Assembly: GCA_031272825.1 (NCBI GenBank) | Contig: JAISTE010000170.1 | Coordinates: forward strand, 1 to 55,621 | Direction: 5' to 3' | DNA length: 55,621 nucleotides | Source of the DNA: Propionibacteriaceae bacterium | GTDB taxonomy: Bacteria > Actinomycetota > Actinomycetes > Propionibacteriales > Propionibacteriaceae | Part shown: positions 1-55,621 of the stretch, in pieces | Position numbering within the stretch: the stretch's first letter is position 1 | Layout: every line of letters begins with the position of its first letter | Notes under the pieces: generated by a model | Databases searched by the model: none | Told to the model about the DNA's origin: nothing | Seen by the model: only the letters and a program-made list of their open reading frames with translations | Position numbers and translations under genes: made by a program

Positions 1-14
1 AGAGAGAGAGAGAG
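1..14. repeat. (AG)7 dinucleotide microsatellite, truncated by window edge
   Basis: agagagagagagag; encodes LSLS of the signal peptide on the minus strand. Confidence 0.9.
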
Positions 15-51
15 CTGCAACTACAGCAGCCGCTCGGCTTACGGACTTCAT
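1..51 (-). CDS. 5' end of a secreted protein/lipoprotein (signal peptide MKSVSRAAAVVAALSLS...), runs off the window; possibly a sugar-binding protein
   Basis: ATG at 51 with AAGGAGG RBS at 63-57; basic N-terminus then hydrophobic stretch; divergent from the GH78 gene. Confidence 0.6.
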   Translation of the reverse strand, partial: MKSVSRAAAVVAALSLS

Positions 52-115
52 CCAATCCTCCTTGATGGTTTTCGACGACCACCTTTGGTCGTCAGCGGTG
101 TGTCCCATACTGAGG

Positions 116-129
116 TTAGAACGTTTCAA
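116..129. promoter_or_regulatory. Putative LacI-family operator
   Basis: TTAGAACGTTTCAA near-palindrome resembling TGAAACGTTTCA, between divergent genes, one of them a glycoside hydrolase. Confidence 0.45.
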
Positions 130-323
130 CTCGGTGATGGAAGAGTTGATAGCAGAAATCACTATTTAGTTGTAGCCAGCAACAAACCTTCTTCCTAGCG
201 GGTGTTTGATTTTGGCTACGCATGATACCGTCTCGCCACTGGGCGTTCATCGCGAAGAAGCCGCCCTTTTCGACTGTACCGCCGAGGGTTTGGTCGAACC
301 TGCAACATACTGTGAGGATACAC

Positions 324-2681
324 ATGCGCGAACGTACGGTCTGCTTCGACCCAGACACCCAGATGATCAGCGCCGACGCCCCACGCGGGGTTGCGCTCAG
401 ATTTCGCTGCCGTGTGGATTTGGCCCAGCCGGTAGAGCAGGTTCTCTCGGCGGTCTTGCTGAGCACAGCGCTAGGTGTCTACGAAATTCTCATCGACGAC
501 CATCACGCAGGCGAAGCGAAGCTCTCCCCCGGTTGGACCTCATACGACCGTCAACTCGACTTCCAATGCCTCGATCTGAGCGCTCAAATCCCCAACCGCC
601 CCTCCTTCGAACTCTCCGCACTGGTTGGAAACGGATGGTACAGGGGAGACTTGGGCTGGAAGGGCTGGAACGATCTGCCCTACCCCATCAACTACGGCGA
701 ATCGCTGGGTTTCTACGCGACGCTGGACATCGAATACCAGGACGGGTGCCACCAGCGCATACACACCAACACCTCTTGGGTGAGCGAAACCACGGGTATC
801 ACGGCCAACAGCCTCTTCGACGGTCAAACCACAGATATGCGTATCGGTCGGGGTGCTGGACTTGAAACCATCTCGTTGAGCTTCGACCCCTCGGTTCTGA
901 GGCCGCAGATCGGGCCGAACGTCACTACTCAAGAGCGGATCAACCCGCGGAGAATCTGGACTTCGCCGTCGGGTAGCACATTGGTGGACTTCGGGCAAAA
1001 CCTGGCCGGCTGGGTGCACATGCACGGGACGGGCTCTGCTGGCACCGAGATCGTGGTTCGCCATGCGGAAGCTTTGCAAGACCGCGAGCTCGCCGTGGCT
1101 CCGCTTCGCGACGCGCTGGCAACCGACCGCTACATCCTAAGCGGCGGTCTTGATCGGCTTGAGCCATCTTTTACCTACCACGGTTTTCGCTATGCCGAGA
1201 TTTCCGGCTGTCCTTTCGATTTGAAAGGAGGCGATCTTTACGCGGTGGTGGTCGGTTCTGAACTAAGACGCACAGGCTGGTTCGAGTGCTCGGACGAGCG
1301 CGTGAATCAGTTCGTTCATAACTCAATCTGGAGCCAGAAATCGAACTTCTTCTCCATCCCCACCGACTGCCCTAACCGCGACGAACGTTTGGGTTGGACG
1401 GGCGATATTTCGATCTACGCGCCGACGGCATGTTTCCAGTTCGATTCTGCGGATTTCTTGCACTCGTGGCTAATGACTTTGGCTGGCGATTTCCGGCGCA
1501 CCCGAGTGGAAGGGGTTCCGCGCGTCATACCCGATATTTGGGATCGCTATCTGAACGAGCGGTTCAACGCGGCGATCTGGTCGGATGCCACCATCTGGGT
1601 ACCGCAGGCGTTGTGGAACGCGTATGGGGACGCCGGGCGCTTGGCCGAGCACTATCCGGCGATGGCCGGGTACCTGGGTGTGGTTGAACGGCACCTTTCT
1701 GCCGAGGGCCTGTGGATCAGCCAGCAGATGCCCGGCTGGGGGCCAGCACAGGTCGGATCGACGCTTTCTGAGCCCGATTCTGCGGTTTCTGGGTCCTCCG
1801 ATTCCGGCCTAGGAGCAGCGGTAACCCAACCAGATTTCCAGTACGGCGACTGGCTTGACCCCGACGCCCCGGCAAATGATCCCGGCAGGGCCAAGGCCGA
1901 CCCCAGCGTCGTTGCTACTGCCTGCCTGTACCGCTCAGCCTCGTTCGCCGCCCAAGCTGGGCGAATCATTGGGGCTTCGGATGCCGAACACTGGGGCGAG
2001 TTGGCCGAACGTACCCGACGGGCGTTCAACCAGTTCTATGTGTCCGACGGCCAGGTCTACTCGGACTGCACGACCGTCTACGCGCTGGCGCTGGCGTTCG
2101 GCTTGCTAGACGAGAAGAATCGCCTGGCTGCAGCTGCCAGGCTTGCCGAGCTGGTTCGTGAAGCCGATTACCTTGCCACAACAGGGTTCGTCGGTACCGC
2201 CTACATCTGCCAGGCACTTTCGCGTAACGGCTATCCCGCCGACGCCTACCGTCTGTTCTTGCAAAATCGCTGCCCCTCCTGGCTCTACCAAGTGGAGATG
2301 GGAGCCACCACCACTTGGGAGCGATGGGATTCGATCCTTCCCGACGGCACTCTCAACGATCCAACGATGACATCGCTCAACCACTACGCATTCGGTGCCG
2401 TCTGCGATTGGCTGTACCAGGACGTCGCAGGCATACAGGCCGCGGCACCGGGATATAGGGAGATCTTGCTCAAACCCGCCCCTGGGCCGGGGATGGATTG
2501 GGTACGGGCCTCGTACGATTCCGAGTCAGGGCCCATTGAGGTCAGTTGGAGAGTTAAGGGCAGCCGGTTCCACTTCGAAGCCTCAACCCCGCCCGTCCCG
2601 GCTCGGGTACTCATGCCCGACGGACGAATAATCATCGTTCGGGATGGGAAAGTCAGCGCCGATTGCGCGGTGCATTTCTGA
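324..2681 (+). CDS. Alpha-L-rhamnosidase, GH78 family
   Basis: Motifs DFGQN, FTYHGFRY, PTDCPNRDERLGWTGD, GATTTWERW, SLNHYAFG; start 324 chosen for GAGGA RBS (ORF opens at 222). Confidence 0.9.
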   Translation: MRERTVCFDPDTQMISADAPRGVALRFRCRVDLAQPVEQVLSAVLLSTALGVYEILIDDHHAGEAKLSPGWTSYDRQLDFQCLDLSAQIPNRPSFELSALVGNGWYRGDLGWKGWNDLPYPINYGESLGFYATLDIEYQDGCHQRIHTNTSWVSETTGITANSLFDGQTTDMRIGRGAGLETISLSFDPSVLRPQIGPNVTTQERINPRRIWTSPSGSTLVDFGQNLAGWVHMHGTGSAGTEIVVRHAEALQDRELAVAPLRDALATDRYILSGGLDRLEPSFTYHGFRYAEISGCPFDLKGGDLYAVVVGSELRRTGWFECSDERVNQFVHNSIWSQKSNFFSIPTDCPNRDERLGWTGDISIYAPTACFQFDSADFLHSWLMTLAGDFRRTRVEGVPRVIPDIWDRYLNERFNAAIWSDATIWVPQALWNAYGDAGRLAEHYPAMAGYLGVVERHLSAEGLWISQQMPGWGPAQVGSTLSEPDSAVSGSSDSGLGAAVTQPDFQYGDWLDPDAPANDPGRAKADPSVVATACLYRSASFAAQAGRIIGASDAEHWGELAERTRRAFNQFYVSDGQVYSDCTTVYALALAFGLLDEKNRLAAAARLAELVREADYLATTGFVGTAYICQALSRNGYPADAYRLFLQNRCPSWLYQVEMGATTTWERWDSILPDGTLNDPTMTSLNHYAFGAVCDWLYQDVAGIQAAAPGYREILLKPAPGPGMDWVRASYDSESGPIEVSWRVKGSRFHFEASTPPVPARVLMPDGRIIIVRDGKVSADCAVHF

Positions 2682-2736
2682 GCATCACGCCGTAGCTGGA
2701 GTGGCCTTACGCTCTGCGCTCGCGCCTGTGTTTGTG

Positions 2737-3177
2737 TCAGGATGCCGTGCTCCCCCGCAAGCTCCCGCTCACCCCTTGCAGAACCTTCGCGGCGGCGGCT
2801 AGCTGCTTGGGATCGCCGCACGCATCGGCCAGCAGTTCACCCCAGAATTCCCTTAGCTTGTCCAGGTTCTTTGCCGACGCCGGGAGCGGATAGACCCTAA
2901 TCTTGCGGCCATCACTCTCGTCGGGTTCGCGGGCCAGGAACTCCCGGGCTTCGAGCGCGCGCAGCACCGCCGAGACGTTCGAGCACTTCATGTCGAGAGT
3001 GCGCGCGATGCGGGTGGTCGAGATGCCGGGTTCGGTTTCCACCAGCGACATCACCGAGGCCTCGATGCCGCTGAGCCTGTCGCCGCTGTAGCGCTCGTCG
3101 GTGGCGTGTTTGAGCTGGCGGGACAGCGACAACACCACCTGTGCCAGATCGGCTGCTTGTTTGACGTCGTCCTCCAT
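2737..3177 (-). CDS. MarR-family transcriptional regulator
   Basis: 146 aa wHTH with DGR wing motif; divergent from MFS efflux gene. Confidence 0.88.
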   Translation of the reverse strand: MEDDVKQAADLAQVVLSLSRQLKHATDERYSGDRLSGIEASVMSLVETEPGISTTRIARTLDMKCSNVSAVLRALEAREFLAREPDESDGRKIRVYPLPASAKNLDKLREFWGELLADACGDPKQLAAAAKVLQGVSGSLRGSTAS

Positions 3178-3196
3178 ACCCTTATGGTAACGTATA

Positions 3197-3208
3197 TATG
3201 TCTACATA
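3197..3208. promoter_or_regulatory. Putative MarR operator
   Basis: TATGT-CT-ACATA inverted repeat in the AT-rich 56-bp gap between divergent marR and MFS genes. Confidence 0.45.
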
Positions 3209-3233
3209 GTTATGTTGTAATAAGGAGTTTGAG

Positions 3234-4418
3234 TTGAAGCGTCTCACGTTTACCGTGCTCGCTACCTTGGCATTGCTCCATGCCGCCGCGCCTTTCGCCA
3301 CCGACATGTACCTGCCCGCTTTCCCGCAGATGGTTCGCGATCTGCAAACCTCCCCAGCCGGGGTTCAGTTCTCACTAACCGCCTTCATGCTCGGGGCGGC
3401 TGTCGGCCAGTTCGTCTTCGGCCCCATCTCCGACAGGGTTGGACGGATGAAGCCCCTTCTCATCGGCGGTTTCGTCTACGTGCTGTCCGGGATCGCGGCC
3501 ATGCTCGCCCCCAGCCTCGGAGTACTGATCGCCGCCCGCCTGATCCAAGGTGCGACGGGCGCAGCCGGGATGGTCATTTGCCGTGCGATCATCACCGATA
3601 TGGCTTCTGGGCGCGAGGCTGCCCGGGCGATGTCGCTCATGATGCTGATCGGCGGGGTTGCGCCGGTCGTCGCACCGGTTGCCGGTTCCTTGCTCGCCGA
3701 CCCGCTGGGCTGGCGCGGCATTATGGGTGTGGTCGTCGGGCTGTCTGCGCTGGCGCTCATCTGCTCGGTGGTCTTCCTGCGCGAAAGCCACCCCGCCGAA
3801 AAGCGCAACCAGGCAGGCACCGACCGTGAGGCCCTGCGGCCCTTGTTAGGGCGCAAATTCGCCGGGAACGCCCTTGCCTACGCTTTCTCTTTCGCCGTGA
3901 TGATGGCCTACATCTCTGCCTCCCCGTTCCTTTACCAGGAGCTGATGGGCATGGGAACCATCCAGTACGGCCTGTTGTTCGGCTTGAATGCCACCTTGCT
4001 CGCCGTAGTGGGAGCCGTTTCCGCCAAGCTGACCAACCGCCTCGGCCCGGTGCTGCTCGCCCGGATCGGGCTTTTCACCAACCTGGCCGCCGCGGCGGCG
4101 ATCGCTGGGCTGGTGGCCGTGAACGCCCCAGCGGTTTGGCTGTGCCTGCCCATCATGGTCGCCGTGGCCTCTCTCGGTTTCGTCTTCGGCAACACCACCG
4201 CCCTGGCGCTCGAACAGGTGCCGCGCGCCTCCGGCACTGGCTCGGCAGTGATCGGTGTGCTGCAGTTCACGCTGGCCGCGATCGTCGCCCCGCTGGTGGG
4301 CATCAACTCCACCGCCGTTCCGATGGCCGTGGTAATGCTGGCCGCTTCTGTGCTGGCCTGCGCCTCGTTTCTGGCCGCTGGCCAACGCGAGCCGGAGCTG
4401 GTAGCCGCTAAGGCATAA
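3234..4418 (+). CDS. Bcr/CflA-family MFS drug efflux transporter
   Basis: DMYLPAFP and GPISDRVGR motifs; many hydrophobic segments; AAGGAG RBS. Confidence 0.9.
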   Translation: MKRLTFTVLATLALLHAAAPFATDMYLPAFPQMVRDLQTSPAGVQFSLTAFMLGAAVGQFVFGPISDRVGRMKPLLIGGFVYVLSGIAAMLAPSLGVLIAARLIQGATGAAGMVICRAIITDMASGREAARAMSLMMLIGGVAPVVAPVAGSLLADPLGWRGIMGVVVGLSALALICSVVFLRESHPAEKRNQAGTDREALRPLLGRKFAGNALAYAFSFAVMMAYISASPFLYQELMGMGTIQYGLLFGLNATLLAVVGAVSAKLTNRLGPVLLARIGLFTNLAAAAAIAGLVAVNAPAVWLCLPIMVAVASLGFVFGNTTALALEQVPRASGTGSAVIGVLQFTLAAIVAPLVGINSTAVPMAVVMLAASVLACASFLAAGQREPELVAAKA

Positions 4419-4510
4419 TCTCCGCCCGGAGTATGAACACCTGCCCCGTTCTTTGACGCCATGCGGGCGTCCTTGGTCTCGGATTTCGATTCCGGGCCTA
4501 GGATGCCCGC

Positions 4511-4879
4511 ATGTTGTTAAACCACGTGAGCATTCAATGCAACGATACGAAGGCCTCCCATGCCTTCTACGACGCCGTCCTCGCCGAGCTGGGCGCTGGC
4601 CGGATCATGGAACACGACGACGTCGTGGGCTACGGAACCCTGGGTTCCTTCCCTGAGCTGTGGGTCGGCCCCTTCGATTCCGGCGACGGCTTCCGCGAAA
4701 CCCACCTCGCCTTCACCGCCCGCGACCGCGACGCGGTGGACGCCTTCTTCGCCGCCGCTGTAGCCCAAGGGGCCGAGGTGCTGTACGAGCCCAAGCTCTG
4801 GCCCGAGTACGCCCCCACCTACTACGCCGCCTTCGTCCGCGACCCCGACGGTAACAACGTCGAAGCCGCTTGCATGTGA
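4511..4879 (+). CDS. VOC/glyoxalase-family protein
   Basis: LNHVSI...FYDAVL...HLAF...VRDPDGNNVE. Confidence 0.9.
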   Translation: MLLNHVSIQCNDTKASHAFYDAVLAELGAGRIMEHDDVVGYGTLGSFPELWVGPFDSGDGFRETHLAFTARDRDAVDAFFAAAVAQGAEVLYEPKLWPEYAPTYYAAFVRDPDGNNVEAACM

Positions 4880-4902
4880 GCTGCGCCCTTGGCAGGCTTG
4901 GA

Positions 4903-4948
4903 TGGGATGTCAAGAATGGGTAACTGCTCTTGGCATCCCATTTTTCTT
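4903..4948 (+). terminator. Intrinsic terminator after VOC gene
   Basis: ATGGGATGTCAAGA...TCTTGGCATCCCAT stem followed by TTTTCTT. Confidence 0.75.
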
Positions 4949-4969
4949 GCTCGCCGCCTCTCTCCCCGA

Positions 4970-5000
4970 CTCGTCATCCCGCGCGCAGTCGCGGGATCTC
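4970..5000 (+). repeat. CGTC-tagged palindromic (REP-like) repeat
   Basis: CTCGTCATCCCGCGCGCAGTCGCGGGATCTC; ATCCCGCG/CGCGGGAT stem; family recurs in window. Confidence 0.85.
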
Positions 5001-5068
5001 ACTTCATCCCAAGACCAGGACGGCTCGGCCATCTCCGTGTGCCGATCCGCATTGCTAAAGTGGCGACT

Positions 5069-5707
5069 GTGAATCCCGCTGCGAATGGTCCTACCTGTTT
5101 CGTCTATGGGGCCGGCGATCCCGTCGGGCCAACACCGCAGCCCAAGCCCGGAGACCTAATGATCGCCGCCGACGGCGGGTACACGGCCCTGCAAAGGCTC
5201 GGCATCCGCCCCGATCTGCTATTGGGAGACTTCGATTCCCTGACGGACGTTCCCACCGATGTCCCCATCGTGAAACTTCCCGCCGAAAAGGACGACACCG
5301 ACGTCCTGGCCGCACTTCGCATCGGCTGCGAGCGCGGTTACCGCCAGTTCCAAATCTTCGGGGGAACCGGGGGCCGCTTCGACCATACGATCGCCAATCT
5401 GCAATCGCTGCTGTGGCTAGCCCAAAGAGGAGCTCGCGGGACGCTCGTGGCCAGCTCCCAGTGCGCAACCGTGATCTCCGGATCTCTTACGTTCGGCCCC
5501 GAGGCCAGCGGCTATCTTTCTGTATTCGCCGTCGGCGGGCCGACGACCGTAACTCTGAGCGGCCTCAAGTACGAGATCGCCGACACGGTGCTAGAACCCG
5601 GCTTCCCGCGCGGGGTAAGCAACGAGTTCCGCGGCGTACCATCCCAAATCGACATCACACGCGGCTTTGCCCTAGTCGTTTACCCGGTGGAAGTGCAGCC
5701 GCTGTAG
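5069..5707 (+). CDS. thiN: Thiamine diphosphokinase
   Basis: AADGG, GDFDS, KDDTD, GGRFDH, GVSNE motifs; likely leaderless GTG 7 nt after TAAAGT. Confidence 0.88.
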   Translation: MNPAANGPTCFVYGAGDPVGPTPQPKPGDLMIAADGGYTALQRLGIRPDLLLGDFDSLTDVPTDVPIVKLPAEKDDTDVLAALRIGCERGYRQFQIFGGTGGRFDHTIANLQSLLWLAQRGARGTLVASSQCATVISGSLTFGPEASGYLSVFAVGGPTTVTLSGLKYEIADTVLEPGFPRGVSNEFRGVPSQIDITRGFALVVYPVEVQPL

Positions 5708-5757
5708 CTTTTCACCCAAGCTACCCTCATGCCCCGCGAGTACCGGGAGCAACTTCA

Positions 5758-5841
5758 CTCGTCATCCTGCGCGTAGTCGCAGACCGCAGTGAGGCGTAGC
5801 CTCCACTCCGGTCTCAAGGAGTGAAGCGACGAATAGGATCT
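5758..5841 (+). repeat. Composite/nested CGTC-type repeat
   Basis: CTCGTCATCCTGCGCGTAGTCGCAG followed by an inner hairpin (5781-5814) and a distal AGGATCT. Confidence 0.7.
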
Positions 5842-5915
5842 ATATTTCTCTACCCCGGTACAGCAAGCAGATCTCATTCTTCTAGCCTCTGCTCTCCCCT
5901 GCTAGGCTCGCGGCC

Positions 5916-6656
5916 ATGCAACGTGTTGTCTTGATCACCGGTTCGTCGCGCGGGCTGGGAGGCCACGCGGCCGAGCGTTTTGCGCAGGAGGGGTGGGCCG
6001 TCGTCGTCAACTATGCACACGCCCGGCATGAAGCCGAGGCGCTCGCTGAACGCATCCGCGGAAACGGCGGCGAAGTGCTCGTCGTGCAAGCCGACGTCTC
6101 CGATCCAGAGCAGGTGCGAACCTTGTTTGACACCGTCTACCTCGAATATGGCCGCTGCGACGCGCTGGTGAACATGGCCGGGGTGAACCGCGACGGCCCG
6201 GTGCTGGGTATGGCAATCGAGGATTGGAAAGCGGTTATCGACACCGTACTAACCGGAACCTTCCTGTGTTCACAGGAGTTCGCCCGTCGATACGACGGGG
6301 AACACGGCTCCATCGTGAACATCGGCGCCACAACCGGAATCACCGGCAGACTCAACGGTGCCAACTACTGCTCGGCCAGGGCAGGGGTGTTCACCCTCAC
6401 CCGCTGCCTCGCCCTCGAACTCGCGCCCAAAATCCAGGTGAATACCGTGACGCCGGGCTTCATCATGACCGACGAGGTCGCCGAGCGCTACTCACTGGAC
6501 GACCCGGAAGCCAAGGGCCATGTGCTCTCCCAGATTCCCATGGGAAGAATCGGCACGCCCGAGGACATCTTCCAGGCGATCAAGTTCCTTGTCGACGGCC
6601 AGCCTTACGCCACCGGCCAAAACTTCGTCATCGATGGCGGCAACACGATGCTCTGA
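5916..6656 (+). CDS. Short-chain dehydrogenase/reductase (FabG-like)
   Basis: TGSSRGLG Rossmann motif, NMAG, YCSAR (YxxxK variant), PGFI. Confidence 0.88.
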   Translation: MQRVVLITGSSRGLGGHAAERFAQEGWAVVVNYAHARHEAEALAERIRGNGGEVLVVQADVSDPEQVRTLFDTVYLEYGRCDALVNMAGVNRDGPVLGMAIEDWKAVIDTVLTGTFLCSQEFARRYDGEHGSIVNIGATTGITGRLNGANYCSARAGVFTLTRCLALELAPKIQVNTVTPGFIMTDEVAERYSLDDPEAKGHVLSQIPMGRIGTPEDIFQAIKFLVDGQPYATGQNFVIDGGNTML

Positions 6657-6686
6657 GCCTGGGTCTTCCACAAGGGAAGACTGTGG

Positions 6687-6778
6687 GAAACCGGAAAAAG
6701 TGTCGTTTTCGGGGTCAAAAAACTTGGGAAAAGTGTACATTTCGGGGCTTCAGAAACCGGAAAAAGTGTACAGTTTCG
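6687..6778 (+). repeat. Three degenerate direct repeats with 33-bp period
   Basis: AAAAGTGT cores at 6696, 6729, 6762; GAAACCGGAAAAAGTGT at 6687 and 6753. Confidence 0.85.
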
Positions 6779-6869
6779 CCCTACTTGCCACGCGAAACCA
6801 TCCTTCTACAACGCCAAATACGCCCTCCGGCGCTAGCGAGAAGAACACCCCGTAAGGGGAGGGTTTTCG

Positions 6870-8141
6870 TTATTCACCCAACAGCGCAAGAGGGACAACG
6901 GCGACGCCATCGGGACGCCGATAAGCCATGCTCCCTGTGTTGACGATTACCTTGTCTAGCATCCGATCACCCATCTGCTCTTCCAGCCAGTTCAGAGATT
7001 TCACGTCCTTCGGCCGCACCGAGGTGGAGAGCTTCACCTCTATCGCCAAGAACCGCAAGTCAGGGCGTTGCACGATCAGGTCGACTTCGTGTTCCCCATC
7101 CAAATCTCGCATGTGGAACACGGCTCCTTCCCCTAGGGAGATCAGTACGCGAACGGTCTGGGCGACAAGTGACTCAAACAGCGCCCCGAGGAACGTCTCA
7201 TCCCGACGGAAACCTCCCCCTCCTTCTCCATGGATCAGTCCGTCTACGCCTAAGCCCATGAGTCTGGCCGCCAAACCAGGATCTACAAGGTGGTGTTTGG
7301 GGGCTTGCCCAAGACGTTTGAGATGAGAGAAGGCCGGAGTCCAAGCAGGTATGGGATCTACTACGAATATGCGCCGCAGCAGCTCACGATAATTTGTCGT
7401 GGACTTGCGCGATGGAATCTCTGGCTCTCCCGGGTTTGAAGCGGAAGCGATGCTTGCGTATGAAGCTGTAGTTGCAGTGGCGGCACCGTAGGCCCTGAGC
7501 CAATCGAGCAGCATCTCCGGACGGCGCACGGCACCACCTGCTTCTGGAATGTCTCGTTCGACGATCTTCTGCACGTACCCATCCAGAAGCAAGCTGCGAG
7601 CCCGTTCAGAAGCATTGCGAATTCCAGGAAACCCAGAACGCACGATCTCTTGGGCATATTGGGCTGTGGTCACTGAGCTGGTACCGCGAATTTCAGGTTT
7701 TTCCCCGCGAAGAAGCTCTGCAAAGGATACCGAGGGCTGCTCGACTTCCCTTTCGGGGAAGCTCATCGGCCGCATGATCAAACTCACGATTCTGCCGGCC
7801 CCGGAATGAATGTTGACATCGTCTTTCGGACTGGCTGAGCCAGCGAGCAGATAGCTCCCGGGTTTGGCACCATCATCTACCGCAGTTCGCACAACGTCCC
7901 ATACATCAGGAACACGTTGCCATTCGTCGATAAAAGTTGTCCCATTCCCGACGAGGATGAGTTGTGGGTCAGCCTCAACTGACGAAAACGCTTCGGGCGC
8001 ATCTAACGAAAAGACGCGCTTCGCATGACGCTTTGCAGTAGCGGTCTTCCCAACACCCTTTGCTCCCTCAAGCGCAATTGCAGGCAACTCGTCAAGCAAC
8101 TCCCCAAGCAGAGTATCCATGGCTCGGACAACGTAGTTCAT
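6870..8141 (-). CDS. AAA+ ATPase (AAA_14/DUF4143-type) with C-terminal PD-(D/E)xK nuclease-like domain
   Basis: Walker A GAKGVGKT, Walker B FIDE, LAGS, DPGL, C-terminal EVDLIV...IEVK; start at MNYVVR. Confidence 0.88.
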   Translation of the reverse strand: MNYVVRAMDTLLGELLDELPAIALEGAKGVGKTATAKRHAKRVFSLDAPEAFSSVEADPQLILVGNGTTFIDEWQRVPDVWDVVRTAVDDGAKPGSYLLAGSASPKDDVNIHSGAGRIVSLIMRPMSFPEREVEQPSVSFAELLRGEKPEIRGTSSVTTAQYAQEIVRSGFPGIRNASERARSLLLDGYVQKIVERDIPEAGGAVRRPEMLLDWLRAYGAATATTASYASIASASNPGEPEIPSRKSTTNYRELLRRIFVVDPIPAWTPAFSHLKRLGQAPKHHLVDPGLAARLMGLGVDGLIHGEGGGGFRRDETFLGALFESLVAQTVRVLISLGEGAVFHMRDLDGEHEVDLIVQRPDLRFLAIEVKLSTSVRPKDVKSLNWLEEQMGDRMLDKVIVNTGSMAYRRPDGVAVVPLALLGE

Positions 8142-8145
8142 ACAT

Positions 8146-8257
8146 GAAGGGTACCATTTGAGAGACTCAAAGGGTACCATTTGAGAGACTCAAAGGATAC
8201 CGTTTGAGAGACTCGAAGGGTACCATTTGAGAAGCTCGAAGGGCACCGTTTGAGAAC
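8146..8257 (-). repeat. Tandem array of five 23-bp repeats abutting the ATPase start codon
   Basis: Unit RAAGGGTACCATTTGAGAGACTC at 8146, 8169, 8192, 8215 and 8238 (last partial). Confidence 0.95.
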
Positions 8258-8272
8258 CACGCCACTCCGCGC

Positions 8273-9691
8273 TCATGCCCCCAGGCGCATCCATTTGCTG
8301 CCCGCCGCGCGCACGCTCAGCGTCACCATGCGGCTTAGCATGAAGCCGCAATAGGCCAGCCACAGCCACGTGAGATCGGCCTGAAAGTGGGTCACCGCCC
8401 ATAGCAACGGCAGGTAGGAGACCAGGTTGATCACCTGGGCCAGCGCCAGGTAGCGGGCATCCCCGGCGCCGATGAGTACACCATCAAGCACGAACACCAC
8501 ACCGGAGACCGGCGTCACCAGCGCGAAGACGACGACCGTAGCTCGAACCAGCGCCTGCACGGCAGGGTCGGGGGTAAAGACCGGGGCGTAGAGCCCGCTG
8601 GCGGCCCACACGAGCAAGCCGACGGCCAAACCGATCGCCACCCCGTAGCCGAGCATCCGCTTCATCAACCGGCGCACGACGGCGCTCTCCCCCGCGCCCA
8701 GATACCTGCCGATCATGGCCTGGGCGGCGATGGCGACCGCGTCCATGGCATAGGTCATGAAAGACCACAGCGAGTTGAGCACCTGGTGCGCGGCAAGCGC
8801 GCTCGCCCCCATTCTCGCGGCGACGCCCGTGGTCAAGACAATGGCCGTGTTCAGCCCCAGTGAACGCAGGAACAGCCAGCCGCCGGTCTTCGCCTGGGCC
8901 AAGATGGCACCGGGATTTGGGCGGTAGCCGCGCAGCCAGTTTTCTTCGCCGTCCGGTCTTGTCGTCCCAGATTTCCCCATCTCGTCATCCCGCGCGCAGT
9001 TGCGAGACCTCCCCCAACGCCGGGACAAGATACTATTCGTCGCTTCGCCCGAAGACGCCAATACCCGCCAGACCAAGGCAACTGCGGCCAGGGTCTGAGC
9101 GCTGACCGTCCCGATGGCCGCCCCGGTGATTCCCAGCCGCAGGCCGAACACCAGCCCTAGGGTCAGGGCGATGTTGAGCAGGTTCATGGACACCGATACC
9201 ACCAGCGGAGTCTTGGTGTCTTGCAGGCCGCGCAGCACGCCCGTCGCCGAGAGCATCACGAGTGCTGCTGGCAGGCCCAAGGCTAACATCGACAAGTACA
9301 GGTGTGCGGCGGAGGCCACCGAAGCGTCTGGACGGTACAAGGAGATCAGCCACCCGGAACAAAGCTCCACAAACGCCAGCAAGGCGATGCCGATCAGCAA
9401 GCCAAGCACGATGCCGTCGAGGCCGCTGCGCAGCGCCGAGCTCCGCTTTCCGGCACCCAGCCGCCTGGCGACCTGGCCGGTGGTTCCGTAGGCCAGGAAG
9501 ATCGACAGCGACACCAATGTGGTGGAGATGTTCGCTCCCACGCCCAACCCGGCCAGGTCGGGAGTGGACAGGTGCCCGACGATGGCGGCGTCGGCCATGG
9601 TAAGCAGCGGCTCAGCCAGCAGCGTCGCCAGGGAGGGCAGCGCCAGCGCCAGGATCTCGCGATCCAGCGAACGCGCAGAGGGCTCGCTCAC
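8273..9691 (-). CDS. MATE-family (DinF-like) efflux transporter with internal insertion
   Basis: DREILALALP, AEPL...D..IVGHL, GVLRGLQDTKTP, DGVLIGAGD. Confidence 0.9.
   Translation of the reverse strand: MSEPSARSLDREILALALPSLATLLAEPLLTMADAAIVGHLSTPDLAGLGVGANISTTLVSLSIFLAYGTTGQVARRLGAGKRSSALRSGLDGIVLGLLIGIALLAFVELCSGWLISLYRPDASVASAAHLYLSMLALGLPAALVMLSATGVLRGLQDTKTPLVVSVSMNLLNIALTLGLVFGLRLGITGAAIGTVSAQTLAAVALVWRVLASSGEATNSILSRRWGRSRNCARDDEMGKSGTTRPDGEENWLRGYRPNPGAILAQAKTGGWLFLRSLGLNTAIVLTTGVAARMGASALAAHQVLNSLWSFMTYAMDAVAIAAQAMIGRYLGAGESAVVRRLMKRMLGYGVAIGLAVGLLVWAASGLYAPVFTPDPAVQALVRATVVVFALVTPVSGVVFVLDGVLIGAGDARYLALAQVINLVSYLPLLWAVTHFQADLTWLWLAYCGFMLSRMVTLSVRAAGSKWMRLGA
8981..9011 (+). repeat. 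CGTC-type repeat inside the MATE coding sequence
   Basis: CTCGTCATCCCGCGCGCAGTTGCGAGACCTC, 28/31 identical to the copy at 4970-5000. Confidence 0.85.
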
Positions 9692-10989
9692 GCCTCGGCG
9701 GTTCCCCGGCGCTGGGCGATGAACTTCATTAGGTGGTAGAACACCAGCGCCGCGATCGTGCCGACGGCCACGCCGCCGAACTGAATGCCGAACAGGGTGA
9801 CCGAAAGATCGGAGATGCCCATGATCAGGCCGATGGCCGCCGGGTAGAGGTTGACCGGGGAGGTGAAGTCCACCTTGGTCTCGACCCAGATGCGCGCGCC
9901 CAGCAGGCCGATCATGCCGTAGAGCACCACGCCGGCGCCGCCCAGCACCCCGGCGGGAACCGTGGAGATGGCCGCGCCGAAGGGAGCGATGAAGGACAGC
10001 ACGAGAGCGGTTCCGGCGGCCACCCAGTACAGGGCCGTCGAGTAGACCTTGGTGGCGGCCATCACGCCGATGTTCTCGGCATAGGTGGTGGTGCCGGAGC
10101 CGCCGCCCAAAGCGGCCACGGTCGTCGCCACGCCGTCGGCCAGCAGGGCCCGGCCCATCAGACGGTCGTAGTTCTTGCCCGTCATCAGCGCGACGGACTT
10201 CACGTGGCCGACGTTCTCAGCAATCAGCACCAGCACGACCGGCACGAACATGCCCAGGATGGAGATGTTGACGACCGGGTGAGAGAGCGGGGGAACCGAA
10301 ATCACCCCGTAGGTGTCTACATACTGGCCGATCGAAGCGAAGTCGACCTGGCCCTGGATGACGGCGGCGACGTAGCCGACCAGCACGCCCAAGATGATGG
10401 ACAGACGGCCGATGAGCCCGCGGAACAGCACGGTGATGAGGACGATGGCAATGATCGTCACCCAGCCGGTAATGTCGGCGGTTTGGCCGTTCTCGTACTG
10501 GGTTTGGAAGTTGTTTTTGGCCGCGACCGCGAGGTTGAAGCCGATGATCATGATGATGGTGCCGGTCATGGCAGGCGGCATCAGCCGGTCAATCCAATCG
10601 GGCCCGGCGAAGTGCACCACCGCCCCGACGACGGCCAGCGTCAGCCCGGCGACCATCACCCCAAACAGTGCGACGCCCATGCCTCCGTTTGCCATTCCCA
10701 TCGCTGCCGTAATCGGCGAGATGAATGCGAACGACGAGCCCAGGTAGGACGGCAGCTTGTTACCGGTAATCAGCAGGAAGATGATCGTGCCCAGCCCCGA
10801 GAACATCAGCGTCGTAGGAACCGGAAAACCGGTGAGCAGCGGAACCAGGAACGTCGCGCCGAACATGGCCACCACGTGCTGCATTCCCATGCCGATCATG
10901 CGTCCCCAGGTCAGGCGTTCGTCTGGATTGACGACCTCCCCGGGCTTGATGTGTTTCCCGTCACCGTGAAGTTTCCAGGGCAGTGCCAT
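9688..10989 (-). CDS. NCS2 nucleobase (uracil/xanthine) permease
   Basis: QHVVAMFGAT, YLGSSFAF, TTTYAENIGV signature. Confidence 0.92.
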   Translation of the reverse strand: MALPWKLHGDGKHIKPGEVVNPDERLTWGRMIGMGMQHVVAMFGATFLVPLLTGFPVPTTLMFSGLGTIIFLLITGNKLPSYLGSSFAFISPITAAMGMANGGMGVALFGVMVAGLTLAVVGAVVHFAGPDWIDRLMPPAMTGTIIMIIGFNLAVAAKNNFQTQYENGQTADITGWVTIIAIVLITVLFRGLIGRLSIILGVLVGYVAAVIQGQVDFASIGQYVDTYGVISVPPLSHPVVNISILGMFVPVVLVLIAENVGHVKSVALMTGKNYDRLMGRALLADGVATTVAALGGGSGTTTYAENIGVMAATKVYSTALYWVAAGTALVLSFIAPFGAAISTVPAGVLGGAGVVLYGMIGLLGARIWVETKVDFTSPVNLYPAAIGLIMGISDLSVTLFGIQFGGVAVGTIAALVFYHLMKFIAQRRGTAEA

Positions 10990-11138
10990 TTCAATCCTTT
11001 CGCTGGGCCTGGAAAACCATAGACCCAAATCGAGCCAAAGCGCGCTAAGCGACTCGCCGTGAGACGTCGAAACCTAGCGAGCAGTCACACTTGTATACGG
11101 CGCAGTTACCGAACCGAGGACACCCGCAAATCCAAGCG

Positions 11139-12863
11139 TTATACCCACCCGGGCAGCCAGATTCTCAACTGCCATGCGGCGCGGGTGAGCAGGCCGTCGG
11201 AGACTATGGGGTAGATGAACGCGAAGTCGGCGACGATCAACGCAACCAGGGCCGTCACCAATAGCCCGTTGCGGAAGCGGTGTTTGGAGTTCTTCGCCCC
11301 CAAGGCCAACCCCAGACACATGGCTAGGCCGGTGGCCATGAAGGGGATAAAGCAGATCGAGTAGAAGTAGAAGGTCGGGCGGCCCATGTACTGCACCCAG
11401 GGCAGCCACATGGCCAAGGTTCCGATTACCGGAAGGCCGAAGCGCCAGTCGCGGTCACCGATCCACCACACCACGCACACGACCAGCGCGATGGTCGCCG
11501 CCCACCACAGGATCGGCGTCCCCATGCCGTTGATCACGCGCAGGCAGTCTGAGGTGGCGTCGGCCGGGCAGCCGTCGGTTCCGGGTTTGATGCCGTTGAT
11601 CGCGTCCATCGCCGTGGGACGGATGACGAAGAACCACGAGAACGGATTCGACTCGTAGGAGTGGGTGGCCTCCTGCATCATGTACTTTCCGGTGTGAAAC
11701 TCGTACGCCTGGATGTGATATTTCACCCATCCGGCGATGTCCGGCCCGACGGCCTTAGTTATCGGATCCGCCGGGTTTTGGTATCCCCACTGGCGGTCAT
11801 ATCCGCCTGAGGTTAGGAACCATCCCGTCCAGGAGGCGACATACACACCCGCCGCGACGACGACCATGCGCACGAACGCCGGAATGCCGTCTTTGATGAT
11901 GGCCAGGAAAGACTTCCACTCGGCCCCGGCTAGGCGTCTGGCCATGCAGTCCCACCACACAGAGAGGATTCCCATGGCCGCGAGCAGGTAGACCGAGTTC
12001 CACTTGACCGCGATCGCGCAGCCGAACATGACGCCGGCGGCCAGCCGCCAGGGCCGCAGCCAGATGTACGGGCCGAACTCTCCGCCGAAGTCGGGAAGGT
12101 TCGCGGCCTCCAGTTTTCTAGCGAGCCGCTCGCGGTAGTAGTCGCGGTCGGCCAGGCAGCAGCACACGGCGGCGATCAGGAAGGTGGCCTGGAAGATGTC
12201 GAGCAGCGCCACCCGGCTCATGGTAAAGGCCAGGCCATCGACGGTGATGAACAGGCCCGCGAGCGCGCCCACCAGCGTCGATCTGGAAAGACGCCGCGCC
12301 ATGCGGATGGTGAAGAACACCAGCAGCGCGCCGAACACGCACGCGGAGATACGCCAGCCGAAAGAATTCATGCCGAAAATCTGCTCGCCCAACCCGATCA
12401 GCCACTTGCCAAGCGGCGGATGGACGACGTACTCGGCTGCCGTCTGGTAGTCGTTTACCTGCCCTTGGATGATCAAATCGTTGACCGGAAGCTCCTGGCC
12501 AACTTCCTGGGCGGCAAAGTTATAGCCGCTCTGGGCCACAGCCGTCTTGGGCCATTCCCCCTCGTATCCCAGGTGGATGAGCGTCCAGCCGTCCTTGGCG
12601 TAGTACGTCTCATCGAAGATCAAACGGTTGGGGAATGCCAGGTTTACAAGGCGAATCACAAAGGCAAACAGGGTGATGACGATGGTGATGAGCCAGGCGT
12701 TGAGCTTATCGGTCGGCCGGAACGCGCGCAGGCGCTGGATGGTGGTCAGATCGTCGAACTCGCGGTGATCGGGCGGGGTGAAGGGCGCGTCGTCCTCATC
12801 GATGCCCGTCGGCAGGTTTTGCTCTACGACGTCCAGCGCAGTTTCACTCACGCGTCCCATCAT
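11139..12863 (-). CDS. pmt: Polyprenyl-phosphate-mannose protein O-mannosyltransferase (GT39)
   Basis: FDETYY, VHPPLGKW, FGWR, KWNS motifs; divergent from rsmI; start 12863 or 12851. Confidence 0.88.
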   Translation of the reverse strand: MMGRVSETALDVVEQNLPTGIDEDDAPFTPPDHREFDDLTTIQRLRAFRPTDKLNAWLITIVITLFAFVIRLVNLAFPNRLIFDETYYAKDGWTLIHLGYEGEWPKTAVAQSGYNFAAQEVGQELPVNDLIIQGQVNDYQTAAEYVVHPPLGKWLIGLGEQIFGMNSFGWRISACVFGALLVFFTIRMARRLSRSTLVGALAGLFITVDGLAFTMSRVALLDIFQATFLIAAVCCCLADRDYYRERLARKLEAANLPDFGGEFGPYIWLRPWRLAAGVMFGCAIAVKWNSVYLLAAMGILSVWWDCMARRLAGAEWKSFLAIIKDGIPAFVRMVVVAAGVYVASWTGWFLTSGGYDRQWGYQNPADPITKAVGPDIAGWVKYHIQAYEFHTGKYMMQEATHSYESNPFSWFFVIRPTAMDAINGIKPGTDGCPADATSDCLRVINGMGTPILWWAATIALVVCVVWWIGDRDWRFGLPVIGTLAMWLPWVQYMGRPTFYFYSICFIPFMATGLAMCLGLALGAKNSKHRFRNGLLVTALVALIVADFAFIYPIVSDGLLTRAAWQLRIWLPGWV

Positions 12864-12906
12864 AGGGGGCGGTGCTAACAACTCTCGCCCATCGTAGACT
12901 TCACCT

Positions 12907-13719
12907 ATGCCACTTCTGCTTGCCGGAACCCCGATCGGAAACCTCAAGGACGCCACCGACTCGCTGCGCGAGGCCCTAGCCGCGGCCGACGTCATCGCCG
13001 CCGAAGACACCCGGCGCACGCGCAATCTCATCACCGCCCTCGGGATCGACGCCCACGGAAAGATGGTTTCTTTCTTCGACGGGAACGAGGCCGAGCGGGT
13101 ACCCGAGCTGCTCGCCGAGCTGCAAGAGGGAAAGCTCGTGGTGGTGGTCTCCGATGCCGGGATGCCGACGGTCTCCGACCCTGGCTACCGGCTCATCCAC
13201 GCCGCCGCCGAGGCCGGAATCGAGGCCCACGTGGCACCCGGCCCTTCCGCGGTACTCACCGCTTTGGCCCTGTCTGGCCTGCCGACCGACCGCTTCGCCT
13301 TCGAAGGATTCCTGCCCTCCAAACCCCAAGCCAGACGCCAGCGTTTGGACACCTTGGCCGGAGAGCAAAGAACCTTGGTCTTCTTCGAATCCCCCCACCG
13401 GGTCGCCGAAACCCTGGCGGCCATGCGCGACTCCTTCGGGGCCTTGCGGCCAGCCTCCGTCTCGCGCGAACTCACCAAACTTCACGAGGAGACCAAACGG
13501 GGCACCTTGGAAGAGGTCGCGGCCTGGGCCGCCGAAGGGGCCAGGGGCGAATACACCATTGTGGTAGGCGGGGCCCGGGCAACCGAGGCCGACCCGGCGG
13601 CGGCGGTTGCCGAGGTGCGGGAATTGGTGACCCAGGGCGTCCCGCATTCGCAGGCCGCGGCCCAAGTCGCTCAGGCTACGGGGTTGAGCCGCAAAAAGCT
13701 CTACAATGCGACGCTCTAA
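12907..13719 (+). CDS. rsmI: 16S rRNA C1402 2'-O-methyltransferase
   Basis: TPIGN, AEDTR, SDAGMP.VSDPG, FESPHR, RELTKLHEE. Confidence 0.95.
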   Translation: MPLLLAGTPIGNLKDATDSLREALAAADVIAAEDTRRTRNLITALGIDAHGKMVSFFDGNEAERVPELLAELQEGKLVVVVSDAGMPTVSDPGYRLIHAAAEAGIEAHVAPGPSAVLTALALSGLPTDRFAFEGFLPSKPQARRQRLDTLAGEQRTLVFFESPHRVAETLAAMRDSFGALRPASVSRELTKLHEETKRGTLEEVAAWAAEGARGEYTIVVGGARATEADPAAAVAEVRELVTQGVPHSQAAAQVAQATGLSRKKLYNATL

Positions 13720-13738
13720 ATGCCCAGGGGTTAAACAA

Positions 13739-13768
13739 ATCGAGGGGCCGACGAACCGGCCCCTCGAT
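13739..13768. terminator. Hairpin between convergent rsmI and mutB
   Basis: ATCGAGGGGCCG...CGGCCCCTCGAT perfect stem. Confidence 0.8.
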
Positions 13769-13776
13769 GTGAAGTG

Positions 13777-15969
13777 TTACTCCGTGACTTCCGGAAGATG
13801 GTCGAGCAGCTTCTCCAGCAGCTCGATCGCGGAGGTCGGGATGACCGTGCCGGGCGGGTAGATCGCGTCGGCACCGTCTTTGCGAAGCTCGTCGAAGTCC
13901 TGCGGCGGGATAACGCCGCCGACCACGATCATGATGTCGGGACGACCGAGCTTGTCCAGCTCCTTGCGCAGCTCGGGCACCAAGGTGAGGTGTCCGGCGG
14001 CTAGAGAGGAGACGCCCACCACGTGCACGTCGTTCTCGACGGCCTCGCGTGCGGCTTCCTCCGGGGTCTGGAACAGCGGGCCGACGTCGACCGTGAAGCC
14101 CATGTCAGCGAAGGCCGTAGCGACGACCTTCTGGCCGCGGTCGTGGCCGTCCTGGCCGAGCTTCGCGATCAGGATGCGCGGACGGCGTCCTGCCTTAGCC
14201 TCGAACTCCTTGACCAGCTTGCGGGCCTCTTCCAGATCCTGGCCCCCGCCAAACTCAGTGTTATACACACCGGAGATTGTATGGATTTGGGCCTGGTAGC
14301 GTCCAAAAACCTTCTCCAGGGCGTCGGAGATCTCGCCGACAGTCGCCATATCGCGGGCCGCGTCCACCGAGAGCTTGAGCAAGTTGCGATCCGGATCGGA
14401 AGGATCGGGGTTCGCAGCGGCCCAGGTCAGCTTCTCCAAGGAGGCCTGCACCTTGTCGTTGTCGCGCTCGGCGCGCAGCTTCTGCAGCTTGGCGATCTGC
14501 TCTTCGCGAACCTTGGCATTATCGACCTTGAGAACCTCCGGAACCGGGTCGTTCTCGACGGTGTACTTGTTCACGCCGATCAGCGGCTGCTGGCCCGAAT
14601 CGATGCGCGCCTGCGTGCGGGCGGCGGCCTCTTCGATGCGCATCTTCGGGATGCCCTTCTCAATGGCCTTCGCCATGCCGCCAGCGGCTTCGACTTCCTG
14701 GATGTGCTCCCAGGCCTTGGCCGCGAGCTCGTAGGTGAGCTTCTCGACATAGGCCGAGCCCGCCCACGGATCGACGGAGCGCGTCGTGCCGGATTCTTGC
14801 TGCAAGAACAGCTGGGTGTTGCGCGCGATGCGGGCCGAGAAGTCGGTCGGCAAGGCGATGGCCTCGTCCAGCGAGTTGGTGTGCAGCGACTGCGTGTGCC
14901 CCTGGGTGGCGGCCATGGCCTCCAGGCAGGTGCGGGCCACGTTGTTGTAGACGTCCTGGGCGGTCAGCGACCAGCCGGAGGTCTGCGAGTGGGTGCGCAG
15001 CGACATCGACTTCGGGTTCTGCGGGTTGAACTGCTTGACCAGCTTGGCCCACAGCAGGCGGGCGGCGCGGAACTTGGCGACCTCCATGAAGAAGTTCATG
15101 GAAACACCCCAGAAGAAGGACAGACGCGGCGCGAACTGATCCACCTTCAGGCCCACGGACTCACCGGCGCGAATGTACTCGACGCCGTCGGCCAGGGTGT
15201 ACGCCATCTCAATGTCGGCCGTCGCACCGGCTTCCTGCATGTGGTAGCCGGAGATGGAGATCGAGTTGTACTTCGGCATGTTGGCCGAGGTGTACGCGAA
15301 GATCTCGGAGACGATCCGCATCGACGGAGCCGGCGGGTAGATGTACGTGTTGCGCACCATGAACTCTTTGAGAATGTCGTTCTGGATGGTGCCGTTGAGC
15401 TGCTCGGGCTTCACGCCCTGTTCCTCGGCCGCCACGATGTAGAGGGCGAGGATCGGCAGCACCGCGCCGTTCATGGTCATGGACACGGACATCTGGTCGA
15501 GCGGGATGCCGTCGAACAGCTGGCGCATGTCGTAGATGGAGTCGATCGCCACACCTGCCATGCCGACGTCGCCCGCAACGCGCGGGTTGTCGGAGTCATA
15601 GCCGCGGTGGGTGGCAAGGTCGAACGCCACGGACAAGCCCTTTTGACCGGCTGCGAGGTTGCGGCGGTAGAAGGCGTTGGATTCCTCGGCGGTGGAGAAC
15701 CCGGCGTACTGGCGAATCGTCCAGGGGCGCTGGGTGTACATCGTCGCGTACGGGCCACGCAGGAACGGCGGGATGCCCGGGTAGGTGTGGAGGAAGTCCA
15801 CATCAGCCAGGTCGGACAGCTGGTACAGCGGCGGCACCAAGATGTGCTCGGGCGTCTCCCAGCCAGCCGAATAATCGCGCATGGCACCGGTCAGGGCCGC
15901 GTACTCGTTGCTGGCATCACCTGGGATGTCGGCGCTGAGCGGCACGTCAGAAAAAGTTGGGATGCTCAT
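13777..15969 (-). CDS. mutB: Methylmalonyl-CoA mutase large (B12-binding) subunit
   Basis: [31 protein letters not shown] cobalamin motif. Confidence 0.96.
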
Positions 15970-17813
15970 TTCGCGGCTCCAATCTTGTCAAGAGCTTCGG
16001 TGAGGAAGGCGACCACATCCATCCCGGCGAACACGGTTCCGTCGATGACCTTGGCGGCCTCGTCCTCGTTGCCGGTCTCCTTCAGAGCCCCGGCCAGATA
16101 TACGGTCTCGACTCCGGCGGCCTTGAGCGCCGCGGCGACCTCGATGGCCTGCTCGGCGTAGACCTTGGCCGACGAGGCGAGCACCACGAACTTGTGGCCC
16201 TTGGCCTGCTCGACGATCTCAGCAGCGGTTCCGCCCTCGGAGGAGGGAACCTGAATACCGGCGACGGCCAGCAGCGGCTTCGTGAAACCCTCGCGTCCGC
16301 CGAAGTCACGGCGGGTGCCCAGGCAAGCCAGGAAGACTTCCGGCTTGGGATCAGAGGCGTTGGCGCGGTCGCGCAGGGCCTCGAAGACCTCGGAATCGCG
16401 AACCATCTTCATTCCGGAACGCTCGGGAGCGGCCGGACGCGGGCGGACGTCGATCTCGACTTCCTCGTCGCGCGGGAACATGGAGACGCCGGTGATCGGC
16501 TGCTTGCGGGTGGCCAGCTGCTTGTCGCGGGCTGCGCGCACCTCGCCGATGATCTGCTCGATATAGCCGGAGGTAAGCGCCTGAGCCATGCCGCCCTTGG
16601 ACTCGATGTCCTGGAACAGCTCCCAGGCCTTGTTGGCCAGCTGATCGGTGAGATCTTCGAACACCCAAGCGCCGCCGGCAGGATCGTTGACCCGGCCGAG
16701 GTTGGACTCTTCGGCAGCCAGCAGCTGGACGTTGCGGGCCAGGCGACGGGAGAAGTCGGTGGGCAGGCCGTGGATCTCGTCGAACGGCAGCACGGTGATC
16801 TGCTCGGCGCCGCCGACCGCCGCCGAGAAGGTGGCGATGGTGTTGCGCAGCAGGTTGACGTGCGGGTCGTCGCGCGTGAGCATCCGGTAGGACGTGACCG
16901 CGTGCTGGATCGCGCCGCGGGCCTGAGCGGGAACCCCGGCGACCTCGCCGATGCGAGCCCAGATGCGGCGGAACGCGCGCAGGCGGGAGATCGAGAGGAA
17001 CTCGTCGGCGTTCACGCTGACGCGGAACTCGATCTGGCGGAAGGCGTCGGCAGGTGCGACACCTGCGGCCTCAAGGTCGCGCAGGTAGGCAAGACCGGTC
17101 GCAGCCGCGAAAGCGAGCTGCTGGACGTCGCCCGCACCGAAGTTGTCGTAGGGCCTTACGTCGACCGTCAGGGCTTTGACGCCGGGAAGCTCCGCGAGCG
17201 CCACCTTGACCCATTCGGCCTGGGCGCCAAGATCGGGCTTGGTGCCGTTGATGGCGGCGAAGGCGATGGCGTCGAGACCGAGGTTGCCCTTGACTGCGGT
17301 GGTTCCTGCGGACTTCCAGAAGGAGGCGAGGGCCTTGGCAGCCGCCACCTGGTCGTCCCAGGAAGTGACGGCGATCGGGGCGAGCTCGGGCTTGACCCCA
17401 GCAAGCGCGTCGGCCAGGGATTCGACGGCGATGGCGTCAGATCCGAGCCGCAGCCACAGCGAGGTGGCGCCGCGGCCGAGGTCGGCCAGCACCTGCTCGT
17501 TGGTGAACTTGACGTCGGGATCTTCGTGCAGGGCGCGGACGTCCCAGGCGTCCATCTCCCCCACCTTGATGGTCGCCCCGCGTGTGTAAGGCGCGATCCC
17601 CGGGTAGCCCAGCTCGCCGTCGTGCTCCGTGTAAAGCGGGTCGATCTTGACGCCGTCAACCGTGAGCGACGTCAGGCGTTTGTAGGCTTGTTCGATGGTG
17701 ATTTCTTTGCCTTCGGGACGGCCACGGTTCAGTACCTTCAGTACTTCCGACTCCCACTGTTCATGGGTCGGCGTGGCAAAATCCCCGGCAAGCTTCAATG
17801 GCGTGTCGGTCAT
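15966..17813 (-). CDS. mutA: Methylmalonyl-CoA mutase small subunit
   Basis: [29 protein letters not shown]; ATGA overlap with mutB. Confidence 0.93.
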
Positions 17814-18067
17814 ACGCCTTACCCTACAACTCAGTCAAGCGAGATGCCTACTCAGCGTAAGTTGAGCGATACGGCCCTACCCCGGGTTCGAACCCCTCCG
17901 TCACAACCCGCACCCATACTTTCGACCTAGCGCCAAATTGGTTTTACCGGGCGGTTGATTTCTCGGTTTCTTGCGTGGCTTGCCAACTTATCCCAGCTTG
18001 TCGGGTTGGGGAAACGGCCTGTGTGAGACGTTTTACTCACCCTTGTCCTATTGGGTAGCGTTGGGTT

Positions 18068-20641
18068 GTGAGCGAATACGAAGGTTTTGAACCCACACTG
18101 TCCTTGGAGGACTATCCCAGCGATGGGGCCCCGACCTCGGAAACCCACCGAGTAGGCCCGCTTTTCAAGCCCAGCCACCCGGTTGCACTGGCCCCGGTCA
18201 CCTCTCCACCCCACTCTGTGGATGGATTCGTGCGTGAGTTCTTGCACGAGCTCAACTTCGAGCAAGGCGTTTCACTCTCCCGCTCGACGATCAACGACCA
18301 GTACCTGGCCCTTTCCAAGACCGTGCGCCACTACATGATGGCCCGCTGGCTGGAAACGACCAGGAAGATCCGGGAGGGCAAGCTCAAGCTTGTTGGTTAC
18401 CTTTCCGCCGAATACCTGTTGGGCCGCCAGCTCGGCAATGCGCTGCAGTCGATCGACCTGGTCGAGATTTCCTCGCGCGCGCTCCAAGGCTGCGGCCTGG
18501 ATCTGAACTACATCCGCAACCAGGAAGTCGAGCCCGGGCTGGGCAACGGCGGCCTGGGCCGCCTGGCCGCGTGTTATCTGGACTCGCTGGCCACCATGTC
18601 CGTTCCGTGTATCGGCTACGGCATCCGCTACGAGTACGGCATCTTCCGCCAGACTTTCGTCGACGGACGCCAGGTTGAGCAGGCCGACACCTGGTTGGGC
18701 CTGGGGCAACCGTGGGAGTTCGCCCACCCGGAGGCGGCCGTCCAGGTTGACTTCGGCGGTTATACCGAGAAGTACTATGACGAGTTGGGCAAGGAGCGCA
18801 CCCGCTGGATTCCGGCCTGGAACGTCATGGGAGTGCCCTATAACTACATGGTGCCGGGTTACCAGAACGGCAGGGTGAACACCCTGCGCTTGTGGTCGGC
18901 CCAGGCGACCAAGGCTTTTGACCTGGCCCAGTTCAACCAAGGCGACTACATCGAGGCCGTGCGCTCGCAGACTTTCGCCGAGAACATCTCCAAGGTTCTA
19001 TACCCCGAAGACTCCACGCCGCAGGGCAAGGAGCTGCGCCTGCAGCAGCAGTACTTCTTCTCCGCTTGCTCGCTGCGCGACTTCCTCGAAGAAGTACTTG
19101 AGCCCGACGCCGACCTGCACACGCTGCCCGATCGCGTCATCTTCCAGCTCAACGACACCCACCCGGTCATCGCCGTGCCCGAGCTGATGCGCATCCTGAT
19201 GGACGAGCGCGGCTGGGACTTCGACGAGGCCTGGGAGGTCACCCAGAAGTGCTTCGCCTATACCTGCCACACGCTGCTGCCCGAGGCGCTGGAGGTCTGG
19301 CCTGCCGACATGCTCTCCAGGCTTTTGCCGCGCCACTTCGAGATCATCTGCCAGATCAACGACCACTTCCTGGCCGAGGTTCGCAAGCGTTTCCCGAACG
19401 ACGACGCCAAGGTTCGCAACATGGCCATCGTCACCGACTATCCCGACCGCTCCGTGCGCATGGCCTATCTCGCGACGGTGGCCGGCACGAAGGTGAACGG
19501 CGTAGCTGAACTCCACTCGCAGCTACTGCGCGACAAGGTGCTGCCCGATTTCTCGCAGATGTGGCCCGAGAAGTTCATCAACGTGACAAACGGCATCACC
19601 CCGAGGCGCTTCATGCGGCTGGCCAATACCAGGCTTTCGGCCCTCATCACCGACGCCATCGGCGTGGGCTGGGTCACCGACCTGGAAAGGCTCCAGGAGC
19701 TGGAACCCTATGCCGAGGACGCCGAGTTCCGCGAGCAGTTCCGCAAGATCAAGCTGGCCAACAAACACCGGCTGTATCGGCAGCTCAAGTCTCGCGACGG
19801 CATCGACATCTCGGGCGAGAACATGCTCGACGTGATGGTCAAGCGCCTGCATGAGTACAAGCGACAGTCGCTCAAATTGCTGCACATCGTCACGGTCTAC
19901 GAACAGATCCTCACCGGCAAGGTCAAGCTGGAAGACGTCACCCCGCGCACCTTCATCTTCGGCGCGAAGGCCGCCCCCGGCTATCGCATGGCCAAGGAGA
20001 CGATCTACGTCATCAACCAGGTCGCCAAGACGATCAACGCCAACAAGGATCTCGAAGGCCGCCTACAGGTTGCCTTCCCGGCCAACTACAACGTGATGCT
20101 GGCCGAGCGTGTCATTCCCGCAGCCGACCTCTCTGAGCAGATCTCGCTGGCCGGAAAGGAGGCCTCAGGTACCGGCAATATGAAGTTCGCCTTGAACGGA
20201 GCCCTGACCATCGGCACCGAGGACGGCGCGAACGTCGAGATTCGCCAGCGCGTCGGGGACGAGAACTTCTTCTTGTTCGGCATGTTGGAGCCCGAGGTGG
20301 AAGAACTGCAGAAGAAGGGCTACCAGCCCCACGACTACTACGAGTCGAACCCGCAGCTCAAGGCGACCATCGACCTGCTGGCCTCCGGTCACTTCTCCAA
20401 CGGCGACAAGAACGCCTTCGCCCCGCTGGTCAACAACCTGCTGTGGGAAGACCGTTTCCTCGCCCTAGCCGACTACCAGGCCTACATCGACGCCCAGGCC
20501 CGAGTCGACGACTACTACGCCGAACAAGACGAGTGGACGCGCTCGGCGATTCTGAACGTCGCCCGCTGCGGTTACTTCTCGTCCGACCGGGCGATGCACG
20601 AGTACATCGACAAGATCTGGCACGTAGCCCCGCTGCACTAG
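18068..20641 (+). CDS. glgP: Glycogen/alpha-glucan phosphorylase
   Basis: GNGGLGRLAAC, QLNDTHP, KRLHEYKRQ, PLP motif EASGTGNMK. Confidence 0.95.
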   Translation: MSEYEGFEPTLSLEDYPSDGAPTSETHRVGPLFKPSHPVALAPVTSPPHSVDGFVREFLHELNFEQGVSLSRSTINDQYLALSKTVRHYMMARWLETTRKIREGKLKLVGYLSAEYLLGRQLGNALQSIDLVEISSRALQGCGLDLNYIRNQEVEPGLGNGGLGRLAACYLDSLATMSVPCIGYGIRYEYGIFRQTFVDGRQVEQADTWLGLGQPWEFAHPEAAVQVDFGGYTEKYYDELGKERTRWIPAWNVMGVPYNYMVPGYQNGRVNTLRLWSAQATKAFDLAQFNQGDYIEAVRSQTFAENISKVLYPEDSTPQGKELRLQQQYFFSACSLRDFLEEVLEPDADLHTLPDRVIFQLNDTHPVIAVPELMRILMDERGWDFDEAWEVTQKCFAYTCHTLLPEALEVWPADMLSRLLPRHFEIICQINDHFLAEVRKRFPNDDAKVRNMAIVTDYPDRSVRMAYLATVAGTKVNGVAELHSQLLRDKVLPDFSQMWPEKFINVTNGITPRRFMRLANTRLSALITDAIGVGWVTDLERLQELEPYAEDAEFREQFRKIKLANKHRLYRQLKSRDGIDISGENMLDVMVKRLHEYKRQSLKLLHIVTVYEQILTGKVKLEDVTPRTFIFGAKAAPGYRMAKETIYVINQVAKTINANKDLEGRLQVAFPANYNVMLAERVIPAADLSEQISLAGKEASGTGNMKFALNGALTIGTEDGANVEIRQRVGDENFFLFGMLEPEVEELQKKGYQPHDYYESNPQLKATIDLLASGHFSNGDKNAFAPLVNNLLWEDRFLALADYQAYIDAQARVDDYYAEQDEWTRSAILNVARCGYFSSDRAMHEYIDKIWHVAPLH

Positions 20642-20733
20642 CTCCTCCTGCCCACCTTTTCGCCGTTTGGCGATAGGGTGGCATTCAAGGACTTGCCCGG
20701 AAGCGTCCGCCGGGCGTCCGCAAGGAGATAGTT

Positions 20734-20961
20734 ATGGCAAGGAAGACATATACCGGCCCGATACTCGACGTGTCCTACGACATTGATGTTTGTCGCCATG
20801 CGGCCCGCTGCGTGCACGGTATGCCGGAGGTGTTTGACACTCATCGCAAGCCGTGGATCGACCCGGAGGTGGCCGACACGCCCGAGAAAGCCCAGAAGCT
20901 GCGCGACGTCGTCTCCGCCTGCCCAACTTCGGCGCTGCTGATCGAAGAGCACTCAGCATAG
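20734..20961 (+). CDS. Small divergent 4Fe-4S mono-cluster protein (YjdI-like)
   Basis: CRHAARC...PEVFD...PWI...CPTSAL; AGGAG RBS. Confidence 0.8.
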   Translation: MARKTYTGPILDVSYDIDVCRHAARCVHGMPEVFDTHRKPWIDPEVADTPEKAQKLRDVVSACPTSALLIEEHSA

Positions 20962-22092
20962 CTGCCACGCTCCCCTGGGGTTCTTGACAACCAGCTGCCC
21001 CTCTTCGAGCTTGCCCAAGCAAGAGAGCAGCTTGGGAACTGAGAAGCCGAGTTTGGCGCTGAGCTCGCCGACCGTGCGCGAGCCCTTGGCTGGTATCGCC
21101 TCGTAGACGGCCAGCGCGGCGGGCTCCAATCCGTCTGTTCTCCTGCGCGCGGGTTCTGGGCGCACCGGCTCGGGAGCGCCCGGAGCGATGAGCTCCAAGA
21201 TGTCGGAGCCGTGCGTCACCAACACCGCCTGCCCCGAGCGGATCAGCTCGTGCGGCGTGTACGAAAACACGGACGAGACCGGCCCAGGAACGGCCATTGA
21301 GACCCGGCCCAGCTCCGAGGCCCAGTTCATGGTGTTCTGGGTACCCGAGCGGGCCGCTCCCTCCACCACGAGGGTACCTATTGAGAGCGCGGCGATCAGC
21401 CGGTTGCGGATCAAGAAGCGCACCCGGGTGGGATGCTCTCCTGGAGCAAGCTCGGAAACCAGCAGCCCTTCTTCACAGATACGCTCGAACAAGCCGGCGT
21501 TCCCTGCCGGGTAGTACTCATCCAGGCCATTAGCCAGCACGGCCACGGTCGGGGTTCTAGCGCTCATCGCCCCGCGGTGGGCCGCCGCGTCGATTCCGAA
21601 GGCACCCCCGGAGATCACCGAAACCCCGGAATCGGAGACGTGGTGGGCCAGTTCGAGCGCCTGCCGCTCGCCGTAGGAGGTGCATGAGCGAGAACCCACC
21701 ATGCCGACCGAGAAGTCAGCGAGCTCGCCCAAGCGCGCGCTTCCTTTCACCCACAAACCCAGGGGTTCCCCGCCGAAACCGCGGAATACCACGTTGGCGA
21801 GATCGGTCAGCCGCCTCGGCCATTCGTCGTCCCCTGGAACCAGGTACCGCAGGCCTTGCCGAAGCCCGCCCTCCAACACGGCCTCCGGACGGTACTCGCG
21901 GGCTTTCAGCCCGCGCTGGCCCGACCATTGCAACATGCCTTCCCAGATGGCCTCGGCCCCGAAATCGGCTACCGCCTTGGACACTGCCGGATCCCCCGGT
22001 TCGGTCACATATGCGATGCCCACCCGGGCGAGCCGTTCTTCTATCCGAACGCTGGCGCCCTTTGCGCTACCTACGTCTTCACTCGTGCTCAT
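20953..22092 (-). CDS. dprA: DNA-processing protein DprA
   Basis: VGSR, SGGAFGIDAAAH, RFLIRNRLIA, C-terminal wHTH. Confidence 0.93.
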   Translation of the reverse strand: MSTSEDVGSAKGASVRIEERLARVGIAYVTEPGDPAVSKAVADFGAEAIWEGMLQWSGQRGLKAREYRPEAVLEGGLRQGLRYLVPGDDEWPRRLTDLANVVFRGFGGEPLGLWVKGSARLGELADFSVGMVGSRSCTSYGERQALELAHHVSDSGVSVISGGAFGIDAAAHRGAMSARTPTVAVLANGLDEYYPAGNAGLFERICEEGLLVSELAPGEHPTRVRFLIRNRLIAALSIGTLVVEGAARSGTQNTMNWASELGRVSMAVPGPVSSVFSYTPHELIRSGQAVLVTHGSDILELIAPGAPEPVRPEPARRRTDGLEPAALAVYEAIPAKGSRTVGELSAKLGFSVPKLLSCLGKLEEGQLVVKNPRGAWQLC

Positions 22093-22094
22093 CT

Positions 22095-23591
22095 TCAGCT
22101 CCCCTGCCGCATCGCCAGCGCGATGTTCAACTCGTCTTCCCCAGGGACGTCCTGACCGGATAGATCCGCGACCGTCCAGGCCAAGCGCAGCACCTTGTCT
22201 GCGCCCCTGGCCGATAGCCGCCCCATCCTCACAGCCTGTTCGATGACGTCCACGTCCGGCAACGGCAGCTCCTTGCGCAGTACCCTGCCTGGTACCTCGC
22301 AGTTCATGCTCATCCCGAACTTGGACAAGCGCGCACGTTGCCTCTCCCTGGCCATCTCAACCCGCTGGGCAACCGCCGCGCTGCCTTCCGCCGGTTCACA
22401 GGCGAACGCCTTCGACAGCGGCCTGACGTGCTGGTGGATGTCGATGCGATCCAACACCGGCCCGGAGATCCGGTTCGCGTACTTGCGCACCTGCTGGGGA
22501 GTGCACTTGCACGCCGCTCCGCGAGTCTCCAGCTTTCCGCAAGGACATGGATTTGCGGCCAGCACCAGCTGGAATCGAGCGGGATAAACCGTGGTGGCCC
22601 GCTGGCGCGAAATCACCACTCGGCCGCTTTCCAGCGGCGCCCGAAGCGAATCGAGTACCTTCGGCGGAAACTCGGGCGCCTCATCCAAGAACAACACCCC
22701 ACGGTGCGCCAGTGAGATTGCTCCGGGGGTCGCCACCTGCGCTCCCCCGCCCACGATCGAAGCCAACGAAGACGACGGGTGCGGATCGGAATAGGGCGGA
22801 TTCTGGATCAACCCGGCGTCCAGCCCCTCGCCTGCCAGCGAGTGTATGGCGGAGACCTCTAACGCCTGGGCCTCGCTCAGCGGCGGCAACAACGTTGGCA
22901 GCCGCTCTGCCAACATCGTCTTCCCAGCCCCAGGAGGCCCGTGGAAGTACAGGTGATGGCCGCCCGCCGCTGCTACTTCCAATGCCCACCGGGCCTCGGG
23001 CTGGCCGGTAACGTCAGCCAAATCCAGCTTGCCGTGTGCCGCAGTCGAAACTTTCACCGGCTCCGGCATCGAAGCCCCGGGCCCTCCGCGCAGCACCTCC
23101 CAAAGCTCGGCGAGCGACCCGACGCCAACCACATCCATGCCCTCCACAAGGGATGCCTCGCGCATCTGCACTGCCGGCACCACCACGCGGCTGACGCCCT
23201 GCCTGGCCGCCGCTATCACCCCCGGAAGCAGCCCGCGCACGGCCCGAACCGTGCCGTCCAACCCCACTTCGCCAAAGAGCAGCACTCCTGCGGGCTCGGG
23301 CAGATCATCGCGCACGCACGCCGCCAGCGCCGTGCAGATGGCCAGGTCGAAATGGGTTCCCATCTTGGGCAAATATGCCGGGCTGAGGTTGATCGTCACC
23401 CTGCCGTACGGCCACGAAACCCCGGAAGAGCCCAAGGCCGCTTTGCAGCGCGCCTGCGCCTCCTTCAACGAAATGTCGGCCAACCCGACCAGCTCGGTGT
23501 GCGGCAGACCGTCCGCCCAGGCGGCCTCCACCTGCACGCAAATTCCTTCGATCCCGACCAGGGCAATCGAGCGGGCCTTCGCCGTCTTCAT
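22095..23591 (-). CDS. comM: YifB/ComM Mg-chelatase-like AAA helicase
   Basis: INLSPA, GPPGAGKT, AHRGVLFLDE, ANPCPCG. Confidence 0.92.
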   Translation of the reverse strand: MKTAKARSIALVGIEGICVQVEAAWADGLPHTELVGLADISLKEAQARCKAALGSSGVSWPYGRVTINLSPAYLPKMGTHFDLAICTALAACVRDDLPEPAGVLLFGEVGLDGTVRAVRGLLPGVIAAARQGVSRVVVPAVQMREASLVEGMDVVGVGSLAELWEVLRGGPGASMPEPVKVSTAAHGKLDLADVTGQPEARWALEVAAAGGHHLYFHGPPGAGKTMLAERLPTLLPPLSEAQALEVSAIHSLAGEGLDAGLIQNPPYSDPHPSSSLASIVGGGAQVATPGAISLAHRGVLFLDEAPEFPPKVLDSLRAPLESGRVVISRQRATTVYPARFQLVLAANPCPCGKLETRGAACKCTPQQVRKYANRISGPVLDRIDIHQHVRPLSKAFACEPAEGSAAVAQRVEMARERQRARLSKFGMSMNCEVPGRVLRKELPLPDVDVIEQAVRMGRLSARGADKVLRLAWTVADLSGQDVPGEDELNIALAMRQGS

Positions 23592-23968
23592 CTGCCGCCG
23601 TCCAAACCGCGCCGATACTCGAACTCGCGCTTGTCCTGATCCACGATGACCGCAGCGGCATCGAACCTCACCTTTCCCCGCGCCCCGGGGTTATCGCTCA
23701 TCCAGGCAAATGCCAGCTCGTGGAGCTTACGCACCTTCTTCACCGTGATGGCATCCAGCGGCGGCACCGCCAACTCCTCGCGGTACCTGCGCCTGGTTTT
23801 CACCTCGATAAAGACCAAGGTCGGCGGGCTGCTGGGCTCTCTAGCGACGATGTCCAGTTCCCCAAAGCGGCACCGCCAGTTGCGGGCCAGGATCTCCCAT
23901 CCCCAGTTCTGTATCTGTTCGGCGACCAGCTGCTCGCCCAGCGCCCCGAGGGCTCTTCTCTCATCCAT
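23588..23968 (-). CDS. yraN: YraN-family nuclease
   Basis: LGALGE, RNWRCRFGELDIV, FIEVKTR, RFD. Confidence 0.9.
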   Translation of the reverse strand: MDERRALGALGEQLVAEQIQNWGWEILARNWRCRFGELDIVAREPSSPPTLVFIEVKTRRRYREELAVPPLDAITVKKVRKLHELAFAWMSDNPGARGKVRFDAAAVIVDQDKREFEYRRGLDGGR

Positions 23969-24186
23969 GCGCGTGGTCTTGACGCCCGGCACTCACACCG
24001 ATTGTGGCAAAGAAATTCTGTGGAAAAATCGACCAAATAATCGAATATCGGCAAATCCTGTGGAAAACCGCCTCAGCAAAGCAACCGAGATGCTATATGA
24101 ACAGACAGCAGGCACGGCAAAGCCATGTCGCATATTGCCTTGTCAGCGCACGAAAGCGCCCAAAAAGTTCAGATGGCTCAAACAGG

Positions 24187-24498
24187 TCAGAAGTTATCCG
24201 GAATCCGCATCCCAGAATGATCGATCTCCTCGATCGAAACGTCGCGGAACGTCAGCACCTTCGCGCTTTTCACGAACCTTGCCGTCCTGAACATGTCCCA
24301 CACCCAGGCGTCACCGATGGAAACCTCGTAGTAGACGTCGGTGCCCTCAGTGCGCACCTTGAGGTCGACGGCATTGCACAGGTAGAAGCGCCGCTCGGTT
24401 TCGACAGCGTACTTGAAGATGCCCACCACGTCCTTGTACTCGCGGTAGAGCTGCAGCTCCAGCTGCGATTCGTACTGTTCCAGGTCTTCAGCGCTCAT
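24187..24498 (-). CDS. DUF2469 protein
   Basis: MSAEDLE.YE...L.LYREY...ETERRFYL.N, typical of the actinobacterial gene after rnhB. Confidence 0.9.
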   Translation of the reverse strand: MSAEDLEQYESQLELQLYREYKDVVGIFKYAVETERRFYLCNAVDLKVRTEGTDVYYEVSIGDAWVWDMFRTARFVKSAKVLTFRDVSIEEIDHSGMRIPDNF

Positions 24499-25117
24499 GA
24501 TTCACCAATCCTACACTTTGGTGCTCAGCCAAAGCCGCTTTGACATTGCCGTATGAGAGCCGGTGGATGTCCGTCACCCCGTTCGCAACCATTTCCCGCT
24601 GATGCTCAGCCGTGCAATAGCCCTTGTGCTCGGCGAAGTGAAACCCGGAATACTCCCCCTCCAACGACGCCATCAGCCGGTCCCTGCTGACCTTCGCCAG
24701 AATCGACGCCGCACTAACCGGAGCCGCGACACGATCGCCTTTCCAAACCCCCAGGTTCGGCATTGGAAGCCCATCCACCCCAAACCCGTCGGTCAGTGCA
24801 AAGTCCGGAACCGGGTCGAGAGCCAGCAACGCCCTTCGCAGCGCCTCCAGGTTCGCCGCCTGCATCCCCATCTCGTCGCACTCGCCAGGCGAGACCGAAA
24901 CGACCGCCCAGGCCTTGGCCCGCCACTTGATCATGGAAAACAACTCGTCGCGCTTCTTAGCGCTCAGCCGCTTGGAATCGTCCAAACCGGGAATGTCCGC
25001 ATCGCCCAAGATCACGGCTGCGGCGACCAGCGGCCCGGCGCAGGCACCGCGCCCGGCCTCGTCGGCGCCCGCAACCAGCTTGAAGCCTTGGGCTTCGAGA
25101 TCGGCTACCAGCCTCAT
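24488..25117 (-). CDS. rnhB: Ribonuclease HII
   Basis: GADEAGRGACAGP, DSK, AASILAKVSRD, HKGY; start at ATGA overlap with lepB. Confidence 0.93.
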   Translation of the reverse strand: MRLVADLEAQGFKLVAGADEAGRGACAGPLVAAAVILGDADIPGLDDSKRLSAKKRDELFSMIKWRAKAWAVVSVSPGECDEMGMQAANLEALRRALLALDPVPDFALTDGFGVDGLPMPNLGVWKGDRVAAPVSAASILAKVSRDRLMASLEGEYSGFHFAEHKGYCTAEHQREMVANGVTDIHRLSYGNVKAALAEHQSVGLVNHER

Positions 25118-25881
25118 TTGCCGCTCGGGAGTTGCTTGATGATCGGCTGTTCGGGAACCCACTTCGCGTCGGGGATGCGCGAATACGCCTCCGGTCGCGA
25201 GAATGTGGTGAAGCGGTTGAACGGAAATACCAGCGCTATTGCCGAGCCTTGAACGGAAGAAACCGGTACGAAGCCGTACATGTGCTCGGGAACGCCCGCT
25301 GGCACAGGATCGTCCAGGTGGGAACGTGAATCCTGAGAGCTGTTGCGGTGATCCCCCATCACGAAGATGTGCCCCTTGGGCACAACGACGTCAAAGCGCA
25401 CGTCGGAGGGATTGGCCCGGATTCCGGTGGCCGGGTCGGTGTAGAGGTAGGAATCCTCATCCAGGGCAACGCCGTTCACGGTAACTTGCCCGGAGGCGTC
25501 GCAGCAGGCGACCTCGTCGCCCTCGACGCCGATTACGCGCTTGATGAGGTAGTTGGATGTGGTGTCGGGGGCAAACCCAATAAAGATGACGGCCCGAGCC
25601 AGCGGCCCGGGGTCGGCGGGCGGCTCGCCCATCCACTGGTAGTCGTCGCGAAACACGACGATGTCGCCTCTGCTCCAGCTGGTGATCTTTTGTACGGCGA
25701 CGCGATCGCCGACTGTCAGGGTGTTTTCCATCGATCCTGAGGGGATCTCGAACATTTGCAGGAGAAACACCCGGATGAGTGTGGAGGCGACCAGCGCCCC
25801 CACGACGACGAAGACTATTTCGCGTACCCAAGCGACTGCCACGGATTTGCGCGCGGCGTCTCGCTCGGTGTGTTCGCTCAT
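25114..25881 (-). CDS. lepB: Signal peptidase I (copy 1)
   Basis: IPSGSMENTL, IKRVIG, GDHRNSSQDSR. Confidence 0.93.
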   Translation of the reverse strand: MSEHTERDAARKSVAVAWVREIVFVVVGALVASTLIRVFLLQMFEIPSGSMENTLTVGDRVAVQKITSWSRGDIVVFRDDYQWMGEPPADPGPLARAVIFIGFAPDTTSNYLIKRVIGVEGDEVACCDASGQVTVNGVALDEDSYLYTDPATGIRANPSDVRFDVVVPKGHIFVMGDHRNSSQDSRSHLDDPVPAGVPEHMYGFVPVSSVQGSAIALVFPFNRFTTFSRPEAYSRIPDAKWVPEQPIIKQLPSGK

Positions 25882-25927
25882 CGGAAACTAAGACTACCCG
25901 GCTAGGAACTTCCCAGCCGGAAGCGCG

Positions 25928-26275
25928 CTAGATTTCGCGCTTCTCCTTGATCTTGGCCGCCTTGCCCTTCAGGCCGCGCAGGTAGTACAGCTTGGCACGG
26001 CGGACGTCACCGTGGCGGTCTACCTCGATCTTCTCGATGATCGGCGAGTGCAGCGGGAAAGTACGTTCGACGCCCACGCCGAAGGAAACCTTGCGAACGG
26101 TAAAGGTTTCGGCGATGCCGGAACCGGTGCGGGAGATCACGACGCCGGCGAAGACCTGAACACGCGAGCGGTTGCCTTCGATAACGCGTACGTGAACCTT
26201 GACGGAATCGCCAGGACGGAAATCGGGGGTTTCTTTGAGTTGGGACTTGCTGACTTCGGCAACCAGGTTGCTCAT
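25928..26275 (-). CDS. rplS: 50S ribosomal protein L19
   Basis: [28 protein letters not shown]. Confidence 0.97.
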
Positions 26276-26284
26276 GTTTCACTT

Positions 26285-26352
26285 CCTTGCCGGCACCACA
26301 GGCTGCCAATCGCTAATCGGAATGTCTAGCACGTTCCCCCTGTGGCAGGCGC
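26285..26352 (-). promoter_or_regulatory. Structured rplS 5' leader
   Basis: CCACAGG/CCTGTGG long-range stem just upstream of the rplS RBS. Confidence 0.45.
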
Positions 26353-26405
26353 GCTTTAGACAACCTGTGTATCTTAGCGCCGACGTCCCCAGTTGGCCAA
26401 ACCCC

Positions 26406-27236
26406 TCATCTTGCGGTGGGAAGCTGAGTAATCACAGGCTTATCGGGCGCGGGCGAGGTAGGAGCGGGAACGGAGTCAAAGACCGCCGGGCGCGAGAGCA
26501 GCGAGAAGCGAGTGAACGGGAAGACGACGGCCGCCACCGAACCCTGCACAGCCGAAGCGGGCACGAACGCAGCCTCGCCGTCGGCCAGGCCTGGGACTAC
26601 ATCGTCGAAGTGGAAGCGTGAATCTGCCGAGTGGTTGCGGTGATCCCCCATCACGAAGATCGCACCCTTGGGCACGGTAACGTCAAATGAGTACGCAGAG
26701 GGCACCGGCTTCTCACCAGCAGCCTGATCCGTCCAGATGTACGCATCCTCGTCCAGCGCATAACCGTTTACGGTAACCCGCCCATCGACGTCGCAGCAGG
26801 CCACCCGGTCGCCCTCTGTGCCGATCACGCGCTTGACCAGATAGTTGTTCGCGGTATCGGGTGCGAGCCCGACGAAGATGAGCGCATGTCCGAACCACCC
26901 CGGATCCTCGGGTTCATCGCCGAGCCAGCCGTAGACGTCCTTGAACACGACGACGTCTCCCCTTCCCCAAGGCACGACTTTCTGCACGGCGATGCGATCG
27001 CCGATCATGAGCGTCTTTTCCATGGATTCTGAGGGGATTTGGAACATCTGGACGACGAACACCCGCAGCAGCGTGGAAACCACCAGAGCCGCCAGGACGA
27101 TGCACCCGATTTCCTTCAGCCAGGACAGGATGCCGCCCTTCTTGGGTTCTGGTTCTTCATCACTCATTCCGGGGACTATCTCGCTCATCGCCGCAAGCTT
27201 ATCGCGTTTAGCTTTAGCCTCACCCTTGTCCCGCAT
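26406..27236 (-). CDS. lepB: Signal peptidase I (copy 2)
   Basis: IPSESMEKTL, VKRVIG, GDHRNHSADSR; start uncertain. Confidence 0.92.
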   Translation of the reverse strand: MRDKGEAKAKRDKLAAMSEIVPGMSDEEPEPKKGGILSWLKEIGCIVLAALVVSTLLRVFVVQMFQIPSESMEKTLMIGDRIAVQKVVPWGRGDVVVFKDVYGWLGDEPEDPGWFGHALIFVGLAPDTANNYLVKRVIGTEGDRVACCDVDGRVTVNGYALDEDAYIWTDQAAGEKPVPSAYSFDVTVPKGAIFVMGDHRNHSADSRFHFDDVVPGLADGEAAFVPASAVQGSVAAVVFPFTRFSLLSRPAVFDSVPAPTSPAPDKPVITQLPTAR

Positions 27237-27292
27237 CGGTCAAAAGGCTCGGCAACTGTGGGGACGGGAATACCGCCGAACAACTCCCCAAA

Positions 27293-27328
27293 CAAAGCGA
27301 AAGGCCCCGGGCTCTACCGCCGGGGCCT
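27293..27328 (-). terminator. Intrinsic terminator after sdhB
   Basis: AGGCCCCGG/CCGGGGCCT stem followed by T-rich tail on the minus strand. Confidence 0.8.
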
Positions 27329-27350
27329 AACGCAGGTGTCTGTTTTCCGC

Positions 27351-28126
27351 TTACTTCTTGCCGTCGCGCTTGAACATCGACTTGATGAGGTCGCGGTTCA
27401 GCTGGCTGATGACGTCCAGCGGAATGGACTTCGGGCACGCGGCCGCGCACTCGCCGAGGTTCTGGCAGCCGCCGAAACCGAGGGCGTCGTGCTCGCCGAT
27501 CATCTTCTTGACGCGCAGGTAGCGCTCCGGCTGGCCTTGCGGCAGCAGGCCGAGGTGCGTGATCTTCGCGGCGGTGAACAACATGCCCGAGGAGTTCGGG
27601 CAGGCGGCCACGCAGGCGCCGCAGCCGATGCAGGTGGCGGCGTCGAAGGAGCGGTCGGCCTTGATCTTCGGCACGGGTGCCGCGTGGGCCTCGGGGGCCG
27701 CACCGGTGTTGACGGAGATGTAGCCGCCAGCCTGGATGATCTTGTCGAATGCCGAGCGGTCGACGACCAGATCCTTAATAATCGGGAAGGGGCGGGCCCT
27801 CCACGGTTCGACGGTGATGACGTCGCCATCTTTGAAGTTGCGCATGTGCAGCTGGCAGGTGGTGGTCGGAACCGGCGAGGAGCCGCGCCCGTGCGGGGTG
27901 CCGTTGATAACAACGCCGCACATGCCGCAGATGCCCTCACGGCAGTCGTGGTCGAAGGCGACCGGCTCTTCGCCCTTGACGGTGAGTTCCTCGTTCAGCA
28001 TGTCGAGCATTTCGAGGAAGGACATGTCGGTGGAAACGCCGTTCACCGGATAGGTGACGAGCTTGCCCGGGGAGGTGGCCTTCGGCTGCCTCCAGATCCT
28101 CAGCGTGATGTTGATCTTTGTGTCGC

Positions 28127-28130
<4 letters not shown>
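27351..28130 (-). CDS. sdhB: Succinate dehydrogenase/fumarate reductase Fe-S subunit
   Basis: [34 protein letters not shown]; GTG overlapping sdhA stop. Confidence 0.94.
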
Positions 28131-30121
<1,991 letters not shown>

Positions 30122-30122
30122 G

Positions 30123-30812
30123 TTACGCCCCAATCAATCCGAAGAGAATGCACACCGGGGGAAGGATGAACCCGATGTAGATCAGCAGTGCGACGATCCA
30201 CGCCAGCGCGTTCAGCACCATGTGGGATTCCTCGGAGGTGTTGGCGCCGAGGGTCGCGAACGCGGACCAGAAGCCGTGGCGCACGTGCATGCACACGGCG
30301 ATCAGCCACAGCGCGTAGAACAGGACGAAGTACCACTGGGAGAAGTCCGTCACTACGGAGTTGTAGGGGCTGGCAGGATCACGCGGGGCGATGGTGAACT
30401 GGTACAGGTGGAAGACCAGGAAACCGGCCAGGATGATGCCGCCCCAGCGCATCATGGAGGACGAATAGGTGCGCTCCAGGCGCTTCTTCACCGCGTAGGA
30501 GTCGGGGTTGGCCTTCTTGGCACGCAGCCACAGCGTGATCGCGCTCCACATGTGGAGGACGAGAGCTGCGAGCATCACGAGCCGGAAGCACCAGATGAAC
30601 CCGCCCTTGGGGAAGATCGGGTAGAGCATATCCGTCTTGAGCCATTCGGCGTAGTGGTTGAAAGCCTCTTCGCCAATGAAAACTTTGAGGTTGCCGTACA
30701 TATGGAACAGCAGGAATGCGATCAATATCAAGCCTGTGACAGCCATGAGGGCTTTACGGGCTACGGTTGATCGCAACGTCTGCTGTTGCGGAGTAAGAGT
30801 CGTAGTCGCCAC
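30123..30812 (-). CDS. sdhC: Succinate dehydrogenase cytochrome b subunit (b558-type)
   Basis: K.LMAVTG...FHMYGNL, conserved His residues, several TM segments. Confidence 0.9.
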
Positions 30813-30992
30813 GGGGCAACCCTATCCAAAAGTCTGGGCCATTTCATTCCACGTAAGCTTCGTTTCCGGAGGTTATTGGACAAAACGCGCTTGTCTCGCG
30901 CCACAAGGGGATTTATGTGAAAATTTCGTGACGTAAATAGTTTGAGATTTCATTGCCGGAATAGCTCGGCGCATAAGGTCGGCGGGTGTGTT

Positions 30993-31775
30993 TCAGTCCT
31001 CGGACCGGCCCGGTTCCAGCAGGTCTGGGCGGCGCTGCGCCGTCCTTTCGACGGCCATCTTCCGGCGCCACTTATCTACGTTTCCGTGGTGCCCAGAGAG
31101 CAGCACCTCCGGCACGCCCATCCCCCGCCACTCGCTTGGCTTGGTATACAGCGGGTATTCGAGCAGATCCTTGTAGGCGCCCGAGTGGGATTCCTCTTCC
31201 AGGGATTCGGGGTTGCCGATCACTCCGGGGATGAGCCGAACGACGGCCTCGATCATGGCCAGCGCCGCGACCTCGCCCCCGTTCAAGACGTAGTCCCCCA
31301 GGCTTACCTCGGCCACCCGCCAGTTCGCCCTGGCGTAGTCGAACACGCGCTGATCGATGCCCTCGTAGCGACCGCAGCCGATCACGATGCGCTCCTCGGT
31401 GCTCCATTCCTGCGCCCGCTCTTGGTTGAACACGCGGCCAGAGGGTGTGGGGAAGACGACCAGGGGGACGTCGTTGAGCTCAGTTGCGGGTAACGCGGTT
31501 CCGCTGCCCGATTCCTCCTGGTTTTCCGCCGTACCCAACCGAGGGCAGCGGGCCAGCACGGCATCCAGCGCCTCTCCCCAGGGCTCGGGTTTCATCACCA
31601 TGCCTGCTCCCCCGCCGTACGGCGTATCGTCGACGGTGCGGTGACGGTCGTGGGTAAAGTCGCGCAGGTCGTGGGCCTGGACGTCGATAAGTCCTGCCTC
31701 CCTGGCCTGCCCGATCAAAGACAGTTCCAGCGGGGCGAGGTAATCGGGGAAGATGGTGATGACGTCGATTCTCAC
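30993..31775 (-). CDS. trmD: tRNA (m1G37) methyltransferase
   Basis: [34 protein letters not shown]. Confidence 0.95.
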
Positions 31776-32263
31776 AAAAGTCCTTCCAACTGGGCGATCT
31801 GCACATAGCCGCCTTGGACGTCGACGCTTGGGACGAGCGCAGCCACGAACGGAACCAGGTGGTTGCCGTCGGCGCACTTGATCTCCAGCAGATCCTGGGC
31901 GGGCAGGTGCAGTACCCGAACCACCTCACCCAGCCGCTCCCCGGCCTCATCGCGCGCTTCCAGCCCGATCAGCTCGACGTCGTTGTAGACGTTCTCCTCT
32001 TCGACTGGCAGAGATTCGCCCCACAGGTTCTTGCCGCGCAGCGCCTCCACTTCCGAGCGCGAATCGACGCCCTCAAAGCGCAGGTACCAGATCCCCTGGC
32101 GCTTCTCGGCGCCCGCGATGGTGACCTTGCGGCCCGTGTCGGTTTTATAAGTGGAGCCGATTTGGTAGCGGGTCTCGGGTTCGTCCGTCACCGTCCACAC
32201 GGCGGCTTCGCCCTTGAGGCCGTGCGGCTTCCCGATCTCGGCGATGATGACTTGGTCGGACAC
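31772..32263 (-). CDS. rimM: Ribosome maturation factor RimM
   Basis: [15 protein letters not shown]; position between khpA and trmD. Confidence 0.92.
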
Positions 32264-32284
32264 TGTTCCCCTCACGTGTTAAGA

Positions 32285-32315
32285 GAAAACGCCCCGCGTG
32301 CGGCGGGGCGTTTTC
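32285..32315. terminator. Hairpin between khpA and rimM
   Basis: GAAAACGCCCCGC...GCGGGGCGTTTTC. Confidence 0.75.
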
Positions 32316-32324
32316 GTTAGCTTA

Positions 32325-32639
32325 CTAGCTGCGGCCTCGGTAGCCGCCGCGCTGCGGGCGTCCTCCGCGCGAGCCCCCGCGCTGGGGGCCACGGCGCTGC
32401 GGGCGGGCGGTGGCGTCCTGGAAGTCGATGCGAATGCTCTCTCCACCGGACAGAGCTGAGATGACCGTGCGCAGAGCTTGGGCCGTGCGGCCCTGCCTGC
32501 CGATCACCTTGCCCATGTCACCAGGGGCGACCTTCACTTCAAGCGAGTGACCGCGTCGGCCATTGAACTCCTTGACGCGAACGGATTCAGGGTTCGCGAC
32601 GATTCCACGGAGCAGGTGCTGTAGGGCTTCTGTCAACAT
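32325..32639 (-). CDS. khpA: KH-domain RNA-binding protein with Arg/Gly-rich tail
   Basis: DMGKVIGRQGRTA GxxG motif; downstream of rpsP. Confidence 0.9.
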   Translation of the reverse strand: MLTEALQHLLRGIVANPESVRVKEFNGRRGHSLEVKVAPGDMGKVIGRQGRTAQALRTVISALSGGESIRIDFQDATARPQRRGPQRGGSRGGRPQRGGYRGRS

Positions 32640-32642
32640 CTC

Positions 32643-33149
32643 TTAGGCCTTTTCTTCGGCGGCTTCCTTGGCGGTTTCTTCGACGGGCTCTTCGTTCTTG
32701 AGCTCTTCGGCGACGGCCTCGGAAACAGGTTCTGCGGTTTCGGGTGCGGCTTGCTCAGCCTTCTTCTTGGTTGCCTTCTTGGCGGTGACGGCCTTCTTAG
32801 CGGTGTCGCCGTCGCTCTCAGCGAGCGCCTTGTTGAAGATGGCGACCTTGTCTTCCTTCACCGGCTGCGGCTCAACCCCGGCAGGGGTCGTGTCGCCCGA
32901 GAAGGTCTGCCAGTCGCCCGTACGCTTGAGCAGAGCAACGACGGCCTCAGTCGGCTGGGCGCCGACGCCGAGCCAGTACTGGACGCGGTCGGATTTCACT
33001 TCGATGACCGATGGGTCGTTCTTCGGGTGGTAAATGCCGATCTCTTCGATGGCCCGCCCGTCGCGCTTGGTGCGCGAGTCCATAACAACAATGCGGTAGT
33101 GGGGCTGGCGAATCTTGCCCAGCCTCTTTAGCCGAATCTTTACTGCCAC
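32643..33149 (-). CDS. rpsP: 30S ribosomal protein S16 with C-terminal extension
   Basis: VKIRLKRLG...[20 protein letters not shown]; GTG start with AAGGAG upstream. Confidence 0.96.
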
Positions 33150-33313
33150 GAGTGTGGTATCTCCTTGTTTTGTAGTTTGGCGGCTATGGCCAAGTGGGGT
33201 TCGGCCCCTCACCACCGGTGGGCTGCCTGCGCCCCGGATTGAGAGGGCCCGGAACGCACACAGACGCAACGGCAATCATATTGCCAAAGTCGAAAACCCC
33301 AAAATGACGCGCC

Positions 33314-33727
33314 TCAATCCGCCGTTCCCGGCTCAACGACCCACTGCGCCCGGAGCGCTGGCTCTACTGAGGCCAGGTATTCAAAGTCGTGGTCATAGTG
33401 GATCAGCAGCACGCCGTGGCGCACGCAGGCAGCCGCAATTTGGATGTCGGCGACCCCGGCAGCCCTGCCCTTGCCCGAATCAAAAAGCGCCGCCTGCATC
33501 CGCAGTGCGATGTCGGCAGTTTCTGAGTCCGGAGCCAGGAACACCATCGCCGCTCTGGCCGCCTCAATCTGCTGGTGATATTCCTGCGGGCTCCGAGCCG
33601 AGTACCCGCGCTCAAGCTCGACCTGCAGGCAGGTAGCTAAGGAGTCCTTTTCTATGAACTTCGCGACCGTCTGCCCGACCGATTCCTTCCCAACTCTTTG
33701 CCACACCGAGTTGTCGATAAGGATCAT
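33314..33727 (-). CDS. vapC: PIN-domain toxin
   Basis: ILIDNS, acidic residues, ADIQIAA, HYDHDF; ATGA overlap with antitoxin. Confidence 0.88.
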   Translation of the reverse strand: MILIDNSVWQRVGKESVGQTVAKFIEKDSLATCLQVELERGYSARSPQEYHQQIEAARAAMVFLAPDSETADIALRMQAALFDSGKGRAAGVADIQIAAACVRHGVLLIHYDHDFEYLASVEPALRAQWVVEPGTAD

Positions 33728-33930
33728 CTGCGGGCCTCAGCGAGTATCCCCGGCTTGGAGAGATCGGCGAGCATCCCGCCTTGCATCAGCTTCAGAAAGT
33801 CCGCCGCCGCATGCCGACGGACGAACTCCTCCAACGCCTGCCTTACGGCCCCCACCTGGGTATGTTCATCAGCAATCTCGACGGCCTGAGCCAACAACTC
33901 GTCGTCCAGATCCAGTAGTTTCTTGCTCAT
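33724..33930 (-). CDS. vapB: VapB-type antitoxin
   Basis: MSKKLLDLDDELL...AVRQALEEFVRR RHH-like pattern, 68 aa. Confidence 0.85.
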   Translation of the reverse strand: MSKKLLDLDDELLAQAVEIADEHTQVGAVRQALEEFVRRHAAADFLKLMQGGMLADLSKPGILAEARR

Positions 33931-33937
33931 AGGTTGA

Positions 33938-33968
33938 GTATATATTGCAATGCCCACAAAATATATAC
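33938..33968. promoter_or_regulatory. vapBC operator/promoter inverted repeat
   Basis: GTATATATT-N13-AATATATAC immediately upstream of vapB. Confidence 0.7.
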
Positions 33969-34075
33969 CGCCTTCCCTTTGCGCCTCACCTTTTACGATG
34001 GAAGCCGAAGCAGGGACTGGCGAGAACCACTCCCCCTCAGTGGCACCCGCGCCCCTGCCAATGCAAAGATGAGCT

Positions 34076-35206
34076 ATGGCCTGGTACCTTCCCGATGACA
34101 AGCTTGCCGAACTCGATCCGCGCACCCCGCTGCATCTGCAGGGGGTCGTTTTGCCCGAGGGGCACACCCGCGATCTGTTTATCAAGGACGGTCACGTCGT
34201 CTTGGAGGCCGACGGGGCCGTTACTGTTGCCAGGGACGGGTTTATCTTGCCCGGGCTCGTCGATTCGCACTGCCACATCTCGTTGGGCAAGGGCGGGGCC
34301 ATACCCGACGAACAATCCCGCCATCACGCCGAACTAGATCGCGATGCCGGGGCGCTGCTGCTGCGCGAGGTGGGGGCTCCGAATGACACCCACTGGGTCG
34401 ATTCCGAGATAGACCTGCCGCGCATGATCCGCGCCGGGCGGCATATCGCCCGGCCCAAGCGTTACATCAGGGGCTATGCGGTGGAGATCGAGCCCGAGGA
34501 TCTGGCCGCCGAGGTGGAGATCCAGGCCAAGCGCGGCGACGGCTGGGTAAAGCTGGTCGGCGATTGGATCGACCGTTCGGAAGGTGATTTGCTCCCGCTG
34601 TGGCCCGAGGAGGCCGCGAGGGCGGGGATCGAGAGGGCCCACGAGCTCGGCGTCCGGATCACCGCGCATTGCTTCGGCGAGGAATCGGTGGCCCAGCTGG
34701 TTCGGCTCGGCATCGACGGTATCGAGCACGGCACCGGCCTCGACGAGTCGACGGCCAAGATCATGGCCGAGCACCAAACTTCTCTAGTTCCGACACTGAC
34801 CAACATCGACAATTTCGTGCTCTTCGCCGCCCAGGGGATGCCCAAGTACCCCAAGTATTCCCAGCGCATTTCCCGGCTGTACAAGCGCCGCATGGAGACA
34901 TTTGCGCGGGCCGTCGAGCTGGGGGTACCGATCTATGCCGGAACCGACGCCGGCGGCACAGTTCCCCACGGGCTTATCAACCGCGAAATCCGCCAGCTCG
35001 CCCTAGTTGGCGGCGCCGAGTTCGCCCTCGGGGCGGCCTCCTGGCGTGCCCGCGAGTGGCTGGGAGAATCCGGACGCCTCATCCCCGGTGCCCACGCCGA
35101 TCTAATCGTCTACAACTCAGATCCGCGTGAACACCTGTGGACACTCGACCACCCCGGGTTGATGATCCTCAAAGGAAAGGTCAGGCCACAAGGGCACCGG
35201 GCTTGA
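34076..35206 (+). CDS. Metal-dependent amidohydrolase
   Basis: [24 protein letters not shown]. Confidence 0.88.
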
Positions 35207-36467
35207 ACTCTTCCTTGCGCTTCAGGCGGCCCCGGTATTCGGCGGTCGCGGTGAACAGCACGTCGGAGGACGAGTTGAGGGCCGTCTCGCACGAATCCTG
35301 AACCACGCCGATGATGAAGCCGATGCCGACAACCTGCATGGCGACGTCGTTGGAGATGCCCAACAGCGAGCACGCCAGCGGGATAAGCAGCAGCGAACCG
35401 CCCGCGACCCCCGACGCGCCGCAGGCCGAAACCGCGGCCAGCACACACAAGATGACGGCCGTAAAGAAGTCCACCGTGATCCCCAGCGTGTGGGCGGCAG
35501 CCAGCGCCATGACGGTGATGGTGACGGACGCCCCGGCCATGTTGATCGTCGCTCCGAGCGGGATGGACACCGAGTAGATGTCCTTCTCAAGGCCGAGTTT
35601 GCGGCACAGTTCCATGTTCACTGGGATGTTCGCGGCTGACGAACGGGTGAAGAACGCCGTCAGGCCCGATTCCTTCAGGCAGCGAAGCACCAGCGGGTAT
35701 GGATTGCGGTGGATGGCCAGGAAAACCATCAAAGGGTTGGCCAGCAGCGCGATGACGAGCATGGCTCCTACCAGCACCAGCAACAGCTGGCCGTATTCGG
35801 TGAAAATCTCCAGCCCCGAGGTGTAGACGGAGTTGAACACCAGCCCGAGAACACCGAACGGGGCCAGGTTGATCACCCAGCGCACCACCGTGGAGATGGC
35901 GTCGGAGACATTGGCGACGACAGCCTTGGTCGTCTCGCCCGCCATGCGCAGCGCGATCCCAATGGCGACGGCCCACGCCAGAATCCCCAGATAGTTGGCG
36001 TTCGCGAGCGCGGCCACCGGGTTCGCGACAACGTTCATGATGAGGGTGTGCAGCACCTCTCCGATTCCCGAAGGGGCCGACTGTTCCTCGGCAGTTTGCA
36101 ACGTAATGGTGAGCGGGAAGATGAAGGAGAACGCGGCGGCGACGATAGCCGCCATAAAAGTGGAGAGCACGTAGAAGCCGATGATCGGGGCCATCGACCC
36201 CTCGGCCTTCGCATTGGCGAGCGCGGCGATGATGAGAGTGAATACCAGCACGGGGGCGAGCGCCTTGAGCGCGCCGACGAAGACGTCGCCGATGACGGTG
36301 ATGACCGCCAGCTGCTCCCAACCGAACGCCTGCGCGGCAAGCCCGAGCGCCGCGCCCACGACCAAGCCGATGAGGATTCTGGTGATTAGCCCAAGCTTGT
36401 TCCACGCCCTGCCGACCGTCCTTGTGGCCGATGCAATGGATTTCCACATAGTGCGTTCAGATGCCAT
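35181..36467 (-). CDS. sstT: Serine/threonine:Na+ symporter
   Basis: [56 protein letters not shown]. Confidence 0.93.
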
Positions 36468-36560
36468 TGGATTTCCTTTCCGGTATCCGCCCAACGCGCG
36501 AGCGAGAGCATATCGGCACCACGCTTAACAAGAAAAATTCCGTGAAAAACAACACATTTA

Positions 36561-36693
36561 CTCGTCATGCTGCGCGCAGTCGCAGGATCTCAAGACTCAG
36601 TAGGGAACAAGAACCCCAGATCCTGCGACTTCGCGCAGGATGACGATGAAGGGGTGAAGCAGAACGACGATGAAGGGGGTGAAGCAGGACGAC
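36561..36693. repeat. Inverted pair of CGTC-type repeats plus degenerate ~24-25-bp tandem tails
   Basis: Forward 36561-36591, reverse 36618-36646, then GCAGRAYGACGATGAAGGGG(G)TGAA repeated. Confidence 0.85.
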
Positions 36694-36698
36694 TAACA

Positions 36699-38249
36699 TC
36701 AACCCAGGAGTTTTTTCACCTCGTCCGGAAGCTCAATGTTCTGCCCGCCGCTGATCCCCGGCATCCCGAACGGCGATTGCTTGGGCGTGAGCCCCGGCAA
36801 GGAAATGTCCGGCGTGGAGACGATCTCCGGGGCGTCGGCCTTGGGTGCGGCCGGGTTGCCGCGCTTGGCCGGATTACCCGAAACCTTGTGGGTCTTGGCC
36901 TTCTTCTTGGCTTGCTTTACCTGCCTGCGCATCCCGGGCAGCGCCCCGGAAGCACCGGCGCGGGCCATCATCTTGCGCGCTTCTTCGAAACGGTTGACAA
37001 GGGTATTTACTGCTGAAACTGTTGTTCCGGCGCCTTTGGCGATCCTGGCCCGACGGGAACCGTCGAGAATCTTGGGATTGGCCCGTTCGATGGGGGTCAT
37101 GGATTGGATGATCGCCATCTGGCGGTCGATGTCGCGCTCGTCGATAGCCTCCAGCTGATCCTTGTACTGGGCAGCGCCCGGCATCATGCCGAGCAGCTTG
37201 GACATCGGGCCCATCTTGCGCATGGCCTGCATCTGGGTCAAGAACTCGTCCAGCCCAAAGCCGTCCCCGGCGAGCAGCTTCTTGGCAGCCTCGGCGGATT
37301 GCTTCATATCGAACGTGCGCTGGGCCTGCTCGATCAAGGTGAGCAGATCGCCCATGTCGAGGATGCGCGAGGCCATGCGGTCAGGGTGGAAGACCTCGAA
37401 ATCGTCCAGCCCCTCGCCGACGGACGCAAACAAGATCGGCTTACCCGTCACACCGACAATCGAAAGGGCCGCGCCGCCGCGCGCATCGCCGTCGAGCTTG
37501 GAGAGCACCACACCGTCGAACCCGACGCCGTCTTCGAACGCGCGAGCCGTGTTCACGGCATCCTGGCCGATCATGGCGTCGACGACGAACAAGACCTCGG
37601 TCGGGTGCACGGCATCGCGAATGTCGGCGGCCTGCTTCATCAGCTCCTGGTCGACACCCAAACGCCCGGCCGTATCGACGATCACCACGTCGTAGAGCTT
37701 GGAGGTGGCAAAGCCCAAGGAATCGCGGGAGACCTGCACCGGATCACCGACGCCGTTGCCCGGCTGCGGCGCATAGACGTGCACCCCGGCGCGCTCGCCG
37801 ACCACCTGCAGCTGGTTTACGGCGTTGGGGCGCTGCAGATCGGCGGCCACAAGCAGCGGCGAATGGCCCTGCTCTTTCAGCCACTTGCCGAGCTTCCCGG
37901 CCAGGGTCGTCTTACCGGAGCCTTGCAGACCGGCCAGCATGATCACGGTCGGAGGATTCTTGGCAAAGCGCAGAGGCCGCTGTTCGCCGCCGAGCACAGC
38001 CACCAGCTCGTCGTAGACGATCTTGACGATCTGCTGCCCGGCGTTCAGCGCTTGATTGATCTCGGCGGAAGTCGCGCGCTCGCGCACCCGGTGGATGAAC
38101 GCCTTGACGACCTCCAGGTTGACGTCGGCCTCAAGAAGCGCGACCCGGATCTCTTTGAGCGTGAGATTGATATCGTGCTCCGACAAGCGGGTCTTCCCGC
38201 GCAGGTTCTTGAACGCGCCGGTCAGCCGCTGTTGCAGATTGTCAAACAT
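36699..38249 (-). CDS. ffh: Signal recognition particle protein
   Basis: ALLEADV, GLQGSGKTT, DTAGR, SKLDGDARGG, M domain GSRRARIA.G. Confidence 0.96.
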   Translation of the reverse strand: MFDNLQQRLTGAFKNLRGKTRLSEHDINLTLKEIRVALLEADVNLEVVKAFIHRVRERATSAEINQALNAGQQIVKIVYDELVAVLGGEQRPLRFAKNPPTVIMLAGLQGSGKTTLAGKLGKWLKEQGHSPLLVAADLQRPNAVNQLQVVGERAGVHVYAPQPGNGVGDPVQVSRDSLGFATSKLYDVVIVDTAGRLGVDQELMKQAADIRDAVHPTEVLFVVDAMIGQDAVNTARAFEDGVGFDGVVLSKLDGDARGGAALSIVGVTGKPILFASVGEGLDDFEVFHPDRMASRILDMGDLLTLIEQAQRTFDMKQSAEAAKKLLAGDGFGLDEFLTQMQAMRKMGPMSKLLGMMPGAAQYKDQLEAIDERDIDRQMAIIQSMTPIERANPKILDGSRRARIAKGAGTTVSAVNTLVNRFEEARKMMARAGASGALPGMRRQVKQAKKKAKTHKVSGNPAKRGNPAAPKADAPEIVSTPDISLPGLTPKQSPFGMPGISGGQNIELPDEVKKLLG

Positions 38250-38314
38250 TTATCCTCCGGAAATCCCAGTCATTCTATCGGCCAACATTGGGCATCGGTA
38301 CTTAGTGGGTGACA

Positions 38315-38412
38315 CGTCATCCTCACATCCCACCCCGTCATCCTGCGCGAAGTCGCAGGATCCCTCCTCGACCATCCCAGAGAAGATTCTGCGACTTCGC
38401 GCAGAATGACGG
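38315..38412. repeat. Inverted pair of CGTC-type repeats
   Basis: Forward 38335-38363, reverse 38384-38412, extra CGTCATCCT at 38315. Confidence 0.88.
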
Positions 38413-38448
38413 AGAAAGAATCGCGGTAAACGTAGTGAAATCCTCAAA

Positions 38449-39576
38449 TCAGCTCAAAAGCGCGTCCACAAATTCCTCGACGTCGAACGGGGCCAGGTCG
38501 TCCGGCCCCTCGCCCAGCCCGACGAGCTTGACCGGGACGCCCAACTCCTGCTGCACGGAGAACACGATTCCGCCCTTGGCCGAGCCGTCAAGCTTGGTCA
38601 GCACGATTCCGGTGACGTCGACGACCTCGGCAAACACCTTGGCCTGGATAAGCCCGTTCTGCCCGGTCGTAGCGTCCAGCACGAGCAGCACCTCGGTGAT
38701 GGGGGCCTGCTTTTCGATTACGCGTTTTACCTTGCCCAGCTCGTCCATCAGGCCGGTCTTGGTGTGCAGCCTCCCGGCGGTATCGATCAGGGCGGTGTCC
38801 ACCTCGGCCTCGATTGCCCGCTGCACGGCGGCGAAGGCTACGGACGCCGGGTCGGCCCCTTCGGTCCCTCTTACGGTCTCGGCGCCCACGCGCGAGCCCC
38901 ACGTTTCGAGCTGGTCGGCGGCGGCAGCGCGGAAGGTGTCGGCGGCACCGAGCACCAGCGTGTGTCCTTCGGCGACCAGCACGCGGGCGAGCTTTCCGAT
39001 GGTCGTGGTCTTCCCTGTCCCGTTGACGCCCACAACCAGCACTACCCCGGGCTTGCCGTCGGCGCCCTCCACGTTCAGCGTGCGGTCGAGCTCGGGTTTG
39101 CCGAGCTTCACCAGCTCGTCGTGCAGCACCTGCTTGGCCTTGGATGTGTCGCCGCCGGAGATTCCGATTTCTGTGCGCAGGGCGTCGATCAGCTCGGTGG
39201 TGGCCGCCACTCCGAGGTCGGCGGTGATGAGGGTGGCCTCAAGGTCTTCGTAGGTCTCCTCGTCGAGCTTGTCGGCGGACAGCAGAGACAACAGCCCGCG
39301 GGCGAACGGGTTCTCGGCGGCCGAGAGTTTGCGGCGCAGCCTCGCCAGGCGGCCCTCCGGCGCTTCGGGGATGTCCAGCGGCGGGGCCTGCGGCTGGGAT
39401 TCGGTTTGCTCTTGCTCTTCAGCCGACTCTTGCTCGGCGGGGGTTTCGACGGGCGGGGTCTTGGCTGCCTCTTGCTTCTCGATACGACGGCCGCGCACAA
39501 CCATCAGGGAGGCGATGACCAGTGCCAGGACAATCCCGATAAGGATGACCAGGAAAATCAGATCGGTGGTGTTCAC
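38449..39576 (-). CDS. ftsY: SRP receptor
   Basis: N-terminal TM, GVNGTGKTT, ADTFRAAA, DTAGR, TKLDG. Confidence 0.95.
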   Translation of the reverse strand: MNTTDLIFLVILIGIVLALVIASLMVVRGRRIEKQEAAKTPPVETPAEQESAEEQEQTESQPQAPPLDIPEAPEGRLARLRRKLSAAENPFARGLLSLLSADKLDEETYEDLEATLITADLGVAATTELIDALRTEIGISGGDTSKAKQVLHDELVKLGKPELDRTLNVEGADGKPGVVLVVGVNGTGKTTTIGKLARVLVAEGHTLVLGAADTFRAAAADQLETWGSRVGAETVRGTEGADPASVAFAAVQRAIEAEVDTALIDTAGRLHTKTGLMDELGKVKRVIEKQAPITEVLLVLDATTGQNGLIQAKVFAEVVDVTGIVLTKLDGSAKGGIVFSVQQELGVPVKLVGLGEGPDDLAPFDVEEFVDALLS

Positions 39577-39585
39577 CGGGCCAGT

Positions 39586-39843
39586 CTACTTGGCGGCTTG
39601 GGGGTTCGGCCCCGGGTGCTTGTCGTGGTGCGGCACCGGGATCTTTTCAAAGGCCTCGACCAGCTTCTCGGGGGGCGGCGCTTCGCCGTTGAGGTGTTCG
39701 GCGGCCTTTTCTAAAAACGTGGTGGTTTCGGCGGGAACCCGGTCGCGTCCGCGGCCTCTCATCCCGATGGCGACCACCGCGAGCACAATCACGCACACCG
39801 CTGCGACGATGCCCACATAAACAATCCAGATGACGTTTCCCAT
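39586..39843 (-). CDS. Small single-pass membrane protein
   Basis: 85 aa, hydrophobic N-terminus, co-oriented between smc and ftsY. Confidence 0.65.
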   Translation of the reverse strand: MGNVIWIVYVGIVAAVCVIVLAVVAIGMRGRGRDRVPAETTTFLEKAAEHLNGEAPPPEKLVEAFEKIPVPHHDKHPGPNPQAAK

Positions 39844-39959
39844 TCTTACCCCGATGGACTCCCAACTTCTGTGGCCAAGCTTACCAACCGTTGCTTGCCC
39901 AGCCCTGGGACTCAGGGACGTTTAAGGGAAACCTCAGCCTGACGTTCATCAGCTGTTCA

Positions 39960-42900
39960 TCATTCGTCGACCAGACGCTGCGAAATCACCTTGGTGACGC
40001 CGTCCTTGCCCATGGTGATGCCGTAGAGCGAATCGGCGATCTCCATCGTGCGCTTTTGGTGGGTGATGATGAGCAGCTGGGAGTTTTCCCGCAGCTCCTC
40101 GTAGATCCCCAGCAGCCTGCCGAGGTTGGAATCGTCGAGCGCGGCCTCCACCTCATCGAGAATGTAGAACGGCGACGGACGGGCCTTGAACAGTGCGACG
40201 AGGAACGCGATGGCTGTCAGCGAGCGCTCGCCGCCGGAGAGCAAGGACAGGCGTTTCACCTTCTTGCCCGCCGGTTTTGCCTCCACCTCGACGCCCGTGG
40301 TCAGCCAAGAATCGGGCTCGGTGAGCACGAGCTTGCCTTCGCCGCCGGGGAAGAGCCGATCGAATGCGTGGACGAACTCGCGCGAGACGTCCTCGTAGGC
40401 GGACTTGAACACCTCCTGCATCCGATTGTCGACGTCCTGGATGATGTCGATCAGATCGGCGCGGGTCTTGCGCAGGTCTTCGAGCTGCTCGGCCAGGTAC
40501 GTGTGCCGCTCTTGCATGGCCTGAAACTCTTCGAGGGCCAGCGGGTTGACCTTGCCCAGCACGGCCAGGTCGCGCTTGGCGGCCTTCAGCCGTTTTTCTT
40601 GTTCGGCGCGGTTGTAGGGCATCTCGATGGATTCGTCGCCGTCGGTGACGGTAACCGGCTGGTCGGGCCCGTATTCCGCCACCAGCGCGTCGGGCTCGTA
40701 GCCGAGCTCGTCCATCACCTTCTGGGCCAGGGATTCCACCTTGAGCTTGAGCTCGGCCTTGGCCAGCTGATCGCGGTGTCCGGCGGCGGTGAGATCTTCG
40801 AATTCCTTGGCGAGTTCCCGGCCCTTGCGCCTGGCGGCTACGAGTTCTTCCTCTGCCTTGGCCCGACGCCGCTGGGCGGCTTGCTTGTCCAGCTCGGCTT
40901 GTGCGAGGGCGTCTTCGATCTGGGTGAGCAGCCACTCAACGGCCTGCTGGACGGCCAGCGTGTGTTTTTGCTCGACCTCTAGCGCCGCCCGTCTCACCGC
41001 CGCTTGCTCTTGGCGGGATTGCTCGGCCTGGGCGGATCTTTCCAGGGATTGGGCCCGGTCGGCGAGGGCTCGCACCCGCTCTTGAACCGTGCGCAGCTCC
41101 AGCTGGGCCTGCATCTCCTGCTGGCGTTTGAGATTGGCCAGGTCGTTCAGCCGGTCGCGCTCGGCGGGGTCGAGCTCTTCGGCGTCGGGCTCGGCCTGGG
41201 CCCGCTCCAGGCGGCTCTCCAGTGCGGCCAGCGCCTCGCCTGCCTGGGTCTTCGTGGCCTGGGCCTCCTCGGCGGCCTTAGCGTAGCGGGCGATCAGCTC
41301 GTCGGCAGCCTTGGCCGCCTGCTGCAGCCTGGACGCCTCCTCAGCCAGCGCCGCGTGTTCGGCATCGGATTCGTTCAGCCTTGCCAGGGCCGCTTCGGCC
41401 TGTTCGGTTAGCTCGGAGAGTTCGGCCTCGTCTTTGGCCTGGCCGAACCGCAAACGCTCTAAGGCCTCTTGGGTTTGGGCGAGCTCGGCCTCGGCCTCGT
41501 CGACGGCCGAGCGAATCTCGATCAGCGTCTTTCCGCCCTGCGAGCCGCCGGAAGCGAACCAGGAGGAGAGCAGATCGCCTCCCTTGGTGACGACGGTGAG
41601 CTCGGGCAGCTTTTGTACGAGCGCCTCGGCCTGATCCAGATCGTCGACCACCGCGACCTTGTACAGCGCCCTTGCGAAGGCCGGTTCCAGCCGCTCATCG
41701 GCTTTCACCACGTCTATCGCATATTCGACGCCGCCCGGCCAGTTCTCCCGGCCCACCGAGATCGGGGAACCGGCGAGCAGCAGCCCGGCCCGGCCCAGAT
41801 CCTCGCGTTTGAGGTGCTCGAAGGAGGCCACGGCGTTGTCGAGCCCGACCACCGCCACCGCGTCGGAGGCGGCACCCAATGCGGTAGAGATCGCCAGCTC
41901 GTAGCCCTTGGGTACCGAGATGAGCGCCGCAACCTGGCCGAGCAGCCCATCAAGCTGCTCGGAGGTGGCCAGCAGCGCCTCCTCGGCGCCGCCGCGCTCC
42001 AAGCCCAGTTTCAGGCCTTCGACGCGTGCCGCGAGCGCCGCACGCTTGGCGGCCAGGGTGTTTTCCTCGGCCTTGGCTTGCTCCAGGCGCTCTTGGGCTT
42101 CGGCGCGGAGTTCCTCGGCCTTTTCGTAGTTGGAATCGAGCCCGGATTCGGCCGCCGACCAAGTGGCCAGCTTGGTTTCCAACTGGGCGTAATCGTGCTT
42201 TGACTGGGCCTTGCGCTGCTCGGCTTCGGCCAGGGCCTGCGCGTAGCGCTCGCTCTCAGCCCCCGCGGATTCTGCCTTAGCCCGCAGCCCGTTGACCTCG
42301 CCCTCTAGCCTGGCCAGCCCTTCGCGGCGGTCGGCGATGGCCCGCTGCCTGGCCGAATACTCGGCTGCCACCTCCTTGGCCTGAGTTTCGGCTGCCGCGC
42401 GTTCTTCCTTGAGCTTGGCGAGCGCTTCTTCCTTGGAGGCCATGTCCTCGCGCTGCTGCTTCTCGGCGGTGCGCACGGTCTGCGCCTCACGCTCGATGGC
42501 GTGCGGATCGCGGCCCTGGTAATCGGAAGAAAGCGAATCCTTCAGGTGCCGCAGGCGTTCGGCGGCGATGGAGGCGGTGGAGGCGGCGCGTTCCTTGAGC
42601 CCGGCCAGCGAAAACCAGGTTTCTTGGGCGGCGTTCAGCTGCGGGGTGAGCTCCGCGGCCTGCTCCTCCGCGGCCTGCTCTGCGGCCCTGGCCTGCTCAA
42701 GCGCAGCCTCGACGGCCTCGCGCTCGGCCTTCATGCGATCCTCGGCCTCCTGATCGGAGGAAAGCTGGGACGACAAGGCCAAGTACTCGTCTGCGTAGAG
42801 CCGGGCCTGGGCGTCGAACACCTCGGCCTGCACTGTTTGGGCCTTGCGGGCCACCTCGGCTTGCTTGCCCAGGGGCTTGAGCTGCCTGCGCAGCTCGCCG

Positions 42901-43484
42901 AGCAGATCGTTGAGCCGGTTGAGATTGGCGGCGGTGGCGTCGAGCTTGCGTTCGGCCTTTTCCTTGCGCTTGCGGTGTTTGAGCACGCCCGCGGCCTCTT
43001 CGATGAGCCCGCGCCGGGTTTCCGGGGTGGCGTTCAAGATGGTGTCGAGCTGGCCCTGGCCGACGATGACGTGCATCTCGCGGCCGATACCCGAATCGGA
43101 GAGCAGCTCTTGGACGTCGAGCAGCCTGGCCGTGTGGCCGTTGATGGCGTACTCCGAGCCGCCGGAGCGGAACATCGTGCGCGAGATCGTCACCTCGGAA
43201 TAGTCGATGGGGAGGGCACCGTCGGAGTTGTCGATGGTGAGCTGAACCTCGGCTCGGCCCAGCGGCGCGCGGGCGGCCGTCCCGGCGAAGATGACGTCCT
43301 CCATCTTCCCGCCGCGCAGGTGTTTTGCCCCTTGTTCGCCCATAACCCAACTCAGGGCGTCGACCACATTGGACTTACCCGAGCCGTTCGGGCCGACCAC
43401 GCACGTCACCCCGGGCTCGAAGCGCATGGTGGTGGTGGAGGCGAAAGACTTGAAGCCGCGCAGGGTCAGACTCTTGAGGTACAA
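39960..43484 (-). CDS. smc: Chromosome segregation protein SMC
   Basis: GFKSF, GPNGSGKSN, coiled coils, LSGGE, ILDEVEAALD. Confidence 0.96.
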   Translation of the reverse strand: MYLKSLTLRGFKSFASTTTMRFEPGVTCVVGPNGSGKSNVVDALSWVMGEQGAKHLRGGKMEDVIFAGTAARAPLGRAEVQLTIDNSDGALPIDYSEVTISRTMFRSGGSEYAINGHTARLLDVQELLSDSGIGREMHVIVGQGQLDTILNATPETRRGLIEEAAGVLKHRKRKEKAERKLDATAANLNRLNDLLGELRRQLKPLGKQAEVARKAQTVQAEVFDAQARLYADEYLALSSQLSSDQEAEDRMKAEREAVEAALEQARAAEQAAEEQAAELTPQLNAAQETWFSLAGLKERAASTASIAAERLRHLKDSLSSDYQGRDPHAIEREAQTVRTAEKQQREDMASKEEALAKLKEERAAAETQAKEVAAEYSARQRAIADRREGLARLEGEVNGLRAKAESAGAESERYAQALAEAEQRKAQSKHDYAQLETKLATWSAAESGLDSNYEKAEELRAEAQERLEQAKAEENTLAAKRAALAARVEGLKLGLERGGAEEALLATSEQLDGLLGQVAALISVPKGYELAISTALGAASDAVAVVGLDNAVASFEHLKREDLGRAGLLLAGSPISVGRENWPGGVEYAIDVVKADERLEPAFARALYKVAVVDDLDQAEALVQKLPELTVVTKGGDLLSSWFASGGSQGGKTLIEIRSAVDEAEAELAQTQEALERLRFGQAKDEAELSELTEQAEAALARLNESDAEHAALAEEASRLQQAAKAADELIARYAKAAEEAQATKTQAGEALAALESRLERAQAEPDAEELDPAERDRLNDLANLKRQQEMQAQLELRTVQERVRALADRAQSLERSAQAEQSRQEQAAVRRAALEVEQKHTLAVQQAVEWLLTQIEDALAQAELDKQAAQRRRAKAEEELVAARRKGRELAKEFEDLTAAGHRDQLAKAELKLKVESLAQKVMDELGYEPDALVAEYGPDQPVTVTDGDESIEMPYNRAEQEKRLKAAKRDLAVLGKVNPLALEEFQAMQERHTYLAEQLEDLRKTRADLIDIIQDVDNRMQEVFKSAYEDVSREFVHAFDRLFPGGEGKLVLTEPDSWLTTGVEVEAKPAGKKVKRLSLLSGGERSLTAIAFLVALFKARPSPFYILDEVEAALDDSNLGRLLGIYEELRENSQLLIITHQKRTMEIADSLYGITMGKDGVTKVISQRLVDE

Positions 43485-43526
43485 GCTCTCCCCTTCTTAT
43501 CGGCTATGGACACAACGCGCCCGATT

Positions 43527-44099
43527 TTACCCGGCGTCGGTAGTTTCTTCGCTCAGGCGCCCGTGGCGGTTGCGCACGAAGCGGAACGTCCACAGCTTGT
43601 TGAGCACGAAGTTGATCGGGGTGACGCACACGATCACGATGAGGTTCGCCCAGTAGCTCTTGGTTCTGAAGCCGGTGGAGTTATCGAAGATGTCCGACGG
43701 AAGCACTAGCGGTGAGTTCGGATTCATCAGCAGCGTCATGAGCAAGAATCCGACTAGCTGCGCGGCCAGGCCGACCAGCAGGAACGGGATGTACTCGCGC
43801 CAGATGGCCGCCCGGTTGTCGGACTTGAACGTCCAGTAGCGGTTGAGCACGAAGTTGAAGAAGTTCGCAACCAGGAACCCGAGGATTTGATACAGGTAGT
43901 AGTTGCGGATGTTGAAATCGGTACCCGGGATCGGCAGCAAGATGCCGTTGTCGCGCACGCCGAAAACGTCCCTGCCGACGATATTGGCAGATACGAACAC
44001 GGCCATGTTCACGAACACCCCCATGCCGCCGATCAGCCCGAACTGAATCAGCTGCCGGATGGAGTGCTTGTGCTGGCGGTACAACTGTTGAAAACTCAT
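43527..44099 (-). CDS. GtrA-family membrane protein
   Basis: QFGLIG...VN, NFVLNRYWTF, NFVLNKLWTF. Confidence 0.85.
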   Translation of the reverse strand: MSFQQLYRQHKHSIRQLIQFGLIGGMGVFVNMAVFVSANIVGRDVFGVRDNGILLPIPGTDFNIRNYYLYQILGFLVANFFNFVLNRYWTFKSDNRAAIWREYIPFLLVGLAAQLVGFLLMTLLMNPNSPLVLPSDIFDNSTGFRTKSYWANLIVIVCVTPINFVLNKLWTFRFVRNRHGRLSEETTDAG

Positions 44100-44122
44100 C
44101 GTCGGGCAAGCCTATCTGAGCG

Positions 44123-44230
44123 CGTCATCTCAAGCCTGTCTGTTCTGCCGTCATCCAAGGCAATCCATCCGTCATCCTGCGCGCAGTCGCAAGATCTCCG
44201 CAAACACACCCGAACCACCACGTCATTCCC
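44123..44230 (+). repeat. CGTC-type repeat with several CGTCAT remnants
   Basis: Full copy 44169-44198; CGTCAT also at 44123, 44149 and 44221 (last overlaps mutM stop). Confidence 0.8.
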
Positions 44231-45062
44231 TAACTTGGCATCTCGGACACAGGAACGAAGAACGTCCCATAAACGGCTCCCGGACGATCTGGGTGCCGCA
44301 GCGGTGACAGGGCTGCCCCTCGCGCCCGTAGACGTCGAGCGAGCGCTCGAAGTAGCCCGGCTCCCCGTCGGCGTTCACGTACAGTGCGTCGAAGCTGGTG
44401 CCCCCGGCGGCGATGGCCTCGCTCAACACCGCTTTGACGGCATCCAGCAGTCGGCTAGCCCGGGTAACTCCCATCTCGACGCCCGTGGTCAGGTAGTGTT
44501 CTTCGGCTCGCCACAGCGACTCGTCGGCGTAGATATTTCCGATGCCCGAAACTACCCCTTGATCGAGCAGCAGGCGCTTGATCGCCCTTCCAGAACCCGC
44601 AATTTGTTTCGCAAGCTCTTCTTGGGAGTAGTCGGCGCTGAAAGGGTCGGCGGCGATGTGCTCAATTTCGGGCGGCCGCTCGGCTCCCCCGGGGCTCAGC
44701 CAGAGCCCGCCGAACATGCGGGTGTCCACAAACTCCAGGCTCTCGCCCGAATCCAGCGAAAACACCACCCGCGTGTGCTTGGAATGGGGCTCTACACCGT
44801 CGTCGAAAACCCGGAACTGCCCGCTCATTCCCAGGTGGGCGATGAGGGCGTCGCCGTCAGCAAACGGGAACCACATGAATTTGCCCCGGCGTTTGGGTTC
44901 GGCAAATGTGCGCCCGACAAGGGTTTTCTCGAAGTCTTGGATTCCGGCGCTGTGGCGTCTGACCGGGCGGGGGTGCAGAACCGTCACCGCGGTGATGGTC
45001 TTTGAGGTGATTTTCTTCGCCAGGCCGCGCCTGACGGTCTCAACTTCGGCCAGCTCAGGCAT
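44223..45062 (-). CDS. mutM: Formamidopyrimidine-DNA glycosylase
   Basis: [28 protein letters not shown]-terminal zinc finger. Confidence 0.95.
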
Positions 45063-45741
45063 GTTCGGCAGAGAGGGCCTCGTAGGCCGATTTGGCCGCG
45101 CCCTGCTCGGCTACCTTCTTCGACGAGCCCTCGCCCGTCTGCGATTTCCACTCGCCGACCTGCACGTAGGCCACGAAGTGCTTGTTGTGATCCGGCCCGG
45201 ATTCTTCGACGACGTACTCGGGCATTCCCAACTCCAGCGAAGAGGTCAACTCTTGCAGCGACGTCTTCCAGTCCAGACCCATGCCCTGTTCCAAGGCCTT
45301 GTCGATCTGCGGATCGATGATGTAGTGGACGAACTTGGAGGAGGCCTCCATGCCGCACGAAAGGTAGACGGCACCGATGACGGCCTCAGTGGCGTTGGCC
45401 AAAAGCGAGGCCTTCTTGGATCCGCCGGTCGCGATCTCGCCCTTGCCGAGCTTGAGCAGCGGCCCGAGTTCGAGCTTGCGCGCGACTTCGGCCAGCGAAT
45501 GAGAGTTGACGACGGCCGCGCGCAGTTTCGCCAAGCGTCCTTCGGGATCTTCGGTGAAGGTGCGGTACAGGTGATCGGTGACGACCAACTCCAGTACGGC
45601 GTCGCCCAAGAACTCCAGCCGCTCATTGTCGGGCGCCCGCCCGTTCTCGTACGCGAAGGACGAGTGGGTGAGCGCCAACTCGATCAAATCAGGGTCGGCG
45701 GAAATCTCGAGCTGGTCTAACAGCTCGCTGAGAACTGACAA
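45055..45741 (-). CDS. rnc: Ribonuclease III
   Basis: [12 protein letters not shown], dsRBD GPDH...SKK.AEQ. Confidence 0.95.
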
Positions 45742-45745
45742 GGGA

Positions 45746-45937
45746 CTAGACGTCCAGCACCTGACGCAGAGCGCCGCGCGGGCCGTAGTTGCCGCATTCG
45801 GGGCAGGCGGTGTGCGGCAGCTTCTTGGCGCCGCAGGCCGGGTTCGGGCACGTTACGAGCGCCGGGGCCTGGGTCTTCCACTGCGAACGACGAGCACGGG
45901 TGTTGGAACGGGACATCCTCCGCTTCGGAACAGCCAC
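45746..45937 (-). CDS. rpmF: 50S ribosomal protein L32 (Cys-containing)
   Basis: [23 protein letters not shown]...HTACPECG; AAGGAG RBS before GTG at 45937. Confidence 0.95.
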
Positions 45938-46021
45938 AATCTTCTCCTTGCTAAAAAACCAATCGCCGACGTTCGACGCCGGGCCAAGGGGAGAGTTTAC
46001 CCTTTTCCCCGCAGCTGGGCC

Positions 46022-46069
46022 AAACCAAAGCGAAAGGCCGAACCAAGTATGAGTTGGTTCGGCCTTCGC
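46022..46069 (-). terminator. Intrinsic terminator closing the putative large RNA
   Basis: GCGAAGGCCGAACCAA-CUCAUAC-UUGGUUCGGCCUUUCGC followed by UUUGGUUUG. Confidence 0.8.
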
Positions 46070-46440
46070 CGTCCGGGTTGGATACTCCCGAACCGAGCGG
46101 CCCGCTTCACTCGCCTGGCCATCCTCACCAGGCGGCGCCCGCTTGGCGTTCGCCCCACGGAGCTGCGTTTGCCGCTCTATCCGATCCGCGCCAGCCCTGC
46201 CGGGTCTGGCGACCGCCTTTCGGCGGCGAGCCCTGCATCTCTCGGCACCTATCGGCACCTCGACGCTGGCAGTCACACCCACGCGGGGTGGACAGTTCAG
46301 CAACCTCTCGGCCTGAACAGATTCGGAAAACGGTGGCCCTTCCTTTCGGCTGCGGCCCCGCTGGGTACCTCCCCCTTTCGGGTTCGGCCCCGGTGGTGGG
46401 CTCCCCTTTCGGGTCTCCCCCACTCCGTTTCCGGATCGGC
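46025..46440 (-). ncRNA. Putative large structured non-coding RNA (~410 nt), family not recognised
   Basis: Multiple GNRA-capped hairpins readable on the minus strand, nested long-range helices, upstream TTGCGT-17bp-TAGAAA candidate promoter, terminal terminator. Confidence 0.7.
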
Positions 46441-46515
46441 GTATGGACATTTCTACTCGCGGCTTTGGGAACACGCAAGGGTTTGGGCGAAAGTAATCTT
46501 TGGTAAATTTTGGGA

Positions 46516-46670
46516 CTTTAGTCTTAGGCCCTAGTCAGGCCAGACAAGGGGATTTGGAACTACATCAGTGTAGTTTTCCGAGCTTCCAAATCCTGAGACG
46601 CGAACCGGACCATCTCATACGTGGTCCGGTTGGCAACTATCCAACCGCAGGTTCGCCCCGGTTCGCGGTA
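46516..46670 (+). ncRNA. Putative small structured RNA or thpR leader with alternative hairpins
   Basis: Extended -10 TGGTAAATT at 46501-46509; stems 46550-59/46584-93, 46603-46631 and alternative 46599-608/46658-67. Confidence 0.4.
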
Positions 46671-46713
46671 GCGACACGCGCATGGCGCAAAATCGCGCAC
46701 TAGGATTGCGGCG

Positions 46714-47238
46714 ATGCGAATGTTCATAGGTTTTGGGCTCAGCGAAGAGCTCCACAGCGCGCTGGAGGCCGTGCAGCAGCAGCTCCGGACCCAGGGCGTC
46801 AAGGCGCGCTATGTGGCACAGAACAACCTGCACGTGACGCTGTTGTTCTTAGGAGAGGTGGCCGATCCTGCGGTTCCGGCACAGCTGATTGCCGAGGCGC
46901 TGGCTGATTTCCGCGAACCCGTGGAACTGGCCCTAGATGGTTTCGGCGCCTTCGGTGACCGCTCGGTACATGTAACCATCAGGCAAAACCCAGAGCTATT
47001 GGGCCTCCAGGCGGCGCTGGCCGAGCGCTTCGAGCCGCTGATCGGCGCCGAAAACCGCCGATACCGTCCCCACGTAACGGTTGCCCGGGGCGTCCAAACC
47101 AAGGATGCCTGGGTAGAGGTTCCGGCACGGAAGATGCTTGCCAACGAGGTAACGCTCTTCGAGTCCTCGGTAACGAAGGGCCGAAGGCTCTACAAGCCGA
47201 TCTTCACATACCCGCTAGAGAACCGCCGATTCGGCTGA
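46714..47238 (+). CDS. thpR: RNA 2',3'-cyclic phosphodiesterase (2H family)
   Basis: MRMFIG, two HxT motifs (LHVTL, PHVTV), LFES; likely leaderless after TAGGAT. Confidence 0.9.
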   Translation: MRMFIGFGLSEELHSALEAVQQQLRTQGVKARYVAQNNLHVTLLFLGEVADPAVPAQLIAEALADFREPVELALDGFGAFGDRSVHVTIRQNPELLGLQAALAERFEPLIGAENRRYRPHVTVARGVQTKDAWVEVPARKMLANEVTLFESSVTKGRRLYKPIFTYPLENRRFG

Positions 47239-47278
47239 CCCGCCGGAAGGTGGTAGCCTATCCGGGTCACCAAGACAC

Positions 47279-47351
47279 GGGGCATTAGCGCAGTTGGTAG
47301 CGCGTCGCGTTCGCAATGCGAAGGTCAGGGGTTCGAATCCCCTATGCTCCA
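47279..47351 (+). tRNA. tRNA-Ala(CGC)
   Basis: GGGGCAT/ATGCTCC acceptor with G3:U70, D-arm AGCGCAGTTGGTAGCGC, anticodon loop TT-CGC-AA, GGTTCGAATCC; CCA not encoded. Confidence 0.95.
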
Positions 47352-47359
47352 CAAGAAAT

Positions 47360-47402
47360 GCAGGTCAAATGTGGGTAGCGGATCTACATTTGACCTTTAT
47401 TT
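47360..47402. terminator. Bidirectional terminator between tRNA and small ORF
   Basis: AGGTCAAATGTGG...TCTACATTTGACCT followed by TTATTT. Confidence 0.8.
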
Positions 47403-47424
47403 GACGCATATGGTCTGGGCTGGC

Positions 47425-47619
47425 TCACCAGTCGCCGTCGTCGAAGAAGGTTGGGTCATCAGTCCAGTCGTCGTCCTCCACCTTGCAATAGCCGATGAGG
47501 CACGTGCCGAATACGTCAGCGTAGGCACACTTTTGGGCCATGTAGGGGCAGAAGTACCCGCCGAATCCTTTGGGGACGAAATCTCTCGGATCATATCGAG
47601 ACGGATCATATCGAGACAT
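47425..47619 (-). CDS. Small Cys-rich, acidic-tailed hypothetical protein (64 aa)
   Basis: GAGAGG RBS, ATG, four Cys, D/E/W-rich C-terminus, ends just before terminator. Confidence 0.6.
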   Translation of the reverse strand: MSRYDPSRYDPRDFVPKGFGGYFCPYMAQKCAYADVFGTCLIGYCKVEDDDWTDDPTFFDDGDW

Positions 47620-47884
47620 AACTTAGTCCTCTCATGACAACAAAAGACCCGGCACAAAACCCGCGACGCTTCACAAGCGCCCGGTTCATGGGTCGAGTTT
47701 ACTTTCCGAGAGCAACCTTGCGGGCCAAGCCAGGTCATCTCAAGATGGCGATGGCGCTGGGGAACGGCGCGGGGTTCAGTCACAACTAGAGGCGCTGCTA
47801 GCACAGGAAGCTGTTATCGCGCTGCCTGCTCCAAGTCTGTGCGTAAGTCAACAGTGCTCAGAATTGTGAAGAGCTAGATCGCCC

Positions 47885-50176
47885 CTACACTTTTTCCCAG
47901 TGGGCGAAGACCTTTAGATTCTTTGTCAGTTTGGCCTTCTTCGAGGCCGTGATCTTTGTGCCGCCCTTTTTCGCCGTGTACCAGCCTATAAAGGTATAGC
48001 CGCTGCGGGTGGGGGCGGGCAGAGTTCCGTACTTCGAGCCGTAGTAGACGGACTTGGACTTCTTCGCCACCGTGCCGCCGTTGGCGTCGAATTTTACGGT
48101 CTTCTTGATGCCCTTCCAGTGCGCGTAGAGCGTGCCTACCGTCACCTTCTTTGTGGAAGTCACCTTCTTGCCGCCCGACTTGGCGGTGTACCAGCCGAGG
48201 AACTTGTAGTTTGTTCGCTTCGGCTTGGGCATGGTGATCTTCTTGCCGTAGCGGGTGGGGAAGCTGGATTTCTTCAACTTGTTGCCGCCGTTGACGTTGA
48301 ACGTGAGCTTGTTGGTGACCTTCACCTTGAAGGTGGTCTTCTTCCCTCCCGCGGTGATCTTGATCTTCACTGTGCCCGTCTTCTTCGCCTTGAAGCCGGT
48401 GGCGATGACGATGGGGTTTAGGAAAGAGATGGAGATCTCCCGGCCGGTGTCGTATTTCACCAGGATCCGCCCGTCCTTGTAGTTCGGTTTCGAGCCAACC
48501 AGATAGCTGGATTGGTAGCCGGTTGCCTTGATCGATTTGATGCCCTGCGGGGCGGTGAAGGCTTTGATGTTGAAGTTGCCGTATGAGCCGGACATTCCGT
48601 ATTTCGACACGTAGCTGGCAGAATCGGTCCAGCCGGAAGTGCCCTTGCCGAAGTAGCTCTCGCCTGCGTTCAGCTCGACACCATAGCTGTACGACGCCGA
48701 ACCCGCTTCCACCGGCAGCAAGATGTTCCCGGAGGCCGCGGTAAGCGTGACGACCACAGAAAACTTGGTGCCGCCCTTCAGGATTGTCGGGTCGGGAAGC
48801 TCGATGGTGTGATACCCGGCTAGCTGGAAGTGGCCCGAGATGTGTTTCGTGCCGCCCTTGTTGATAAGCGCGATGTTTCCCGAATCCGGGGCGGAGCCGT
48901 CGATGTTCGTGTACACCTCAATCTTGTAATTCACGTTCGGCTGCGCGGTGACGATCTGCACGGCCTCCAGCTCTTGGTTCTCGGCGTAGTCGGTAGGCAC
49001 CGAGAAGACGTTCGCCATGCGTCCGGTGGAGGACGCCAACGTCCACGAGCTTTGCCAGCCCAGCTTGTCGAGGGAGAAATTGTGGACGAGCCCGTCGGCA
49101 CCGCCGCCGCCGTTGTACGCGATAGTGCCGCCAGCGACATCGAAATACGCACTCTCTTGGATTGAGTGGTCATAGTAAGACAGGTAGAAGTAGCCGTCCT
49201 TGCCCCATCCGTTGCCCCACGAGTTCTTCACGAGGAACGCCCCATCGCCCTTGGGACGTTTGGCGAAGTTGGACGCCGAATAGTTGTCGTCCCAGCCGAC
49301 GATCGCCACCGCATGGTTTGGAGAGTTGTAGTCCGAGTCGTAGTCATAGTAGGCGGCGGTGGAGGCCTTGTAGAAGGTTCCTGTCTCCTCCACGTTGGCG
49401 GGCGCGTGATAGGCGACGTACAGGGTGCCGTAGTCGTAAACCCCGCCTTTGATCGTCTCGATGTTGTCGGCTGACCACTCCCAGTTTCCGCCCGTGTACT
49501 GCCAGGGCGAGGGGAACACGTACATGTTTCGCATGTGGAACAGCGACTTTTCGAGCTGCGTCTCGTACACCGGCCCGGAAGTCGCAGGGTATTCGAGCCG
49601 GGATTCGGCTGTCGTGCCGTACCAGTTAGAAAGGGCGGACGCGGCCATGTACAGGTTTCCGCCTGAGTTCAGCATCTTCTCGTAGGTGTTTCCCTTCGAA
49701 GACGTGGCCTTGAACGTGTTGTTGTCGTACACCGAGTAGACGATGTGTGCGGTGGAGATGGGCTCATTGCGCGTCACCTTGTTGTTGTACAGGCCGGCTT
49801 CCGCCGAGGCCGCCGTCGCAAACGACCAGCAGGTGCCGTACTTCCCTTGGTCGCGCACCGGAGTGACCGACCCCGGCTTGGCCTTGCGCAGGTCGTAGCT
49901 GGACGGCAGCCGCCCTGCCATTACCAGGCCCGGGATGGCCGTGTAGTCGGCCTCGTTGATGACGGCGTGATTGATGCAGTTCTGCCGCATTCCCCAGCCG
50001 AGCTCCTCTTCTTCGGGCTGACAATCGGCGATCGGCATTATCTCTGCCAAAGTGCCGCCCGCTCCAACGCGCACCGGCGTGACGGGTGCAGGGTCCGCCC
50101 CGCCCGCGGATGCCGCAGTCGTCGTTGTCAGTGCCAGAACGAGCGTAAGCGTCGCAGCACACATCCACTGTCTCAT
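47885..50176 (-). CDS. Secreted papain-family (C1A) cysteine peptidase with lectin-like/Ig-like region and two InlB B-repeats
   Basis: Signal peptide, QGKYGTCWSF, NHAVAIVGW, KNSWG; C-terminal F..NGG...P.R.(G/N)Y.F.GWY..LYAHW-type repeats. Confidence 0.88.
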   Translation of the reverse strand: MRQWMCAATLTLVLALTTTTAASAGGADPAPVTPVRVGAGGTLAEIMPIADCQPEEEELGWGMRQNCINHAVINEADYTAIPGLVMAGRLPSSYDLRKAKPGSVTPVRDQGKYGTCWSFATAASAEAGLYNNKVTRNEPISTAHIVYSVYDNNTFKATSSKGNTYEKMLNSGGNLYMAASALSNWYGTTAESRLEYPATSGPVYETQLEKSLFHMRNMYVFPSPWQYTGGNWEWSADNIETIKGGVYDYGTLYVAYHAPANVEETGTFYKASTAAYYDYDSDYNSPNHAVAIVGWDDNYSASNFAKRPKGDGAFLVKNSWGNGWGKDGYFYLSYYDHSIQESAYFDVAGGTIAYNGGGGADGLVHNFSLDKLGWQSSWTLASSTGRMANVFSVPTDYAENQELEAVQIVTAQPNVNYKIEVYTNIDGSAPDSGNIALINKGGTKHISGHFQLAGYHTIELPDPTILKGGTKFSVVVTLTAASGNILLPVEAGSASYSYGVELNAGESYFGKGTSGWTDSASYVSKYGMSGSYGNFNIKAFTAPQGIKSIKATGYQSSYLVGSKPNYKDGRILVKYDTGREISISFLNPIVIATGFKAKKTGTVKIKITAGGKKTTFKVKVTNKLTFNVNGGNKLKKSSFPTRYGKKITMPKPKRTNYKFLGWYTAKSGGKKVTSTKKVTVGTLYAHWKGIKKTVKFDANGGTVAKKSKSVYYGSKYGTLPAPTRSGYTFIGWYTAKKGGTKITASKKAKLTKNLKVFAHWEKV

Positions 50177-50385
50177 CTTCGGTTCCCCCTTGACCGCTTC
50201 CTTGCGCGGATACGAAATACAAACCTGCTTTGCGTCAGCACCCAAGGATATGGGGTAGCTAACGCTCGTTAGGTTACTCTAACGCCGCATTTGTGTTCAT
50301 TTTCATGCTGCTCTTCTTCGATTACCGCCCACCCGCTAGGATTGCGCGCACCAGGGGTAGTGATGCCATATCAAGGGGGACGAAT

Positions 50386-53300
50386 ATGGCCAGGAAATTT
50401 GGGACGCTCATGCTCGCCTTCGCGCTGGCGCTGTCACTCGGCGTGGGCTCGGCCAACGCTCAGACAGACGAGGTTGAGCAGGCTGCTAAGGTCCAGTCAG
50501 GGCAAGATACCGGCTCTGGCAACGCTCAAAGCGCGGAAGACCGAGAAGCTGAGACGGAAGAGCCGGCGAGCGGCGCAGCCGACAGCGAGTCAACCCAAGA
50601 AGCGATAGACGAACCGACCCAGGACGTCGATAAAGAATTCGCCCCGGACAACGCAAAGAAGCCCGGTGAAGCAGCTCAGGACGTCGCCGCTGAGGACGAT
50701 CCAACGCGAGAAGCCGCCGCAGAAGAAGACCCAACCCAAGAACCCGAGTCCACCGAACCCTCCGCGGCACCGAGCGACGAATCCAAGAAAGCCAAGCGCG
50801 TCGGCGCAGCCAGCGATTTCACCATCACACCCGGTTGGGCTGGTGAATCGCTGGCCACCGACACGATCATCACCACCGGTTCGGGCAACGCCAAGACGGT
50901 GAACTTCATGGTGTTCGGCCCCACCGATTGGTCTTCGGTGCCCCATGCGTCGACCAATACCCGCAAGCTCGTCATCGAGTACGAGAAGGTCTCGGATGCC
51001 TACGACGACGGAAAGATGGGCTTTCGCCTTACCGACTACACCGGCAAATCGGGCTCGGGCTCTACATTCGAGAATGCCAAGCTCAAGGGTGTCGAGGGCC
51101 AACCCGACATCATGAAGTCAGTCGCCGAGGCCAACGATCCAGCGCCTAACAACACCACAGGGATGGGCACCAAAGGCCGGATCGTCTACACATTCGTACC
51201 CACCACCCAGTTCGACCTGGCTACGGTACAGCTCAGCTTCCAGGCCGTCTACAACTCGGGAACCATCAACGTCGGCACCGGCGTGGCCGGAAACGACTAT
51301 TCGGCCTATCCCGACGAACAGATCAAGATCACCGCCTACCTCATCCAGGACTCGACGGCCGCCGAGTCCGCAGCTGGCGCAAACTCCCTTGACCCAAACG
51401 CGCCGCTCACCGGCTCGGCCACACTCGTCGAGCAAGGCGAGGCCACCGCCAAGGCTTACTGCCCGGGCCGCGCGGCGCGGATGTACTGGTACGCGCGCCA
51501 ACCATCGGTAGTCGGCCTCGGCCCGACGACCGGAGGACAGCTGTACATGGCCCTCGCAAGCTGGGGTTCCACCACCTACTACGGCATGGAATACCTCAAG
51601 TACACCGTACACATGGATTTGGCGAACACCCGAATACAGCTTGCCGCCAACAACTACATCACCTACAAGCAGCTGCTGCAGGCCAGCTATCCGCTTACGC
51701 TCGGAACCGGAGCCAACACCGTTACCCTCACCTCGCGGCCCATCACCTTCAGGCAGCACGACGGCAGCGCCTTGCTCGATTTGGATGGTGACGGGTTCGC
51801 CACCCAACTGGAGCTCACCGGCACGCACCAAGGCATGTACTCCGCTTACCAGGTTGAGGATCAAAACCAGTGGACGCTGGTCTACGACACTACCGCGGAA
51901 TTTGCCAAGTACAACAACGTGATGCCCCAGATTTCGTTCTACGAGAGCGGCACCTTGGGCATTGAGTTCAGCGTCGACTACCAGTTTTCGCTCAGCGGAC
52001 GCGGGCCGGTGCTGCATTCAAACCCGCAGGTGGCCGTCACCACGCTCAACACCTACAACACCGCTACCGTCGTCGAGGGTATGGACGTGGGCGTGTATAA
52101 CTCGAAGCAAACCGGCGGTAACAACGCCTTCGGTGCGGTGATCGCGGCCACCGAGCTGCAGATCACCGCCTCGGCACCGTTCTACGCGGCCACAAATAAC
52201 CCTGCGCAGCTGACACCCACAACCAACAACTACGATCCCTGGCTGCAGCCGAACTCCACGGCCTTCCAGTCGGCCTACACCTCGAACGCCGTGGGTTCTG
52301 CCGACTATATGGATCAGAAGGGATTCTTGTATTACCAGGCGTTCGAGTCGATTCAGGTGATGACCGCACGAACGGCGGCCGAGGCGGCGGGCGCGAGCGA
52401 TCCGATCACCTTCGAGATTCCCACAGGAACGACGCTCACCCACATCGTGCTGCCGTACAACGGCGGAATGGCGAACTCCACCAACATCTCGCTCTACAAG
52501 TACAAGAACGCCGAGTACAAGGGAGCATCCTTCCCGTTCGACGTGCGTATCAACGACGGCCCGCTGCAATCAGGTTCTGCGGCGACGCCCGTCGCCGCCC
52601 TCGCCGACGCCGACAAGGTAACCAAGGTTGAGCTCGGAACACCGCTCGTCGGACCGGCATCAATCACGTTCTACGTCGACGAGCTGCAGTACATCGGCAA
52701 AGATTCGGGCGATACCGAATCCTCGCTCGGCGGCGCGCGCATAGCATTCATCGGCACAACCACCGGCCTGACGCCCGGCGGAAACGTCACCTTCAAGGTC
52801 AGCTCCACCAAGGGAAATTCGGCAAACCTGGTCGCCGGAATCGCCGAGCACGGGAAGATCGTCCCCAGCATGCTTACCTTCGACGACATCGCACTCGTCA
52901 CCAAGGGCACTACGAATAACGGGTTCTCCACCCAAAGCGGTGCCGCCGGCTGGAACCAGACGTCCGTGGTCGGCGCCGTGCAAAAGGGCACGGAGGTCTA
53001 CGTGCGCACCTACTTCAGACCGCTCGGCACTGAGAACTACGCGTCCTACGCCGGGGCTTCGAAAAATGGCCGGGCATACCGGCCGCCAACGTACGTCGAC
53101 CCGCTGCCGCACACCGACGGAACCGCGAACGTCCTATATGGGGTGACTCCGGTGTTCTACTTCTCCATCCCCTCCGGCCTGGAGATCGACACCTCCGACC
53201 CCGACGCCGTGCAGCTGATGTATGACAAGACCAACCTCACCGGCCTGGACGTGCACGGCAAGAAGCTGAAAGCTTCGATTTCGCACGTCACCGAGTCGGG

Positions 53301-55621
53301 ATACGGCCTGTTCACCGGCGGGCAGAAGGGCGCGAACGCCGACGGCTACATGGTGGAGGTCGACATCACCGACGAGGACGGCAACCCCACGTTGTTCACC
53401 AACGCGCGGCAAAACGGTACGGCGAGCAACACCAACTACATCGTGCTGCTCAAGCTGAAGATCCCAGCCGACTTCGACGAGCTCACCGAGGGCAATAACT
53501 TTGAGTTCGACACTGAATCGGTGTTGACTAACTACCGGCACGAAATCGTACAAAAGCCCTTGTGGAGCCATCCGTCGTACTATCCGGCACCCGTGAACCT
53601 GGCCACGCGCTACACCTTCACCGCGGCCAAGACCTCGACCCCGACCGTCGACAATGTGGTGATGTTCCCCGAGGCTTTGGCGTTCAGCTCGGCGGCGACG
53701 AACGGGCACACCACCTTGCCCGACGCCGACTCGCCCGAGTGGTGGTTCACATCAAGGCCGCAGACGGCCTTCAGCCCAAACCATCTGCTGTTGGTGTTGC
53801 CGCCCTCGGCATCGGGTTCGGCCTCCAGCGAGCGCGAGGCCGGAGGCTATTACAACCACTCGGCCACTGCGTCGGCCAGCGATGTGCCGCCGATTCGGGC
53901 CGTAGACGAGCGGGTTCCACACCTGCGCTATTCGATGTTCTACAACGTCGACGGCATCCCGGCGGCGGCTAACTCGGTGATCTAATTCGTGCTGCCGACG
54001 GGCGAGAACTGGAAGCCGGTGATGACGGGCACGCCCTACATCATGCACACGCCCGGCTGGGAAGACATGGAGATTTGGTACACGACCGATCCGGTTTTAC
54101 CGGATACCTCGGTGCTGAACTCGCTGAACACGGCGACCGGTGAGCTGGTGACGACCACTTCCCTGACGTGGAGCCAGGGGACGCTCACGGCCATCGGTTC
54201 CTCGCGCCTGGACGTCGGCGGAATTTCGGCTGCCAACCTGGCGAATATCACCGCCTGGAAGATCGTCTATAAGACGCTGCCGATCGGAGATCAGATCAAC
54301 TTCTACATGCCATACCGCGTTGACAAGGTTGATTACCGCAAGCTTTCGGCCCCTGATTGCACCTCGAACTGCTACGGCGATGTGGAGGTCGGCGACATCT
54401 ACTACTGGTTCGGCCCGAACTCGAACCAGATTAAGAACCACCAGATGGGTTCGGCCGTGCGGCTGCTGCGCTCGGCGGTACCGGAAATCCGCGAGTTCGA
54501 CGCAAGCGCGCTGCCCACCGCCACGCAGTCCTATGCGTACGGGGCAAGCGGGCTCGCCGATTGGTGGAAGCTCACCACCTTCGACGACTACACGGCGGGC
54601 ATCTCGGCGGCTTCGATCAAGGTTGAGAAGACGCCTTGGGGCGACGGCACTTCGAGCGTCATCTTGTCGTCGAGTGATTTCATATCCGACGGCACCTATT
54701 CGCCCGCCACCGGGGCCGACGGGGTGAAGGGCCACTTCAACATCACGCCCACCGACTACATCTCCACTACATCACCGGGCACCTATACCATCACGTACAC
54801 GACCACGACCGACGGCGACACCCAAGGCACGACGGCCACGCGCACGATCTTCGTCGACAAGCCCATCTACACGGTCACGTACCACGCCGACGGCTCGACC
54901 TCGGGAGCGGCTCCTGCCGATGCGGCGGGCAACGCGCCGACGGGCGCCGTGGTCGGCAACAAGTACTACGACGGCTCAACAGTTACGACGCTGGGCGCGG
55001 GAACTCTTGCCAAGGATCACCACTTCTTCGCGGGCTGGGCCACGTCCTCGGGATCGACGACCGTGGCTTACGCGGCTGCGGCGACGTTCACGATCTCGGC
55101 GAACGTCGATCTCTATCCGGTGTTCTACCCCAACGTTCTTTCCGTTTCGTACAAGGTGAACTCGCCCGTCGGCGCGCAGGCGGACTTCACCCCGGCCAAT
55201 GCGGTCTCCGGAACTCCGGCCTATAACACGACGGGCGCGGATCGGTGGGTTTACGGGTTGGCGAAAGTCGGGCCGTCGGACATTCCAACTGCGCCGCACG
55301 ATTCGGCCGGGAATTTCGACTACGACTTCGTGGGCTGGTTCGCCTCCGAGGCAGACGCCGACGCAATCACAAGCTCGGGCGTGGTCGGGAGCGCCGTACC
55401 GTTCTCGTTCACTGGCAACTACGCCGACGACCTGAGCACGCTCACGCTCTACGCTGCCTGGGTCGAACCATACGGAATCAGCTACGACCTGGGCGGGGCC
55501 AGCGCAAACAACGCACACACCCCGGCAAGGTTCACGCGCAACTGGGTGAACGGTACGAGTGCTATTCGCATCTACAATCCGCCCGCCCGCACCGGCTACA
55601 CCTTCACCGGCTGGACGGCCG
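50386..55621 (+). pseudogene. Giant secreted/surface protein with InlB B-repeats, interrupted by an in-frame TAA at 53983-53985; runs off the window
   Basis: Signal peptide and acidic linker; same frame stays open 545 codons past the TAA and contains F.GW / LYAAW / P.RTGYTFTGW repeats. Confidence 0.75.

What the first reader, a model, noticed from the sequence alone, without database searches (positions are those of the whole stretch)
46025..46480. Unrecognised ~410-nt ornate structured RNA upstream of rpmF
Seen (minus strand): 5' CCGAUCCG (46439-32) pairs with CGGAUCGG (46188-81), enclosing ~250 nt. GGAAACGG pairs with CCGUUUUCC (46333-25) and closes a junction of three similar arms, each with a purine-rich internal loop and a CC(C)-GAAA-GG(G) cap. 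Further helices: GUUCAG/CUGAAC with a GAGA loop, CACCC/GGGUG, and CUGCC/GGCAG enclosing CCGCC-GAAA-GGCGG. A second domain is closed by GAGCGGC/GCCGCUC and contains CGCCUGG/CCAGGCG, followed by a terminator. rpmF has its own -10 candidate (TAAACT), so the RNA looks like an independent transcript. It lacks RNase P, tmRNA, SRP and group II intron hallmarks. Inference: a candidate new large ncRNA class, such as a ribozyme or a multimerising scaffold in the spirit of OLE/ROOL/GOLLD/raiA.
Basis: partly seen in the sequence, partly recalled or inferred. Interest (0 to 1): 0.9.

Follow-up and report, generated by a model that had tools for sequence, protein, structure and literature searches.

The report
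New actinomycete RNA with kissing partner
This is a folded, non-protein-coding RNA gene of about 410 letters from a family that matches nothing in Rfam, recurs across many actinomycete bacteria and ends in an almost unchanging seven-letter loop, and a tiny neighbouring gene is predicted to make an RNA that would pair with that loop and likely switch it off.

Summary
Real and apparently undescribed. Window 46442-46025 (-) is a long member of an RNA family with no Rfam match. Homologues were found across Propionibacteriaceae, the order, and 40 of 150 Actinomycetia genomes (E<=1e-4), and in none of 140 genomes of other classes. Typical length is about 200 nt (about 90-650). Shared parts: a TTGCG-17-TAGAA promoter, a variable GNRA-arm 5' domain, a covarying core with a kissing-loop pseudoknot, and a 3' hairpin whose CUCAUAC loop hardly varies. 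That hairpin is more than a terminator. Contigs of seven RNA runs lie inside a homologue's predicted transcript. The rpmF link is incidental (0 of 29 other rpmF loci). In other families this promoter lies antisense to the large RNA's own 3' hairpin. Best reading: an abundant trans-acting RNA whose Met-anticodon-like loop binds a conserved ligand and is masked by a WhiA/B-driven kissing partner. Ligand and function are inferred, not shown.

The parts
46025..46442 (-). Large non-coding RNA, about 410-418 nt; predicted +1 at the A of ACGCC (46442), 3' end after the last hairpin and U-rich tail
   Evidence: Fold z -5.19; model hits 46025-46195 E 2.3e-15, single copy in G000; 5' ACGC aligned in homologues; ends in this window not mapped
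46473..46478 (-). -35 element TTGCGT of the large RNA's promoter
   Evidence: TTGCGN with a 17-18 nt spacer in 28 of 28 homologues with this promoter listed; TTGACA/TTGACG in L089, L092
46449..46455 (-). -10-like element TAGAAA(T) of the large RNA's promoter
   Evidence: TA(G/C)AA(A/C) in all promoters listed; same motif in other families
46181..46439 (-). Variable 5' domain: closing helix CCGAUCCG/CGGAUCGG, a three-arm GNRA subdomain (46325-46432) and four further hairpins; one arm in most homologues, three or more in some
   Evidence: z -5.10; arms are direct repeats; arm number varies; no covariation data for the extra helices
46095..46177 (-). Core stalk and junction: GAGCGGC (46177-71) / GCCGCUC (46101-095), GCUC/GAGU helix, and hairpin CGCCUGG/CCAGGCG (46134-46112)
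   Evidence: Covariation on 40 sequences: helices 67-97% paired, most pairs with two-sided changes
46080..46124 (-). Kissing-loop pseudoknot: GGAUG (46124-20) with UAUCC (46084-80), the latter in the loop of hairpin 46093-46071
   Evidence: 94% of cells paired, 4 of 5 pairs with two-sided changes; 51 of 72 testable RNAs have a 5 bp or longer loop-loop match against a shuffle mean of 12
46033..46067 (-). 3' hairpin, 14 bp stem, loop CUCAUAC (46053-47): the family's signature
   Evidence: 219 of 225 distinct hairpins have CTCATAC, the rest YYCATAY, while stems change (the search expression itself required YYCATAY)
46601..46633 (-). Predicted small partner RNA (about 35-45 nt): hairpin ACCGGACCAC-GUAUGAG-AUGGUCCGGU; loop 46620-14 is the exact complement of the large RNA's 3' loop
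   Evidence: Inverted repeat with 46038-62; linked upstream in 63 of 68 full-length loci; G-U versus A-C asymmetry 51:12 favours this strand; transcript not observed
46639..46644 (-). -10-like site TTGGAT of the small gene (TAGACA/TAGAAA/TTGAAT in homologues; weak in this genome)
   Evidence: Aligned position
46673..46679 (-). WhiA-type box GCGTGTC (GACACGC on +) at a fixed distance from the small hairpin
   Evidence: GACAC at +49..+55 after the loop in 91 of 225 hairpins; motif GACACGCC reported for WhiA/WhiB2 in PMC13473873 (passages)
46558..46575 (.). Palindrome AACTAC-N6-GTAGTT between the two genes; candidate operator for an unidentified regulator
   Evidence: Also upstream of the promoter in L173, L269, L272, L273, L274
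45746..45937 (-). rpmF (L32): neighbour, not part of the system
   Evidence: PF01783; no RNA hit at 29 other rpmF loci
46714..47238 (+). LigT-like 2',3'-cyclic phosphodiesterase gene: neighbour, not conserved beside the RNA
   Evidence: PF13563/PF02834; not among the neighbours annotated

Best explanation
This is a stand-alone, non-coding RNA with a covarying pseudoknotted core and an almost invariant 3' loop, CUCAUAC, which likely acts in trans as a stable decoy or regulator through that loop and is likely masked when a small RNA from a predicted WhiA/WhiB-driven promoter would pair its GUAUGAG loop with it. Shown: the family, its fold, its own conserved promoter, the lack of fixed neighbours, RNA-library contigs inside a homologue, and the fixed geometry of the complementary gene. 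Inferred: that the small RNA is made, that the two loops form a 7-bp kiss, that WhiA/WhiB (and DnaA in other families) time the two promoters with the cell cycle, and that the loop has a third, conserved ligand. My first guess for that ligand is something that reads a methionine anticodon loop or an AUG codon, because the loop matches six of seven positions of this genome's tRNA-Met loops. The variable 5' domain would be a stabilising or multivalent scaffold, not the active site.
For: Covariation: 41 of 51 pairs change on both sides, against 25.0 in shuffles and at most 27 in slid controls. Loop constant while stems differ. Neighbours differ between loci; 2-3 copies each with a promoter in several genomes. 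Seven RNA-labelled runs of seven studies give contigs inside the predicted transcript of a homologue, while a run with even depth spans the whole stretch. Partner gene: 63 of 68 full-length loci, all 63 with GTGTC; inverted as a unit in L159 and L165; unlinked but present in G017, G024, G031; overlapping the large RNA's own hairpin in 22 of 148 large-RNA loci; pattern in 25 of 151 class genomes against 1 control match. G-U/A-C asymmetry puts the two hairpins on complementary strands, 22:7 versus 12:51. Stems drift apart (18-19 of 31 identical in L271, L273) while loops stay complementary; both stems changed together in L165 and L298. tRNA-Met loops of G000 are CTCATAA. DnaA-box-like repeats: 2 or more upstream in 33 of 40 class/order loci against 2 of 40 downstream.
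Against: The small RNA was not seen in any run (it is too short for these contigs, so this is untested rather than refuted). No expression data exist for this window's own copy. The partner pattern was found in only 2 of 33 genomes of g2 (one a real hairpin) and 0 of 24 of g6, where 24 and 10 carry the large RNA, and in only 22 of the 48 other class genomes with a model hit, so the partner is not obligatory; the pattern is narrow and misses this genus by design. In this window a full duplex (-38.0 kcal/mol) is weaker than the two separate hairpins (-21.1 and -22.2), so only a loop kiss is plausible. Position 7 of the loop is C where tRNA-Met has A, and the three G-C pairs of initiator tRNA are absent. 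No mRNA or rRNA target emerged. This window has no DnaA-like or GACACGC box just upstream of the large promoter; DnaA-like boxes are rare in the family set (7 of 104), and my DnaA expression was partly shaped by the loci. Related genomes are not independent.
Confidence: 0.5

Rival explanations
1. It is a functional analogue of Ms1/6S RNA: an abundant RNA that binds and stores RNA polymerase, with the small RNA controlling its turnover.
For: Size, a sigma-A-like promoter, free-standing locus and presence in RNA libraries fit. No Ms1 or 6S match in G000. PMC9130861 (passages and section 22) lists no Ms1 for Propionicimonas or Micropruina.
Against: No Ms1 (RF02566) or 6S match at these loci; no HAD-IB hydrolase neighbour among those annotated; a branched, pseudoknotted core rather than a long hairpin with a central bubble; it does not explain the invariant 3' loop.
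Confidence: 0.17
2. The small GUAUGAG hairpin is the effector (an RNA toxin or brake that binds the CUCAUAA anticodon loop of tRNA-Met), and the large RNA is the decoy that soaks it up.
For: Six of seven loop positions would pair with G000 tRNA-Met loops. The large RNA is amplified to 2-3 copies while one antisense promoter is kept per array. In genus g1, genomes first seen with the small hairpin alone also hold a large-type hairpin elsewhere.
Against: The large RNA is kept with an unchanged loop where no partner is detected (g2, g6). A perfect match to tRNA-Met would start with U, not the conserved G.
Confidence: 0.12
3. It is a base-pairing sRNA that represses a set of mRNAs at GU-AUG-AG start regions, in the manner of Caulobacter CcnA, which acts on cell-cycle mRNAs through a hairpin loop.
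For: The loop is complementary to a start codon and begins with a YUNR U-turn motif (motif recalled, no call); 18 candidate ORFs in G000 start within GTATGAG; CcnA uses a loop on ctrA and gcrA mRNAs (PMC8959179, passages).
Against: By eye none of the 18 ORFs is dnaA, whiA, whiB or ftsZ, and conservation of these sites was not tested; a large pseudoknotted body is more than such sRNAs need.
Confidence: 0.1
4. It is a ribozyme or a self-assembling scaffold like OLE, ROOL or GOLLD; the kissing loops join copies together.
For: Many GNRA-capped arms that increase with length, a conserved loop-loop pairing that could be intermolecular, and tandem copies. Kissing loops and A-minor contacts build those cages (PMC12286853, passages).
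Against: The 5' domain ranges from almost nothing to hundreds of bases; the core sequence is poorly conserved between families, unlike a catalytic centre; no Rfam ribozyme match; no convincing phage copy.
Confidence: 0.07
5. The two palindromes act as DNA: recombinase or protein-binding sites with a 7-bp core flanking an invertible segment, and the structure between them is incidental.
For: Two inverted palindromes with the same asymmetric 7-bp core resemble recombination sites.
Against: No flipped arrangement among the 63 linked loci listed; arm sequences change freely between genera; wobble pairs are strand-specific; the sites can be unlinked or a single shared hairpin; no recombinase among annotated neighbours; RNA contigs cover the segment.
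Confidence: 0.02

Closest known systems
raiA motif RNA / ModT (RF03072)
   Same: About 200-250 nt, pseudoknotted, variable stems, found in Actinomycetota, abundant (PMC11706538, abstract and passages).
   Different: No match here or in G000; G213 has a true raiA RNA at another locus than its three copies of this RNA; this family has no fixed neighbour gene and has a complementary partner gene.
Ms1 RNA (RF02566) and 6S RNA (RF00013)
   Same: Free-standing 200-300 nt RNA of actinobacteria with a strong-looking promoter.
   Different: No model match; lacks the HAD-IB hydrolase synteny that defines Ms1 candidates (PMC9130861); different fold; invariant 3' loop.
OLE, ROOL and GOLLD RNAs
   Same: Large, multi-helix RNAs with kissing loops and covariation (PMC12286853, passages).
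   Different: No Rfam match; usually much shorter; chromosomal, with no convincing phage or plasmid copy; multimer formation untested.
CcnA of Caulobacter crescentus
   Same: A 182-nt RNA under a cell-cycle regulator that acts through a hairpin loop (PMC8959179, passages).
   Different: Unrelated sequence and phylum; the antisense in the passages read was an engineered construct; targets of this RNA are unknown.
Kissing-loop antisense pairs (ColE1 RNA I/RNA II, CopA/CopT, sRNA sponges; recalled, no call)
   Same: Two hairpins with complementary 7-nt loops, one with a YUNR motif, encoded in cis-antisense or as a duplicated gene.
   Different: Chromosomal; no replicon, toxin ORF or mRNA attached; the target is itself a large structured non-coding RNA.
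tRNA-Met anticodon stem-loop
   Same: Loop CUCAUAC against CUCAUAA in both CAU tRNAs found in G000.
   Different: No cloverleaf, acceptor stem or CCA; 14-bp stem; no three G-C pairs of initiator tRNA; ARAGORN calls no tRNA here.

Membership tests
Any Rfam 15 family | Covariance-model score at or above the gathering threshold | tested here: not met
   No match over the RNA even at E<=10; 12 divergent homologue loci gave only a tRNA and three sub-threshold scraps
RNase P RNA (RF00010) | Model match; one copy per genome | tested here: not met
   G000 has its RNase P on contig C166
tmRNA | tRNA-like ends and tag peptide | tested here: not met
   One tmRNA elsewhere in G000; none in the window
SRP RNA (RF00169) | Model match | tested here: not met
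   None found in G000 (probably unassembled); 4 of 4 relatives carry SRP RNA at other loci
Ms1 RNA | RF02566 match | tested here: not met
   0 matches in G000 at E<=1
Ms1 RNA | HAD-IB hydrolase / oxidoreductase synteny | tested here: not met
   Neighbours scanned are unrelated and variable
Ms1 RNA / 6S RNA | Binds RNA polymerase core or holoenzyme | not testable with these tools
   Needs immunoprecipitation or binding assay
6S RNA (RF00013) | Model match, long hairpin with central bubble | tested here: not met
   0 of 5 carrier genomes; branched pseudoknotted fold
raiA motif / ModT (RF03072) | Model match | tested here: not met
   None in G000; the one true hit (G213) is at a different locus
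OLE / ROOL / GOLLD | Model match; phage or tRNA-island context (ROOL, GOLLD) | tested here: not met
   4 of 35 viral pattern hits were hairpins, none with this promoter; no phage match
OLE / ROOL / GOLLD | RNA-only homo-multimer | not testable with these tools
   Needs mass photometry or cryo-EM
Riboswitch or ribosomal-protein leader | Fixed position 5' of a consistent gene class | tested here: not met
   0 of 29 other rpmF loci carry it; downstream genes vary in kind and direction
Self-cleaving ribozymes, group I/II introns | Model match to a known catalytic core | tested here: not met
   catalysis itself could not be tested
Kissing-loop antisense pair | Two hairpins with complementary loops, each behind its own promoter | tested here: met
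   (sequence level only)
Kissing-loop antisense pair | Both RNAs are made and bind each other | tested here: inconclusive
   Large RNA covered by RNA contigs in a homologue; small RNA not covered and too short to assemble
Type I toxin-antitoxin | Conserved small toxin ORF on the long RNA | tested here: not met
   No shared start or frame is visible in alignments A1 and A2; the 242-aa frame in this window starts upstream of the predicted +1 and has no codon bias (0.66/0.62/0.65)
WhiA/WhiB regulon | GACAC(GCC) box near the -35 region, either orientation | tested here: met
   Fixed-position box; motif and orientation rule from PMC13473873 and PMC10243135 (passages); binding not tested

The most novel reading that the evidence does not exclude
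A class-wide, previously unseen two-RNA switch of actinomycetes: a large ornate RNA displays a tRNA-Met-anticodon-mimicking loop that engages the translation-initiation or Met-tRNA machinery, and a WhiA/WhiB-driven mini-RNA carrying an AUG loop decodes and silences it, coupling protein synthesis to DNA replication and cell division.
Probability: 0.15. Interest if true: 0.97.

Novelty: categorically new. Interest (0 to 1): 0.86.

Why it matters
Large structured bacterial RNAs are rare, and most that are known turned out to do something central. This family occurs in about a quarter of a genus-balanced draw of Actinomycetia genomes (40 of 150) but was not found in several large-genome families of the draw (f7, f33, f51), which I take from genome size alone to be the usual model actinomycetes; that may be why it was missed. 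It comes with a built-in handle for experiments: one seven-base loop, one complementary mini-gene, and promoter boxes that match WhiA/WhiB and, in other families, DnaA. If the pairing is real it is a natural RNA-RNA switch linked to the actinobacterial cell cycle; if the loop is an anticodon mimic it is a new way to control translation. The window's 410-nt copy shows how the family grows by adding GNRA arms and is a good structural target.

Tried and rejected
Rfam scans of the window and 12 homologue loci: nothing. Specific families RNase P, SRP, Ms1, 6S, raiA: elsewhere or absent. rpmF leader: rejected. The 242-aa frame running into rpmF: no codon bias, starts before the predicted +1. Phage or plasmid element: no plasmid match with one homologue, no phage match with another; viral pattern scans gave 1 and 35 hits, of which 4 were hairpins with no family promoter. 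Pattern hits in non-actinomycete records (L067, L107, L111) and L137 were chance matches without the fold. Model hits with E between 1e-4 and 1e-2 are often false: L174, L175, L177, L285 and L316-L320 have no family hairpin, so the tallies 36 of 151, 57 of 151 and 49 of 151 are upper bounds and I count E<=1e-4. 16S rRNA as target of the small loop: CTCATA occurs in 3 of 3 carrier 16S genes, but of 75 class genomes with a 16S marker 32 have the exact motif, only 11 of these are solid carriers, and 5 carriers lack it; not supported. mRNA start-codon targets: 18 candidate ORFs in G000, no obvious cell-cycle gene, conservation untested. Invertible DNA switch: no flipped locus seen. A close relative sharing the long 5' domain: one metagenome hit, a 200-nt form. 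A stand-alone partner in g2/g6 by a loose pattern: matches near chance level, uninformative. The automated pseudoknot test picked the wrong loop for this window (score 3) and could test only 72 of 148 RNAs. No cover of the small gene in any RNA run: untestable at that length. Literature: ten full-text searches found no description of this RNA; only open-access PMC and bioRxiv are searched, no supplements were read, and motif tables in supplements of RNA-discovery papers could hold it. Three look-ups of earlier findings returned nothing.
Full report
Observation. It folds far better than shuffles: z = -5.19 for the whole, -5.10 for the 5' 262 nt, against -3.72 for the opposite strand. Rfam gives no match over it even at E<=10. 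It lies between a LigT-like phosphodiesterase gene (46714-47238, +) and rpmF-rnc. RNase P RNA and tmRNA lie elsewhere in the genome, and the RNA is single-copy in G000.

Homologues. A DNA search of 60 relatives matched rpmF and, separately, two short pieces of the query: its last hairpin and a stretch about 560 nt upstream. I fetched 31 of these places. They hold an RNA of about 200 nt behind a promoter TTGCGN-17-TA(G/C)AA(A/C), starting ACGC and ending in the same hairpin. Their neighbours are AHSA1, LacI, MsrA, Mrp, Na/Ca exchanger and DNA glycosylase genes, and none of 29 other rpmF loci carries the RNA; relatives have what looks like the end of a yceD-type gene before rpmF (by eye). So the position next to rpmF is particular to this genome. 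A pattern scan of named genomes gave 74 loci, mostly titled Propionicimonas, Micropruina, Propioniciclava or Propionibacteriaceae; with one viral hit that makes 75, of which 68 are full-length members, 2 are cut by contig ends, 1 holds only the small hairpin and 4 are chance.

Structure. On 40 non-redundant core sequences I set a structure from the alignment and counted pairs: 89.2% of cells pair (shuffles 81.6), 41 of 51 pairs have two-sided changes (shuffles 25.0; slid controls 15-27), 0 of 500 shuffles reach any measure. The structure was chosen on this alignment and the sequences are related, so the controls overstate; two helices are weak (67% and 69% paired). The core is a stalk leading to a junction with two hairpins, then a further hairpin, then the 3' hairpin. 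The loop of the second junction hairpin pairs with the loop of the next hairpin (window GGAUG 46124-20 with UAUCC 46084-80; 94% paired, 4 of 5 pairs compensatory). An independent loop-loop test gave 51 of 72 testable RNAs with 5 or more pairs against a shuffle mean of 12, maximum 16; 76 of 148 were not testable and the window itself was mis-scored because the wrong loop was picked. The 5' domain is variable: one GNRA arm in most, three in L081, L091 and L133, many in L072; GNRA hairpins rise with length. The window's extra 5' helices have no close homologue and rest on energy alone.

Range. A core model hit 36 of 151 family genomes at E<=0.01. A shorter model of the last two hairpins hit 57 of 151 family genomes, 47 of 121 order genomes at E<=1e-4 and 49 of 151 class genomes at E<=0.01, of which 40 of the 150 others reach E<=1e-4. 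Weak hits are often false, so I count only E<=1e-4. All 19 best class loci have a fully paired CTCATAC hairpin and 18 have the promoter. In a phylum draw only G000 matched: 0 of 140 genomes of other classes and 0 of 10 of the own class. Lengths run from about 90 to 650 nt, 131 of 148 between 100 and 299. Several genomes have two or three copies, each with a promoter. Neighbours again show no pattern (68 ORFs scanned of 111 listed). No convincing plasmid or phage copy was found.

The invariant loop. Of 225 distinct hairpins 219 have CTCATAC, 4 CCCATAC, 1 TTCATAC and 1 TCCATAT, while the stems differ widely. My expression required YYCATAY, so invariance is partly built in; in the model alignment CATA was the only invariant block in 39 of 39, and a looser NNCATAN scan of 20 further loci found only CTCATAC. 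Both CAU tRNAs found in G000 have the loop CTCATAA. The last hairpin is therefore the family's signature and not only a terminator.

A second gene. At 46601-46633 the window holds an inverted copy of that hairpin, reading GUAUGAG in the loop on the RNA's strand. It is preceded by a -10-like site and, 25 nt further up, by GCGTGTC. The same unit lies upstream in 63 of 68 full-length loci, all 63 with GTGTC. It is inverted as a whole in L159 and L165 and unlinked in G017, G024 and G031. Read from the CTCATAC strand, GACAC sits 49-55 nt after the loop in 91 of 225 hairpins. In 22 of 148 large-RNA loci this promoter faces into the large RNA's own 3' hairpin, so the partner would be a cis-antisense transcript; in tandem arrays one copy has it. 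Wobble pairs tell the strands apart: large-only hairpins have 22 G-U against 7 A-C on the CUCAUAC strand, stand-alone small genes 12 against 51. Stems of the two hairpins can drift (18-19 of 31 identical in L271 and L273) while the loops stay complementary, and they changed together in L165 and L298. In this window a full duplex (-38.0) is weaker than the two hairpins apart (-21.1, -22.2), which points to a loop kiss. A narrow pattern for the small gene matched 25 of 151 class genomes against 1 control match, 22 of them among the 48 others with a model hit; most of these are the same hairpin, so this is not independent support. Against a universal partner: it matched only 2 of 33 g2 genomes and 0 of 24 g6 genomes, of which 24 and 10 carry the large RNA. 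Because the loop is kept where the partner is automatic (cis) or undetected, it probably has a third ligand (inference).

Regulation. GACACGCC is the reported WhiA/WhiB2 motif of M. tuberculosis (PMC13473873, passages), and WhiA boxes occur in either orientation near the -35 region (PMC10243135, passages). DnaA-box-like repeats (consensus recalled) occur twice or more within 200 nt upstream of the large promoter in 33 of 40 class/order loci against 2 of 40 downstream controls, but in only 7 of 104 family loci; GACACGC lies upstream of the large promoter in 31 of 104 family and 7 of 40 class/order loci. This window has neither upstream of the large promoter, but has a palindrome AACTAC-N6-GTAGTT shared with five other loci. 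No binding was tested.

Expression. I could search runs once and used homologue L134, not the window. Eleven RNA-labelled runs hold part of it. In four runs of four studies the contigs cover only 1341-1503, inside the predicted transcript (+1 at 1332, loop at 1507-1513), with nothing on the flanks but one 30-nt scrap. In three more runs of three further studies, exact contigs lie at 3112-3271 of L033 (+1 at 3109), one with adapter sequence directly before 3112, while a run of unrecorded kind covers the 3.5-kb stretch evenly; the RNA runs also have short, imperfect pieces from other organisms on the flanks. These runs were chosen for holding the stretch, and contigs show neither strand nor level, so this is a hint of a discrete transcript, repeated seven times. 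The small gene was not covered; it is too short to assemble.

Mechanism. Best reading (0.5): a trans-acting, stable RNA whose working end is the 3' loop, masked by a WhiA/B-driven mini-RNA through a 7-bp kiss; the ligand is most likely something that reads a Met anticodon loop or AUG. Shown are the family, fold, promoter, lack of synteny, partner geometry and homologue RNA contigs; inferred are the small transcript, the pairing, the regulators and the ligand. Rivals: RNA polymerase binder like Ms1/6S (0.17), small RNA as effector with the large RNA as decoy (0.12), mRNA start-codon sRNA like CcnA (0.10; PMC8959179, passages), ribozyme or cage (0.07; PMC12286853, passages), DNA recombination sites (0.02). 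Searches for an rRNA or mRNA target gave no support.

Known families and novelty. Membership fails for every family tested: RNase P, tmRNA, SRP, Ms1, 6S, raiA/ModT and all Rfam models. PMC9130861 (passages and section 22) defines Ms1 candidates by HAD-IB hydrolase synteny, absent here. PMC11706538 (abstract and passages) describes raiA/ModT; a carrier genome has that RNA at a separate locus. Ten full-text searches of open-access papers found no account of this RNA; subscription papers and supplements were not seen and could list it as an unnamed motif. I put the chance that it is a real RNA family at about 0.95 and that it is undescribed at about 0.85. It works like a kissing-loop antisense pair, but the family and the pairing of a large ornate RNA with a WhiA-box mini-gene match nothing I could find, so I file it as categorically new, with interest 0.86.

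Noticed in passing
window 46558-46575; L173, L269, L272, L273, L274: Palindrome AACTAC-N6-GTAGTT upstream of the large RNA's promoter in six loci; candidate operator of an unidentified regulator.
   Followed up: partly
window 45937-46030: rpmF has lost the yceD-like gene that precedes it in most relatives; TAAACT at about 45999-45994 may be a replacement promoter. L010 also lacks it.
   Followed up: partly
L031-L060, 60-110 nt upstream of the -35: Direct repeats TGGGAC/TGTGAC/TGAGAC about 10-11 nt apart upstream of the large promoter in many genus members; possibly degenerate DnaA boxes or a response-regulator site.
   Followed up: no
L171, L266, L267, L268, L269, L312: A second, divergent subtype of the large RNA (loop closed by GAGA/GTGA) occurs in genus g1, often as two copies facing each other a few kb apart.
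   Followed up: partly
L173, L274 (570-650 nt); L163, L172 (about 480 nt); L072 (about 430 nt); L275 (about 90 nt): Extreme size variants of the family; the longest are very ornate, the shortest is little more than two hairpins plus the signature hairpin.
   Followed up: no
L172:891-2240: In genus g45 the RNA lies divergent from a DNA polymerase III beta-subunit (dnaN) gene.
   Followed up: no
G000: No small SRP RNA match and no 16S marker in the assembly; only two CAU tRNAs found: the assembly lacks some stable RNA genes.
   Followed up: no
window 47885-50245 (-) and 50293-53985 (+): Two long secreted-looking ORFs: one resembles a papain-like cysteine protease with repeat modules, the other a large surface protein (by eye, not scanned).
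   Followed up: no
window 47279-47352 (+) and 47425-47619 (-): tRNA-Ala(CGC) followed by a 64-aa acidic ORF with no Pfam match.
   Followed up: no
G213:C1:3155697-3155978: A genuine raiA motif RNA in a genome that also has three tandem copies of this RNA.
   Followed up: no
L072: A record titled Bifidobacteriaceae holds a long member with the partner gene; either a mislabelled bin or a transfer.
   Followed up: no
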